From positions 32,001-96,000 of the forward strand of contig CBDFJR010000005.1 of the NCBI GenBank assembly GCA_965248535.1: a stretch of DNA of 64,000 nucleotides, in the 5' to 3' direction. Origin of the DNA: Phormidesmis sp. Lineage in GTDB: Bacteria; Cyanobacteriota; Cyanobacteriia; Leptolyngbyales; Leptolyngbyaceae. Shown here one piece after another: positions 1 to 64,000 of the stretch. The stretch's first letter is position 1. The number at the start of each line of letters is the position of its first letter. Made by a program: the position numbers and the translations under genes. Under the pieces are notes generated by a model. The model was not told where the DNA came from and did no database searches. It was given only the letters and a program-made list of their open reading frames with translations.

Positions 1-164
1 TCGATGTTTTTGAGGGCTTGAAACCGCTCGCTCCCCGATTTATAGACCATCTCTACGCCACGAGCGGCGATCGCGTTAATTTCTGTCCTCTCAAGACGAT
101 GAGAGAGATCAGTGTGAGCAGCACTCCCGGCACTGGGCAATAAATCGATCTGGGTAGCAGTCAT
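1..164 (-). CDS. ABC transporter ATP-binding protein (DevA/LolD-like), N-terminal part only; runs off the window edge
   Basis: Manual translation from ATG at 164: MTATQIDLL...AIAARGVEMVYKSGSERFQALKNID, a typical ABC-ATPase N-terminus; lies directly downstream of an ABC permease. Confidence 0.75.
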   Translation of the reverse strand, partial: MTATQIDLLPSAGSAAHTDLSHRLERTEINAIAARGVEMVYKSGSERFQALKNI

Positions 165-397
165 TCGTTACTCTATAGAAATGAAGGGATGTTAAACAGC
201 GTGTGGGAGCAAATCACAAGCTTTAATTCTGAACGGTAGCTACAGCCCCTAAAAGGCTAGATCCAGGTTTGGTTAGAAGCTTTAATCATATGATCTAGTC
301 TAGCTAGCCTCTCTGAGTTTTTGTCACAGAAGGAATTGAACTTTAGCGATCGCTGGTTACATATTTCACATATATTGCGGAATCTTAACAGTTTGTT

Positions 398-1648
398 TTA
401 AGCTTTGAAAACGATAGCCGGGTCAACACGGGTAACTTTTTGCACTGCAAATAGAGCAGATCCTACGCACATGACCACGGTCAAAATCAAAACGCCTCCG
501 GCGGTCGCGGGAGTGATCAAGATCATGATGCCCTTAGCGGTCTGAGTCCAGGCTCCGAGGGCCAGACAAAACGCCATGCTGGGAATGTATCCTAAAACCG
601 CCATCCACAGCGCTTGCTCTAAAATAACGCTGTATATAACCCAGTTTGACGCACCCATCGCTTTCAGAGTTCCAAACTCGCGCAGGTGGTCGGCAACCGA
701 AGAGTAGAGAATTTGACCGACGATCACCATACCCACGACAAACCCCACGGTGGCTCCGAGGCTGAGAATAAACCCGACTCCAGTCCGCTCTGACCAATAG
801 ACGCGAGTTTGCTCGGCGATTTCGGCGCGAGTGTAGGCGCGAGTGTCAGGCAGGGCCGCCTCTAAGCGCTGTTTCAATTGCTGCAAGTCTTGCCCTGGTT
901 TCGCCCGAACTAATACGTAGGAAATGGGGTCAGAGATGCTGAGGCTGCGAGGAGGGGTGAGAGCCGCAGGCTTGCCATTTAAGGGAGCGTTGTCAAAGTT
1001 GCTGATGCAGTTGAGATCGCCCTGAGTCTGCCGGGTGCAGTTGACTGAAGTGTTTAACCCAGCAGTTGCATAGGCGTTGGCGTTTTCTAACGACGTGAAG
1101 ATAAACAGGCTAGACACGATCGACTGGGTATCTTGAGACAGCGCCACAATTTGAGCCGGAAGCGTGCCGATTTTGCCCTGCTCTCCGAGTTGGGCTGGGC
1201 CTAGATTTTTTAAGCTGGCGCGATCGACGACGACTTTGAAGGGTTGTTTAGCATCTTCAAGATTGCCTTGACTAACATCCCAGCCTGCAAAGAGGCGACT
1301 GCTGGGATCAAAGCCAAAAATTCTGATGGGAGTAATGAGACCGGAGTTGCTGCGCCAAATGCTGGAGCGAATCATCAGCGCCTCGGCGCGCTCAACCCCT
1401 GAGACCCGTTGAGCTTGGACAACTTTTTCGGCCGCGATCGGGCTAGTCAACTCTAAATGCACCATGTCTTTAGAGGCCACCCACAGATCGGCCGTGGAGC
1501 GATCAATTAACAGTGCGGTCGATCGATTAAACCCTCTCAAAATGCCAACTTGAATCGTCACTAGACTGACAGCAAACATGATGCCAGCCTGAGCCACCAG
1601 AAATCGAGGGATGTCTTCAAAGAGATTTTTGCGGGCGATCGAGGCCAT
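398..1648 (-). CDS. ABC exporter permease, DevC/FtsX-like
   Basis: MASIARKNLFED N-terminus, large periplasmic domain, C-terminal ...EFGTLKAMGAS...VDPAIVFK; likely start ATG 1648 (ORF open to 1687). Confidence 0.88.
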   Translation of the reverse strand: MASIARKNLFEDIPRFLVAQAGIMFAVSLVTIQVGILRGFNRSTALLIDRSTADLWVASKDMVHLELTSPIAAEKVVQAQRVSGVERAEALMIRSSIWRSNSGLITPIRIFGFDPSSRLFAGWDVSQGNLEDAKQPFKVVVDRASLKNLGPAQLGEQGKIGTLPAQIVALSQDTQSIVSSLFIFTSLENANAYATAGLNTSVNCTRQTQGDLNCISNFDNAPLNGKPAALTPPRSLSISDPISYVLVRAKPGQDLQQLKQRLEAALPDTRAYTRAEIAEQTRVYWSERTGVGFILSLGATVGFVVGMVIVGQILYSSVADHLREFGTLKAMGASNWVIYSVILEQALWMAVLGYIPSMAFCLALGAWTQTAKGIMILITPATAGGVLILTVVMCVGSALFAVQKVTRVDPAIVFKA

Positions 1649-1809
1649 GGGCAGGAAGGGGGAACGCGGAAGAGTAGTTCTAGTCACATTGACACGTTAC
1701 ATTGCTCTAGTCTATGCAAAATGACTGCTCCCATGTTCCACCCGTTCCTAACCGAGGACACTATTTGAAGTGTCTGTGCTGGCGATCGGTCGTCTACCGA
1801 GACCGAACT

Positions 1810-3213
1810 TTAACCTCGCACTCCAACTAAGGCTGCGGCAGATAGGTGTTCTGGCAGCGATTGACTTAAGCGATGTCCATAGAGCGCCAGCGCGTTGCCG
1901 TTGAGCAGCAGGCTGAGGTGATCGCGATCGTAGTCTGCTACGTCGGCGGCGGACTTAACACAATCCTTAAGCACCCCATCCCAGTGACCATAGTCACCCG
2001 AAAAGCAAGTCAGGTGCTTGCCCATTTCACCCATGGCCATCGGCAGATAAGCCGGAGCGGGATCATCTGACTCAAAGGAGGTGAAGATCTGGCCGCGGCC
2101 AAAATAGTCCATCGGGTCGCGGTGGCGCAGATCGTAGTGCTCGTAGAGGCTAGCATCGTCGATTTGCGTCGGGTCATGCTGCTTAGTCCACAGCAGGTCA
2201 AACAGGTTTTTGGCCTGGCTAATGATGTTGCTGTTGTTGTGAATGCCGCGCTCTTGAATCATCAGCTTCGTGAATTCCATCAGCGACGGGCGATAGGGAT
2301 GTTTGGGGTCAAAGTCACGAATGCGCTTTTCCCAGTGTTCATGAAAGGCGTGAGCCAAGTCAGGCAGCCAGCCACAGCCCCCTTCAAGAAAGCCAACCCG
2401 CAGCGTTGGAAAGCGCTCGAACACGCCATCAAAGACCATCCGCGCTAGGGCCATCTGCTGTTGGTTGCGCTGCACAAAAATATGACTGAGCACAAACGTC
2501 TCCATGTGGTCAGCAATGCCGCTAACCATATAGGAACCCGGCCCACCGTGAATGCCGATCGAGACATTGAGATCAACTGCCGCTTGCAAAATTGGCTCAA
2601 AATCGGGGTGACTGAGGGTTTTGCAAGTGCGAATCTCAGGAAACGCATCGGGCGCTTTGGGGTGCGGAACGGCGATGTTGGGCGCAATCGACACGCCGAT
2701 CATGCCAAGCTCGTTGACGCAGCGATACATTTCTTTGACGGCTTCGTTGACATCTTGCATGGGCAAAACGCCGATCGGTTTGAGGCGATTGTCATAGCCT
2801 CGGCAGTCGTCAGCCATGTAGTTGTTATAGGCCCGACAGAGAGCAACGCCCAGATCTTTGTCTAAATAAGAAGAGTAGCTCAAAGTCCAAGTGCCGTAGA
2901 TCACCTGCACGTCAATGCCTTCGCGATCCATGTGTTCGATTCGCACTTGGTTAAACATCGCCCCTAGAGTCGTTTCGGGGTGAAGGTTGCGAAAGCCGCC
3001 TTTGCCTAAACCTTGGGGTTGAGGGTAGAGCCGTTCTAAGTCGTTTTTGCCAGTTGCGGGGTTGAAATCGACGATTCGCATTCTCTGATCGCCCAAGTTA
3101 TCGACGACCAAGCCGACGCGATCGCGATATTGTGGCTCAATATAGTCACGAATCACGAGGGGATTCTCAATTTTGTGAGCGTCTGCGTCGATGACTAGCA
3201 AATCTTGATACAT
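1810..3213 (-). CDS. Amidohydrolase family protein (Amidohydro_2 type)
   Basis: IDADAH metal motif, MDREGIDVQV, IGIHGG, LRVGFLEGGCGWLP, FSGDYGHWD. Confidence 0.85.
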   Translation of the reverse strand: MYQDLLVIDADAHKIENPLVIRDYIEPQYRDRVGLVVDNLGDQRMRIVDFNPATGKNDLERLYPQPQGLGKGGFRNLHPETTLGAMFNQVRIEHMDREGIDVQVIYGTWTLSYSSYLDKDLGVALCRAYNNYMADDCRGYDNRLKPIGVLPMQDVNEAVKEMYRCVNELGMIGVSIAPNIAVPHPKAPDAFPEIRTCKTLSHPDFEPILQAAVDLNVSIGIHGGPGSYMVSGIADHMETFVLSHIFVQRNQQQMALARMVFDGVFERFPTLRVGFLEGGCGWLPDLAHAFHEHWEKRIRDFDPKHPYRPSLMEFTKLMIQERGIHNNSNIISQAKNLFDLLWTKQHDPTQIDDASLYEHYDLRHRDPMDYFGRGQIFTSFESDDPAPAYLPMAMGEMGKHLTCFSGDYGHWDGVLKDCVKSAADVADYDRDHLSLLLNGNALALYGHRLSQSLPEHLSAAALVGVRG

Positions 3214-3246
3214 GAAGTTCCCTGTAGTGTAGGTTTGTGGAGCGAG

Positions 3247-3564
3247 TTAGGCGTTTGCCTTGGGCTTAAGATGCTGCCAGACTTGGCGTAGACCAAACCA
3301 ATGCTCAAAAGACCAAGCGAGAGAAGCCAAAATCGTGATGCCGGGATATTTGACAAAAGCGGGTTCGTTTTTCTCAAAAAAGGCGTGTCCACCTAGGGCA
3401 AACACTTGGGTTAGCAATAGACAAACGAGGGTCATCCGCCAGTCATAAAACAAGTAGATGACGGCGGCGATCGCTAACAAATTGGTCAGATGGTGCAGCG
3501 CTTGATTGATCGGGTTTTGGTGAGAGGCGACAAAATGCGCCTTTGCCGCTCGGAAGTAGCTCAT
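3247..3564 (-). CDS. Mpo1-like / DUF962 small membrane protein
   Basis: SHQNPINQALH and GGHAFFEKNEPA motifs flanking hydrophobic segments. Confidence 0.8.
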   Translation of the reverse strand: MSYFRAAKAHFVASHQNPINQALHHLTNLLAIAAVIYLFYDWRMTLVCLLLTQVFALGGHAFFEKNEPAFVKYPGITILASLAWSFEHWFGLRQVWQHLKPKANA

Positions 3565-3699
3565 AGTGCTTCTCCCCGTTCTTTTTAATGGGATTTTGGA
3601 ACGATAGCACGGAGAAATTTAGGAGGCGAAGGAGCGATCGAAAGTTTTTGGAATTGGCGCTGAATTTTCTGAAAACTGCCGCAAAACTGAGTTTCTAGC

Positions 3700-4197
3700 T
3701 TAAAACCAGCGCAGTTGCCAGTAGTTTTTTTGAGGTTGACTTAACTCTTGCTCGGTCAGCCAATCGACCTGCTTATAGGTGCCAAAGACGTGATCCCACC
3801 AGTCTACGGCGAGGCCAAAGTTATGATTCCACATGCCATATTTGTGATGAACATAGTGGACAGGCATCTGCATCCAAAAGCACTTAGTCGGGTTTTCGTG
3901 CTGTAGCTGGTGGGCATAAGACGAAAACGCTGCATAGACAAAGCCGCCCAAAAACCAGCCGATGCCTGCTGTCATTGAGTGAAAGAACATCAAACACAGG
4001 ATGATGAACGTCCCTCTTATGTAGTCACGAAACTCCCACAGCACGCCTTGGGCCTCGTTGCGACGATGGTGATCGCGGTGGCGTTCGCCAATTTTGGGTG
4101 ACACATGCATCAACCGATGCAGCCAATATTCAACTAAGCTGGCCAACACAAACGCGATCGTAAAACAGATCACTCCCACTCCTAGTTTTACTAGCAC
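3700..4197 (-). CDS. Sterol desaturase / fatty acid hydroxylase family protein
   Basis: Di-iron His boxes HRLMH, HRDHH, HQLQH, HYVHH; NFG..VDWWDHVFGT. Confidence 0.85.
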   Translation of the reverse strand: MLVKLGVGVICFTIAFVLASLVEYWLHRLMHVSPKIGERHRDHHRRNEAQGVLWEFRDYIRGTFIILCLMFFHSMTAGIGWFLGGFVYAAFSSYAHQLQHENPTKCFWMQMPVHYVHHKYGMWNHNFGLAVDWWDHVFGTYKQVDWLTEQELSQPQKNYWQLRWF

Positions 4198-4462
4198 CGC
4201 AGTCGCTCCTTGAAGATCTTTTTAGTATTGTGCCAATAAACTGCCTTGCCCTGGATGAATGGGGCCGCAAAAGGTGCCCGATCGCGTTATTCATCCAGAC
4301 GGTCTCAGGAATGCGATCTTTAAGGACAGCAGTCAGGATGATAGGGCAGTGGACTCCCTGCAAAACCGCCTCGCCGCCGCCAAAAATCATCCCGCAATGT
4401 TGACTCGACTGCGTTAAATTGACTAGAGTCAAAGGCTTAACCCTCTTCAGGTTTCTCAGCTT

Positions 4463-4693
4463 ATGCGCTATGTTGATCATCGGTGGATGAACCCGCCCGC
4501 CCCACCAGAGGCTGAGATTTTTGGGGTTTACGAGTCCACCCATCGGTTTTATCAAGAAGCGCACTATCGAGAAGACTGCGATCGCGCCAGTGAGTGGTAT
4601 CACACGATCGCATCTCAAAATCGCCGCGAACTTGAAAAAATGCGCGGCGATATCAATATATTTGGCTGGTTTTGTCGCCAGCGAGAGCGCTGA
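4463..4693 (+). CDS. Small hypothetical protein
   Basis: 76-aa ORF with ATG start and protein-like composition (ending MRGDINIFGW); converges with ftrV. Confidence 0.65.
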   Translation: MRYVDHRWMNPPAPPEAEIFGVYESTHRFYQEAHYREDCDRASEWYHTIASQNRRELEKMRGDINIFGWFCRQRER

Positions 4694-4698
4694 AACCC

Positions 4699-4920
4699 CT
4701 AAATGACCTCAATCTCAAACTCTTGGAGATGCACTTTGAGCTTAGGGCCAAGCTTAACCAAAATCGGAAAATTGGCGCTAACAGGTCTGCCATGCCACTC
4801 AGTCACGATCGCCAACACGTCGCCTTCTTGCCCCTTGATGTCGAGCGGTTGGCTCCGATGTTCTGGATGATGATAAATAATGACAGATTCAATCACGCGA
4901 ATGCGAGCACCAACTTCCAT
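4699..4920 (-). CDS. ftrV: Ferredoxin-thioredoxin reductase, variable chain
   Basis: MEVGARIRVIESVIIYHHPEHR...GRPVSANFPILV...HLQEFEIE; start at ATG 4920. Confidence 0.92.
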   Translation of the reverse strand: MEVGARIRVIESVIIYHHPEHRSQPLDIKGQEGDVLAIVTEWHGRPVSANFPILVKLGPKLKVHLQEFEIEVI

Positions 4921-5074
4921 AATCCTTAGCGTTTCATTGTCAAGAGCATTCACCACGATCAGTCGCACCTAACTGGGCTTATCGATAGCTTTTTTATCTT
5001 TGCACAAGAGCGTCCCCTTCTTACGGTTTGCCGAAACTCTTGAGGAGAATCACTGGCATTGATCACCTGTGTCG

Positions 5075-6910
5075 TCAGCGCCCGATCGCCGATCGCAGCC
5101 ATTTTTCTGTCGAGTCGCGCCACTGTTGAAACCCAGTCGCGTCTAGTGAGTGCCAGATGCCGATTCCCACCGGGCCGCTTAACATCAGCATCAACAGAAT
5201 TCTCACCGTCAGCCCTAATGGGCCTGCTTTTCTGCGTTTAGGGGAAATCACCGCTTCGGTGACGGGCATCGCGATCGCGGGCAGGCTTAGGGTCGAGTCT
5301 GTCGGCAGGGCGCTAGCCTTAGGGTCACTGGGCAGCCGCATCTCTGGCAACGGCGAAGAAACGTGGCAATAGGTGAGCACGATCGAGGTGTTGTCATGGC
5401 CGTTTTTCTGATTTGCCAGGTCAATCCACGCCCGAACCGCAGACTCTAAAGAGACTTTTTCTTTGAGAATCCGATCGGCATAGTCGTGCCAAGACTGCTC
5501 AACCAAGCCCCCATCGCTCAACCCGTCAGAGCACAGCAGCAGCAGTCCGTCTTCTTCTAAAATAAATCGCTGCACGCTGGGGGTTAAAAACTGACTGTCT
5601 CGCGTGCCGAGAGCCTGAGTCAACGACCCCGCATCTGGGCGTTTGAGCACCTCTCGATAGAGCGATCGCCCGTGTTTGATTTCTCGCGTCACCACATCGT
5701 CATCCACTGTCAGTTGGTGGCAATAGTGAGACGTGATCCAATAAGCGCGGCTGTCTCCGACGTTGACGAGATAGAGTTCGTGAGCGTTGTTGGCGACGGC
5801 CCCACCGGGCAGCCTGACGCGCTGCGGAATCTGAAGGGCCATCACCAGCGTGGTGCCCATGCGTCGTCGGGCTTCTCGCGCTTGGTCATCGTTTTGGGCA
5901 GAAATCATATTGTTGACGACCCGCACGATCGCCGCTAGCTGCTCGGCTAACAAATCGGGCGGCATCGGCTCAGACTGTTGGGAAACCTCCGTCAACAAGG
6001 CTTTGATCTGAAGCTGAAGCGACTGCACCGCGAGTTGACTGGCAACTTCGCCACCTTCATGGCCGCCAATGCCATCACAGACGATCGCCAATCGCGGACT
6101 CAGGTCATCATGGGGCTGGGTGCGCGTGTCAGCCGTTAAGGGATAGCAGGTGTCTTCATTGTGCGATCGCACTGCGCCAACATCAGTGGCTCCCACAACC
6201 TGCAATCTGAGGGGCAAGCGCGCCGACTGCTCAATCAACAGTTGGTTTAACTGGGTCGAGACGGCGTGGAGGCTGGCTCCTTGCTGCATGGTTGCACAGA
6301 GATCGGTGAGTGAGTCTACGATCGTCGATTTTGACTCTGACACCCACACCAGCCAGCACTGCGCTAAATTTGCCAGGTCAGGGTTGAGAAAGGAGGCTCT
6401 AGCGTGGATGGGGTCTTCTGAATCTCTGATCAATTCTTTGAGCCTGACGCGCCACCCTTCGACTCGCAGATTATCGGGTGACAGCAGACTTGAGGCCACA
6501 TTTAAGGTCAAAAGTGGAGTCCAAAGCTGCAAGATCTGCCACAGCCAGTAGACTTGGCGCACCGCAGAGGCGTGAGTCCACGCTTCAAAAATGGCGGGTT
6601 GCAGGTCGCCTGTGGGCTTTAACGGGGCGTTTTCTAATAGCAAAATCTCCCGATCGTTCGCATCGTCACGGCAAAACCCATAGACTTGAGGCACATGCAG
6701 GCGATGGGCATAGAGGTGCAAATAGGGCAGCGCTTCGTCAGGCAGCAGGGCAGGCACCTGAGGCTCAAGGTGGGTCTGCGTGTCTAGCCAGATGTGAGGA
6801 GCGACCACCTGATAGCGATCGGACTCTACGATCGTGCCCGGTAGCTTTTGGGCAGCGACCTCTCCCACGGCCCAGAGATACTGATGCTCCTGCGATTGCA
6901 AACTGCTCAT
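5075..6910 (-). CDS. PP2C-family Ser/Thr protein phosphatase with N-terminal extension and C-terminal TM helix
   Basis: TDVGAVRSHNED, VCDGIGGHEGGEVAS, MGTT, NVGDSRAY, LCSDGLSD, GHDNTS. Confidence 0.9.
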   Translation of the reverse strand: MSSLQSQEHQYLWAVGEVAAQKLPGTIVESDRYQVVAPHIWLDTQTHLEPQVPALLPDEALPYLHLYAHRLHVPQVYGFCRDDANDREILLLENAPLKPTGDLQPAIFEAWTHASAVRQVYWLWQILQLWTPLLTLNVASSLLSPDNLRVEGWRVRLKELIRDSEDPIHARASFLNPDLANLAQCWLVWVSESKSTIVDSLTDLCATMQQGASLHAVSTQLNQLLIEQSARLPLRLQVVGATDVGAVRSHNEDTCYPLTADTRTQPHDDLSPRLAIVCDGIGGHEGGEVASQLAVQSLQLQIKALLTEVSQQSEPMPPDLLAEQLAAIVRVVNNMISAQNDDQAREARRRMGTTLVMALQIPQRVRLPGGAVANNAHELYLVNVGDSRAYWITSHYCHQLTVDDDVVTREIKHGRSLYREVLKRPDAGSLTQALGTRDSQFLTPSVQRFILEEDGLLLLCSDGLSDGGLVEQSWHDYADRILKEKVSLESAVRAWIDLANQKNGHDNTSIVLTYCHVSSPLPEMRLPSDPKASALPTDSTLSLPAIAMPVTEAVISPKRRKAGPLGLTVRILLMLMLSGPVGIGIWHSLDATGFQQWRDSTEKWLRSAIGR

Positions 6911-7110
6911 GCACTTAAAACCGTATATTGTAGGGCGTTTGTGACCGACTCAATCCTGCGAAAAATGAAGCATTGCGGAATTGACCGGGCACTCTTTGAA
7001 GAATGAATTAAATCGCTTAACTCGGTTGATCAGGATAGCCGATTTTGAGCATGTCGGCTGTCAAACTCTGACGAATCAGTCAGCGATCGTGAATCTGCTC
7101 TTTTAAAACT

Positions 7111-7545
7111 ATGCCTCTGACTCCGACCATGATTTGGCTTTTAGCAGGTGTGATGCTCTGCATCATTGAGTTTGTGGTGCCTACGGCATTTGTCGCCTTT
7201 GTGATGGGGCTGAGTGCGTTGGTGGTGGCCGCCTTTGCAGGGGTGCTCTCTCCAAGTTTGCAGATCCTGCTCTGGGTGGGGCTGTCTCTGCTGATGGTGT
7301 TGGGGTCTCGGCAGTTTATCAGCCGCAGAGTCGCCTTAAAACTGGATGCCACCGAAGCCGAAACGATCACCGAAATTCTGCCAGGGAAGCTGGGGCGGGT
7401 GCTCTATGAAGGAAACTCGTGGAGCGCTCGCTGCGAAACGGGAGATGAGGCGATCGCCCCTCATCAAAAAGTCTATGTCGTCGGCCGCAAAGGAACGACG
7501 CTAATCATCGTGCCAGAAGCGTTGGCACACGAGCCATCATCATGA
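7111..7545 (+). CDS. NfeD-like protein
   Basis: Three hydrophobic helices plus GRVLYEGNSWSARC OB-fold; upstream of an SPFH gene. Confidence 0.88.
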   Translation: MPLTPTMIWLLAGVMLCIIEFVVPTAFVAFVMGLSALVVAAFAGVLSPSLQILLWVGLSLLMVLGSRQFISRRVALKLDATEAETITEILPGKLGRVLYEGNSWSARCETGDEAIAPHQKVYVVGRKGTTLIIVPEALAHEPSS

Positions 7546-7588
7546 CAACCATTCAAAAACACCATTCAAAAACTAGGAGCCTAAATCT

Positions 7589-8536
7589 ATGTGGGGTTGG
7601 TTAATTGCAGTGTGCATAGGAGCCGGGGCCATTTCTAGCGTCAAGATTATTCAGCAGGGCAATGAGGCTCTAGTAGAGCGGTTGGGGAGCTACGATCGTA
7701 AGCTCGGCCACGGACTCAGCTTTGTGATCCCCGGTCTCGATCGCCTGGCCTTTCAAGAAACCGTGCGCGAAAAAGTGCTAGAAATTCCGCCGCAGCCCTG
7801 CATCACCCGCGATAACGTCTCGATCACCGTCGATGCGGTCGTCTACTGGAAGATCGTAGACATGGAGCGGGCCTATTACAAAGTTCAAAATCTCAATGCT
7901 GCCGTGGTCAATCTAGTTCTGACTCAAATTCGGGCTGAGATGGGTCAGATTGAGTTGGATGAGACGTTTACGGCACGAGCGCAGATCAATGAAATCTTGC
8001 TGCGAGATCTCGATGTGGCCACCGACCCCTGGGGCGTGAAAGTCACTCGTGTCGAGCTACGCGACATCATTCCGTCAACGGCTGTGCAAGAATCGATGGA
8101 ATTGCAGATGTCAGCCGAGCGTCGCAAACGCGCCTCGGTGTTGACCTCTGAGGGAGAACGAGAATCAGCCGTCAACTCTGCGAGGGGCAAAGCTGAAGCT
8201 CAAGTGCTAGATGCAGAAGCCCGTCAAAAATCTGTCGTTCTTGCCGCTGAAGCCGAGCAAAAGAGCATTGTGCTCAAGGCCCAAGCCGAGCGACAGCAGC
8301 AGGTGCTTCGCGCCCAGGCGACGGCTGAAGCGATTCAAATCGTCACTCAAGCGTTGAAGGGCGACCCCCGCGCCGCCGAAGCTGGCAAAGTTTTGCTGGC
8401 CCTCAGCTATTTAGAGATGGGCACGATCGTGGGCAAGAGCGACAGCAGCAAAGTCATGTTTATGGACCCGCGCAGCATTCCGGCGACGCTGCAAGGCATG
8501 TTGTCGATCGTCGATGACCCTAACGGCAAAGCTTAG
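7589..8536 (+). CDS. SPFH/stomatin (band 7) protein
   Basis: [46 protein letters not shown]. Confidence 0.93.
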
Positions 8537-8622
8537 AATCGCTAATTCTCTCCCTCTCCAAACTCGCCCATTCTGAAGAAACTACAGTTTTCTCTCAGAG
8601 TGGGAATTTTTTTGCGGGAGTG

Positions 8623-9009
8623 TCAATCGTTCTCAGCTTGACATTGGGTGCACAAGCCAAAAAACTCCAGCATGTGATAGTAGATTTTAAACTGATAAGA
8701 CTTATGTAGCTGTTCTTCTAGATTGTGAACCGGGCACTCGTCGATCGGAATCGAGCTACCGCACTGCACACAGGTCAAATGGTGCCTGTCTTCTTGAACC
8801 AGGCTATAGAGCGCCTCCCCATTGGGCAACGTTCTTACCTGCACCATTCCCTCTAGCTTCAGGGCTTCTAGACCCCGATAGACCGTCGCCAGCCCCATGC
8901 TTTGCTCGCGGCTGCGAAGTTCGACATAAAGATCTTGGGCTGAGATGGCTCGGTTGAGAATTTTTAAGGTTGTCAGGAGGCGTTCTTGGCTGCGGGTGCG
9001 GGTTCTCAT
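8623..9009 (-). CDS. zur: Fur-family regulator, cyanobacterial Zur/FurB type
   Basis: RTRSQERLL, MGLATVYRGL, HHLTCVQC, EFFGLCTQC. Confidence 0.85.
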   Translation of the reverse strand: MRTRTRSQERLLTTLKILNRAISAQDLYVELRSREQSMGLATVYRGLEALKLEGMVQVRTLPNGEALYSLVQEDRHHLTCVQCGSSIPIDECPVHNLEEQLHKSYQFKIYYHMLEFFGLCTQCQAEND

Positions 9010-9151
9010 GAGAATAGGTACGATCGTCCAAAGAGAGTCTAAAAAGTTGTCTACCCTAATTGTAGAAGTTCGGCTGTTTTCATCTAGCTGCGGTCTTAGA
9101 ATAAAAAGGCTGTCACTTTAAGACAGTCTTTTTAGCAATCAGGACACGGCC

Positions 9152-9433
9152 GTGACTCACACCTATCAGGCTCAGATCTATGTTACCCTCCGTCCTTCGG
9201 TCTTAGACCCTGCGGGAACGGCAGTCAAGTCTGGGCTGTCGCACATGGGGCATCACAACGTTGAGCAAATTCGCATTGGCAAATATGTCGAGTTGACGAT
9301 CGCCGCAGACAGCGAAGACTCAGCCCGTCAGCAGTTAGACCAGATCTGTGATCAGCTTCTCGCAAACCCCGTGATCGAAAACTATCGATTTGACTTGCAG
9401 ACGTTGCCGACCCCTGTGGGCGCAGATGTCTAG
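9152..9433 (+). CDS. purS: Phosphoribosylformylglycinamidine synthase subunit PurS
   Basis: VTLRPSVLDPAGTAV, IRIGKYVEL, CDQLLANPVIENY. Confidence 0.95.
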   Translation: MTHTYQAQIYVTLRPSVLDPAGTAVKSGLSHMGHHNVEQIRIGKYVELTIAADSEDSARQQLDQICDQLLANPVIENYRFDLQTLPTPVGADV

Positions 9434-10335
9434 GGAGTGTTTTAAAACTACAACCAAAGTTGGATAGAAGCTAAAGTCAGCATGGCAAGGTAGTTTTCCG
9501 CTTTTTTCTCATATCGAGTTGCAATGCGGCGAAACTGCTTCAAGCGATTGAAACAACGCTCTACAACATTTCTGGTTCGGTAGATCGCCTGGTCAAACCG
9601 ACCGCGATGTTTCTCATTGCTCTTACGTGGGATGGTGAAGCGAATGCCGCGACGACGCAGGTAACGTCGGATTGCACCACTGCTATAGCCTTTGTCCCCA
9701 ACCACCCGATGAGGACGCAAGCGTGGACGACCTCGGTGGGGTCGCTTGACGGCTCCTTGTTCCATCAGTTGCTCAAACACGACGGTTTCATGCCGTTCTC
9801 CAACGGTGAGCAAAAACGTGATAGGCAGTCCATTACCATCGCAGCGCAGATGGATTTTGGTGCTGAAGCCCCCTTTCGAGCGTCCTAATGCTTCGCGTTG
9901 CTGCACTTGCTCAATCTCACTGAGCGAACTCTCTGGGTCGAGTGCCCCCTTTTTGCACCCGCCGAGTGTTGATGAGCGCGAATCACACTGCCGTCGACAT
10001 GATGAACCTCCCAGTTCAATTTGCCTTCGGCATCCGCTTGCTGCTGCAAGGTCTGAAGAATCTGATTCCAGATGCCACTGCGTCGCCAACGGTAGAACCG
10101 TCCCGATACCGTCTCCCATGCACCGTAGCGCTCTGGCAAATCGCGCCACGGTGCACCCGTTCTGAATCCACGAAAACGTTGTTTGGGCGACCCACAGTGG
10201 GCTTCTCAGGCGGATTTAAGGGGTTGAGACGTTGCCATTGAGCATTCGTTAAGTTTGCAGTTGGTTGTGGAAGGATCATCCCTGAGTTGTCTCTAGGCGC
10301 AGATAAAACACCTAGATGTTGTTAGAAAAACTCCC
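9433..10335 (-). mobile_element. IS5-family insertion sequence, degenerate (~900 bp)
   Basis: Transposase pieces in three frames (LTNAQWQRL..GRP; PERYGAWETVSGRFYRW..DGSVIRAHQH; LGRSKGGFSTKIH..GDKGY..RNVVERCFNRLKQFRRIATRYEK); imperfect terminal IRs GGGAGTGTTTTAAAAC (9433-9448) and GTTAGAAAAACTCCC (10321-10335). Confidence 0.88.
9448..10279 (-). pseudogene. IS5-family transposase with an A5G5 -1 slippery junction and a disrupted N-terminus
   Basis: AAAAAGGGGG on the minus strand at 9945-9954 joins the two halves; a further deletion/frameshift near 10160-10180 removes part of the expected NGILWILRTG motif. Confidence 0.8.
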
Positions 10336-10625
10336 GATCGTTCCCTCAAGAGGCAAGGGCAACCGTAACCAATGACACGATCTATCGGGGGTCTCTAAAG
10401 CTATAACTTGCTTGCAGATGGGGATGAAGTCTCATCTTTTTAACCTTATGACGATCGACCGACAATGAATTATCGCAGTGTTAAAGAGATATTGCAGAAT
10501 AACCAGGCGTGGGACTTACATCCTAGTTGCCCTATGCCGTAGTTTGTTGTTCGTCTTCTTGGCTGCTACTCCATTTGTTCAATTAGGGAGCCGCCCCAAA
10601 TCTAGCAACGACTCCCTAACACTGA

Positions 10626-10997
10626 TCACAGTTGAATGGTGGTTTTGTTGTGCAACTCCTCTACTTGAATTAATGAACCCTCACCCAGAACAATGTTGAA
10701 TTTCACTAAAGAACGTTCAACCTGATAACCAGGCAACACTCGAACAATCTGATACTCTGTGGTCAAATCACTCGTGCCATCCCACTTCAGAAACGCGAGT
10801 TGATTAGACGCAATCTCACTCAGTTCTGAGACGAACTCTTCAATGCTGTCGCTAACATTCACGAGAATGCCAGACGGCACAAAGAGATAACGCTCTTGTA
10901 AATCCAAAACCACACTCACCCGATAACGTTTTTCGATTGAGCATCGCAACTCAACCGTAAACGAAATCGAGCTAGGAACGATCGTCCTAACTGCCAT
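10626..10997 (-). CDS. Orphan hypothetical protein (123 aa)
   Basis: ATG preceded by AAGAGGA Shine-Dalgarno; followed by a hairpin at ~10583-10619. Confidence 0.6.
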   Translation of the reverse strand: MAVRTIVPSSISFTVELRCSIEKRYRVSVVLDLQERYLFVPSGILVNVSDSIEEFVSELSEIASNQLAFLKWDGTSDLTTEYQIVRVLPGYQVERSLVKFNIVLGEGSLIQVEELHNKTTIQL

Positions 10998-10998
10998 A

Positions 10999-11036
10999 GT
11001 TTTTGTCCTCTTAGTTAAGTTAAAGAGGACAAAAAC
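10999..11036 (-). promoter_or_regulatory. Perfect 14-bp inverted repeat sequestering the RBS of the 123-aa ORF
   Basis: GTTTTTGTCCTCTT (10999-11012) and AAGAGGACAAAAAC (11023-11036). Confidence 0.7.
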
Positions 11037-11641
11037 ACGGATCTCTCAGACATTGGGTTGGGGGGAAATCTGTATGCAGGATCTTGATTCCAGCCTTTCA
11101 AGATCCCATAGCAAAGCCGACGGTGTACAATCATGAACGCCTCCTAAGTTACTAGTTCTAACTAGGGATGGAAGACCTCGGAGTCTGATTTCGTAGATCA
11201 GGCTTCGGGGCACAACTCCATCACTGCGGTGTATTCTACAGGAGTTTTTTGATTTTTGGAATAGTGAGGTTTTTGGGGAAGGGAAGCGATCGTTTTTGGG
11301 GAAGGGGAAGGGGGGCGATCGTAAATTCTTCCTGATTTATGTTCCAGTCGAGCAACGGCAGGGACTCGATCGACTCAGCGCCATGACTGATTCATCGGAA
11401 CGAGACAATTTACTCGCGGCTCCCTTAGAATCGAAAAACCTGAGCGCCATTCCGTATAATTACCCGAAAGTGGAGAGTTGTCCTGTGAGAATTCAGGATG
11501 ATTTCTAAAAAAATGGGAGTTATCCGGTTTCCATACAGCATAATTTCTCTGAGAGAGGCATTTATCCTGTTTGATAGGAGTTCAAACGGCAGAAATAGTA
11601 GTTAGGTAGCCAGTAAACACTCAAGTAGCGAGGTCATAAGT

Positions 11642-12202
11642 ATGAAGCGTCGTCATTTTATACAGCTTGGCGGTCTGTCAACTATTGGGGCAGCAGTTCC
11701 TCTCGTGTTTGAAAGTTTCGGAAGCAGAACATTGCAAGCTGTTGCTGCTGTGCCAAAACACCGAGATATTGTTGCTCTAGAGTGCATGGGAAATATTCAA
11801 GGTTCCAGATGGCTAGATGGAAGAACTGGAAATGGTACAGTTGGGCTTGCTCCTCGGAGAGACGGAGCTTTTACAGGTACACGTTGGCAAGTTTTTGAGG
11901 TGGATTCTGGCATTTACGCATTGAAGTATTTGGGAAATGTTAATGGTTCCCGGTGGCTAGATGGTCGTACCGGAAACGGTACGGTTGGACTTGCACCTAG
12001 AACGGATAAACAATTCTCAGGGACAAGGTGGCAGATTTTTGAGATTAGCTCAGGTATCCTCGCATTCAAGTGCCTGGGGGATGTGGAAGGTTCTCGATGG
12101 TTGGACGGTCGTACCGGCAATGCCACAGTTGGACTTGCGCCAAATACTCCAACACCTGATGGTGGTTTTAGCGGCGCAACTTGGCGGCTCTACAGTGCTT
12201 GA
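11642..12202 (+). CDS. Tat-signal protein with three ~48-aa repeats (beta-trefoil / lectin-like)
   Basis: MKRRHFIQLGG twin-arginine signal; GSRWLDGRTGNxTVGLAP repeated three times at 48-aa spacing. Confidence 0.8.
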   Translation: MKRRHFIQLGGLSTIGAAVPLVFESFGSRTLQAVAAVPKHRDIVALECMGNIQGSRWLDGRTGNGTVGLAPRRDGAFTGTRWQVFEVDSGIYALKYLGNVNGSRWLDGRTGNGTVGLAPRTDKQFSGTRWQIFEISSGILAFKCLGDVEGSRWLDGRTGNATVGLAPNTPTPDGGFSGATWRLYSA

Positions 12203-12300
12203 AACCCTACGAAGCTGGAGTGAGAAGCAATCCAGGGCAGGCTGGTAGCGGCTTCTCACACCTTATAATATTGTTGTAAGCCTTTGTAGGGTTTCGGATT

Positions 12301-12516
12301 ATGCTGGCACATCGTATCGAAACGATCATTAATCAGGACAAAACGTTAACATTAGAAAATTTACCATTTCATTCTGGCGAACAAGTTGAGGTAATCATTT
12401 TGTCTCGCCCACGGAGAGAATTTGGACAAAACCGCTATCCTCTTCGTGGAACCACGATTCAATATGTTGATCCTACTGAACCTGTGGCGCAAGATGACTG
12501 GGAAGTTACACGATGA
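12301..12516 (+). CDS. Putative antitoxin (VapB-like)
   Basis: 71 aa, LTLENLPFHSGEQVEVIIL; overlaps the PIN gene by ATGA. Confidence 0.78.
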   Translation: MLAHRIETIINQDKTLTLENLPFHSGEQVEVIILSRPRREFGQNRYPLRGTTIQYVDPTEPVAQDDWEVTR

Positions 12517-12905
12517 TTGTACTCGATACTCGCATATGGATTTGGTGGGTGCATGGAGATGGAAAGCTTACCCGTGAATACTATGAGTACATTCAAGAAC
12601 AAGAATCACAGGGATTGGGAATCAGTGCAATTTCTTGCTGGGAAGTTGCCAAATTAGTTGAATATGGTCGGCTGACCTTGCCCAGATCTGTAGATAAATG
12701 GTTGGATGAAGCTTTGGCTTATCCAGGTATAAATTTTCTGGAGCTAACGCCACGCATTTGCGTAGAATCAACTCAATTACCGGGGGCTTTTCATCGAGAT
12801 CCTGCTGATCAAATCATCGTCGCAACAGCCAGAGTTCACAATTGCCCAATTGTTACAGTGGACAGGAAAATTCGAGAGTATTCATATGTTGAAACTCAGC
12901 CATAA
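12513..12905 (+). CDS. vapC: PIN-domain toxin, VapC family
   Basis: IVLDTRIWIW, ISAISCWE, HRDPADQIIVATA, VTVD. Confidence 0.92.
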   Translation: MIVLDTRIWIWWVHGDGKLTREYYEYIQEQESQGLGISAISCWEVAKLVEYGRLTLPRSVDKWLDEALAYPGINFLELTPRICVESTQLPGAFHRDPADQIIVATARVHNCPIVTVDRKIREYSYVETQP

Positions 12906-12908
12906 GCT

Positions 12909-13692
12909 ACCTAATCGGGTAACCAGGGGATTTTCTCCCCCAGTCCCCACGGCACCCCGCGTGCGGCTCCGCACGGGGCGCGTCCCCAGAAAAGTTTTAG
13001 ACAAGCCAGTTCAATAGAACTGAATATCCAGGGCTGGTTGTGCAGTTAAGCGCCGACAAAATAGCTCCCCCGTTCGGGTTCATCGCCCAGTCGAGCTTTG
13101 CAACTCCTCCCTGCTTTCTAAGGTTCAGCCCTTCACCCTGTCTCACCCATTACGGTGAGTGTTTGGCTACTATGACCTCTGCTGACTTCTGCTCAATCAT
13201 GAGTCCTGTTGCCATGACTCACGCTGCCTGAATGTCCTTAGGGTTCCGTGGCTCCCTAGCCGTTTCCCGCTAGACCTCAATCAGACTCCCGTAGACCCTC
13301 AGACCGCCCTTTGAGCAGATCTCCCCAGATAAGAACGTGAACTGTCTCTGCACAACTGCGTCATTTACTGTGTTCCCTGAACCAAAAGGCTTCATGATGT
13401 TGTGCTCACTTGCCACAGGAATCTCAGCCTTCTATGACGTTTCTGTCCGTCAGCTCGCAGATTTGCCGCTGGCTTCCTTCAGACCCTTCCTCGCGGAAAC
13501 GCCCTTACCTTAAGCTAGTCGTTGTCGTCACTCGGATCTTTTGGGATCATTTGGACGTTGGTTCTCCGACAGGGGACTTTCACCCCATTAGTTCACACCC
13601 ATGCTGGGCGTACACAACACAGTGGAGCGGACGGTATAAATCTCTTGCTTCGTTTCGGTGATATCTGCCACCGCTGAACAGGGTCGTTATGC
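12909..13692 (+). other. Integron attC recombination site (84 bp when reconstructed), interrupted by a group II intron
   Basis: Joining 12909-12913 to 13614-13692 gives ACCTAAC (R'')-AACAC-AGTGGAGCGGACGG...CCACCGCTGAAC-AGGGTC-GTTATGC (R'), an imperfect palindrome starting 3 bp after the vapC stop. Confidence 0.8.
12914..13613 (-). mobile_element. Group IIC (attC-targeting) intron, ORF-less, 700 nt
   Basis: Minus-strand 5' end GTACGCCCAGCATGGGTG...GGGGTGAAAGTCCC; domain V GCGCCCCGTGCGGAGCCGCACGCGGGGTGC with CGC triad; domain VI ending TTACCCGAT; exon junction TTGT/TAGGT; no RT ORF. Confidence 0.88.
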
Positions 13693-13881
13693 CGCTGAAC
13701 TATGCTTCTTAAAGAGCCAATGGAAAGAAGAAACATAGATGATTTAGATAAAGAGCTTAAACAGCTTATCTCATTCACTACAGACGGTCACTTTGTTCTG
13801 ACTACTTAAAATTGTGAATTTTAATACATCAATCCATTCGTCATTGCTGTAGACCAAGCATAGCGTTTATTTTGAGCCTCT

Positions 13882-15240
13882 ATGTCTACCTTGTTGGTCA
13901 AGAATATTCATACTCTAGTCACGATGGATGCAGCCCGACGGGAAATCCACAATGCGGCTCTGTTAATCCGAGACAACGGGATTGAGCAGGTTGGAACAAC
14001 ACCAGAGTTGCCTCAAACCGCAGATGAAGTTCTAGATCTACAAGGTCGGTATGTTGTGCTTCCCGGTCTTGTGAATACTCATCACCATTTTTACCAAACT
14101 CTGACTCGTGTCATTCCTGCGGCTCAAAACTGCGATTTATTTAATTGGTTGCAAACGCTCTACCCAATTTGGGCAAATCTCACGCCAGAATCCGTTTATA
14201 TCAGTGCTCAAATGGCGGCGGCCGAGTTGATGTTGTCGGGCTGCACGACGGCAAGCGATCATCTCTACATCTATCCCAACGGCAGCACTCTGGATGATGA
14301 AATTCGAGCTATTCAGGCAATTGGGCTACGGTTTCATGCCAGTCGAGGCAGCATGAGTGTGGGGCAGAGTCAGGGAGGTCTCCCTCCCGATGCTGTGGTT
14401 GAAAAGGAAGCCGATATTTTGAAGGATAGTCAACGGTTGATTGAGCAATATCATGACAATAGTCGTCATGCGATGCTGCGAATCACGCTGGCACCCTGTT
14501 CACCGTTTTCAGTGTCTCAAGATCTGATGCGAGAATCGGCGGCCCTTGCGCGATCGTATCCCGGCATCAGACTGCATACTCATCTCGCAGAAAATAAGTC
14601 AGATATTGACTATAGTTTGGCGACCTTTGGCATGACACCCGGCGACTATGCAGAATCGGTGGGCTGGCTAGGGGAAGATGTCTGGCACGCCCATTGTGTT
14701 CAACTCGACGATCGCGCCATTCAGAAGTTTGGCAAAACTGGCACCGGGGTGGCGCATTGTCCCTGTAGCAATATGCGGCTTGCCAGCGGCATGGCCCCCA
14801 TTCGCAAAATGCTCGATCATCAAGTTCCCGTGGGCTTAGGAGTCGATGGATCGGCATCAAATGATGGCTCAAATTTGTTAAATGAAGCCCGGACTGCTTT
14901 TCTGATGGCACGGGTTCGCGAACTGAATGCCGCCGCGATGACCGCACGCGAGGTTCTGGAGTTGGCAACCCTCGGCGGAGCAAGAGTGTTAGGACGAGAT
15001 GATATTGGGTCTCTAGCGCCGGGTATGTCAGCAGATTTGATCGCGATCGACCTCGATCGTCCTGAGTTTGCAGGTGCTCAACATGACCCGATCGCAGCCA
15101 TAATTTTCTGTCAGGTCAATGCGGTAGATTACAGCTTTATCAATGGTCAAAAAGTGGTTGATCAGGGTCGATTAACCACGATCGAACTGCCAACATTGGT
15201 TGAAAAACACAATCGTTTGGCGCATCAACTCATTGGTTAG
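13882..15240 (+). CDS. 8-oxoguanine deaminase-like amidohydrolase
   Basis: PGLVNTHHHFYQTLTR, APCSPFSVS, HTHLAE, AHCPCSNMRLASG, GVDGSASND. Confidence 0.88.
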   Translation: MSTLLVKNIHTLVTMDAARREIHNAALLIRDNGIEQVGTTPELPQTADEVLDLQGRYVVLPGLVNTHHHFYQTLTRVIPAAQNCDLFNWLQTLYPIWANLTPESVYISAQMAAAELMLSGCTTASDHLYIYPNGSTLDDEIRAIQAIGLRFHASRGSMSVGQSQGGLPPDAVVEKEADILKDSQRLIEQYHDNSRHAMLRITLAPCSPFSVSQDLMRESAALARSYPGIRLHTHLAENKSDIDYSLATFGMTPGDYAESVGWLGEDVWHAHCVQLDDRAIQKFGKTGTGVAHCPCSNMRLASGMAPIRKMLDHQVPVGLGVDGSASNDGSNLLNEARTAFLMARVRELNAAAMTAREVLELATLGGARVLGRDDIGSLAPGMSADLIAIDLDRPEFAGAQHDPIAAIIFCQVNAVDYSFINGQKVVDQGRLTTIELPTLVEKHNRLAHQLIG

Positions 15241-15367
15241 TCAACAACCTCACCCCTAAGCGGATGGAGATTCATCCCTTTCAGTCTGTGGCTCTGATGA
15301 TTTGTTGGCAGCCGGGCACTTCATTTTTGTACGATGTCCTTAGCTTTTTGTTGTGGATATTTGTTCA

Positions 15368-17201
15368 ATGCAAAGTCTTGAGACTGATGTGCTGGTGGTG
15401 GGTGGCGGCACGGGCGGCACGGCGGCCGCGATTCAAGCGGCGCGGCGCGGAGCCAATACAATTCTAGTCAGCGAGTTTTGTTGGCTCGGCGGAATGTTGA
15501 CTAGTGCCGGAGTAGCTGCCCCCGATGGCAACGAGCTAGCCGCCTTTCAAACCGGGATTTGGGGTGCCTTTCTCAAAGAGTTGCAGCAGCGTCAGCCCGA
15601 AGGGTTAGACCATGCTTGGGTGAGTTTTTTCACCTACGATCCACGGGTTGGGTCAGCGATTTTTGCCGATTGGGTGGCTGACCTGCCTAATCTGACTTGG
15701 ATTCAAAACCAAGCGCCCTTGGAGGTTTTAAAGCAGGACGATCGCGTCATCTGGCGTTCGCTTTGCAGATTACACGATCGCTGCTCAGATCACGATCGAC
15801 GGCACGGAGTTAGGAGATTTGCTCGCCTTGGGCGATATTCCCCATCGCTGGGGCTGGGAGTTGCAGTCTGAGTGGGGGGAACCGAGTGCGCCGATCGTGC
15901 CCAATCTGCTCACCCAAACCTACCCGGTGCAAGCGCCAACGTGGGTGGTCGTGCTGCGAGATTGGGGCGAAACTGGACTGGCTCCAGAGATTGCGGCACC
16001 GCCTGACTACAACCCATCAAAATTCGTTCAAGCTTGGGCCGATTACGGAACTGAGAAGTTTTTGAACTATGGACGCTTGCCTGGAGACCGCTTCATGATC
16101 AATTGGCCGATCGCAGGCAACGATTATGGAGAAGGCGTTGAGCGACTGATCGGCTCGGCGGAGGAGCGATCGCAGTTCTTGCAAGCAGCGCTCTGGCATA
16201 CTCAAGGCTTTGCCCACTATATTCAAACCCAGTTGGGGCGGCGGTTTGGTCTAGCAGAGGAGGTTTTTCCGATTCCAACGCCAAACACTTTGGGGGGCGG
16301 TGCCTATGCGCTTCACCCTTATTATCGCGAGAGCCGAAGACTAAAAGGGCTAGTCACGGTGAGAGAGCAAGATCTGCTGCCGCAGGGACAGGTTGCCCCG
16401 CTGCCGATCAAAACCACGGCTCAAGGCTGTGAGATTGCTGAGACTATCTGCCAGTCGATCGCGATCGGCAACTACGCCAACGATCATCATTACCCCAGTG
16501 GCGACATTTTGCTAAAGCCAAAATCAATGCGCTGGGGCGGACGTTGGACAGGCACTCCCTTCACGATTCCCTACGGCGCTCTGGTGCCAGAAGTCACTGA
16601 CGGATTTTTGGTCTGTGAGAAAAATATCTCAGTGACTCACCTGGCGAATGGGGCGACTCGCCTTCAACCTGTGGTTTTAGGAATTGGGCAAGCCGCAGGA
16701 CTGGCAGCCGCTCTGTGCATCGAACAACAGTGTCAACCAAGAGACTTGTCGGTGCGATCGCTGCAAAACGCCCTTTTAGAAGACACGATCGCGCCTGCTG
16801 CCGTGATTCCGCTGTTAAACCAGACGCTTGATGATCCTGACTGGCTCCATTGGCAGCATTATTATTTAGATTTTCTAGAGGCTTATCCCGCTGGTGGATG
16901 TGCTCCGGTGCCTGCTTCGCGGTCTTGTGCGCCTCAGAGTCAATCGAATGTTTCTGGCATTTTTGAGCGCCACGGTGAACAAGACTATGCGATCGTCCTT
17001 GACCCGCTGCCCGACTCCAAGCCGATCCCAAAAACTTGGGCGCTGGTGACGCTGGCTCCAGAAGTCGATGTCCAGCTAAAGCAGTATAAATCAGGAGACA
17101 GGATCTCTATTGTTGGTAAAATAAATCACAGTGGAAGCTGGATCTTAGTAGAGTCAATCGCCTTCTACGAGATATTACGTAAGGACTGCCGCGCTTCCTA
17201 A
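15368..17201 (+). pseudogene. FAD-dependent oxidoreductase split by a +1 frameshift (real lesion or sequencing error)
   Basis: DVLVVGGGTGG Rossmann motif in the first ORF; removing one base near 15752 restores DRVIGVRFADY...DGTELGDLLALG, continuous with ORF 15819-17201 (YYRESRRL, ANGATRLQP). Confidence 0.8.
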
Positions 17202-17250
17202 AAAGCTCCATACGTAGAATTACTAGATCTGAAAAAACTACGTTACTTCG

Positions 17251-17280
17251 TCCTGATCAAGTGATAGAGAGTCTGTATCA
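17251..17280 (+). promoter_or_regulatory. DIF1-like promoter motif upstream of patX
   Basis: TCCTGA (one mismatch to TCCGGA), 18-nt spacer, then GTATCA. Confidence 0.45.
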
Positions 17281-17311
17281 GTGAGCAGATACATCGAAAC
17301 AGACTCAATTT

Positions 17312-17539
17312 ATGCGTGCTCAAACCTCTGTCACTCTGATCAGCTTGCTCATCGGTTCTCTAACGATCGGTCTTCACTCAACTGAGTCTTTGCCTGGGTT
17401 GAAGCAGGTTATCCAATCGTCTCTGTTGACTCCCTCAGACTCGCCAAGTTCCTACTTAGCTCATCGGGGCAGTGGACGAATTGAAGGCCCATTCGTTTCT
17501 ATGTCCATTTCTACGTCTATGGTGCAAGACTTAGCTTGA
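17312..17539 (+). CDS. patX: PatX, RGSGR-containing HetR-inhibitor precursor
   Basis: Hydrophobic signal-like N-terminus, HRGSGR motif, position between an FAD oxidoreductase and hetR. Confidence 0.88.
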   Translation: MRAQTSVTLISLLIGSLTIGLHSTESLPGLKQVIQSSLLTPSDSPSSYLAHRGSGRIEGPFVSMSISTSMVQDLA

Positions 17540-17600
17540 TTAAGCGTTCACTGATTTCCTCAAGGTTTCCTGATCCTTCTCGACATAGTTTAGTCAGCAC

Positions 17601-17640
17601 AAAATGGAGGCTCTTTCGATTAAAGATTGCTTCCATTTTT
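17601..17640. terminator. Hairpin between patX and hetR
   Basis: AAAATGGAGGC...GCTTCCATTTT imperfect inverted repeat. Confidence 0.5.
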
Positions 17641-17847
17641 GTGTTTAGATTTTTTGCCGATCTTTGTATACTGAGTGGGAACAGTTAAGAGAGAATACTT
17701 AATAACATCAATTATGAATAAAATTAAAAATGCACTGCTTAAATGATTTAGTATTTCTGTCTCTAACTCCTCTCTGATGAATCACCTGACTTTAGAAATC
17801 AATCTCTCTACGATCGCTAGCGTTCCCGTAGATTCACAGAAGTTTGA

Positions 17848-18774
<927 letters not shown>

Positions 18775-18780
18775 GCGACT

Positions 18781-20265
18781 CTAGGGCAGGTCAGTGTGGC
18801 CCATGAGATAGCGATCGCACTCACGAGCCGCCCCGCGACCCTCGTTAAACGCCCAGACAACAAGGCTTTGACCGCGCCGACAGTCTCCGGCTGCAAACAC
18901 GCTAGGAATGCTGGTGATGTATTTTTCGTGATCGGCTTTGACGTTGCTGCGGGCATCGCGATCGACTCCTAGCGCGTCTAAAAGGGGTTGCTCAGGCCCC
19001 AAAAAGCCCATGGCTAACAGGACAAGCTGCGCGGGCAAAACTTTCTCGGTGCCGGGAATGTGCTGCGGGATGAACTGTCCCTTCTCATTTTTCCCCCACT
19101 TCACCTCGACGGTGTGGACGGCTTTAACTTGTCCATTTTCGTCACCCTCGAAGTGGGTTGCAGTCGTGAGATAGCCACGGGGATCATCGCCAAACTTGGC
19201 GGCCGCCTCTTCTTGCCCATAGTCGAGGCGATAGACTTTGGGCCACTCAGGCCAGGGGTTATCGGGTGTTCGCTCTTGGGGTGGTTGGGGCAAAATTTCG
19301 AGTTGTACTAGGCTCTTGCAGCCGTGACGAAGGGAGGTGCCCACGCAGTCGGTTCCGGTGTCGCCACCGCCGATAATCACGACATCTTTGCCTTCAGCAG
19401 AAATAAAGGTGCCGTTGCTGCTTTGGTCTAAAACGGCTTTGGTGTTGGCGGTGAGAAAATCCATTGCGAAGTGGATGCCCTTGAGATCACGACCTGCGAT
19501 CGCTAAGTCACGCGGCTTGGTTGCCCCGACGCAAAGCACGACAGAATCAAAGTCTTTGAGCAGCATTTCGACGGGCAAATCTTTGCCGATCTCGGTGTTG
19601 CAGATAAACGTGATGCCTTCGTCTTCAAGAACTTTGATGCGGCGCAGCACGACTTCTTCTTTCTCAAGCTTCATGTTGGGGATGCCATACATCAGCAGCC
19701 CGCCGGGACGATCGGCGCGTTCATAAACTGTGACCCAGTGACCCGACTTGTTTAGCTGGGCTGCGGCAGAGAGTCCGGCGGGCCCTGAGCCGATGATGGC
19801 GACTTTTTTGCCTGTGCGTTTGGTGGGCGGTTCGGGTTTGATCCAGCCTTCGTGCCAGCCTTTATCGACGATCGAGCATTCGATATTTTTAATCGTGACG
19901 GGCGGGTTGTTGATGCCGAGGACGCACGAGCCTTCGCAAGGAGCGGGACAGACCCGACCTGTGAATTCAGGAAAGTTGTTGGTTTTGTGGAGGCGATCGA
20001 GGGCCTCGTGCCACAGTCCGCGATAGACCAGATCGTTAAATTCAGGAATCAGATTATTCACAGGGCAGCCGCTTGCCATGCCGCTAATCAGCGTGCCGCT
20101 GTGACAAAACGGGATGCCGCAATCCATGCAGCGTGCGCCTTGAGTGCGGAGTTTGTCTTCTGGCATAGGCTGGTGAATGTCGTTCCAGTCTTGGATGCGA
20201 TCGAGGGGCGATCGGTCAGAGGGCAACTCGCGAAGAAATTCGATAAAGCCGGTTGGTTTTCCCAT
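18781..20265 (-). CDS. gltD: NADH-glutamate synthase small subunit
   Basis: [43 protein letters not shown]. Confidence 0.96.
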
Positions 20266-20343
20266 GATGGTGTCTTAAAAGTGGCGGTGATTAAGGGAGT
20301 AGGGGCAGGTGATTAGTGCCCTACAAAGTATGGATGCGAAGGA

Positions 20344-23300
20344 CTAGCTGCCGCCGATTCGGGCGACATCGCGGACGTTTTCTTCAAAGGCGGCGGTGAG
20401 CGCGTCATCGCCACTTAAGCCAGCGGCGATCGCTGAGGAAATTGCTTGCAACACCCGCTTATAATCTTTGGGCATCACCTTGACAAACTTAGGCAGCATC
20501 TCCTCCCAGTGGGCGAGAACTTTAGAAGCTTTTTGGCTTTGGGTGTAGTCGGCGTGCTGCTGGATTAGTTGCCGAAGGTCAGCGATTTCTTCAGCATCTT
20601 CTAAGGTTTCGAGTCCGACCATTTGTGGATTACAGCGTGTTGCGAAGTCGCCCTGCTCATCGAGAACGTAGGCAACCCCACCGCTCATGCCTGCTGCAAA
20701 GTTGCGTCCGGTTTTGCCGAGAATCACGACTTTGCCGCCCGTCATATATTCGCAGCCGTGGTCGCCAACACCTTCTACGATCGTGTTCACACCAGAGTTA
20801 CGCACCCCAAAGCGTTCGCCGACCATGCCTCGGATATAAACCTCGCCAGAGGTCGCCCCGTAAAGCGCCACGTTTCCGGCGATGACGTTTTCTTCGGCAG
20901 CGAAGGTGGATTTTGCCGACGGATAGAGGATGATTTTGCCGCCGCTCAAGCCTTTACCGAGATAGTCATTGGCATCGCCTTCGAGCTTGAGGGTGACACC
21001 TTTGGGCACGAATGCGCCAAAGCTCTGACCTGCACTGCCCTGAAAGTGAAGCTGGATGGTGTCTTCAGGCAAGCCGTGCCAGTGGCGTTTGGTGATTTCG
21101 TTGCCCAGAATGGTGCCGACGGCGCGATTCACATTCTTAATCGGTAGGGTGGCTGAGATCGGTGAACCCGTCTCGATCGCGCCTTTGCACAAGTCAAGCA
21201 GCGTCGTGATATCGAGGGATTTGTCGAGTCCGTGGTCTTGCGGAATCTGACAATAGCGCCCCACATCATCCCCAACTTCTGGCTGGTAAAGGATTTTTGA
21301 GAAATCGAGTCCTTTTGCCTTCCAGTGTTCGACGGCTTGCTTGGGTTCGAGAACGTCGGTGCGTCCGACCATTTCGTCGATCGTGCGGAAGCCCAACTTC
21401 GCCATCAGTTCGCGGACTTCTTGGGCGATGAAGGTCATGAAGTTGACGGTGTGCGCGGGATCGCCTGTGAAGTTCTTCCGCAGCAGGGGATCTTGCGTCG
21501 CGACTCCAACCGGACAGGTGTTGAGGTGGCACACGCGCATCATAATGCAGCCCAGCGTCACGAGGGGAGCGGTCGCAAATCCAAATTCCTCAGCGCCGAG
21601 CAGGGCGGCGATCACCACATCGCGTCCGGTTTTCATCTGTCCATCGGTTTCAACGACGATGCGGCTGCGGAGGTTATTGAGAACAAGGGTTTGGTGCGTT
21701 TCCGCGAGTCCGAGTTCCCACGGCAGACCTGCGTGTTTGATCGAGGTTTGGGGCGATGCGCCTGTGCCGCCGTCGAAGCCAGAAATCAGCACCACATCGG
21801 CGTGAGCTTTGGCAACCCCGGCGGCGATCGTGCCCACTCCCACTTCTGACACCAGCTTGACGCTGACGCGTGCGGCTCGGTTGGCGTTTTTTAAATCGTG
21901 AATCAACTCGGCGAGGTCTTCGATCGAGTAAATATCATGGTGCGGCGGTGGCGAAATCAGTCCCACGCCGGGCGTTGAGTGACGCACTTTGGCGATCCAG
22001 GGATAGACTTTTTTGCCCGGAAGCTGTCCGCCTTCGCCCGGTTTCGCGCCCTGGGCCATCTTGATCTGAATTTCTCGCGCTTGAGACAGATAGAGGCTCG
22101 TCACTCCAAACCGACCGGATGCCACTTGCTTGATAGCGCTGTTTTTCGAGTCGCCGCGATCGTTTGTCCAGGTGTAGCGATCGGGGTCTTCGCCGCCTTC
22201 GCCCGTGTTGGATTTGCCGCCGATGCGGTTCATGGCGATCGCCAAGGATTCGTGTGCCTCTTGAGAAATCGAGCCGTAGCTCATCGCGCCCGTTTTGAAG
22301 CGCTTGGTAATGGTTTCAATGGATTCAACTTCCTCGATCGGGATCGATTCGCGTTGCTTAAAGTCCAGCATTCCGCGCAGGGTGTAGTGCTTTTGACCTT
22401 GCTCATTCACCAAGGCGGCGTATTGCTTGTAAGCGTCATAGCTGCCGCTACGAACTGCTTTTTGCAACGTGTGAATCGTTTGGGGACTGAAGAGGTGCGC
22501 CTCGCCTTCTTTGCGCCATTGATATTCGCCGCCCACATCAAGCGTGTGACCGTTGACCTCGCGATCGGGAAACGCATGGCTGTGCCGCAGCGCTGCTTCT
22601 TTGGCGATGACTTCGAGATCGGCACCTTCGATGCGCGAAGCTGTCCAGGTGAAATATTTATCGACGATCGACCGATTTAGCCCGATCGCTTCAAAAATCT
22701 GGGCACCTCGATAGCTCTGAATGGTGGAAATTCCGATCTTAGAGGCGACTTTGGTGACTCCCTTGGTGGCCGCTTTGACGTAATTTTTACAAGCAGTTTT
22801 GTAATCGACGTTGACCAGCAATCCTTGGTGAATCATATCCGCCATCGACTCAAACGCCAGATAGGGATTGATCGCCCCGCAGCCATAGCCAATCAGCATC
22901 GCGTAGTGATGCACTTCACGAGGTTCGCCCGATTCAAGGACGAGTCCGACTCGTGTACGAGTGCCTTCCCGAATTAGATGGTGATGCAGTCCCGCGACAG
23001 CAAGCAGCGCGGGGATCGGGGCATTTGTTGGGTTTACGCCTCGATCGGAGAGAATCAGAATATTCGCGCCCGACCCAATGGCTTGATTGGCCCGATCGCA
23101 AATCTGCTCCATCGCCGCCTCAAGTCCGGTTGCGCCCTTTTGGGGATCGAACACGATCGGCAGCGTCACTGATTTGAAGCCGCCTTCATCAATGTGCTTG
23201 AGTTTGGCTAATTCTTCATTGCTGAGAATCGGTGTTTTGAGTTCGATCAGATGACAGCTTTCGGGTTCTGGCTTGAGAAGATTTCGTTCCGACCCGATCG

Positions 23301-24933
23301 TGGTTTCGGCTGACGTAATAATCTCTTCGCGAATGGAGTCGATCGGCGGATTTGTGACCTGAGCAAATAGCTGCTGAAAGTAGTCGTAGAGAAGCTTAGG
23401 ACGGTCAGACAAGACCGAAAGCGGCGTGTCGGCACCCATTGCCCCAACTGCTTCTACGCCATCTCGCGCCATCGGGGTTAACAACAGCCGCAAGTCTTCA
23501 AAGCTATAGCCAAAAGCAGTCTGACGCTGAATAATCGGGGTAAAGGTTTCATCTGCCTCCATTGGAGCGTCTTTCACCGTCGCGAGTTCGACCATGTGCT
23601 GGTTGATCCACTCACGATAGGGATGCTCGGTGGCGACTTGGTTTTTGATCTCATCGTCGGCAACGATGCGCCCTTCTTCCATGTTGACGAGAAACATCCG
23701 TCCGGGTTCTAACCGACCTTTTGAGGCGACTCGCTCAGGCTCGATCGGCAACACGCCCGCCTCAGATGCCATGATCACCAGATCGTCTTTCGTGACGTAA
23801 TAGCGAGACGGACGCAGACCATTCCGATCGAGCACCGCACCCACCATCGTGCCGTCGGTGAAAGCGATCGACGCAGGGCCATCCCACGGCTCCATTAAGC
23901 AGGAATGATATTCGTAAAACGCTTTTTTCTCGTCGCTCATCGACTCGTGGGCCGTCCACGGTTCGGGGATCATCATCATCATGGCGTGGGGCAACGATCG
24001 ACCCGATAACACCAGCAGTTCGAGCGCGTTGTCAAAAATCGTGGAGTCGCTGCCCTCAACATTAATCACAGGCTGGATCTTCTGCATATCGTCGCCAAAT
24101 AGCTCTGACTCAAACAGCGACTGACGGGCATTCATCCAGTTGATGTTGCCGCGCATCGTGTTGATCTCGCCGTTGTGGGCAATGTAGCGATAAGGGTGCG
24201 ATCGTTCCCAGCTTGGAAACGTGTTGGTGCTAAATCGAGAATGCACCAGCGCCAGCGCGCTTTCAATGTCGGGATCGCTGAGTTCAGGATAATATTGCCC
24301 GACCTGCGCGGTCATCAGCATTCCTTTATAGACGATCGTGCGGCACGACAAACTCGCCGGATACCAGCACAAATCAATCTGAGTCGCCCGAATTGCATTG
24401 TGCGATCGCTTGCGAATCACATACAGCTTCCGCTCAAAATCGGTGTCGTTCGTCATCTCCGCAGCACGCTGAATGAACACCTGCTGCATAAACGGTTCGC
24501 TAGACTTTGCCGTGTTGCCCAGCGAGTCATGATTCGTCGGCACATCGCGCCAGCCCAAAACCTTCTGACCTTCTTCTGCCACGACTTGCTCAAAAATTTG
24601 CCGACTCTGGGCGCGAGTGGCCCGATCGGGCGACGCATAAATCATGCCCACGCCATACTCTCCGGCATCAGGCAGCGTGACGTTTTCTAGGGCTGCCACC
24701 CGCTTGAGAAACTTGTGGGGCACCTGCATCAAAATGCCCGCTCCGTCTCCAGTATTGGTTTCACATCCGCACGCCCCGCGATGCTCAAGATTGACAAGAA
24801 TGGTCAATGCTTGCTCAACGATCGCGTGTGACTTTTCGCCCTTCATGTGCACAATAAACCCGACACCGCAGGCATCGTGCTCGAACTGCGGATCATAGAG
24901 TCCTTGTTTTGGCGGCAGTCCGTTACTATTCAT
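20344..24933 (-). CDS. gltB: Glutamate synthase large subunit
   Basis: [56 protein letters not shown]; likely start ATG 24933. Confidence 0.97.
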
Positions 24934-25612
24934 GGCGATAAACCTAAAAAATGACGACGTAAAAGTGGGCATCTAGAGCGCGAGATGCGGCAACTCCAGA
25001 CATGGATTTTCTAACGAGGATTGTCGATCGAGGTCAAGTCTTAAGGAAATCGTCAGATCTACTGACTCACACCTCGGCTCTTTTCTGGCTAGTTTGAGCA
25101 GCGCAGCCGAGCCTGGTTAACCTTGAAATCCTTTTCAGCAGAGAGTTTTAGAGAGCCGTATTTCTCCACATTGTTTCAGTAGACGACACAATTTGAAGGC
25201 CATGGGATTTCTGTAACAAATGCTTACCAAACCGCCATTAAAAAAGCTGCCATCCTTTAACAGAACAGCAGCGATGAGAGCAAAATTAAATGGTGAGATG
25301 GGCTAGACGCGCTAGCGCTTGAAACCCCGCGATCGTGCCAGTTCTAAATCTCGATTCAGAAGGACAACTGGGACGTTTATGTAGCGCTTAGAGAATCTAA
25401 ATACAAATTGGCACAACTTACTGAAAACCGATCTAGTATTTTTACCAAGTTTGCAGAAGCTTTAAGCAATATTAACGGCCCGATCGCTGAGAAAAAGCAG
25501 CGCGATCTCAGTCCTGTCAGGGTTTCTGCGGAGTGAGGTCAAATCGAATATCAATCGACGATGAAGCACACCGTCAATCGGGGATCTAAACTAAAAGAGT
25601 TGCGTTTGGCGA

Positions 25613-27310
25613 GTGGCATTTATCGAGACAGTCTACGGAAATCTTCAAGGCTTGAAGTCCAGTCAGCTTAAGCAGTTGCAGCGGCTTTATCACCAGCGCT
25701 TACCGGGCGATCGCATCACGACCTCAGAGTTTGCTCAACGGCTAGCGGCCATTAGCACCGAGATCGCTCAACCCGTGTGTACCTATATCAATCGGCGAGG
25801 TCAGGTGCTGCGCGTCGGGGTCGGCAACCCGCGCCAGACTCAGATTCCTGCGGCAGAGTTACCCCGCTATGGGGCCGAGCGGCTGTGCGGCATTCGCTGT
25901 GTGGCGACGCAGTTAAAGCAAGATCCGCCGGGAGAGTCAGCCCTGACAGCAATGGCCATGCAAAGACTGGATGCGCTGGTGATGCTGCCTTTGACAGGCG
26001 GCGGATTTGAGCGACGGGGCGGCGGCGCGACGGGCTATATCAAGGGGGGCTATCTAGCGCACTTGGTGCCTCACCCAGAAGCTAATTGGACAGTTTCGCC
26101 CATTCTCAACCTAGATGAAATTGCCGAGCAAGATTTGATTGAGCTTGTTGAGGGGCTAGAAGCTGAGTTTCGGCGTGAATATACGGCCCAACAGGTCGAT
26201 CGCGATCACGATCAGGTTTTAGTCGTCGGGCTGCTGACCGACAACCGATCGCAGCAAGCCTTTAAAGATGGATTGGCGGAGATTGGGCGACTGGTCGAGA
26301 CGGCTGGGGGAGAAGTCCTACAAACATTGAAGCAGAAGCGTCCGCGTCCCCATCCTCAAACGGTGGTGGGTGAAGGCAAAGTGCAAGAAATCGCGCTTAC
26401 GGCCCAGACGATCGGGGCCAGCTTAGTTGTGTTCGATCGCGATCTTTCTCCCACCCAAGTTCGCAATTTAGAGGCGTTGATTGGGGTGCGGGTCGTCGAT
26501 CGCACCGAAGTGATTCTCGACATTTTTGCCCAGCGCGCTCAGTCGGGGGCAGGCAAATTGCAGGTTGAGTTAGCCCAGCTTGAATATCGGTTGCCGCGAT
26601 TGTCGGGTCGAGGGCAGGCGATGTCTCGACTCGGCGGCGGCATCGGCACCCGCGGCCCTGGTGAAACGAAGTTAGAGACCGAGCGGCGATCGATTCAGCG
26701 TCGCATCACGCGGTTGCAGCAACAAGTGACCCAGCTTCAGGCGCACCGATCGCGAATGCGGCAGCGCCGACAGCACGAAGAAGTGCCCTCGATCGCGGTC
26801 GTCGGCTACACCAACGCCGGAAAATCGACCTTGCTGAACGCTCTCACCAATGCCGAGGTCTACACCGCCGACCAGCTATTTGCGACCCTTGACCCGACCA
26901 CGCGGCGATTGAAGGTGATCGATCCTGTCAGTCATGAATCGACTTCGCTGCTGCTGACCGATACGGTGGGGTTTATTCACGAGTTGCCGCCCTCGTTGGT
27001 CGATGCCTTTCGCGCCACGTTAGAGGAAGTCACCGAAGCCGATGCCCTGCTTCACGTCGTAGATTTGTCGCACCCAGCTTGGCAAAATCAGATCCGATCG
27101 GTGATGAAAATTTTGTCAGAAATGCCGATCGCGCCGGGCCCGGTTCTCTTGGTGTTTAACAAAATCGATCAGGTAGACGGCGAAAATCTGAGCTTGGCCC
27201 AAGAAGAGTTTCCGCAGGGGGCGTTTATCTCAGCTAGCGATCGTCTAGGTCTAGAAACTTTACGGCAACGCCTATGTCAATTGGTTAGATATGCCGGAGC
27301 CGTGCGGTAA
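25613..27310 (+). CDS. hflX: GTPase HflX (long cyanobacterial form)
   Basis: GIGTRGPGETKLE, GYTNAGKSTL, DQLFATLDPTTR, DTVGFI, NKID. Confidence 0.95.
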   Translation: MAFIETVYGNLQGLKSSQLKQLQRLYHQRLPGDRITTSEFAQRLAAISTEIAQPVCTYINRRGQVLRVGVGNPRQTQIPAAELPRYGAERLCGIRCVATQLKQDPPGESALTAMAMQRLDALVMLPLTGGGFERRGGGATGYIKGGYLAHLVPHPEANWTVSPILNLDEIAEQDLIELVEGLEAEFRREYTAQQVDRDHDQVLVVGLLTDNRSQQAFKDGLAEIGRLVETAGGEVLQTLKQKRPRPHPQTVVGEGKVQEIALTAQTIGASLVVFDRDLSPTQVRNLEALIGVRVVDRTEVILDIFAQRAQSGAGKLQVELAQLEYRLPRLSGRGQAMSRLGGGIGTRGPGETKLETERRSIQRRITRLQQQVTQLQAHRSRMRQRRQHEEVPSIAVVGYTNAGKSTLLNALTNAEVYTADQLFATLDPTTRRLKVIDPVSHESTSLLLTDTVGFIHELPPSLVDAFRATLEEVTEADALLHVVDLSHPAWQNQIRSVMKILSEMPIAPGPVLLVFNKIDQVDGENLSLAQEEFPQGAFISASDRLGLETLRQRLCQLVRYAGAVR

Positions 27311-27326
27311 CCCCCAGACAGGACTT

Positions 27327-27366
27327 CTCAGAACTCCGAATTCCCAGAAGAATTCGGAGTTCTGAG
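27327..27366. repeat. Perfect 17-bp inverted repeat downstream of hflX
   Basis: CTCAGAACTCCGAATTC-CCAGAA-GAATTCGGAGTTCTGAG. Confidence 0.85.
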
Positions 27367-27530
27367 TATTAAAACTTAACGTGACTCAATTCCCTGATTT
27401 CTCTATTTCCGCTTCTTCTGCCCTGATCATCACGGCTAACAAATTTTGGGAATGGATAAAGCCGTAACAATTCTGTAAATGAAAGCCTCTACAATGAGTT
27501 GGATTTAAACTCAACGGCTTTAACTTCACT

Positions 27531-30500
27531 ATGCCTCGTCGCCAAGACCTCCACAAAATCATGCTCATCGGCTCCGGCCCCATTGTGATTGGGCAAGCCT
27601 GCGAATTCGACTACTCTGGCACTCAAGCCTGCAAAGCGCTGCGAGATGAAGGATATGAAGTGATCCTGGTCAACTCAAACCCAGCGACCATCATGACCGA
27701 TCCTGAAACCGCCGATCGCACCTACATTGAGCCACTGACCCCTGAATTAGTGGCGTTGATTATCGAGCGAGAACGCCCCGACGCGCTCTTGCCCACCATG
27801 GGGGGACAGACAGCCCTCAACTTGGCGGTCACGCTGGCAAAAAACGGAACCCTGGATAAATACAACGTCGAACTGATTGGCGCAAAACTTCCGGCGATCG
27901 AGATGGCTGAAGATCGCAAGCTATTCAAAGAAGCCATGGGACGGATCGGGGTCGCCGTGTGCCCGTCTGGTCTGGCAGAAACCCTAGAAGAATCTCGCGA
28001 AATCGGCCAACAAATCGGCACCTATCCCTTAATTATTCGCCCTGCTTACACAATGGGCGGCACCGGGGGCGGCATTGCCTATAACCAAAAAGAGTTTGAG
28101 GAGATTGCTCAAACCGGGTTAGATGCCAGCCCAGTGTCTCAGATCTTGATCGAAAAATCTCTGCTCGGCTGGAAGGAGTATGAGCTAGAAGTGATGCGTG
28201 ACCTTGCCGATAACGTCGTGATCATCTGCTCGATCGAGAACATTGACCCGATGGGCATCCACACGGGCGACTCGATCACCGTGGCTCCGGCTCAGACCCT
28301 CACTGACAAAGAATATCAACGGCTGCGCGACGCATCGATCAAGATCATTCGCGAAATCGGGGTCGAGACAGGCGGCTCAAACATCCAGTTTGCGATCAAT
28401 CCGGTGACGGGTGAGCTAGTGGTGATCGAGATGAATCCTCGTGTGTCGCGCAGTTCGGCCCTGGCATCCAAGGCGACCGGGTTCCCGATCGCTAAAATGG
28501 CCGCCAAACTCGCCGTTGGCTACACTCTGGATGAGATCCCCAACGACATCACCAAAAAAACGCCCGCCAGCTTTGAACCCACGATCGATTACGTCGTTAC
28601 CAAAATTCCTCGCTTTGCCTTTGAGAAATTTAGCGGCGCGTCGCAGGTTTTGACGACACAGATGAAGTCTGTGGGTGAGGCCATGGCGATCGGGCGCACC
28701 TTTCAAGAGTCGTTTCAAAAAGCGCTGCGCTCGTTAGAAACCGGACGGGCAGGTTGGGGCTGCGATCGCCAAGAAATGCTGCCCAGTCTTGAACAAATTC
28801 GAGCCGGACTTCGCACCCCAAACCCAGAACGCATCTTCACCGTGCGCCACGCGATGCAAATGGGCATGACCGTTGACGAAATTTATGAGCTAACTAACAT
28901 CGATCCCTGGTTTTTAGACAAGATGCACGACTTGCTAGAAACCGAAAAAATGCTCAAACGCACCACGCTGCAAAGTCTCGACAAAGATAAACTGTATGCC
29001 ATTAAGCGGCAAGGGTTTAGCGATCGTCAAATCGCCTTTGCCACCAAGACTCATGAAGATGAGGTGCGGGCTTATCGCAAGTCTCTGGGCGTGATCCCCG
29101 TCTATAAGACGGTAGACACCTGCGCGGCTGAGTTTGAGGCTCTGACTCCTTACTATTACTCCGCCTACGAAGAAGAAACCGAGGTGCTGCCGTCCGATCG
29201 CCGCAAAGTCATGATCCTGGGCGGCGGGCCGAACCGGATCGGGCAGGGCATTGAGTTTGATTATTGCTGCTGTCACGCTTCTTTCTCGCTCGGTGCCGAT
29301 GGGTTTGAGACGATCATGGTCAACTCCAACCCCGAAACCGTTTCGACGGATTATGACACCAGCGATCGGCTCTATTTTGAGCCGTTGACTAAAGAAGACG
29401 TTCTCAACATCATCGAAGCTGAAAATCCCGAAGGGGTGATCATCCAGTTCGGCGGACAAACTCCGCTCAAGCTGGCAGTTCCGCTACAAGCGGCGCTGAA
29501 GTCACACCCCAAGACCAAAATTTGGGGCACCTCACCTGACTCAATCGACATCGCCGAAGACCGAGAGCGATTTGACAAGATTCTCCGCCAACTCAACATT
29601 CAGCAGCCTCCTAACGGACTTGCCCGCAACTATGAGTCGGCGCGAGAAGTCGCCCAAAAAATTCAATATCCCGTGGTGGTTCGTCCTAGCTATGTGTTGG
29701 GCGGTCGAGCGATGGAAATCGTCTACTCAGATGCCGAGCTAGAGCACTATATGAGCTACGCCGTGCAGATCGAACCCGATCACCCGATTTTGATCGACCA
29801 CTTTTTAGAAAACGCGATCGAGGTCGATGTAGACGCGATCGCGGATATGAGCGGCGAAGTTGTAATCGGCGGCATTATGGAGCACATCGAACAGGCCGGC
29901 ATTCACTCTGGAGACTCGGCTTGCTCGATTCCTTCGATCACCTTGTCAGAACCTGTGCTGAATCAGATCCGCACTTGGACGATCGCGCTGGCCAAAGCCC
30001 TCAAAGTCGTCGGCTTAATGAATATTCAGTTTGCCGTCCAAGGTGAGCAGGTGTTTATTTTAGAAGCGAATCCTCGCGCATCGCGCACCGTCCCTTTTGT
30101 GTCGAAAGCGATCGGGCATCCCCTCGCCCAAATTGCTGCCCGCGTCATGTCTGGCAAAACCCTGGCAGAGTTAAACTTCACCGAAGAAATTATTCCTAAA
30201 CACATCTCCGTCAAAGAAGCGGTGTTGCCCTTCGACAAATTCCCCGGTACCGATACCATTCTGGGCCCCTGAAATGCGATCGACCGGAGAAGTTATGGGC
30301 ATCGATACCGATTTTGGCAAAGCCTTCGCCAAAGCAGAACTCGCTGCCAGTCAACGCCTACCGCTCAAAGGCACCGTGTTTGTGTCGATGAACGATCGCG
30401 AAAAGGCGGCCGTCGTCCCCGTGGTCAAAGACCTGATGGATCTAGGCTTTAGCGTCGTCGCCACCGAAGGCACCCGCAAAGTTTTGATCGAAAGCGGTCT

Positions 30501-30762
30501 AGAAGTCGCGCTGGTGCTCAAGCTCCATGAAGGTAGACCTCACGTTTTAGATTCGATCAAAAATGAGAAAATTCAACTCATTATCAACACCCCGACGGGC
30601 AAAGAAGCGCTGACCGACGATCGCCTGATTCGTCGCACTGCGTTGAGCTACAAGATCCCCATCATCACCACGATCGCAGGTGCCAGAGCAACAGCGGCCG
30701 CGATTCGATCGCTGCAATCTCAGCCGCTCACGGTGCGATCGCTGCAAGAATATCTCCAATAG
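27531..30762 (+). CDS. carB: Carbamoyl-phosphate synthase large subunit; apparent +1 frameshift at 30266-30269
   Basis: [18 protein letters not shown] etc.; removing one C from GGCCCCTGAA restores [16 protein letters not shown] and joins ORF 30274-30762 (MGS domain). Confidence 0.93.
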
Positions 30763-30825
30763 CAATCCCCGAAATCCTTTCCTCAGAGCGACCTTCAGCG
30801 TCCACGCCAGAAGGCGCTCTAGAGG

Positions 30826-31019
30826 CTAGTAGTCCGCCAAACTAACTCTGATGAGTCATGTCGAACTACTTAGCCAAGAGTTCGTTTGCAGGGGGTTTGG
30901 GGGAGGCAACCGTCCCCCAATGGGGGTTTGGGGGCGTGCCCCCAAGGGTCGGAAGCCCAAGACTATCGCATCATCGCCAAAGATCTGTACTAATCAAAGT
31001 TGAATTGGTGAACTACTAG
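30826..31019. mobile_element. MITE-like element, 194 bp
   Basis: 31-bp imperfect terminal IRs (about 24/31) starting CTAGTAGT; internal G/C-run palindromes GGGGGTTTGGGGG...CCCCCAA occurring twice. Confidence 0.7.
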
Positions 31020-31785
31020 GAGAATCGCTCCCAAAAACTTAGATGAACGTTTTTGCGGCAGTTGCTCAGACGGATATGCCCCCTAGTCACCAATTCTGGG
31101 GCTAAAGGTCTGAAACCCGACGCAAAAAACCCCCCAGAAATGTTATAACTTCAAGCTTCTTCTTTTTCTTTTCCTATTTGTTTCGTGTTATGGAAGTTAC
31201 ACTGATATTACAGTCTTCTACCACCCGGCAGATGTGACTTTGTGTAGGGTCAGAGTATCTATATATAATGTGCGATGCTTGACGGTGAGCAACGCTTCAA
31301 GGCTAGACGACAGAATGCCGAAACCCGGAATCAATCGTTGAGAACTCACGAGCGATCGCCCTGGCATTCCGCGATTCACGAGGTTCTGTTTCAAAAGATG
31401 CATTCCTAAGATTGGTTTCTCGCTAGGCTACCGATACGGTCAAAATTCCCAGCACTTCCGCCTCTCTCACTCCTCAAAGTTCCTCAAAGTAAAGAAATAG
31501 CTCTCAGGATCTTTACTTTTGTTAACGAACTCAGACATAATCTTAATAAAGCATTACAAGACACTCATGTCACCTGAGAAGCTCTTCACCAGCCTTTGAA
31601 AGGACAACTCCCAAGCGTTGAAACCAGAAAACATCTCGTCTGAGCCTCCCTCTCAAAGCAAGGCATCCGCCGCTCCAACCTCGCTCAACTGCGCTTCTCT
31701 CATGAAGCACCTGCCAGGGCTGCTACCGTTCTCAGATTGTTCTACGAATACTTAATAATCCGTCATTTCTATCCCATCCAGTTTT

Positions 31786-32742
31786 ATGAAGACAGCCCAG
31801 ACTCCCACCGATTCCGTTCGAGCTTATCTACGTGAAATTGGTCGTGTTCCCCTTCTCTCCCACGAGCAGGAAATTCTCTACGGCAAGCAGGTGCAGCGGC
31901 TTTCGTCGATCAACCACGTTAAAGAAGAGATGGCTCTGACCCTAGGGCGCGAACCAAATCTGTCAGAATGGTTGCAGCAAACGGGGCTGTCTGAAGCCGA
32001 GGTGCAGCAGATCATCTCAGAAGGCGAAATTGCCAAACGCCGCATGGTAGAAGCAAATCTGCGCCTCGTTGTTTCCGTCGCCAAGAAATATACTAAACGC
32101 AACGTAGACCTGATGGATCTGATTCAAGAAGGCACGATCGGGATGCAGCGCGGCGTTGAAAAGTTTGACCCCACCAAAGGCTATCGCTTTTCAACCTATG
32201 CCTATTGGTGGATTCGGCAGGCCATCACCCGTGCGATCGCCGAAAAAGGTCGCACGATTCGCCTACCGATTCACATCACTGAAAAGCTCAACAAGATCAA
32301 AAAAGCCCAGCGTGCTCTGACTCAAAAACTGGGGCGGGCCGCCACTGCCGCAGAGCTTGCTGTAGAGCTTGAACTGACTCCCCGACAGGTGCGTGAATAC
32401 CTAGAGCGGGCGCGATCTCCGCTCTCTCTCGATCTGCGAGTTGGCGACAACCAAGATACCGAGCTTGGTGAGCTTCTAGAAGACACCGGGCCATCACCCG
32501 AAGATTTTGCGGCTCAAACCGCGCTCCGCAACGATCTAGAGGCGCTTATGGCCGATCTCACTCCCCAGCAGCGAGAGGTGCTAGCGTTGCGCTTTGGTCT
32601 AGAAGATGGAAAAGCCCTGACTTTGGCGAAAATCGGCGACCAGCTTAACATCAGCCGTGAGCGCGTTCGTCAGATTGAGCGCGAGGCTCTCACCAAACTC
32701 CGCAAGCGCAAAGGCGACATGGGAGAATATCTGGCCAGCTAG
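31786..32742 (+). CDS. sigD: Group 2 RNA polymerase sigma factor, SigD-like
   Basis: [54 protein letters not shown]; lacks region 1.1. Subtype assignment is from recalled similarity. Confidence 0.8.
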
Positions 32743-32841
32743 TCTCGTAGCATCCCCCCTGCTTCGGTTCGGTTCCACCTACTTACAGGACTCAGTTCTG
32801 TTGTTAGAGTAGGTCTAACAAAAGTTGATTCCGTCCTCTGA

Positions 32842-33195
32842 GTGAGGTTGATAAACGTGAACGATACATCTAATCAAGTTCCAGAGTTCATCAAAAACGG
32901 CGAGTCTGGGCTACTGTGGCAATACGTCCAGTCTCTCAGCCCCGAAACGATCGCTCAACTTTCAAAGCCGTCTTCTGCTGATGTGTTTCAAGTTGTGGAG
33001 CGCAACATCATTGGCTTGTTGGGTGGGTTGCCTTCTGATAACTTCGATGTCACTATTACAACGAGCCGCGAGCATCTAGGTCGGCTCTTGGCATCTGCGA
33101 TGATGAGCGGTTATTTTCTCCGCAATGCCGAACAGCGCATGACGTTTGAGACCGCCTTTCAAGTGGCTGAGTCTAGCTTGTCTGACAAGCCATAA
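32842..33195 (+). CDS. DUF760 family protein
   Basis: LWQYVQSLSPE, TSREHLGRLLASAMMSGYFLRNAEQR. Confidence 0.88.
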   Translation: MRLINVNDTSNQVPEFIKNGESGLLWQYVQSLSPETIAQLSKPSSADVFQVVERNIIGLLGGLPSDNFDVTITTSREHLGRLLASAMMSGYFLRNAEQRMTFETAFQVAESSLSDKP

Positions 33196-33230
33196 TTGTC
33201 GCTGACTTAACCCTGACCTGCCCCCGTGGG

Positions 33231-34382
33231 GTGATTTCCACCGTGAAACTGAATCGAATAGCGGCAGATCGCCCTGACGGTCTGCCGTCTTTTGCTGTGT
33301 TAGAGTTACGAGCTTCTCTGCTCACCTGGTATGGGCAGTCTGGGCGCGATCTGCCTTGGAGACGAACGCGAGAGCCTTACGCGATTTGGGTTTCTGAGAT
33401 CATGCTTCAGCAGACGCAGGTGAAAACGGTGATTCCCTACTTTGATCGCTGGATGACGCAGTTTCCGACGATCGCGGCGATCGCGGCGGCCGATCTGCAA
33501 TCAGTTCTCAAAGCCTGGGAAGGATTGGGATATTACGCCCGTGCTCGAAATCTGCATCGAGCCGCTCAAGCCATAATGCAGCAGCACAACGGAACGTTTC
33601 CGACTCAGCTAGAAGCGGTGATGGCGCTGCCTGGCATTGGGCGCACCACGGCAGGAGGCATTCTCAGCGCCGCGTTTAATCAGCCTCTGGCGATTTTGGA
33701 TGGAAACGTCAAGCGAGTTTTGGCGCGGCTGATCGCCTTGGAGGTGCCGATCGCCAACGCGCTGCCCAGACTGTGGAAGCTCTCGCAGGATTTAGTCGCT
33801 CCCCAGCAGGGACGAGATTTTAATCAGGCGTTGATGGATTTGGGGGCGACGGTTTGCACGCCTCGCAATCCTACTTGCGGCGTTTGCCCGTGGCGAGGGC
33901 ACTGTCAGGCTTACAATTTAGAGATTCAATCTCAGATACCGATGTCAGAAACTCGTGCTCCGGTGCCTCACAAACAGATTGGCGTGGCCGTGATTTGGAA
34001 CGATCGGGGACAGATTCTCATCGATCGCCGCAAACCAGATGGCTTGCTCGGCGGCTTGTGGGAGTTTCCGGGCGGCAAGGTCGAAGTTGGAGAAACGATC
34101 GAGACGTGCATTCAGCGTGAGATTCGCGAAGAGTTGGGCATTGAAATCGCAGTGGGCGATCGTCTGGTCGTCGTCGATCATGCCTATAGCCATTTTCGGG
34201 TGACGCTCAATGTCCATCACTGCCGCCACTTAAGCGGAGAGCCACAGGCGATCGCGTGTGATGAAATTCGCTGGGTGACGCTAGATGAGCTTGACCAGTT
34301 TCCCTTTCCCAAGGCCAATCTGCAAATTATCGCAGCGCTGCGCCAGGGCAACACACAATCTTCCCAGCCTCCTCTAAAATGA
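33231..34382 (+). CDS. mutY: A/G-specific adenine glycosylase with C-terminal NUDIX domain
   Basis: WVSEIMLQQTQV, LPGIGRTTAG, CTPRNPTCGVCP 4Fe-4S motif, WEFPGGKVE..REIREE. Confidence 0.95.
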   Translation: MISTVKLNRIAADRPDGLPSFAVLELRASLLTWYGQSGRDLPWRRTREPYAIWVSEIMLQQTQVKTVIPYFDRWMTQFPTIAAIAAADLQSVLKAWEGLGYYARARNLHRAAQAIMQQHNGTFPTQLEAVMALPGIGRTTAGGILSAAFNQPLAILDGNVKRVLARLIALEVPIANALPRLWKLSQDLVAPQQGRDFNQALMDLGATVCTPRNPTCGVCPWRGHCQAYNLEIQSQIPMSETRAPVPHKQIGVAVIWNDRGQILIDRRKPDGLLGGLWEFPGGKVEVGETIETCIQREIREELGIEIAVGDRLVVVDHAYSHFRVTLNVHHCRHLSGEPQAIACDEIRWVTLDELDQFPFPKANLQIIAALRQGNTQSSQPPLK

Positions 34383-34408
34383 AGAAATATTGCTAATGAC
34401 GAAAAACT

Positions 34409-34669
34409 ATGGCTGCTAACGTTGAGATTTACACTTGGAGCACTTGCCCCTTCTGCATTCGTGCAAAATCTTTGCTCCAGAGCAAAGGCGTTGACTACAC
34501 TGAATATAATCTTGACGGCGACGAACCCGGACGAGCCAAAATGTCTGAGCGGGCCAACGGCAAACGATCGGTGCCTCAAATTTTCATCAACGATCACTAT
34601 ATCGGTGGCTGTGACGACATTCACGCCCTCGATCGCCAGGGAAAACTTGACCCCCTGCTTGCCAGCTAA
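34409..34669 (+). CDS. grxC: Glutaredoxin 3
   Basis: CPFC, SVPQIFI, IGGCDD. Confidence 0.95.
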   Translation: MAANVEIYTWSTCPFCIRAKSLLQSKGVDYTEYNLDGDEPGRAKMSERANGKRSVPQIFINDHYIGGCDDIHALDRQGKLDPLLAS

Positions 34670-34703
34670 CTAACCAGATTTAGAGCCGCCTAAGGACATT
34701 ACT

Positions 34704-35666
34704 GTGAAATTTGCATTCATTATTGACCCCATCCATCGGCTTGACCCCACTCACGACACCAGCATCGCCTTGATGGAAGCCGCGCAAGAGTTGGGGCACG
34801 AAGTCTGGATGACTCAGGCAAATCGGTTGAGCGTCATCGACGGCAAAGCGTGGGCAATGCTAGAGCAGGTGCATCTAACCCCGGTGACGCTGGTGGAGGG
34901 GCGTTGGGTGACGATCGAGTCCTGGTTTTCGCTCGACTCCCCCACGTTTTGTCCCCTCGAAACGATGGACGCGGTGTTCATGCGAACTGATCCCCCCGTC
35001 GATACGGCCTATCTCTATGCGACTTACATTCTGGATTATGTTGACCCGGCTAAAACCCGCGTGATCAACTCGCCCAGCGGCATTCGAGCCGCCAACGAAA
35101 AAATGTATGCGCTGCAATTTACCGAGGCGATTCCTGAAACGATCGTCAGTCAAGATAAAGCTGTGATTCGGCAATTTTTAGAGAAAAAAGGAGCGGCCGT
35201 TCTCAAACCCCTAGGCGGCAAAGCTGGAGAAGGAATTCTGTTTTTAGAACCGAGCGATCGCAACTTTAACTCGCTGGTTGAGATCAGCACACTTCAAGGC
35301 AAGTTGCCTGTGATGGTGCAGACTTATTTGCCAGAAGCCAAAGACGGCGATAAGCGCATTATTTTGCTCAACGGCAGCCCGATCGGGGCCGTCAATCGCA
35401 TCCCTACCGGAACTGATTTTCGGGGCAACATGGCCGTAGGCGGACGAGTCGCCTCTGTAGATATGACAGAACGAGACCACGAAATTTGCACCCAGCTTGC
35501 ACCCACCCTGCAACGCGATGGCTTGGTGTTTGTTGGCATCGACGTGATCGGCGGTTATTTAACAGAAGTGAACGTCACCAGCCCGACTGGAATTCGTGAA
35601 GTCGATCGCCTGAGCAATGTTCGTCTTGCTGACCAGGTGATTGAGTGGCTCCAGCAAACTCACTAA
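34704..35666 (+). CDS. gshB: Glutathione synthetase
   Basis: MRTDPP, NEKMY, FRGNMAVGG, EVNVTSPTG. Confidence 0.96.
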   Translation: MKFAFIIDPIHRLDPTHDTSIALMEAAQELGHEVWMTQANRLSVIDGKAWAMLEQVHLTPVTLVEGRWVTIESWFSLDSPTFCPLETMDAVFMRTDPPVDTAYLYATYILDYVDPAKTRVINSPSGIRAANEKMYALQFTEAIPETIVSQDKAVIRQFLEKKGAAVLKPLGGKAGEGILFLEPSDRNFNSLVEISTLQGKLPVMVQTYLPEAKDGDKRIILLNGSPIGAVNRIPTGTDFRGNMAVGGRVASVDMTERDHEICTQLAPTLQRDGLVFVGIDVIGGYLTEVNVTSPTGIREVDRLSNVRLADQVIEWLQQTH

Positions 35667-35744
35667 TTTTTGCGTCGCTAAAGCCTATGATAAAATGCTT
35701 TACCTACGATTAATATAGTCATCAGTCTTTTCCAAAGTCAGCCG

Positions 35745-37955
35745 ATGGTGCAGTCCAATAAACGGCAAAAGCCTATCTGGGCAGGGTTAACTCAAGCAGT
35801 TTGGGAAAGAGGTCGAGTTTGGATCACGGCTACCGGGGTGGCAGGGTGTGTGATTGCGCTGCGATTGACTGGGCTGCTGCAACCCTGGGAGCTAGGCGCG
35901 TTAGATGAGTTTTTTCGATTGCGCCCCCTAGAACCGAGGGACGATCGCATCGTCATCATCGGACTGAGTGAATCAGATTTACAGCAAATCAACTGGCCGA
36001 TCTCAGATGCGACGCTGACGCAGCTTTTGCAAAAAATTCGGGCTGCCAAACCGCGAGCGATCGGACTTGACCTCTATCGCGATTTGCCCAGTCGAGCGGG
36101 TCACTCAGAGTTGCTCGAAACGTTTCGCGAGATGCCGCACCTAGTCGGAGTCGAGCAACTCAAAGATCACGAAAGCGATGGCGTAGCCCCGCCTCCGGCG
36201 TTAGCCCAACTTGACCAAGTGGGCTTTAACAACGTCATTTTTGACCCCGATCGCAAAGTCCGGCGATCGTTGCTCTATTGGCCAAAAAGTTCAGATGGCA
36301 AAGTTCATAAAAGCTTCTCCTTAAAACTAGCCCTGGTTTATCTCAAAGCCTTTGGCATTCGAGAACAAGCTGCCCCCCAAAATTCTCGATATCTACAGCT
36401 CGATCGAGCCGTGTTTCCCCAGTTTCGCTCCAACGATGGGGTTTATGCTCAGGCAGATGATGGGGCTTACCAAATTCTGGCAAACTTTCGAGGGCCGACC
36501 CATTACTTTGACACCGTTTCAGTCACAGATATTTTAGAGGAGCGCGTCTCAGTCGAGAGATTGCACGATCGCATTGTTTTAATCGGCTCAACTGCCACTA
36601 GCCTCAAAGACTTTACCCCCAACCCCTACAGCAGTTCGTGGACAACTGCCTCAGAGCCAATGCCTGGGGTAGAGCTACAAGCCAACTTTATTAGCCAAAT
36701 TATCAGCACCACCCTAGACGGGCGCACCCTGCTCAAGGTTTGGGTCGAGCCTGGAGAATGGCTATGGATTTTGGCTTGGGCTTTTGCAGGCACCCACTTG
36801 AGTTGGCAACTGCGATCGCCGCGCCGCTCAATCATCGCGATCGGGGTTCTGAGTTTTGGGCTGACCGTCATCTGCTATCTGTCCTTTTTAGGAGGCTGGA
36901 TTGTGCCGCTGGTGCCTCCTCTAGTCGCGTTATCAGTGTCGGTAATCGTGATGATTAGCGATATTGCCCACTCAGACGAAGAACTCAAACGATCGAAAGA
37001 ATTTCTGCATCGCATTATCAACACCATTCCTGACCCTATTTTTGTAAAAGATAAAAGTCATCGGTGGATTGTGTTAAATGAAGCCTATTCAAGACTGTTA
37101 GGAAGACCCATCAAAGAACTAATTGGCAAGTCTGATCATCAGATATTTTCTGAACACGAAGCCAATATTTTTAAACAGCAAGACGAACTCGTTTTTAAGT
37201 ATGAAACTGAAGTCGAACACGAAGAAGAATTTACCAGCTTAGAGGGAGTCACCTATCAAATTGCAACCAAGCGATCGCTGCACAAAGACGCAGCCGGAAA
37301 TCTATTTTTAGTCGGCGTAATTCGAGATATCACCCAGCGCAAAACCATTGAAGAAGAATTGCGGCGCACCACCCAAGAGCTATCTCGATCGAATGCAGAG
37401 TTGCTTCTCTCGCAAGACCGCCTCAACTATCTAGCAAACCACGATCCTTTAACAGGCTTACCTAACCGCAATCTATTTGATGAACGGCTTCATGAGTGTC
37501 TAAAATGGGCAGACACAACCCAACAAATAGTGGCATTAATGTTTCTAGATTTAGATGGGTTTAAGAAGATTAACGACACCCTTGGGCATGGCGTGGGCGA
37601 TGCACTTTTGCAAGCAGTGGCTAAACGGTTGAATGGCTGTTTGAGAACTAGTGATCTAGTGGCTCGCCTCGGCGGAGACGAATTTGTGATTCTCTTGACT
37701 GCGGTGCCCCAAGTGCAAGACGTAGCAGGCATCGCCCGAAAGATTTTGACCACGCTCTCTCAGGCATTTGCCGTTTCAAATCAAACAATTTTTGTGACCA
37801 CAAGCATCGGAATTAGTATTTTTCCGGCTGATGGCGAAGAGGCTGACTTGCTCATTCAGCAGGCAGATGAGGCCATGTATCAGGCAAAAAAATTAGGCAA
37901 AAATCAATATAGATTTGCGTCACCCGCCAGTGATCAAGACTATTTGAGCCATTAG
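35745..37955 (+). CDS. CHASE2-PAS-GGDEF diguanylate cyclase
   Basis: PRAIGLDLYRD CHASE2, three TM helices, PAS (IPDPIFVKD), HDPLTGLPNR, RTSD I-site, RLGGDEF. Confidence 0.92.
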   Translation: MVQSNKRQKPIWAGLTQAVWERGRVWITATGVAGCVIALRLTGLLQPWELGALDEFFRLRPLEPRDDRIVIIGLSESDLQQINWPISDATLTQLLQKIRAAKPRAIGLDLYRDLPSRAGHSELLETFREMPHLVGVEQLKDHESDGVAPPPALAQLDQVGFNNVIFDPDRKVRRSLLYWPKSSDGKVHKSFSLKLALVYLKAFGIREQAAPQNSRYLQLDRAVFPQFRSNDGVYAQADDGAYQILANFRGPTHYFDTVSVTDILEERVSVERLHDRIVLIGSTATSLKDFTPNPYSSSWTTASEPMPGVELQANFISQIISTTLDGRTLLKVWVEPGEWLWILAWAFAGTHLSWQLRSPRRSIIAIGVLSFGLTVICYLSFLGGWIVPLVPPLVALSVSVIVMISDIAHSDEELKRSKEFLHRIINTIPDPIFVKDKSHRWIVLNEAYSRLLGRPIKELIGKSDHQIFSEHEANIFKQQDELVFKYETEVEHEEEFTSLEGVTYQIATKRSLHKDAAGNLFLVGVIRDITQRKTIEEELRRTTQELSRSNAELLLSQDRLNYLANHDPLTGLPNRNLFDERLHECLKWADTTQQIVALMFLDLDGFKKINDTLGHGVGDALLQAVAKRLNGCLRTSDLVARLGGDEFVILLTAVPQVQDVAGIARKILTTLSQAFAVSNQTIFVTTSIGISIFPADGEEADLLIQQADEAMYQAKKLGKNQYRFASPASDQDYLSH

Positions 37956-38057
37956 TTTTGGCGCAAAGCAGACGGCTGCAAGGGGCAAAGCAGCCAGAGG
38001 GAACCGAGTGGCCACGATCGCTCCCCTGCCCAGCCCCTTTCTTAGCTATCGCATTCC

Positions 38058-38903
38058 CTAAACCGCCGTCCGGGTGAGCAGCACGGGGCAGTTAGCATAG
38101 ACTCGCACATAGTCCGACAGAGAGTTGCCCAACAGGCGATCGAGGTCAGGCAAGCCCTTAGCGATCGAGGGGCGACGCTCAGGCGAGCCGAGCATTAGCA
38201 AATCGGCTTTAGTGTCTTCTGCCAGCCGACAGAGCACTTCTCCAGCCTTGCCTGAAGCCAAAATAGATCGATGGGCAACGCCTGCTTTTTTCGCCTCAGA
38301 TGCTGCTGCCGCTAGACTCGGCTCTTTTTCTGCATCGGCTCCAGTTTTTTCACCTCTCTTAGCGTCAGAGTCAACGTGCGCCAAGGTCAACTGTCCGCCT
38401 TTGATGTCGCGAGTCAGCGCCAACGCCAGCTTTAGGGCTTGCTTAGAGGCAGCAGAACTGTCGATCGCCACCATCACCCGGTTAATTTTACGCACATAAA
38501 TTTCATCTTTGACCAGCAACATGGGGCTGGATGACAACTGAAAAACATATTGGCTCACCGAGTTTTCTAAAATCGAAACGAGCCGCTTTAAGCCACGCGA
38601 TCCCATAATAATCAGGTCAGCGTTGAGTTCTTCAGCAACCTTGCAAACCACATCTTTGGGTTCTCCCTGCCGCAAAACGGCCGCCACATGATCTGCGTCT
38701 AAATTAAGAGACTGAATGGCTTTTGCCAGCACTCTGCCCCCTTCTTCCCATTTTTCGGCCATTGCATCCGCAGAGACCTGAGCCGGAACCACATGCAGCA
38801 CGGTCACAAACGCTCGTTGAATGGCCGGAATCTCCATCAGCGCTTTCAGCATGGCTTCAGACTGTCCAGTCCCTGAGTCAGCCAATAAGATTTTTTCTAT
38901 CAT
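38058..38903 (-). CDS. Tandem universal stress protein
   Basis: KILLADSG, DLIIMGSRG, second USP domain ending CPVLL. Confidence 0.92.
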   Translation of the reverse strand: MIEKILLADSGTGQSEAMLKALMEIPAIQRAFVTVLHVVPAQVSADAMAEKWEEGGRVLAKAIQSLNLDADHVAAVLRQGEPKDVVCKVAEELNADLIIMGSRGLKRLVSILENSVSQYVFQLSSSPMLLVKDEIYVRKINRVMVAIDSSAASKQALKLALALTRDIKGGQLTLAHVDSDAKRGEKTGADAEKEPSLAAAASEAKKAGVAHRSILASGKAGEVLCRLAEDTKADLLMLGSPERRPSIAKGLPDLDRLLGNSLSDYVRVYANCPVLLTRTAV

Positions 38904-39049
38904 GAGTTTGCCTCATCTATTAATCGTCTCTGATCGTATTTAAGATCGTGGGCTTGACCCATTTTGCAAAATGTTGCAATGGTTCACAATTGGCGGCTCA
39001 ACAGCAACGGGTGTAGAAGGCGTAGAATACGATCGGTGATTTTAAGAAG

Positions 39050-39532
39050 GTGGGTGACGTGTCAGAGCAACCGCAATTATCGACCACAAATATTGTCCAG
39101 CCCGAACTGCAAGTCGCTTCGATCAATTGGTTTGACTATCCGGTGAGAGCGTTTCCGCACCATACTGACTATGCGGGGGTGGTGTGGCACGGCACGTTTT
39201 TGGCTTGGTTAGAAGAGGCGCGGGTAGAATGCCTACGATCGATGGGCGTTGACTTTGCTGAGTTGGTGGCGCTGGGCTGCAATTTGCCCGTTATGGAGTT
39301 GTCGATTCGCTATCATCAGTCGATTCAAATGGGGATGGATGCGATCGTTAAAACCCGCATCGCTGACATGGAGGGCGTTCGCATTAACTGCGATTCTCAG
39401 ATTCAGTCTTTAGAGGGTGACGTTTTGTTTGCAACGGCACGGGTGACGCTCGTCGCGGTAGACCTAGCAAAAGGCAAAATTATGCGTCAGTTGCCTTCGG
39501 CAGTCAAAGATGCCCTGATGAAGAATTTTTGA
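39050..39532 (+). CDS. Acyl-CoA thioesterase (4HBT/YbgC family)
   Basis: HHTDYAGVVWHGTFLAWLEEAR hotdog-fold motif. Confidence 0.88.
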   Translation: MGDVSEQPQLSTTNIVQPELQVASINWFDYPVRAFPHHTDYAGVVWHGTFLAWLEEARVECLRSMGVDFAELVALGCNLPVMELSIRYHQSIQMGMDAIVKTRIADMEGVRINCDSQIQSLEGDVLFATARVTLVAVDLAKGKIMRQLPSAVKDALMKNF

Positions 39533-39586
39533 CTATCTCTGATTAAATTCATGATCCTAAGATCTGGACTAAAGCTCCAATTTCTT

Positions 39587-39731
39587 CTGATACCCATTTC
39601 GGATGCAATTGCGACTGATCGTTCAATCCGACGGGGCACGGCAGTGCCATGCCCCTACGCTTTTTGTACGGGCATCGCACTGCCGGGCCCTCGTGCGGAT
39701 CTGTCGCATTCACAAATCAAATTGGTATGAG
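39587..39731. repeat. ~145-bp MITE-like repeat with REP-like GC palindromes inside
   Basis: Ends ATACCCATTTCGGATGCAATTGCGAC and GTCGCATTCACAAATCAAATTGGTAT are imperfect IRs; core GGGCACGGCAGTGCCATGCCCCTAC plus a second degenerate copy. Confidence 0.6.
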
Positions 39732-39982
39732 AAATCGGAGCTTTGATCTCGCACAGCAGGTCTTTAACGGCAATCACACACTCTGCAAACGCTAGCGGTG
39801 CAATGGTCAACGCTTTCGCCAAAATGGTTTCGCTCGCCCAATCAACGTTCTACAAGGTGATTAATCCGACTAACGGCGGCACGATGAGCGGTTCCTTTCG
39901 CTGCCATCTTGATAACATTCGCACTGGGATTTGCCGGAGTGCGATCGCAGAGTTCATAGACAGCTAACCTTCAAAATCGACA

Positions 39983-41881
39983 CTATTCAACAGTAACGCT
40001 CTTGGCCAGGTTGCGAGGCTGATCGACATCCAACCCCCGCCGCGCCGCAATATGATAAGCCAGCAGTTGCAGCGGAATCACCGTCAAAATCGGCGATAGC
40101 AACTCGTCTACATGAGGCACCGGGATGAGTGTATCAAAGGTGTCTGCGGCTTCTTGCTCATCCATCGGGGTCACGCCGATCAGTCGCGCATCTCGTGCCC
40201 GCGCTTCTTGAGCGTTAGAAAGCACCTTCTCGTAGACCGCGCCCGGCATGGCGATCGCCACCACAGGCACCTTGGCATCTAAGAGAGCGATCGGGCCGTG
40301 CTTCATCTCACCCGCGGGATAGCCTTCAGCGTGAATGTAGCTGATTTCTTTGAGCTTCAGGGCCCCTTCGAGCGCGATCGGGAAGTTAATTCCCCGTCCC
40401 AAAAAGATAAAGTCTTGAGTCTCGGCAAAGTCGTGGGCCAGTTCTTCGATATAGCGTTCTTGGCTTTCTAACACAACTTCCATCTGAGCCGGAAGCTGTC
40501 GCAGCCCAACTAAGATGGCTTCAAGCTGCTCAGGTGACTTGGCTTGACGGCGATAGGTCAGATCCAACGCGAGCGCATAGAAGGCCATCACCTGAGCCAC
40601 AAAGGTTTTGGTTGCCGCTACGCCGATCTCAATTCCCGCATGAGTGTCAATAATGTTGGGCACTAGATGACCGAGCGAGCTTTCAGGACGGTTGGTGATG
40701 CCGAGCAGACGAGACTGCAACTCAGGATTTTGAGTGAACCCCGATCGCCGTTTCTTCTCCATCTCCAAGGCGGCTAATGTGTCGGCAGTCTCACCGGATT
40801 GCGTCACCCCGATCGTCAGCGTATTCCATGTAATCGGAGCCGGAGCATAGCGAAACTCTGACGCATAATCCACCGTGGTAGGTACTCCTGCCAATTGCTC
40901 TAAAAGATATTTACCTACCAAGCCAGCGTGCCAACTCGTCCCGCAGGCCACGATTTGAATGTGCTGTAAATCTGTCACCAGTTCAGACGGCAAGCCGAGA
41001 TGAATGGGCGATTTGTTGGCAGCAGCATCGATCGCGGCCCACTCGCTGTCAAAATAGGCTTCTAAACAAGCGCGAACGACTCCGGGTTGCTCATAAATTT
41101 CTTTGAGCATGAAGTGTTTAAAGCCCTGTTTCTCGACCATGACCGGGTTCCAGTTCAGCGTGCGCGGAGTCTTTTTGAGGCGATGTCCGTCAAAGCTATA
41201 AATCTCTACGCCTAGAGGAGTCATTCGCGCCAATTCACCATTGTCGAGAGGCAACACTGCACGAGTGTAAGGCACCAATGCAGGCGTGTCAGAGGCACAA
41301 TAAAACTCGCCCTGCCCAAAGCCGATCACAACGGGGGCCTGTTGACGCGCCACGATCAACTCGTCGGCATGGTCAGCAGAAATGACGGCGATCGCAAACG
41401 CCCCCTTGAGCCGATTTACCACCAGCCGCACAGCTTCTAAAAAAGGCATTGGAGCGTCATTTAAAGCAGCAAGCTGCTCGGCAATTAAGTGAGGAATGAC
41501 TTCGGTATCAGTGTCCGATCGGAAGACACAGCCGCGACTTTTTAAGTCTTCGCGCAGTTCGCGGTAGTTTTCAATAATGCCGTTTTGGATAACTGCAATG
41601 CGCTGGTCAGTATCCATGTGGGGATGGGCATTGTATTCTTCGGGTTTGCCGTGGGTTGCCCAGCGAGTGTGCGCGATGCCGATGCGAGCGGGGTTGGTTT
41701 CCCCAGCCAGTTTTTCTTCAAGGTTGATCAGTTTGCCCTTGGCTCTCACGCAGTGAATTTCACCTTCTAAGACGGTGGCGATTCCGGCTGAGTCATAGCC
41801 CCGATATTCTAGTTTGCGAAGCCCTTCGAGCAAGATGCCGCTGGCTGCCTGAGTTCCGATGTAGCCGACAATTCCACACAT
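39983..41881 (-). CDS. glmS: Glutamine--fructose-6-phosphate aminotransferase
   Basis: MCGIVG, HTRWATHG, EGALKLKEISYIHAEG, PRNLAKSVTVE. Confidence 0.97.
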   Translation of the reverse strand: MCGIVGYIGTQAASGILLEGLRKLEYRGYDSAGIATVLEGEIHCVRAKGKLINLEEKLAGETNPARIGIAHTRWATHGKPEEYNAHPHMDTDQRIAVIQNGIIENYRELREDLKSRGCVFRSDTDTEVIPHLIAEQLAALNDAPMPFLEAVRLVVNRLKGAFAIAVISADHADELIVARQQAPVVIGFGQGEFYCASDTPALVPYTRAVLPLDNGELARMTPLGVEIYSFDGHRLKKTPRTLNWNPVMVEKQGFKHFMLKEIYEQPGVVRACLEAYFDSEWAAIDAAANKSPIHLGLPSELVTDLQHIQIVACGTSWHAGLVGKYLLEQLAGVPTTVDYASEFRYAPAPITWNTLTIGVTQSGETADTLAALEMEKKRRSGFTQNPELQSRLLGITNRPESSLGHLVPNIIDTHAGIEIGVAATKTFVAQVMAFYALALDLTYRRQAKSPEQLEAILVGLRQLPAQMEVVLESQERYIEELAHDFAETQDFIFLGRGINFPIALEGALKLKEISYIHAEGYPAGEMKHGPIALLDAKVPVVAIAMPGAVYEKVLSNAQEARARDARLIGVTPMDEQEAADTFDTLIPVPHVDELLSPILTVIPLQLLAYHIAARRGLDVDQPRNLAKSVTVE

Positions 41882-42025
41882 AGCTCACTCCTGGGTGAAT
41901 CGAGTCGTGACGTTCTCCGCTAAATTTAGCTTGAGTCTGTGCAGGATACCAGAATCGGGAGCCAACGATCGGGCATTAAGAGACCAGCTTGATAGAGACT
42001 GCTAAAACCGAGCAACCTTCGTTAA

Positions 42026-42211
42026 TCACTTGAGTGGGCTGCGATCATGCATATCATTCACAACTTGAGTGCTAACAGCGCAGTTACTCGTGTTGATTAG
42101 ATCAATTGCGATCGATCGCTTTCTCATTTCTGCTTGTTGTCCTGTAACTGGATCAGCCAATAGGCGATACAGCCAGATATTAGAGTCGATAAAACATAGA
42201 GAGTCTGTCAT
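42026..42211 (-). pseudogene. Truncated PIN-domain toxin
   Basis: FIDSNIWLY...VSTQVVN then abrupt end at about half PIN length. Confidence 0.7.
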
Positions 42212-42243
42212 TACTAGCGGTTCCTTCGGAGTTGCGCTTTGCG

Positions 42244-42459
42244 CTAATCGTGCATCTCATCACGGGTCATTGCTCGAATTCTGGGTACTGGAATCGGGTT
42301 TTGTGCGAGTTCATCCATAATGTCGGGTTGCGATCGCTTCTTAGGTTGTTTCGTCACAATAATTTTGACGGTTTGCACCTCTGCTACATCTTATTGATAT
42401 TCATTAGGAATAACGATTTCACCATTTTCAACTTTTGCCTGAAACTCTACTGTTGTCAT
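42244..42459 (-). pseudogene. Antitoxin-like gene with an internal stop
   Basis: Manual translation MTTVEFQAKVENGEIVIPNEYQ*DVAEVQTVKIIV...MTRDEMHD*; GGAG upstream. Confidence 0.7.
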
Positions 42460-42655
42460 AACAATTCTCCAAAGTGCGTAGCCTCATTCTACAACTCCAT
42501 TTTGGCGAAGTGTTCTTGCAAGAGTTTGTGAATGAAGCGATAGCGACCGCCGATGCGCTGGAGAAACATTCGCTCTGTGGCGTAGTTTAGAGAGCGAACA
42601 ACTTCTCAGGGGATGTCATGGGAGAATTGCAAGTGACGTGAAGTGATCAATTTGA

Positions 42656-42975
42656 ATGGAGATTGAAGATATTATTGGAGCGATCGGGGCAGGCAAAATC
42701 GTTCCATCACGGCATAGTTTAAGGGCGGCGACAGAAGATGATTTGGTAATGGGTGAAGTGTACCTATCTGTCACAGAGAAAGGTGAAGTCATTGAAGATT
42801 ATCCTGATGCCTACCCGATGCCTGCCTGCTTGATTTTGGGGTTCAATACTTTAATACTATTGATGAGCCGATTCATTCGGTCTGGGGCTACGATGGAGTC
42901 AATCAAGTTGCTAGGCTGATTACGGTATATCGTCCTGACCCGAATCGCTGGATTAATTGGAGGATCAGAAAATGA
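42656..42975 (+). pseudogene. DUF4258-like toxin, frameshifted
   Basis: GEVIEDYPDAYPMPACLILG; after an 8-bp imperfect duplication at ~42842-42857 it continues in another frame as DEPIHSVWGY...LITVYRPDPNRW. Confidence 0.75.
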
Positions 42976-43151
42976 CGCTGGAACAATTACAACAATGGGC
43001 ACAAGCGCAGATTGATAACTCTGCGGAACCGGAGGTTAGACCTGATATTGGGGTTTCTGTGTTGCAGTTAGTGGACGAACTTGAGCGATTGCACGATCGC
43101 GTTAGAGAGTTAGAAGCAAAGTTATCAACTTCTGTATTGTCTAAAACTTAA
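42972..43151 (+). CDS. Small coiled-coil protein coupled to the DUF4258 gene
   Basis: ATGA overlap with the reconstructed DUF4258 stop; MTLEQLQQWAQ...LERLHDRVRELEAKL. Confidence 0.55.
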   Translation: MTLEQLQQWAQAQIDNSAEPEVRPDIGVSVLQLVDELERLHDRVRELEAKLSTSVLSKT

Positions 43152-43246
43152 TCTTTACTGAGCTTTGAAATAGTGTCTGTCTCGCGTCATAGATCGTGAT
43201 GGCTGATGATACGATTGCCTGCTTACGATCAAGATTTCGGCTGGTT

Positions 43247-43394
43247 TCAATTCTGAAATCCTGCGGCGATTTCTTGGTTGACACCTTCAATTCCACTGCC
43301 GATAGACTTCTTGGCGAGTTCTCCCGCTCCCGATTTGATGAATTCGTTGAATGCTAAGGCAGCGATCGTCACAGCAGTGATGGGTTCAGGCATG
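43247..43394 (-). pseudogene. Probable N-terminal fragment of a hypothetical protein
   Basis: MPEPITAVTIAALAFNEFIKSGAGELAKK is a protein-like start that ends after 48 aa. Confidence 0.4.
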
Positions 43395-43487
43395 GGGCAA
43401 AAATTCTCTACGCTGCCTCTTTCATAGCCGACGATCGAGCTATTTTCTGGAAGAACCAAAGCGATCGAGGGCTTCCCCAATAGTGCC

Positions 43488-43512
43488 AAAAAAAAGGAGG
43501 CAACTTGCCCCC
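43488..43512 (-). terminator. Rho-independent terminator, probably for psaC
   Basis: Minus strand GGGGGC-AAGTT-GCCTCC followed by T8. Confidence 0.65.
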
Positions 43513-43530
43513 AGTTTTGAACCCACATGA

Positions 43531-43779
43531 GTCAACTGCCTTACCCACAAGAGGCGAGGCTTGCACTGCCAGTTTATCTAGCCATCTAGAAGTTAGAGCG
43601 CGATAGGCTGATTGACCGCAGCCCAGTGTTAAAGGAGTGAGCTTGTCACGAGTTCAACTATACTAAAAAATGGTCTGTTGTTCGGACAGACCATTGCGAA
43701 TCTGCGGGGCATTAAACCCAGAAGACCTTGTGCACCTATCCCTCCCAACCCACAAGAGATTGGGCTTCTTAGTGACACA
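43531..43779 (-). mobile_element. Non-autonomous IS200/IS605-family miniature element
   Basis: Two subterminal hairpins sharing ACCCACAAGAG; minus-strand end CAAGCCTCGCCTCTTGTGGGTAAGGCAGTTGAC; TTTAT precedes the other end; no transposase or nuclease ORF. Confidence 0.7.
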
Positions 43780-43808
43780 ATAAACCAGAGATTGCGTATA
43801 AGATTTGC

Positions 43809-44126
<318 letters not shown>

Positions 44127-44235
44127 TCACTGCACAACCTCAGAATCATTGCTTAGTGTACTTCACAGCGTGGCCGCACTCGTTTGGGCAGTTGCAAAAC
44201 TTTAAACTCTGCAACCTGGAGGGTGATGCTAGTTT

Positions 44236-45096
44236 TTAAGACCGCCTGAGTTGCTGAACTTGAGCGATCGTCAGCCCTGTCTTTTGAGCGATCGTGTCTA
44301 CATCTAGGAGACCAAGGAGCGATCGAGCAATTTCTAGACGCTCTTCTTGTCGTCCTTCTTGTCGTCCTTCCTGCCGCCCGTCCTGTTTGGCTTTAAGAAT
44401 GGCATTACGGTTGTCGTGCAAAACCATTTGTCGCTTCTCCAGCACTTCTAACTCCTTACGACTCAATCTGCTCTGCTTCGCGACTGTGAAGGCATGGTCG
44501 ATCGCCGCTACTTCTTTCATCTTGGGCGGCACCGACTCTAGCTGGTTGGCAGACCGCAGGAAATAGAGCCATTTGTCCACCAGAGTTTTGAGATCATCAA
44601 GCGTCTTTTTAAATTTGGGTAGCTCGACAAAGATCAGTTCAATATCATCGCTATAGTCTGTCAGGTCATCTTTTTCTTTGAGTCGATAGCGCGAGAGGAT
44701 ACGATCGTTGCCCGGAAACATCTCAAAATCTGTAATGGTCAAAGCAATGATCGGATTCAACAGCGTGTAGTCTTCACCAACCCCTAGCTGAATCGAGAAA
44801 GCCTTAGCAGCGTTATACAGCACTCGCTTTTCAAACCCTAAGACATTTAACACCTGCATCTCAATGATCACCGTTTTGCCATCAGAGAGCGTTGCTTTGA
44901 CATCTAAATATGAATCCTTGATTCCCTTAATCCGGGGAGCCTGATAGGGATCGAGAATGATCAGATCTTGAATCGTGTCTTGCTCTTCGTAAACAAGGGC
45001 GTTGAGAAAACTAATTAGGATGTCTTTGCTGTGCTTAGAGCCAAAGATTTTCTTGAAAGCGAAATCAGTTTTAGGATTAATGAAGACGCTCGGCAT
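44236..45096 (-). CDS. Rpn-family PD-(D/E)XK nuclease / putative transposase
   Basis: NPKTDFAFKKIFG, LDVKA, IIEMQV, FVELPKF, C-terminal QEGR repeats. Confidence 0.9.
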   Translation of the reverse strand: MPSVFINPKTDFAFKKIFGSKHSKDILISFLNALVYEEQDTIQDLIILDPYQAPRIKGIKDSYLDVKATLSDGKTVIIEMQVLNVLGFEKRVLYNAAKAFSIQLGVGEDYTLLNPIIALTITDFEMFPGNDRILSRYRLKEKDDLTDYSDDIELIFVELPKFKKTLDDLKTLVDKWLYFLRSANQLESVPPKMKEVAAIDHAFTVAKQSRLSRKELEVLEKRQMVLHDNRNAILKAKQDGRQEGRQEGRQEERLEIARSLLGLLDVDTIAQKTGLTIAQVQQLRRS

Positions 45097-45143
45097 CGGT
45101 TTTAATCTCTGATGGCAACTTATCTCGATCGTATCTCAAGTTT

Positions 45144-46049
45144 TTAAAGTCCCAATTTTTCTAAAACGGGGCGCGTCGAGACAATGTGGCGATCGAGTCC
45201 CAACTCACTTGGCTTAACGCCTAGCGCTAATGCGACAAGCTGCGGCAAATGCAGCACGGGCAGCCCCAGTTTTTGGCCGATCACCTTTTCAACTTCGGGC
45301 TGACGAGAGTCGAGATTTAAGTGACAAAGGGGACACGGAGTGACAATACAATCGGCTCCGGCGGCGATCGCTTCTTGAATGTGCGTCCCCGCCATCTTAA
45401 AGGATTGCTCGGTGGCATAGCTCGAAAGCGGCCAACCGCAGCACTGAGTCCGACCGCGATAATAAATAGGTGTTGCGCCAACCGTTCGGAAGACGTTTTC
45501 CATCGACTCTGGCTTAAACGGGTCGTCATAGCGGATGTGATCTTGTCCGCGCAGTAAATAGCACCCGTAGAAAGCAGCGCAGTTCAAATTAGCAAGTTTG
45601 TGAGTGACCCGATCGGCGATCGCTTCCAGTCCATAGTCGGCGACGAGTGCCCAGAGCAGATGTTTGACATCCGTTGAGCCTTGATAAGGTGAACAGCCTT
45701 CTTTAGTGAGAAACCCATTCACCTGGTCGAGATAAGCCGGATCGTTGCTTTGAGCAGTTTTTAAGCGCTCATCTACATGACCGATCACGCCCTGACAGGT
45801 GCTGCAATGAGTTAACAACGGCAAATTTAGCTGCTCGGCTAAGGCAATATTGCGGGCGTTTACGGTGTCTTCGAGCAATTGCGAATCTTCTTTAAAGATG
45901 CCAGAGCCACAGCAAGACGCTTTTTTAAGCTCAACTAGCTCGATTCCGAGAGTCTTGGTCAGAGCTTTAGTCGATTGATCTAGCTCCCGGCACGCTCCTT
46001 GAGCAACACAACCGGGAAAGTAGGCGTATTTGAGCGTGGACGATCGCAT
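45144..46049 (-). CDS. CCG-domain HdrB-like protein (possible succinate dehydrogenase anchor subunit)
   Basis: YFPGC, SCCG, HCSTC, FYGC, QCCG, CPLCHLNLD. Confidence 0.88.
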   Translation of the reverse strand: MRSSTLKYAYFPGCVAQGACRELDQSTKALTKTLGIELVELKKASCCGSGIFKEDSQLLEDTVNARNIALAEQLNLPLLTHCSTCQGVIGHVDERLKTAQSNDPAYLDQVNGFLTKEGCSPYQGSTDVKHLLWALVADYGLEAIADRVTHKLANLNCAAFYGCYLLRGQDHIRYDDPFKPESMENVFRTVGATPIYYRGRTQCCGWPLSSYATEQSFKMAGTHIQEAIAAGADCIVTPCPLCHLNLDSRQPEVEKVIGQKLGLPVLHLPQLVALALGVKPSELGLDRHIVSTRPVLEKLGL

Positions 46050-46155
46050 GGTTAGAATTCAAAAAAACATCATCAATCCCTGAGTCTGAGCAAAGTCACC
46101 CAAAACTCGCTATTCAAATGTATCATCGCTGATTTTTAGGCTTGAAAGAATCTTT

Positions 46156-47127
46156 TCATCGCTCATAGGCGGCTTCTCGCAGCCGCTCCACATCGCGCAT
46201 TGGGGGTGTCCCAAAGAGCCGCTTATACTCCCGGTTAAAGTGCGAAGCATCGTCATAGCCCACTCGGTAAGCAGCACTGGTCGCGTCAAGGTTTTCTGCC
46301 AGCATCAGACGACGAGCTTCTTGGAGCCGAAGTTGCTTCTGAAACTGCAAAGGACTCATGGCAGTGACCGACTTGAAGTGATGGTGAAAGCCCGAAACAC
46401 TCATTCCCAGATCTTTCGCGATGCTTTCAATCCGAAGTGGCTGGTTAAAGTCTTTGCGAAGTCGATCGACGGCTCTGGCAATGTGGTGAGTGTAGCCGCC
46501 CAAGACTGCAATCTGACGGAGCCGATCGCCCTGCTCTCCTAGCAAAAGTCGGTAAATGATTTCCCGGTTAATGAGGGGTGCGAGAACATGAGCTTCAGTA
46601 GGGGAATCTAGAAGCCTAACAAGCCGCACCACAGCATCCAACAGATTTGCATCTAACAGACTGATGTCGATCGCTTTGACATCAGCCCGGCTGCGCGATG
46701 AGGGATGCCCTGCCTCGACTATGACGGAGCCAACCAGAGTGGGGTCGAGATCGAGGCGAAGGCTCAGGTACGGTTGCGACGGGGACGCTTCTAGAATTTG
46801 GCTAACAATCGGCAGTTCGACCGTTGCCAGCAGATAGTGCATCGGGTCGTACTGATAGCGATCGTTGCCCAAAAGAACTTCTTTGCTGCCCTGAGCAATC
46901 ACACAAAAAGCAGGGACAGAGACCGCATGGCAGGGTTCTGAAGGCGAAGAGGAGCGGTTGAAGTGCAATCCTTTTAGCGGCTCGATTGTCCCATCATCAC
47001 AAATCGCTTGGGCAATCCGCTCCGTCAGTTCGTGTCGGTTGGCTAGCGCTCTGTCTGCCTCGCGTTTTGTCTGCGAGTCATTAGTTAAATCGAGATCGGA
47101 CGTTTCACTCAGTTTGGCAGCGCTCAT
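46156..47127 (-). CDS. AraC-family regulator (YqhC-like)
   Basis: CVIAQGSKEV N-domain; MSPLQFQKQLRLQEAR, VGYDDASHFNREYKRLFG; likely start ATG 47127. Confidence 0.9.
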   Translation of the reverse strand: MSAAKLSETSDLDLTNDSQTKREADRALANRHELTERIAQAICDDGTIEPLKGLHFNRSSSPSEPCHAVSVPAFCVIAQGSKEVLLGNDRYQYDPMHYLLATVELPIVSQILEASPSQPYLSLRLDLDPTLVGSVIVEAGHPSSRSRADVKAIDISLLDANLLDAVVRLVRLLDSPTEAHVLAPLINREIIYRLLLGEQGDRLRQIAVLGGYTHHIARAVDRLRKDFNQPLRIESIAKDLGMSVSGFHHHFKSVTAMSPLQFQKQLRLQEARRLMLAENLDATSAAYRVGYDDASHFNREYKRLFGTPPMRDVERLREAAYER

Positions 47128-47366
47128 CTCTAAGTTTGCAGGATTGTACAACAATTTTAGACGATCGTTATACTCCTTGTTTTTGAGAACTTTTAGGATA
47201 GAGACAAAGCAATCAAAAACGATGTCAGCTTCTTGTAAGCATCTTGGATTTTTAGACAAGATCAAAACCAGTGTTGACTAGGTAAGCGTCTCGCCAATTC
47301 ACCACCGGAACGACACCAAGATTAACGTTGCTTCTTAAAAGATTCCTACCCCTGGAGTATTAATTC

Positions 47367-48425
47367 ATGTATCACGCGAAAGCTTACTCTGCTGCTAGTG
47401 CGACATCACCAATGGCGGCTGACACGATCGAGCGACGCGATCTGACAGACCATGACGTGCAGATCGAAATCCTCTTTTGCGGCATTTGCCACTCTGATGT
47501 GCATTCGGTGCGCAACGAGTGGAGCAGCGTCATGCCGACGGTTTACCCGATCGTTCCCGGTCATGAGATTGTCGGTCGTGTCACTCAGGTCGGCTCGGCA
47601 GTGACGAAGTATAAGCCCGGTGATCTCGCTGGGGTCGGCTGCTTGGTCGATTCAGACGGCACCTGTCCCCAGTGCAAAGCGGATCTTGAGCAGTTTTGCC
47701 CAAACCTGACCCTCACCTTTAACTCCCCAGATAAGCACCTCGGAGGAGTCACCTATGGAGGCTACTCCGATAGTGTCGTTGTCGATGAACGCTTTGTGCT
47801 GCGCGTCCCTGACAACCTTGACCTCGCTGGAGTTGCACCGCTTCTGTGTGCTGGCATCACAACCTATTCGCCCCTGCGCCACCACGGGGTCACAAAGGGC
47901 AAGAAAGTGGGTGTGGTCGGTCTTGGCGGACTGGGACACATGGGCGTGAAGTTTGCTCATGCGTTCGGTGCCCATGTCGTCGTCTTCACCACGTCACCCG
48001 ACAAAAAGGAAGACGCGCTCCGTCTGGGTGCCGATGAAGTCGTCGTCTCCCGCAACCCCGACGAGATGCAGCAGCACACGGGCAGTTTTGACTTCATCCT
48101 CGATACCGTTTCTGCCAACCACGACCTCAACGCCTATCTCAACCTGCTTCGCCTCGACGGAAACATTACCTTGGTCGGCGCACCTGAGAAGCCTCTAGAG
48201 ATCGCGGCGTTTAGCCTGATCGCAGGTCGTCGCAATCTCTCTGGCTCTAGCATCGGCGGCATTGCCGAAACCCAGGAGATGCTCGATTTTTGCGGAGAAC
48301 ACAACATCACGGCCGATGTTGAAGTCATCCCCATCCAGAAGGTCAACGAAGCCTACGATCGACTGCTCAAGTCTGATGTGAAATATCGCTTCTCGATCGA
48401 TATGGCATCCCTCAAATCTGAATAA
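47367..48425 (+). CDS. Zn-dependent NAD(P) alcohol dehydrogenase (CAD/YahK type)
   Basis: CGICHSD, GHEIVG, APLLCAGITTYSPL, GLGGLGHMG. Confidence 0.93.
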   Translation: MYHAKAYSAASATSPMAADTIERRDLTDHDVQIEILFCGICHSDVHSVRNEWSSVMPTVYPIVPGHEIVGRVTQVGSAVTKYKPGDLAGVGCLVDSDGTCPQCKADLEQFCPNLTLTFNSPDKHLGGVTYGGYSDSVVVDERFVLRVPDNLDLAGVAPLLCAGITTYSPLRHHGVTKGKKVGVVGLGGLGHMGVKFAHAFGAHVVVFTTSPDKKEDALRLGADEVVVSRNPDEMQQHTGSFDFILDTVSANHDLNAYLNLLRLDGNITLVGAPEKPLEIAAFSLIAGRRNLSGSSIGGIAETQEMLDFCGEHNITADVEVIPIQKVNEAYDRLLKSDVKYRFSIDMASLKSE

Positions 48426-48441
48426 CTCCAAAGGAGTCACC

Positions 48442-48773
48442 ATGCAAACGCGCAAACTTGGAAATAGTAAATGAGAAGTCTCGGCAGTCAGCTTCGCTGT
48501 GCTGAAGGCAACGGGCTTGGCTACATGGGCATGAGCTTTTCTTATGGCCCGCCCAAAGACACGCAGGAGATGACCGCGTGGCTGCTTGCCCAGAAACCGT
48601 GGATTATTCCGATCCCAGGCACCACAAAGCTCGATCGCTTGGACGAAAACATCGGGGCAGTCTCAGTCGAACTCACGCCCGACGATCTGCGTAACATTGA
48701 CAACGCCGCCTCACAGATCACCGTGCAGGGGGCTAGATACCCTGAAAAGCTAGAGCAAATGACGGGTCGCTGA
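48442..48773 (+). pseudogene. Aldo/keto reductase remnant with a large internal deletion
   Basis: AGGAG + MQTRKLGNS (disrupted); GLGYMGMSFSYGP fused directly to the C-terminal AWLLAQKPWIIPIPGTTK...GARYPE. Confidence 0.85.
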
Positions 48774-49143
48774 GGGGCAAAAAACGTGTTTTCTGGTCGC
48801 ATTTCTTGGAATCTGCTGATGCCCCATTAACTGCAAAGCAAAAACGAAGCACAGGCTGATTAGTTACAACCCCTGTAGGGTTAGCTTTTCAGCCTTAACG
48901 CTCAAAACTTTTCCGTTGCTAAAACTAAACCAACTCGATTCTAGATCGAGCCAGAATCAAAATTACTCACGAATTGCCTTGCACAGATCTAACGGATCGC
49001 GCTTTCAGATAAGATGAAAAAATGCTCAAAATCATGTCGTCTCTTAAAGTACGTGTGACACGTCTAAACGGCTGACATGAGGGGCGTAGAACCAGATTAG
49101 ACCTTAGCGAGAACGGTTGCTGCCGCAACGAGTGAGGAAGACT

Positions 49144-49395
49144 ATGAGCACAAATGAGATTTTCGAGAAAGTTCAAAAAATCGTCGCTGATCAATTGGGT
49201 GTAGAAACCAGTGCTGTGGTTCCTCAAGCCAGTTTTCAAAATGATCTGGGTGCAGACTCATTAGACACAGTTGAGTTGGTGATGGCGCTAGAAGAGGAAT
49301 TTGAAATTGAGATTCCTGACGAAGCCGCAGAAGAAATTTTGACGGTGCAATCGGCCGTAGACTATATCAACAACAAAGTTGCCGCTTCCGCTTAA
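49144..49395 (+). CDS. acpP: Acyl carrier protein
   Basis: [20 protein letters not shown]; start ATG 49144. Confidence 0.97.
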
Positions 49396-49509
49396 CAGAA
49401 ATTTGAGTGGAGACGATCGTGGAATGAGTTGCCCCTCTGCCGCGATCGTCTCCATTTGGAGTTCAAACCTTTTCTAATTTTGGGTGTTGAAACCCTCTGA
49501 ACCGACATC

Positions 49510-50763
49510 ATGACAAATCTTGTAAGTAAGCGCGTTGTTATCACAGGTCTGGGCGCGATTACCCCCATTGGCAACACCCTCTCTGACTATTGGGAGGGCT
49601 TAATCAGTGGGCGGAATGGCATCGCGCCGATCACGCTGTTTGACGCTTCTCGCCACGGCTGCCGCATTGCAGGCGAGGTGAAAGGCTTTGACCCCCACAA
49701 CTATATGGAGCGCAAAGAAGCCAAACGCATGGATCGGTTTGCTCAACTGGCCGTGGCAGCGAGTAAACAAGCGCTTGCAGATGCTCAGTTCACTATCAAC
49801 GATCTGAATGCAGAACAAGTTGGCGTGATGATTGGCACGGGCATCGGCGGGCTAAAAGTGCTCGAAGATCAGCAAGAAATTAATTTGACCAAGGGGCCCG
49901 ATCGCTGTAGCCCCTTCATGATTCCGATGATGATCGCCAATATGGCGGCAGGGCTGACCGCGATTCACACTGGGGCGAAGGGGCCCAATTCTTGTCCGGT
50001 GACGGCCTGCGCGGCTGGGTCAAACGCGATCGGAGATGCCTTTCGACTCGTGCAGCGCGGCTATGCTCAGGCGATGATCTGTGGTGGCACAGAAGCCGCC
50101 GTTACGCCGTTATCGGTCGCTGGGTTTGTTGCCTGCAAAGCTATGTCGAGCCGCAACGATGATCCAGCCCACGCCAGCCGACCCTTTGACAAAAATCGCG
50201 ACGGCTTTGTTTTGGGTGAAGGTGCCGGAATTTTGATTCTCGAAGAGCTAGAGCACGCCCTGAGTCGAGGAGCCAAAATCTACGCCGAGATGGTTGGCTA
50301 TGGCATGACCTGCGACGCTTATCACATCACCTCTCCGGTTCCTGGTGGCGAGGGGGCAGCGAGGGCCATTCAACTGGCGCTCAAAGATGGCGGTCTGACT
50401 CCCGAACAGGTGAGCTATATCAATGCTCACGGCACCAGCACCCCGATGAACGACTCGACCGAAACCGCCGCCATGAAAAAAGCGCTGGGTGAGCACGCTC
50501 ATAGAATTGCCGTCAGTTCGACTAAATCAATGACGGGGCATCTGCTCGGCGGATCGGGCGGCATTGAGGGAGTGGCGGCTGTGATGGCGATCGCTCACAA
50601 CAAAGTTCCGCCCACGATCAATTTAGAGAACCCTGACCCCGACTGTGACTTAGATTATGTCGCCAATCAAAGCCGCGAAATGCTGGTGGAGGTCGCCTTG
50701 TCAAACTCCTTTGGGTTTGGAGGACACAATGTGACATTGGCGTTTAGAAAATACGTTGACTAG
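49510..50763 (+). CDS. fabF: Beta-ketoacyl-ACP synthase II
   Basis: RVVITGLG, TACAAG, NAHGTST, GHLLG, SNSFGFGGHN. Confidence 0.96.
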   Translation: MTNLVSKRVVITGLGAITPIGNTLSDYWEGLISGRNGIAPITLFDASRHGCRIAGEVKGFDPHNYMERKEAKRMDRFAQLAVAASKQALADAQFTINDLNAEQVGVMIGTGIGGLKVLEDQQEINLTKGPDRCSPFMIPMMIANMAAGLTAIHTGAKGPNSCPVTACAAGSNAIGDAFRLVQRGYAQAMICGGTEAAVTPLSVAGFVACKAMSSRNDDPAHASRPFDKNRDGFVLGEGAGILILEELEHALSRGAKIYAEMVGYGMTCDAYHITSPVPGGEGAARAIQLALKDGGLTPEQVSYINAHGTSTPMNDSTETAAMKKALGEHAHRIAVSSTKSMTGHLLGGSGGIEGVAAVMAIAHNKVPPTINLENPDPDCDLDYVANQSREMLVEVALSNSFGFGGHNVTLAFRKYVD

Positions 50764-50973
50764 TGCTTGTGTTATGCCCGCTTGTCTGAAATTATTAAGA
50801 AGTTGTGAGAAGTCGGCAGCTTCTAATAACTTTTGCTGATAGGTACAATTGCTTACCTCCACTATAGTAAGTAGAGAGTAGACGAGTCCCCCTCAGAAAA
50901 CCGTGCCACCTGAACTTTTTCTGCCTGTCATTTCTGCCTAGCCCGAAACCGTCCTTCATTACAAACACAGATC

Positions 50974-52980
50974 ATGGTCGTTGCAGCCCAGTCACTCGAA
51001 GAACTTTGTATTAACGCGATCCGCTTTTTGGCGATCGATGGGGTTGAAAAAGCAAAATCAGGCCACCCTGGCTTGCCGATGGGGGCGGCTCCGATGTCAT
51101 TTGTCCTCTGGGACAAGTTCATGCAGTTCAACCCTAAAAATCCCTTTTGGTATAACCGCGATCGCTTTGTTTTGTCAGCGGGTCACGGCTCAATGCTGCA
51201 ATATGCCCTGCTCTATTTGACGGGCTACGATAGCGTCAGCTTAGATGACATTAAGCAGTTTCGGCAGTGGGGATCAAAGACTCCGGGGCACCCTGAAAAC
51301 TTTGAAACAGCCGGGGTTGAGGTCACAACTGGCCCGCTCGGTCAGGGGATTTGCAACGGCGTTGGGCTAGCGATGGCAGAGGCGCACATGGCAGCGACCT
51401 TTAACAAACCTGATGCGACGATCGTCGATCACCACACCTACGTGATTTTGGGCGACGGCTGCAACATGGAAGGCGTTTCGGGTGAAGCCTGCTCTCTGGC
51501 GGGTCACCTAGGGTTGGGCAAACTGATCGCCCTCTATGACGATAACCACATTTCTATTGATGGTGATACGGCGGTTTCCTTTACCGAAGATGTGGGCAAG
51601 CGCTTTGAAGCCTACGGCTGGCACGTTCAGGCGGTGCCCGATGGCGACACCAATTTAGAGGCGATTCAAGCGGCGATCGAGGCTGCCAAAGCCGTCACCG
51701 ACAAGCCTTCTCTAATCAAAGTGAGAACCACGATCGGCTACGGGTCTCCTAACAAGCAAAACACAGCAGGCGTTCACGGCGCAGCTTTGGGAGGCGATGA
51801 AGTCACCGCAACTCGTCAAAACCTGGGCTGGAACTATGGCCCGTTTGAAGTGCCTGAAGACGCGTTGAACCACTGGCGCAAAGCGATCGATCGCGGTGCA
51901 AAAGTCGAATCAGATTGGAACACCACCCTCGCTGCCTACAAGTCAAAATATCCCGCAGAAGCGGCTGAGTTTGAGCGTCGTCTGAGCGGCAAACTCCCCG
52001 AAGGCTGGGTGAGTTCGCTACCCACCTACACCCCCGCAGACAAAGCCCTAGCGACTCGTCAAACCTCTGAGAAGACGTTGAATGCCTTAGCTCAAGCGAT
52101 TCCTGAACTGATTGGCGGGTCGGCTGACTTGACCCACTCTAACTTGACCTTGCTCAAAGGCTTCGCTGACTTCCAGAAGGGCAGCTATGCAGGTCGCAAC
52201 CTGAGATTTGGAGTCCGTGAGCACGGCATGGGCGCGATTTGCAACGGCATTGCTCTATCGGGTTCGGGTTTGATCCCCTATTGCGCGACGTTCTTGGTGT
52301 TTGCAGACTATATGCGGGCGGCGATTCGTCTGTCTGCTTTGTCGCAAGCGGGTGTGATTTATGTCATGACTCATGACTCGATCGCCCTAGGTGAAGATGG
52401 CCCAACTCACCAACCCGTCGAAACGATCGCCTCTCTGCGCGCCATCCCCAACCTGTTGGTCTTCCGCCCAGCCGATGGCAACGAGACCTCTGGGGCTTAT
52501 AAGATCGCGATCGAGCGTCGCAAGCAGCCCTCCCTATTAGCAATGACTCGTCAAGCGCTGCCTAACCTAGACGGAAGCTCGTTTGAAGGTGTGGCTCGTG
52601 GAGCTTACATCTTGTCGGGGAGCGATGACCTGCCCGAAATCATTCTGATCGGCACCGGAAGTGAAGTCAGTCTTTGCGTCCAAGCTGCCGAAAAGCTGCG
52701 GGCTGACGGTCATAAAGTTCGCGTGGTTTCCATGCCCTGTTGGGAACTGTTTGAAGAGCAAGACGAGCACTATAAAAACGCCGTGTTGCCCAAAGCCGAT
52801 CAAAAACGTCTCGTGGTCGAAGCGGCTTCAAGCTTCGGCTGGCACAAATATTCAGGCAGCCAGGGCGCGATCGTCAGCATCGATCGCTTTGGAGTCTCTT
52901 CACCTGGCAACATCGCTATGGAAAAGTTTGGCTTCACCGTCGATAACGTGGTTGCTGAGGCCAAGAAAGTTCTCGGCTAA
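50974..52980 (+). CDS. tkt: Transketolase
   Basis: [34 protein letters not shown]. Confidence 0.97.
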
Positions 52981-53012
52981 TCAATGACTGTGATCTTTGA
53001 GTGATCTGAAAT

Positions 53013-53036
53013 GGCTCCCCCAGAGGAGCCTTTTTT
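53013..53036 (+). terminator. Rho-independent terminator after tkt
   Basis: GGCTCC-CCCAGA-GGAGCC-TTTTTT. Confidence 0.75.
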
Positions 53037-53116
53037 AATGGTTGCTGGGGGCGAAGCTGATGATTCACTGCGAAAACTTGGGCACCCTTTGCATACCACG
53101 ATCCCCGTCAGACTTT

Positions 53117-55009
53117 ATGCAACAACCTTCTTCTGAGCCAATCTATATTCTGGGTGCTGGCCCCGCAGGGCTAGCGGCGGCCTACACCCTAACTCAACAA
53201 GGGCAGTCAGTGGTCGTGGTCGAACGGGAAGACCGAGTCGGAGGACTGGCCAAAAGCATCGAGCATCAGGGCTTTATTTTGGATTATGGGCCTCATCGTT
53301 TCTATACCAAACTGGCTCCCGTTCTCAAACTGTGGGATCAAGTGCTGGGCAGTGAGCAAGTCACGGTGCCCCGGCTAACTCGGATCTACTATGGCAAAAA
53401 ATATTTTAACTACCCGATCAAAGCCGTTGAGACGCTTTCAGCTTTAGGCATTATTGAGAGTCTTCGCATTGTCGCCTCCTATGTGCAATCTCGACTGTTT
53501 CCCACGGCTCATCCCAAAAACTTTTCTGAGTGGGTCAGCGATCGCTTTGGCAGACGACTGTTTGAAATCTTCTTTGAGGCCTATACCGAAAAGCTGTGGG
53601 GCATTCCCTGCACCGAGATTAGCGCTGACTGGGCTGCCCAGCGCATCAAAGGACTGTCCTTGCTCAAAGCAATTCGCAATGCGCTGTTTGGCAACGATGG
53701 CAAGGTCAAAACCCTGATTGATCAGTTTCAGTTTCCGCGCCTTGGCTCAGGGCAGCTTTATGACAAAATTGAGGAGTCTCTAAACGACCATCATCAGCCT
53801 GTCTTGCTCAACACAGAAGTCATTCAACTTCATCACGATGGGCAACGCGCCACGCACCTGACGCTAAAAAACCGCGAAACGGGCGAAGAGTCCACTGTGT
53901 CCTGTGGTGGGGTGATTTCGTCGGTGCCGATTAACTTGCTGTTGGGGCAAATCATCACGCCGCCGCCTCAAGAGGAGGTTGTTTCCCAGGCGCGATCGCT
54001 CAAATTTCGCAACACGGTTTTGGTCTATCTGATGGTGGAGGGCAGCGATCTGTTTCCTGACAACTGGCTCTATATCAATGAGCCATCGGTGCAGGTCGGG
54101 CGAGTGACTAACTTTGCCAACTGGTCGCCCGATATGTTGCCCAATTCTCACCAAACCCCGCTGTGCTGTGAATATTGGTGTAACTTTGATGACCCAATGT
54201 GGCAGCAGTCAGAAGCCGAACTTATTCAACTTGCCGAACAAGAACTGCGCTCGATCGGGCTGCTGCGGCACGAAACCGTTTCAGGAGGCTTTATTGTGCG
54301 GTTGCCGCGCACCTACCCCATCTACACCGGAGACTATCAGGTGGCGCTGGCAGAGATTCAGTCTTATCTGGGACAGTTTGAGAATGTGCAGCTTGTCGGG
54401 CGCTATGGCGCATTCAAATATAACAATCAAGATCACAGTTTATTAATGGGAATTTTGGCAGCCGAAAACGTGCTGACCCCCAAGAAACATAACTTATGGG
54501 CGGTCAATTCTGACAGTGAGTATGTTGAAGAAGCTCAGGCAGATGTCGTCACCTCTGCTGCTAAATCTCTGCGCCCCTCTAAGCGTCGTCACGTAATGCA
54601 GACTGCAAAACAGTTTGGTGGATATTTGTTGACGGGGGGAGCGGCTACGATCGTAGACGTAGCTCTTTTCTCGCTCTTGACCCAGGCTCACCTCTGGTAT
54701 GTTTGGGCGCTCTGTGTCAGCTATGGTTTGGGGTTAACTACCAACTTCTTTTTAAGTCGGCGGTTTGTGTTTGGCGTATATTGGCGCAACTGGAAGCTGC
54801 AATATGCTGTGTTTACGGCAGTTGCGATGAACAGTTTGTTGGCAAATTTGGGATTGCTTCAGCTATTGGTCAATGATTTACATTGGAATGCAACCACAGC
54901 GCGGCTCACCAGTGCGGGTTGTGTAGCATTGTTGAGCTATGTGGGGCATCGCTTATATTCGTTTGGTCAAGCGCAGTCAACAGAAGTGGCCCGATCGTTT
55001 GCTCGCTAG
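53117..55009 (+). CDS. FAD-dependent oxidoreductase (UDP-galactopyranose mutase / HemY-like) fused to a C-terminal GtrA domain
   Basis: GAGPAGL, DYGPHRFY, GRYGAFKYNNQDHS; C-terminal four-TM segment with NFFLSRRFVF. Confidence 0.8.
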   Translation: MQQPSSEPIYILGAGPAGLAAAYTLTQQGQSVVVVEREDRVGGLAKSIEHQGFILDYGPHRFYTKLAPVLKLWDQVLGSEQVTVPRLTRIYYGKKYFNYPIKAVETLSALGIIESLRIVASYVQSRLFPTAHPKNFSEWVSDRFGRRLFEIFFEAYTEKLWGIPCTEISADWAAQRIKGLSLLKAIRNALFGNDGKVKTLIDQFQFPRLGSGQLYDKIEESLNDHHQPVLLNTEVIQLHHDGQRATHLTLKNRETGEESTVSCGGVISSVPINLLLGQIITPPPQEEVVSQARSLKFRNTVLVYLMVEGSDLFPDNWLYINEPSVQVGRVTNFANWSPDMLPNSHQTPLCCEYWCNFDDPMWQQSEAELIQLAEQELRSIGLLRHETVSGGFIVRLPRTYPIYTGDYQVALAEIQSYLGQFENVQLVGRYGAFKYNNQDHSLLMGILAAENVLTPKKHNLWAVNSDSEYVEEAQADVVTSAAKSLRPSKRRHVMQTAKQFGGYLLTGGAATIVDVALFSLLTQAHLWYVWALCVSYGLGLTTNFFLSRRFVFGVYWRNWKLQYAVFTAVAMNSLLANLGLLQLLVNDLHWNATTARLTSAGCVALLSYVGHRLYSFGQAQSTEVARSFAR

Positions 55010-55114
55010 ATATCATTTTTAGCGAATCGATAGCTAAACTGCCTTTACCCAGCCTCTTTTAAGGTAGGTGGGCAGTTTTTTAGTTTCATATTTGAGTGAA
55101 TTAGCCCCCATTTC

Positions 55115-57379
55115 ATGCCTATGAATCTTAAACGTTGGATCAATCCGCGCTCTTTAGCCTTTGAGTGCTGGCTAATATTTTTAGTTTGTGTCGCCATCTA
55201 TTTAGCAAATGGTAGAACGATTAGCAATCGGGATACATTTCCTAATACGATGCTAGCTTTTAATTGGATTTTTAATCATCAGCTTAATTTTGATGTTTTT
55301 CGAGAAAGCTATCTTTTCAATCGACCCGTTTGGTTTTTTGCCGAGTCCTTTAACGGTCATTTAACCTCTGTTTACCCGATCGGGGTCGCGATCGTAGCGT
55401 TCCCGTTCTATTTGATATTTTCTGGAGTTGTCTGGCTCAACAGTGTCACCCACGACAGTCTTTTGCATATAGGCACTGTCTCGTTGGATATCACTAGAGG
55501 AATTTTTGAGCCTGCTCGACTGCTGTTTGAGAAGTTTGCGGCAACTTTGATCACCGCGATCGCCGTCGTGATCTTCTATCTGGCTACGAATCTTAAATTC
55601 AATAAGTCTATCTGCATAATTCTCACCTTTACTTATGCCTTTGCGACTCAAACTTGGGTGACAGCCTCTCAAGGTTTGTGGCAACAAACGGGTGCAAATC
55701 TGGTGATCTGTAGCACTATTTTGTGTCTGCTAAAAGCAAACCGAACTCAAGGTAAAAACCAAAAAATTCTCTTATTGTTAGCCGGAATCTGTTGTGGCTT
55801 ACTGATCAGCATTCGTCCAACAGACATATTAGTTACGATCGCTCTCATTATTTACAGTCTATTAACCTATCGCCGCGAGTCTATTTTTCTATTTTTGGGT
55901 TTATCTTCAGTCTTAGTCAGTGTTAGCTGGAACTTCTATTATTTCAGCACATTTTTGCTAGGAGGATACTCTAACCAGACTAGTCTCTATTCATTTACGT
56001 TTGAGCAGTTTTTAAAGTCATTTCTAGGCATTCTAGTCAGTCCGAGTCGTGGCTTCTTTATTTTTTCGCCTGTGATGCTGTTTGCAATTCCTGGAGCATT
56101 TCAGGTGTTTAAGTTGCGTTCAGGTCGAGATGAGCGGCTTTTGCTGTGTCTAACGATCGCGAGTGTTGCTCTATTTCTAAACTACTGCTTTTTCACAGTC
56201 TGGTGGGGAGGCTGGACAGTTGGTTCTAGATTTATGGTTGACACTTTATCAGTGTTTTGTTTCTTAATGGGTTATCCATTAATGACTCATATTAAAAAAG
56301 TTTCAGAAGGGAGAAAAAGACTGTTTAACAGCAGTTTTGTTTGTTTTTTAACACTGATCTTGATCTCAACGTCGGTCGAAATTTCGAGTGCATTCACCGT
56401 ATCATCAGGAAATTACAATTGGGATACTGTTCCGGCAGTAATTGATACGAAGTCTAGTGTAGGAATGGGTAGGCTCTGGAGTTTTAGAGATAGCCCGATC
56501 GAGCGTAGTACAAGAAGCTTACTCTATAAATTCAAGCAAGATTCTGCGGTTTCTCCAGCTTATATTCAAGGGCTAGATGGCAAGATTAAACAAGTGCGTC
56601 TTGTAGATAAATCCTCTCCGTTAACCAAATTAGCGGGTGCCTCTGGTGCCTCTGAATTAGTGCAAGTAGATTTGCAAAATACAGGGACTTCTCAATGGAT
56701 AAATTATGCAGAGGGAGGCGGATCTGGGTCTATATTTGTGAGGATTCGTTTTTACGACGCAACCGGAAATATGGACAAACAAGGGCAATTGTTTGTTTTA
56801 GAATCGCCTCAAGCAGGGGAGCAAGCGACAGCGATCGGGTATATCAACTTTCCGATTAATTTAGGAACTTATCGCTTAGTGTTGGATTTAGTCAGTGAGA
56901 AACAGTTTCCTCAAGACTCAGATCATGTCTATGAATTACCTGTCGAGGTTAATTCAAATCAGCAAATTTTTTCTCAAGCATTTAGTGATATCAAAATGCC
57001 AAAAGAAATTGTGGCTGGAAAAACGTTTAAACTGTTTACGATCGCTGAAAGCCACAGCAACTTCACTTGGGCAACAAACTTTAAGGCTGCTGTTACTAAA
57101 ACCTTAAATCCGGTCGTGTTTTCCTATCGCTGGCTCACTCCACAAGGCAGGGTTGAAGTGGCTGAAGGAGAAAAAACTTCAATTCCCTGGAACGTCTTTT
57201 ATAATCGTAATTCTTTCTATGATATTTGTAATAGCATTGGCATTAGTGCCAGCATCAAAGTGCCCGATCGTCCGGGGGACTACATTCTTCGTTTAACAAT
57301 GGTGCAAGAAGGAGTCGGCTGGTTTGATGAAAAAGGCGCGAAACCGAAAGACATTCCAGTCACCGTAACTCAGAGTTAG
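55115..57379 (+). CDS. Multi-TM membrane protein, GT-C-like, with C-terminal Ig-like domains
   Basis: About ten hydrophobic segments (SPSRGFFIFSP, WWGGWTVGSRF) then beta-rich domains (QNTGTSQW; PGDYILRLTMVQEGVGWF). Confidence 0.65.
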   Translation: MPMNLKRWINPRSLAFECWLIFLVCVAIYLANGRTISNRDTFPNTMLAFNWIFNHQLNFDVFRESYLFNRPVWFFAESFNGHLTSVYPIGVAIVAFPFYLIFSGVVWLNSVTHDSLLHIGTVSLDITRGIFEPARLLFEKFAATLITAIAVVIFYLATNLKFNKSICIILTFTYAFATQTWVTASQGLWQQTGANLVICSTILCLLKANRTQGKNQKILLLLAGICCGLLISIRPTDILVTIALIIYSLLTYRRESIFLFLGLSSVLVSVSWNFYYFSTFLLGGYSNQTSLYSFTFEQFLKSFLGILVSPSRGFFIFSPVMLFAIPGAFQVFKLRSGRDERLLLCLTIASVALFLNYCFFTVWWGGWTVGSRFMVDTLSVFCFLMGYPLMTHIKKVSEGRKRLFNSSFVCFLTLILISTSVEISSAFTVSSGNYNWDTVPAVIDTKSSVGMGRLWSFRDSPIERSTRSLLYKFKQDSAVSPAYIQGLDGKIKQVRLVDKSSPLTKLAGASGASELVQVDLQNTGTSQWINYAEGGGSGSIFVRIRFYDATGNMDKQGQLFVLESPQAGEQATAIGYINFPINLGTYRLVLDLVSEKQFPQDSDHVYELPVEVNSNQQIFSQAFSDIKMPKEIVAGKTFKLFTIAESHSNFTWATNFKAAVTKTLNPVVFSYRWLTPQGRVEVAEGEKTSIPWNVFYNRNSFYDICNSIGISASIKVPDRPGDYILRLTMVQEGVGWFDEKGAKPKDIPVTVTQS

Positions 57380-57390
57380 CCCATTGACCT

Positions 57391-59307
57391 ATGGCGATCG
57401 TTCTAATTTTTGCTTCATTCCTATCAGCGATCGCAGCTTTTTACTGCAAAGAAAATTCGTTCAGACTAGCGTTTATTAAGGCATGTATCGTTCACGGCTG
57501 TCTGATTGTTTTTTCAACAGAGCTTTTGAGCTTGACGCGATCGCTAGATTTTACTCATGTCGCTTCTTTTTGGTTGATAGCTTGTTTAATCAATTTCTCA
57601 CTTTTTTGGCAATGCAACAAAAGATTATCAATTAGTAAATATTTTAGGTTTAAGTTAAGGCTTGAAGCGCTCGATCGTCCAAGTCAAATATCAATTACTG
57701 CCACTCTAGTTGTGCTGTTGATTAGTCTAATAACGGCCTTAATTGCGCCGCCCAACAATTGGGATTCGATGACTTATCATCTGCCTCGTGTAATGCACTG
57801 GATTCAAAATCGAACGGTTGCTCATTATCAAACTCACAACTTACGTCAAATTTCATTTCTTCCGGGTGCCGCTTATATTGTGACTCATTTGCAGATTTTA
57901 GCGGGTAGCGATCGCTTCGCAAATTGTGTGCAATGGCTCTCATTGGTTGGAAGCATTTTTGGCGTTTCGCTCATCACTAAGAAGCTAGTTGGAGAGCAAG
58001 CCCAGTGGATTAGTTTATTGCTTTGTGCCAGCATTCCAATGGCGATCGCTCAGTCAACAACCACTCAGATAGATCTAGTAACGAGTTTTTGGCTCGTTTG
58101 TTTTGTCTATTTTCTGTTTGCGGTTCCCAGCTTTCAATCAAATCTTTTTTGGATTATTAGTTCGCTTGGCTTGGCTTTAGTCACCAAGCCCACAGCAAGT
58201 ATTTTTGGGATTCCTTTATTTTTAATGCTTGGAACTCTCGTCTTTAGAAAGAGTTTCTTACGAAATCGCAGTATTGTTAGATCTCTCTTTAGTGTAGTTA
58301 TTTATAGCTCGATCGTAGGATTTTTTAGCCTAACGTTTCCGATTTGGAACTGGTACAGAAATGCTCAAACATTGAGTCAATTTCTGGGAATTGATACAGG
58401 CACTAGAAGTGAAATGCATAGCATCTCTGCGCTAGTGTCGGTTTTTTTAAAAAATCTATCACTCAATTTAATTTTGCCTGACTTTAGATCAATCATTGCA
58501 TGGACTCATAAATATTTTCTGAAGATTGATATCAATCATCCCGCTTTGACATTTGGTGATCCTGTAATTGCTTTTAATAGTGAAAAGACTGCGCCTCTCA
58601 ATCTGCTCTTCTCGATGGAAGACACGGTAGCGAACCCAATTCACCTAGTTTTAGGAGTCTTAGCCGTCGCTTATTTATGGATTTCCTACTTTCGTAAACC
58701 CGATCAAAAATTAAGAGGATTACTGCTTTTGTCAGGTGCGATCGCTCTAAGCTATTTACTATACTGCTATCTATTAAAATGGCAACCTTGGGGAAATCGA
58801 TTGATTCTTCCTTTGTTTATATTGCAAACTCCAATTATTAGCTATTACCTAGCAACTTGTCTCAAGAAAAGACACAATCTATCTGTCAAACTAACGAGCC
58901 TGATTGGAGTAGTAGCGGTTTTATATACCTTAACTCCTATTCGACATCCGCTCGTTTCTTTGCCGCACTGGTCACCCTATTTAGAATCTCAACAATCTGA
59001 GTCAATTCTGTTTCTGCCTCGTCAACAAATTTATTTTAGTGGCTCTCTTAAATATTTAGAAATTACCTATCAAAAAATTGTCAACACAGTGATCGATCAA
59101 GGGCAATGTCACACGATCGGGCTGATTTCTGAAGAAGACGACTGGGAATATCCACTCTGGGTTCTGTTCAATGCAAAAACATCAGGAAATTTTCGTCTCA
59201 AGCACGTAAACGTCAAAAATCAGTCTGCCAAGTTAGCACCAGAATTCTCTGACTCTGAGCTTTGTGCGATCGTCTCAACTAAGGGAGCGGTGCAGCTAAT
59301 TCATTAA
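57391..59307 (+). CDS. GT-C fold membrane glycosyltransferase (ArnT/PMT-like)
   Basis: PPNNWDSMTYHLPRVMHWIQ loop, many TM helices, KWQPWGNRL, DWEYPLW. Confidence 0.72.
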   Translation: MAIVLIFASFLSAIAAFYCKENSFRLAFIKACIVHGCLIVFSTELLSLTRSLDFTHVASFWLIACLINFSLFWQCNKRLSISKYFRFKLRLEALDRPSQISITATLVVLLISLITALIAPPNNWDSMTYHLPRVMHWIQNRTVAHYQTHNLRQISFLPGAAYIVTHLQILAGSDRFANCVQWLSLVGSIFGVSLITKKLVGEQAQWISLLLCASIPMAIAQSTTTQIDLVTSFWLVCFVYFLFAVPSFQSNLFWIISSLGLALVTKPTASIFGIPLFLMLGTLVFRKSFLRNRSIVRSLFSVVIYSSIVGFFSLTFPIWNWYRNAQTLSQFLGIDTGTRSEMHSISALVSVFLKNLSLNLILPDFRSIIAWTHKYFLKIDINHPALTFGDPVIAFNSEKTAPLNLLFSMEDTVANPIHLVLGVLAVAYLWISYFRKPDQKLRGLLLLSGAIALSYLLYCYLLKWQPWGNRLILPLFILQTPIISYYLATCLKKRHNLSVKLTSLIGVVAVLYTLTPIRHPLVSLPHWSPYLESQQSESILFLPRQQIYFSGSLKYLEITYQKIVNTVIDQGQCHTIGLISEEDDWEYPLWVLFNAKTSGNFRLKHVNVKNQSAKLAPEFSDSELCAIVSTKGAVQLIH

Positions 59308-59341
59308 CAACCATTAAATAAACTGTCTACATTAGTACTGT

Positions 59342-59869
59342 TTGATATACGATACTAAAAACATAAATACTCTAGATACTGATCTTGTGAAGCCAATCAA
59401 CGCCAATTCTCCTATAAACTCAGCGCCTCAACTGGATGCAAAAAGTGCCGCAAAAGAGCCATTCATGCCGATGCTGCGAGAGCTAGCACAAACCTATCAA
59501 GCATTTTGTGCCTACGATGAAGCCCACATTCGCGAGTTGGGGTTAACGCCTCCCCAGTTCGATGTGATCGCCACCCTCGGCAACACGCCGGGAATGTTTA
59601 TGAATCAACTAGCCGAAAAAACGCTGGTCACCAAAGGCACCTTAACCGGAATCATCGATCGCCTAGAGCAAAAAGGGTTAGTCAGACGCGAAGTGCCGCC
59701 TAAAAACCGTCGATGTTTCTTAATCGTCTTAACATCCGAAGGTGAGCAGCTATTTGAAACCGTGTTTCCTGCCCACATTGCTTACTTAAAACAGCGATTT
59801 GATCACCTGGATACGCAAGAACTATCTCAAATCAAATCGGCTCTGCAACGATTGCGAGAAATTCTCTAG
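59342..59869 (+). CDS. MarR-family regulator
   Basis: GLTPPQFDVI, TLTGIIDRLEQKGLVRR, LTSEGE; true start may be downstream (GTG 59387 or later). Confidence 0.9.
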   Translation: MIYDTKNINTLDTDLVKPINANSPINSAPQLDAKSAAKEPFMPMLRELAQTYQAFCAYDEAHIRELGLTPPQFDVIATLGNTPGMFMNQLAEKTLVTKGTLTGIIDRLEQKGLVRREVPPKNRRCFLIVLTSEGEQLFETVFPAHIAYLKQRFDHLDTQELSQIKSALQRLREIL

Positions 59870-59981
59870 CCGATCGTCAACGAGCAGAATTATTAACAAC
59901 GAGATTACTCAAAATCTGTCTAGGAGTCCGATCTACCGCTACAGTAAAAACGTATCTTGACCCAACGATCGGAGATAAACC

Positions 59982-61313
59982 GTGGACTCAATTTTAGAGC
60001 GGGCAAATGAGTTAAAGCAGGCATTGACAGATTTTGTCTTAGACGCTGAGGGAGACTTGGCGACGGCTCTAGAAACCTACACCGCCGAACAACTGGCACG
60101 ATCGCAGACAAAAGACCGCAAACAGCAAGATCTAGCCGTCGATGCTTTTTTGAGTGCCGGGCAGGTGGGCGATAAAACGCCAATTGACTTATTTATTGAG
60201 AGCGAATCGGGGCTATCTGAGCACGATCGCCACCTTCTCTCAAATTGGAAACGCGCCTTCACCGGACTGTTTGCGATTCAGCAAATTTTGCCAGACGGGT
60301 TTGAGTTAATGAATTGGCTAACAACCAAAATCTACATCGTCAAGCCCAATCATTTAGCAACGCTAGAAGAAATGGCGCGACTAAAAGTAGGAGAAATCTT
60401 GCTAACGCGAATCGCACCCGTTGATGATTACTGGACTTTCTTTAGCCCCTATATTCAGATGGGCAACTTAGGAAAGCCAAAACTAGCAGTCGCGATCGGG
60501 AACTTTAAACAGAATCACAAATCAGATTTGTATGGCGACGCGCCAGAGTTGCTCGAAGAAGCCTGGAAATCAGTCGATCGCTACCATCAAGACTTTCTAG
60601 ACTTTTTTGGCAGCGACGAAATCACGCTTCCTGGCTATCAACTCAGCAAAAAAATTCCTGAATTTCAAGAATTTCTCACCCAACGCCGTCTCGATGAAGC
60701 CGGAATCGACGGGTCTAAATCCCTATCCGAAATGGCTCAAGACGCGGGCATGAGCGACGAAGAACTAGGAGACGTTGCCGAGGCCATGGGCATGGATGCT
60801 CAATCCGCGACAAAGCTGCTTAAAACCAAAGATGCCGTCAAAATGGCAGCCCCGCAAATCGATATTCCGTCTGACCTCAAGAAAGCCGAGCAGGTAACAG
60901 TCCTAGCCCACCCGCGTTGGGGACAGATGTTTTTGACCACCCAGACTCAATTCATCACGCTGCTGCAAACCGACGACTGGAAAAGCGTCAAAGGGGCAGA
61001 CAAACTAATTCGCAACTATCTAGAATCGCCAGAAATCAACGCCTTTGTTTGGCATCGGTTAGCCCAGCAATATCCCATTCAGCTAGAAAAAGTCTTGCAA
61101 GGATTTTTGCAGCGCCCTGAGTTTAAGTTGAAGGCTGATCTAGACTCACTGCTACGATCGCACCACAAACCCCTAGAACCAGAACTGCCTGAAATTGCCA
61201 GTGTGCCCACTCACCTGCACGATCTGTTTCAAGCAGCTTTGGCAGACGTGACAAAATCGCAGCCCAAAACCAAGGGCGACAAGAAAGACACCAAAGGATT
61301 TCAGCGAGCTTGA
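59982..61313 (+). CDS. Hypothetical protein (443 aa)
   Basis: Long ORF with GGAG RBS and host-like HIP1 content; no motif recognised. Confidence 0.75.
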   Translation: MDSILERANELKQALTDFVLDAEGDLATALETYTAEQLARSQTKDRKQQDLAVDAFLSAGQVGDKTPIDLFIESESGLSEHDRHLLSNWKRAFTGLFAIQQILPDGFELMNWLTTKIYIVKPNHLATLEEMARLKVGEILLTRIAPVDDYWTFFSPYIQMGNLGKPKLAVAIGNFKQNHKSDLYGDAPELLEEAWKSVDRYHQDFLDFFGSDEITLPGYQLSKKIPEFQEFLTQRRLDEAGIDGSKSLSEMAQDAGMSDEELGDVAEAMGMDAQSATKLLKTKDAVKMAAPQIDIPSDLKKAEQVTVLAHPRWGQMFLTTQTQFITLLQTDDWKSVKGADKLIRNYLESPEINAFVWHRLAQQYPIQLEKVLQGFLQRPEFKLKADLDSLLRSHHKPLEPELPEIASVPTHLHDLFQAALADVTKSQPKTKGDKKDTKGFQRA

Positions 61314-62677
61314 TCGAGCGTTCTGACGGTCAAAACCTGGGGTGGCGTGGCATCGGGTGGATAGATAAAATCGACTGCTACCAGCCGCTGCTCTCCGGGT
61401 TTCATCGTCAGAGTTGCCAGGGGTTCGCCTTGCTGACCGCGACGCAGCACTAGGTGTACAAATCGCGTTTGGGGCAATCCGGCATCATCATTAAACCTTA
61501 GTCTAACCGTGCCTCTAAAGAAGACTTGACGAGCAGGCGGCTCAAAAAACCGCAGTCCTTGCTGGGTGTCTTCTCGCTTTAACGGGTTTTCTAGCGCGAT
61601 CGTCACCACCTGACTCTGGTTAGTAGCATTTCGCAGTGGCATCGACAAGTTATATCCAATCGCATAATTTCCGTGGGCTTCATAAGCCGTGTCGGGGTAG
61701 CGCCTGAGCAGTTTGGCGTTTTGATTTTGCCCCGTGCCCATCGTGCCCCGATAGAGCAAACTTAGCCCATAGGAAAAGGCCTGACCCGGTTGAGGAATGG
61801 CGAGGCGATCGCTGCCCTCATCCACCAATCGCCCAGACCACTGAGAACCCTGCGCGACTCCCGCCACTCGCCCATAGGCAAATGCCCCACTAGATTGAGA
61901 AATAGGCGTAGCCGCATCGTCACGAGGTGCCACTAGGTCACCCTGATCTAATAAAGTCTGCCATTCTTCTAACGTGGGTGCCCGTTCGCTGCCGTCAGAG
62001 TTTGGTTTGGCAAACATCCCCAAGCTGGCGACATAGACCTTGCCTGTGCTGCGAAGGTGCATCAGCGTCGATCGACCATTGAGCGGCGGCGTTAAAGTCT
62101 TCACCGGAATCGGGAGATTCATCAACAATCGACTTTCACCGGGCGGAATCACAATCTGAGGCGGAAAGATCGGTTGCCGCTGCCCTCTCAACACCTCACC
62201 AACGGCCCGCCCACCCGGCCCGGCAAACACCTTGCCTGTGGCGTTATCGACATAAGAAGGCAGATCGATAAAGGGCGCATCGGGCTGGCTGACATAGCTA
62301 GCAGCTTGCAAGATATCTAGGGTAACTGCCGTTTGTCCGGGATTGTAGACAATCACCCCTAGATAGAGAGTTCTGAGATCCTGCGGGGTTAACGCTTTAG
62401 CAATGTGATGAGCAAAGACATCAAAGCGGCCTTCAAAGGCTTGATTGAGGTGAGCAGAAGGCACTCGCTTGCCTGTTGAGGGAAAGGTCGAGAGCAGAAT
62501 TCCTTCGCTCTGCACCACTTCGGGACTGTTGCTGTTAAAGACCAAGACTGAATCAAGCTGACCCGGCAGCGATCGCACTTCTTGAGGCTTGACAATTTCT
62601 TGAGGAGGCAGAATCGGAGTTGCTTGTGCCAAGGTCAAAATCGGTAGGAATGACAACATTATCAAGCGTAGGATCAT
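61301..62677 (-). CDS. DUF3370 family secreted protein
   Basis: Signal-like N-terminus; VFNSNSPE, GILLSTFP, YPPDATPPQVLTV. Confidence 0.85.
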   Translation of the reverse strand: MILRLIMLSFLPILTLAQATPILPPQEIVKPQEVRSLPGQLDSVLVFNSNSPEVVQSEGILLSTFPSTGKRVPSAHLNQAFEGRFDVFAHHIAKALTPQDLRTLYLGVIVYNPGQTAVTLDILQAASYVSQPDAPFIDLPSYVDNATGKVFAGPGGRAVGEVLRGQRQPIFPPQIVIPPGESRLLMNLPIPVKTLTPPLNGRSTLMHLRSTGKVYVASLGMFAKPNSDGSERAPTLEEWQTLLDQGDLVAPRDDAATPISQSSGAFAYGRVAGVAQGSQWSGRLVDEGSDRLAIPQPGQAFSYGLSLLYRGTMGTGQNQNAKLLRRYPDTAYEAHGNYAIGYNLSMPLRNATNQSQVVTIALENPLKREDTQQGLRFFEPPARQVFFRGTVRLRFNDDAGLPQTRFVHLVLRRGQQGEPLATLTMKPGEQRLVAVDFIYPPDATPPQVLTVRTLDQAR

Positions 62678-62715
62678 TAAATTTGGGGGCGGGGCGGATC
62701 ATAACTTTGCTTTCG

Positions 62716-63735
62716 CTATCCGCCTTCAGGCAATGCACGTTGGACTTGGCTTAACTTAAATAAAAGTATCTTTCGTCTGTTGTGTAACATTAGAATCACT
62801 TCATGTTTTTGAGGATAACGCCGCTCAATATACTCAATAAAGTCATCTATCGTACAGGTTTTGGCATTCCCTCCGTTCCACTGATGGAAATTCTCACTCT
62901 CCTGCTTTGCAATCGTAATGATATTGTCTGGATCATTAGCAAGAAAATGATAAGTATTTTTGTCGTATAGATGATGACCGACCAGTTCTATCAGCCTATC
63001 TTCATACTTGTTACGAGCAACACCAGTAATTTGACAAGAACGATCTTTACTTTTTGCATAACGAACAGCTTTATCAACTTCCTTCTTTGATGGAGATGGG
63101 ACAAGAGCAAGAAACTTTAAAACTGGTGGAGCAACTTCTCCAACTCTTGTACAATATTCACGCCTCTCTTCAGCTAGCAAGCTGACAGATAACTCTATGC
63201 TCAATCTCTCCAAGCCAGACAAGGAGAAATAATCACTGCTCTCGCGACTTTCAAAATCCTCATTGATCCTCATTGGAGAGTCAGACCTCTGAATGCCTAG
63301 AAAAGCTGTGTTTAGCCTATAGACGGTTGTTTTGAATACCTTCACTACATCTTTACGGGTAAGCCAGTGACGTTGGTTTCTCAAAGCTAGAGATGAACTA
63401 TTCTCATACACTACCTGACGAACCTCTCCATCAATTCGATCGATACGATACCGCTCAATTAATGCGAAAACTTTTTTCAAGGCGAGTTCAGTTGCCTCAC
63501 CGCGCAAATCCAAATAGCTAGCAATTGCGATCGCTCCCTCCCGTGAAAAGATTCTTACTGGCTGCTTGCCTGTATATCCTTGTACTACAAAATGTAACCA
63601 TTCCTTGAGACGAAGGTTTTCATCAGAGGAAGCTGCCAGCAAATCTACTATTTCATCAAAATTCCTTTGTTCTAATTCAAAGGCTTTAGCAAGGCTTTCT
63701 TCTTCGACATAAAAGATTTCCCTATCAAAAGACAT
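62716..63735 (-). CDS. Hypothetical protein with C-terminal HNH-like nuclease domain
   Basis: CQITG...LVGHHLYD...DNIITI...FHQW; AT-rich. Confidence 0.65.
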   Translation of the reverse strand: MSFDREIFYVEEESLAKAFELEQRNFDEIVDLLAASSDENLRLKEWLHFVVQGYTGKQPVRIFSREGAIAIASYLDLRGEATELALKKVFALIERYRIDRIDGEVRQVVYENSSSLALRNQRHWLTRKDVVKVFKTTVYRLNTAFLGIQRSDSPMRINEDFESRESSDYFSLSGLERLSIELSVSLLAEERREYCTRVGEVAPPVLKFLALVPSPSKKEVDKAVRYAKSKDRSCQITGVARNKYEDRLIELVGHHLYDKNTYHFLANDPDNIITIAKQESENFHQWNGGNAKTCTIDDFIEYIERRYPQKHEVILMLHNRRKILLFKLSQVQRALPEGG

Positions 63736-63737
63736 GA

Positions 63738-64000
63738 TTATAATCCGGCAATAATGCTCTTGTACATAGTCTCTATTTGCTCAAAAACTTCTCTATCTCC
63801 AGTTTCTGCATTATCAGGGTGATAAATTTTGGAGAGTCGGTAATAAGAAGCTTTGATGTCATTTTTTGTCGCAGTTTTGGGATCTAACTCAAACACCTGC
63901 CAAGGTTTGAAGTATTGAAATACATTGATACCGTTAACATGACCGTACCCTTGCTGATTTTCTTCATTAGGGAGAATACCAACCAACTTTCGATACAGCG
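63738..64000 (-). CDS. Protein with C-terminal DnaJ domain (partial; start outside window)
   Basis: PWQVFELDP..DIKASYYRLSKIYHPDN, HPD motif. Confidence 0.8.
   Translation of the reverse strand, partial: LYRKLVGILPNEENQQGYGHVNGINVFQYFKPWQVFELDPKTATKNDIKASYYRLSKIYHPDNAETGDREVFEQIETMYKSIIAGL

Follow-up and report, generated by a model that had tools for sequence, protein, structure and literature searches.

Group II introns have been described in integrons and, separately, as ORF-less elements in bacterial genomes. Integrons carry IIC-attC introns of the S.ma.I2, E.c.I7 and Kl.pn.I1 types, for which the sections cited here give an antisense position on the qacEdelta1/sul1 side as the classic setting (Leon et al. 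2010, PMC3001079). The cited sections of a study of halophile integrons and CALINs give the CGC triad as a feature of IIC introns and TTGT/T (IBS1/IBS3) as the insertion rule of the IIC-attC type, and describe IIB introns and truncated IIC-attC fragments from such arrays (Sonbol and Siam 2021, PMC7923331). In Thermosynechococcus elongatus, the ORF-less TeI3 introns have one ORF deletion in common and retain DIVa, and driver IEPs mobilize them (PMC2882425); in Trichodesmium, a related intron that carries an ORF supplies the maturase by which the ORF-less dnaN introns are spliced (PMC12584367). [quoted passage not shown]

Here we describe a SINE-like element of Leptolyngbyaceae, conserved and proliferating, that derives from IIC-attC introns; the kind of intron is known, and the non-autonomous lineage is new. 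In the window (the whole 64-kb stretch of DNA that was analysed), positions 12914 to 13613 of the minus strand hold a complete, ORF-less group IIC-attC intron of 700 nt. Read on the minus strand, it starts with GTACGCCCAG at 13613 and ends with GGTTACCCGAT at 12914 (longer terminal reads, GUACGCCCAG and GGUUACCCGAU), which gives the RNA termini 5' GUACG ... ACCCGAU 3'. The 5' exon ends in ...CCACTGTGTTGT and the 3' exon begins with TAGGTAGC (longer flank reads, ...CCACUGUGUUGU upstream and UAGGUAGC downstream). These boundaries are exact, because copies elsewhere in the genome that are identical over all 700 nt have flanks that diverge precisely at 12914 and 13613.

Three Rfam group II models matched the minus strand of the intron in the correct order: RF02001 with 127.8 bits (13334–13500; local E 1e-27), RF01998 with 63.7 bits (13128–13223; local E 7e-11) and RF00029, which covers DV–DVI, with 43.5 bits against a cut-off of 40 (12914–12983; local E 5e-7). 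All three scores are far above chance expectation. No ORF of at least 30 aa within the intron is RT-like, and a blastx comparison with the IEP frames of five relatives found only an extreme N-terminal leader remnant (best E 0.033). An earlier note on this DNA had described a 700-nt minus-strand element with a IIC-like 5' end, both ends intact, a short DV with a CGC triad, a DVI ending in CCCGAU and no RT ORF, and had named group II intron models as a check. The element agrees with that description base for base, and the RF00029 match and the consensus fold place DV and DVI as described. The parts of the intron are as follows.

13324–13613, minus strand: domain I (intron nt 1–290), from the RNAalifold consensus and covariation; contains the RF02001 match.
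Intron nt 6–10 with about nt 286–290, minus strand: closing helices of domain I, from the RNAalifold consensus.
13520–13528, minus strand: candidate EBS1 region (nt 86–94), ACGACAAC, in which ACGAC or ACAAC could pair with exon GUUGU.
13184–13323, minus strand: domain II (nt 291–430), a large branched structure on a basal helix of 9 bp; helices 17–22.
13124–13183, minus strand: domain III (nt 431–490), inside the RF01998 match.
12984–13123, minus strand: domain IV remnant (nt 491–630), made of an outer stem, DIVa and a small variable hairpin that replaces the IEP ORF of about 1.3 kb.
13106–13110, minus strand: Shine-Dalgarno sequence GGAGG, just upstream of the DIVa core.
13048–13098, minus strand: DIVa core (nt 516–566), with the former IEP start codon ATG at 13081–13083.
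12997–13083, minus strand: remnant IEP reading frame, 28 codons plus stop, with IEP likeness in the first few codons only (MNP.GG).
12952–12981, minus strand: domain V (nt 633–662), 30 nt, with the CGC triad at 12978–12980.
12914–12948, minus strand: domain VI (domain span nt 666–700), with a bulged branch-point A at 12920.

To which lineage the intron belongs was examined by blastn against plasmids, which returned 373 records, mostly from Enterobacteriaceae, with 67–77% identity over nt 1 to about 510. The intron on the E. coli plasmid NZ_LT985250 is about 68% identical to the window intron over nt 1–510, lies antisense, adjoins qacEdelta1 and sul1, and encodes a 443-aa ltrA. It begins with GTACGCCCAGCATGGG, as the window intron does, ends in ...CUACCCGAU, has a homologous 30-nt DV and the junction CTTGT/T, and is matched by the three Rfam models in the order and with the spacing seen in the window intron. 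The GUACG start that had been pointed out from the sequence is therefore present but not peculiar to the window copy. This genome also holds an ORF-containing relative (C2:1673018-1675015; 1998 nt), which is 79% identical to the window intron over nt 1–447. A 329-aa piece of its IEP is 53% identical to the LtrA of NZ_LT985250 over 322 residues without gaps; in Pfam the IEP has RVT_1 and GIIM only and no En domain, and among PDB entries it scored 331 bits with the GsI-IIC RT, 261 with 7uim, 82 with LtrA and 74 with 6me0 (IIB). Judged by sequence, the window intron belongs to the IIC-attC lineage, as the earlier note had proposed, with the homology to the plasmid integron intron, the ends, DV and the GsI-IIC-like related IEP all in agreement. 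The window intron itself lacks the En-less class C RT/maturase in DIV.

It is scarcely credible that the intron is instead one of the IIB type (CL1 or class E) that occurs in association with integrons, as in halophile integrons and CALINs. Its large DII (140 nt) and a ribozyme of about 560 nt without DIV would suit such a type, and a ribozyme of this length exceeds the textbook IIC size. IIB introns have been described in integrons (PMC7923331), but the direct nucleotide homology of the window intron to a class 1 integron IIC-attC intron, ends and DV included, argues against a IIB origin, as do the CGC triad, the short DV and a related IEP that is nearest to the GsI-IIC RT. There is also no conserved IBS2 at a fixed distance: the targets share only (T/G)TGT and a hairpin. 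With the integron IIC-attC introns, the window intron has in common a homologous ribozyme (about 68% identity in DI–DIII), the GUACG start, the CGC-triad DV and the ACCCGAU end. The differences are that it has no IEP ORF and measures 700 nt, compared with about 1.9–2.0 kb; that it is multi-copy and is found in filamentous cyanobacteria, at attC sites on the chromosome and at solitary ones, and not in resistance integrons; and that no outward promoter was detected in it.

We then examined the fold of the intron in an alignment of ten ORF-less copies from nine genomes, 77–100% identical to the window copy. The consensus fold has 210 pairs, with 97.7% of the cells paired. Compensatory changes, in which both sides of a pair have changed, were found at 50 of these pairs, compared with 26.2 +/- 2.9 in shuffled controls, none of 500 shuffles reaching 50, and with 6–17 when the partners were slid by 1–3 columns. 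Among the individual helices, the terminal hairpin of domain II (helix 22) covaries highly, with compensatory changes in six of nine pairs, and helix 37 of DVI shows them in 5 of 13. These data point to a modelled fold that is under selection across genera, the structure having been predicted from the same alignment that was used for testing. Domains I to III fold with covariation, and the doubt that they might be unable to fold can be set aside.

The lower helix of DV spans 9 bp and has CGC at DV positions 2–4; above it come an AC/AU bulge (AC in the window copy), a 3-bp upper helix and a GAGC loop, and 4 nt of the RF00029 consensus are deleted. The bulged A of DVI lies 7 nt from the intron 3' end and is the predicted branch point. 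In DIV, the window intron has DNA homologous to the opening 27 codons or so of the IEP in its full-length relatives, and the short variable hairpin after DIVa runs directly into DV. All ten aligned copies have this deletion architecture, with the N-terminal ORF remnant. The DIVa core has the highest mean pairwise identity of any part of the alignment (90.3%; DV reaches 89.8%, the remainder of DIV 66.1%), and the nine pairs of its 9-bp helix are invariant. That DIVa was kept, and is as conserved as DV, fits mobilization in trans.

Neither candidate for EBS1 in domain I was satisfactory. ACAAC (nt 90–94) pairs perfectly with GUUGU, but lineages that have CUAAC mismatch their own targets. ACGAC/ACGCU (nt 86–90) only loosely tracks TTGT versus GTGT targets (G at -4 in 3 of 6 sites versus 2 of 15), and this candidate overlaps a helix that covaries in more distant relatives.

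Alignment of the 5' exon with the flanks of the other copies identified the insertion site. The features of the site and of the adjacent genes are as follows.

13614–13695, minus strand: 5' exon, an attC-like site read on its bottom strand, which scores 53.1 bits in nhmmer (E 1.1e-15).
13686–13692, minus strand: R' box, GCATAAC, from alignment with other sites.
13664–13675, minus strand: L' box, AGCGGTGGCAGA, from alignment with other sites.
13623–13633, minus strand: L'' box, CGTCCGCTCCA, from alignment with other sites.
13614–13618, minus strand: IBS1, (G)TTGT, from alignment with other sites.
12909–12913, minus strand: start of the 3' exon, TAGGT, with the IBS3 T at 12913; the remainder of the split R'' box (GT/TAGGT).
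12513–12905, plus strand: vapC-like PIN-domain toxin gene (PF01850, 59.2 bits), its stop codon 8 nt from the intron junction.
12301–12516, plus strand: 71-aa ORF, a putative antitoxin, which overlaps vapC by 4 nt and has no Pfam match.

The window junction reads GTTGT/TAGGT, and the intron is antisense to vapC. The same orientation and the same R'–L'...L''–R'' sites were found for all six identical copies, for a variant that is 85% identical and for the full-length copy. At all eight occupied sites the junction is TTGT/T, except at the 85% variant, where it is ATGT/T. Insertion at TTGT/T in the bottom strand of an attC-like site, antisense to the cassette, had been read from the window alone, and it is borne out by the junction here and at the seven other genomic sites. 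The first half of a site consists of (G)CATAACG or GCTAACG, 8–10 nt and AGCGGCGGCAGA; after a loop of about 35 nt, the second half consists of CGTCCGCTCCA, 5–8 nt and TTGT/TATGC or TAGNC. We assigned the outer boxes to R' and R'' because the intron-free GT/TATGC complements GCATAAC, so that in this site family R' GCATAAC pairs with R'' GTTATGC. An uninterrupted site of this genome folds as a long imperfect hairpin (-20.4 kcal/mol). The 5' exons of the identical introns share only (G)TTGT and the L'' box, the latter at a variable distance, as expected of introns that do not use EBS2. Placement in the bottom strand of attC, in antisense orientation to the cassettes, the TTGT/T junction, recognition of a hairpin plus a short IBS1 and occasional insertion behind terminator-like hairpins are likewise properties of the integron IIC-attC introns.

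An HMM built from the intron flanks found 32 attC-like sites in the genome, of which 8 are occupied by introns and 24 are vacant; TTGTT is present in 17 of the vacant sites, yet these are unoccupied. The genome has two IntI genes above the TIGR02249 cut-off (467.9 and 466 bits versus 265). Arrays of sites adjoin both genes, and the bottom strand of the sites, like the introns, runs opposite to the cassette direction. In lying within TA-rich attC arrays, integrase-less arrays included, the introns of the cited halophile integrons and CALINs are similar; those introns belong to other classes or are truncated, whereas the lineage in the window is complete, conserved and proliferating. With a quarter of the attC-like sites of this genome split by an intron, cassette excision and rearrangement should be affected. 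The scattered identical 700-nt repeats also offer ready substrates for homologous recombination, as in a published model of cassette genesis.

At the window locus itself, 13614–13695 is the only significant site in the 64 kb searched with the HMM (next best, E 0.059). Its R'' (GTTAGGT) mismatches its own R', and the reconstituted site, at -10.8 kcal/mol (z +0.48), folds no better than shuffled sequences. The vapBC-like pair is therefore followed by a weak attC-like site that stands alone in the window. The earlier note had predicted that the break in R'' would immobilize the TA cassette; this is largely moot, because the window has only one attC-like site. The reconstituted site also folds poorly, and the cassette thus had no partner site nearby anyway. 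We found no orthologous empty site in congeners, as their amidohydrolase loci lack both the attC and the TA pair: the amidohydrolase neighbour gave six matches, only about 73% identical, in five of seven genomes, and the loci in these five have neither. One contig of a DNA run joins 12914 to 13626 through 12 other letters, with 30 letters on one side; it may represent an intron-less related site and is too weak to count.

The number and distribution of copies indicate that the window intron is one member of a multi-copy family and not a unique, randomly truncated copy. This genome has six copies identical over 700 nt, the search for which the earlier note had suggested, each at a different site; one copy at 99% (C2:609289-609979), which has a degraded 5' end and a 9-nt loss; one 698-nt copy at 85%; the full-length relative; and a 130-nt fragment. 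The flanking attC sequences differ at every copy. Besides these seven near-identical copies, the deletion architecture is shared with copies in ten other genomes. We searched 90 genomes of the same order, all of one family, one per species and often draft assemblies, and found an intron match in 37. Complete ORF-less copies (query 1–700 or 8–700, 77–90% identical) are present in eight of them (G081, G071, G033, G084, G032, G023, G056 and G047) and near-complete ones in two (G064 and G025), so that ten further genomes of nine genera among the 90 carry the element. One of these, the Kovacikia-type G033, has six copies that differ by 0–2 nt, each in a separate attC-like site. Across the phylum, the intron's 3' part was found in 1 of 400 other genomes, with two candidates scored per genome and three genomes of the home family in the sample.

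The ancestry of the ORF-less copies was examined in a DI tree of 28 rows. The base of this tree is unresolved, the ORF-less introns were not recovered as one clade, and some full-length introns interleave with them. The only well-supported clade (100/99) holds seven full-length introns, including the copy from this genome, and no ORF-less intron.

It is improbable that the copies are inert relics of full-length introns from each of which the ORF was lost, or that they were spread by cassette duplication rather than by retromobility. This genome has no intact cognate IEP, no promoter was predicted, and the copy at C2:609289-609979 has lost part of its 5' end, all of which would be expected of relics. 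Against this, the attC flanks differ at each copy, by which cassette duplication fails as the cause; one deletion architecture is common to all copies; six copies are identical over 700 nt; and inert DNA would not have kept compensatory changes across genera. Gene conversion or assembly polishing could contribute to the identity of the copies.

Considering the anatomy, the target sites and the copies together, we think it highly probable, on sequence evidence and by analogy, that the window intron is a non-autonomous IIC-attC intron that has spread by retrohoming, with attC bottom strands as its targets and with the help of an IEP acting in trans. The 700-nt derivative would have kept the full ribozyme (DI, DII, DIII, DV and DVI) and the DIVa stem-loop, with the RT/maturase ORF of about 1.3 kb exchanged for a small hairpin. 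RNA would be made from the minus strand and excised, and would form an RNP, presumably through DIVa, with an IEP from a full-length relative as the putative helper. This RNP would reverse-splice at (T/G)TGT/T into the folded attC bottom strand, or occasionally into other hairpins, and the inserted intron would then be copied into DNA. The ORF-less intron is, in these terms, a small parasite of an already known parasite.

The closest parallel to such a mechanism is TeI3. According to the cited sections on TeI3, those introns likewise share a single DIV ORF deletion with an N-terminal remnant and a retained DIVa (Mohr, Ghanem and Lambowitz 2010), live in a cyanobacterial host, have more ORF-less than ORF-containing copies, and include nested (twintron) insertions in the family. 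In the same sections, TeI3 introns are IIB (CL), recognize sequence targets through EBS1 and EBS2, and have intact helper IEPs in the same genome; the window intron is IIC, its target is a DNA hairpin (attC) and its resident helper is broken. As described for the ORF-less dnaN introns of Trichodesmium, the window intron would rely on a related IEP in trans. Those introns lie within a housekeeping gene and the host depends on their splicing, whereas the window intron is intergenic and antisense to its neighbour.

Expression of the intron was addressed by a promoter and terminator scan, in which we found no sigma-70-like promoter on either strand of 12250–13950 and no terminator. Coverage by metatranscriptome contigs is deeper over the intron than over its flanks, but such contigs cannot show splicing, and the element behind this coverage is multi-copy and present in several organisms, with possible DNA contamination.

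We next considered the source of the IEP. This genome has two RVT_1 matches and one GIIM match. The cognate RT-encoding IIC intron whose existence had been suggested was found, as the full-length relative at 79% identity, but its IEP gene is broken. This sole cognate gene is split into frames of 175 and 329 aa by an imperfect tandem duplication (intron nt 784–866 and 864–934; 85.5% alike, 71 versus 83 nt), which shifts the frame, as judged against an intact 447-aa relative. The other RT of the genome (373 aa) has RVT_1 only and is non-GIIM. This genome therefore lacks an intron with an intact IEP of the kind that accompanies TeI3. Using the 329-aa piece as the query (E <= 1e-40), we found no evidently intact cognate IEP in any of the 11 genomes, often draft assemblies, that have complete or near-complete ORF-less introns. 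Six of them have no cognate match (G081, G071, G084, G047, G064 and G025), and five have broken pieces only (this genome, G000, together with G033, G032, G023 and G056). Intact IEP frames of 447–465 aa are present in G077, G035, G076, G030 and G024, in none of which we found a complete ORF-less intron; G035 has a 3' fragment of one at a contig end. IEPs of other classes occur in G033, G081, G084, G071 and G047 and are absent from this genome. Because the helper is broken and many TTGTT sites are vacant, the copies in this genome are probably stranded at present.

An alternative, which we regard as unlikely, is that the ORF-less introns multiply independently of a resident cognate helper. It is raised by the six identical copies here and the six near-identical copies in G033, both in genomes where the cognate IEP occurs only in broken form. 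Such spread might use a transient IEP on incoming DNA, an unrelated RT, or ribozyme-only insertion into single-stranded attC followed by host repair. If this were so, the intron would be a hyperparasite of the SINE type, which would survive its autonomous partner and might contribute to the extinction of the latter. The apparent lack of intact helpers where the ORF-less introns are abundant in any case raises a question about parasite-of-parasite dynamics in bacteria.

Very improbable, in our view, is that the intron has been domesticated, that is, retained for a use to the host or the integron as a cassette lock (through the split R''), an insulator or an antisense RNA. The lineage does persist in nine genera, most of the genomes concerned have no intact cognate IEP, and 8 of the 32 attC-like sites are occupied; the cited sections on integron IIC-attC introns also report effects on cassette expression (PMC3001079). 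The conservation observed is, however, that expected of a ribozyme with an IEP-binding site, no outward promoter was found, and the copies lie at non-orthologous sites that share no gene context. Trans-mobilization into attC bottom strands remains the preferred reading.

On that reading, the 700-nt intron would be a natural minimal substrate for trans-mobilization by a class C RT into DNA hairpins. IIC targeting is poorly understood, and such a substrate would be useful for learning how IIC introns recognize structure over sequence; it might also aid tools for attC- or hairpin-directed insertion in which the RT is supplied separately. The copies in other genomes follow the same target preference, most of them lying at (T/G)TGT/T in attC-like sites. 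One copy in G032 is located behind a terminator-like hairpin and one in G071 behind another, unrelated hairpin, which fits the published observation that IIC-attC introns can still use terminators (cited section of PMC7923331).

The genome to which the window belongs contains, on contigs C2 and C5, the following intron and reverse transcriptase (RT) loci:

C2:1673018-1675015, full-length group IIC-attC intron of 1998 nt, outside the window, in an attC-like site
C2:2381100-2382221 (L021:1309-2430 in the extracted locus), 373-aa RT
C5:1438998-1439412, 3' fragment of a group II intron of a different type
C2:378132-378261, 130-nt fragment of the ORF-less mini-intron, 88% identical to its nucleotides 443-572 (DIII-DIVa)

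The attC-like site of the full-length intron and the mini copy at C2:1133221 have similar flanks. The intron-encoded protein (IEP) of the full-length intron is frameshifted by a tandem duplication, imperfect and 71/83 nt long, and the intron's DV-DVI falls below the RF00029 cut-off (40 bits). The 373-aa RT matched RVT_1 only (78 bits), with no maturase domain; its gene adjoins that of a 279-aa repeat protein, and we take it to resemble retron- or defence-type RTs. In the C5 fragment, a C-terminal stretch of 112 aa from an HNH-bearing IEP precedes a DV-DVI match of 45.9 bits. The nearby attC-like site at C2:377163-377253, which is vacant, is separated from the mini fragment by around 900 nt.

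Genome-wide, 32 attC-like sites were found, dispersed on two large contigs, and the majority are solitary or paired. Only two short arrays were observed, adjoining the two intI genes:

C2:161487-162425, attC-like array
C2:1131581-1132513, attC-like array

Within the window, the region 12240-12300, which precedes the putative antitoxin gene, carries an inverted repeat of 9 bp (GTGAGAAGC...GCTTCTCAC) as well as a ATTGTTGTAAGCC stretch; no left boundary of the cassette stood out clearly there.

In another genome of the same cyanobacterial family (G084), a mini copy harbours a second, nested group II intron:

G084:C1:129300-132950 (L103), twintron

The inner intron, which starts with GTGCG, carries the gene for a 527-aa IEP whose C-terminus is of the HNH type, and its own DV matches RF00029 at 49.9 bits. 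The insertion separates the mini's DV from its DVI, and the latter continues directly after the inner intron. The identical junction sequence recurs in a genome of a different genus (L031, G064:C509), suggesting that the HNH-bearing intron homes into the mini-intron.
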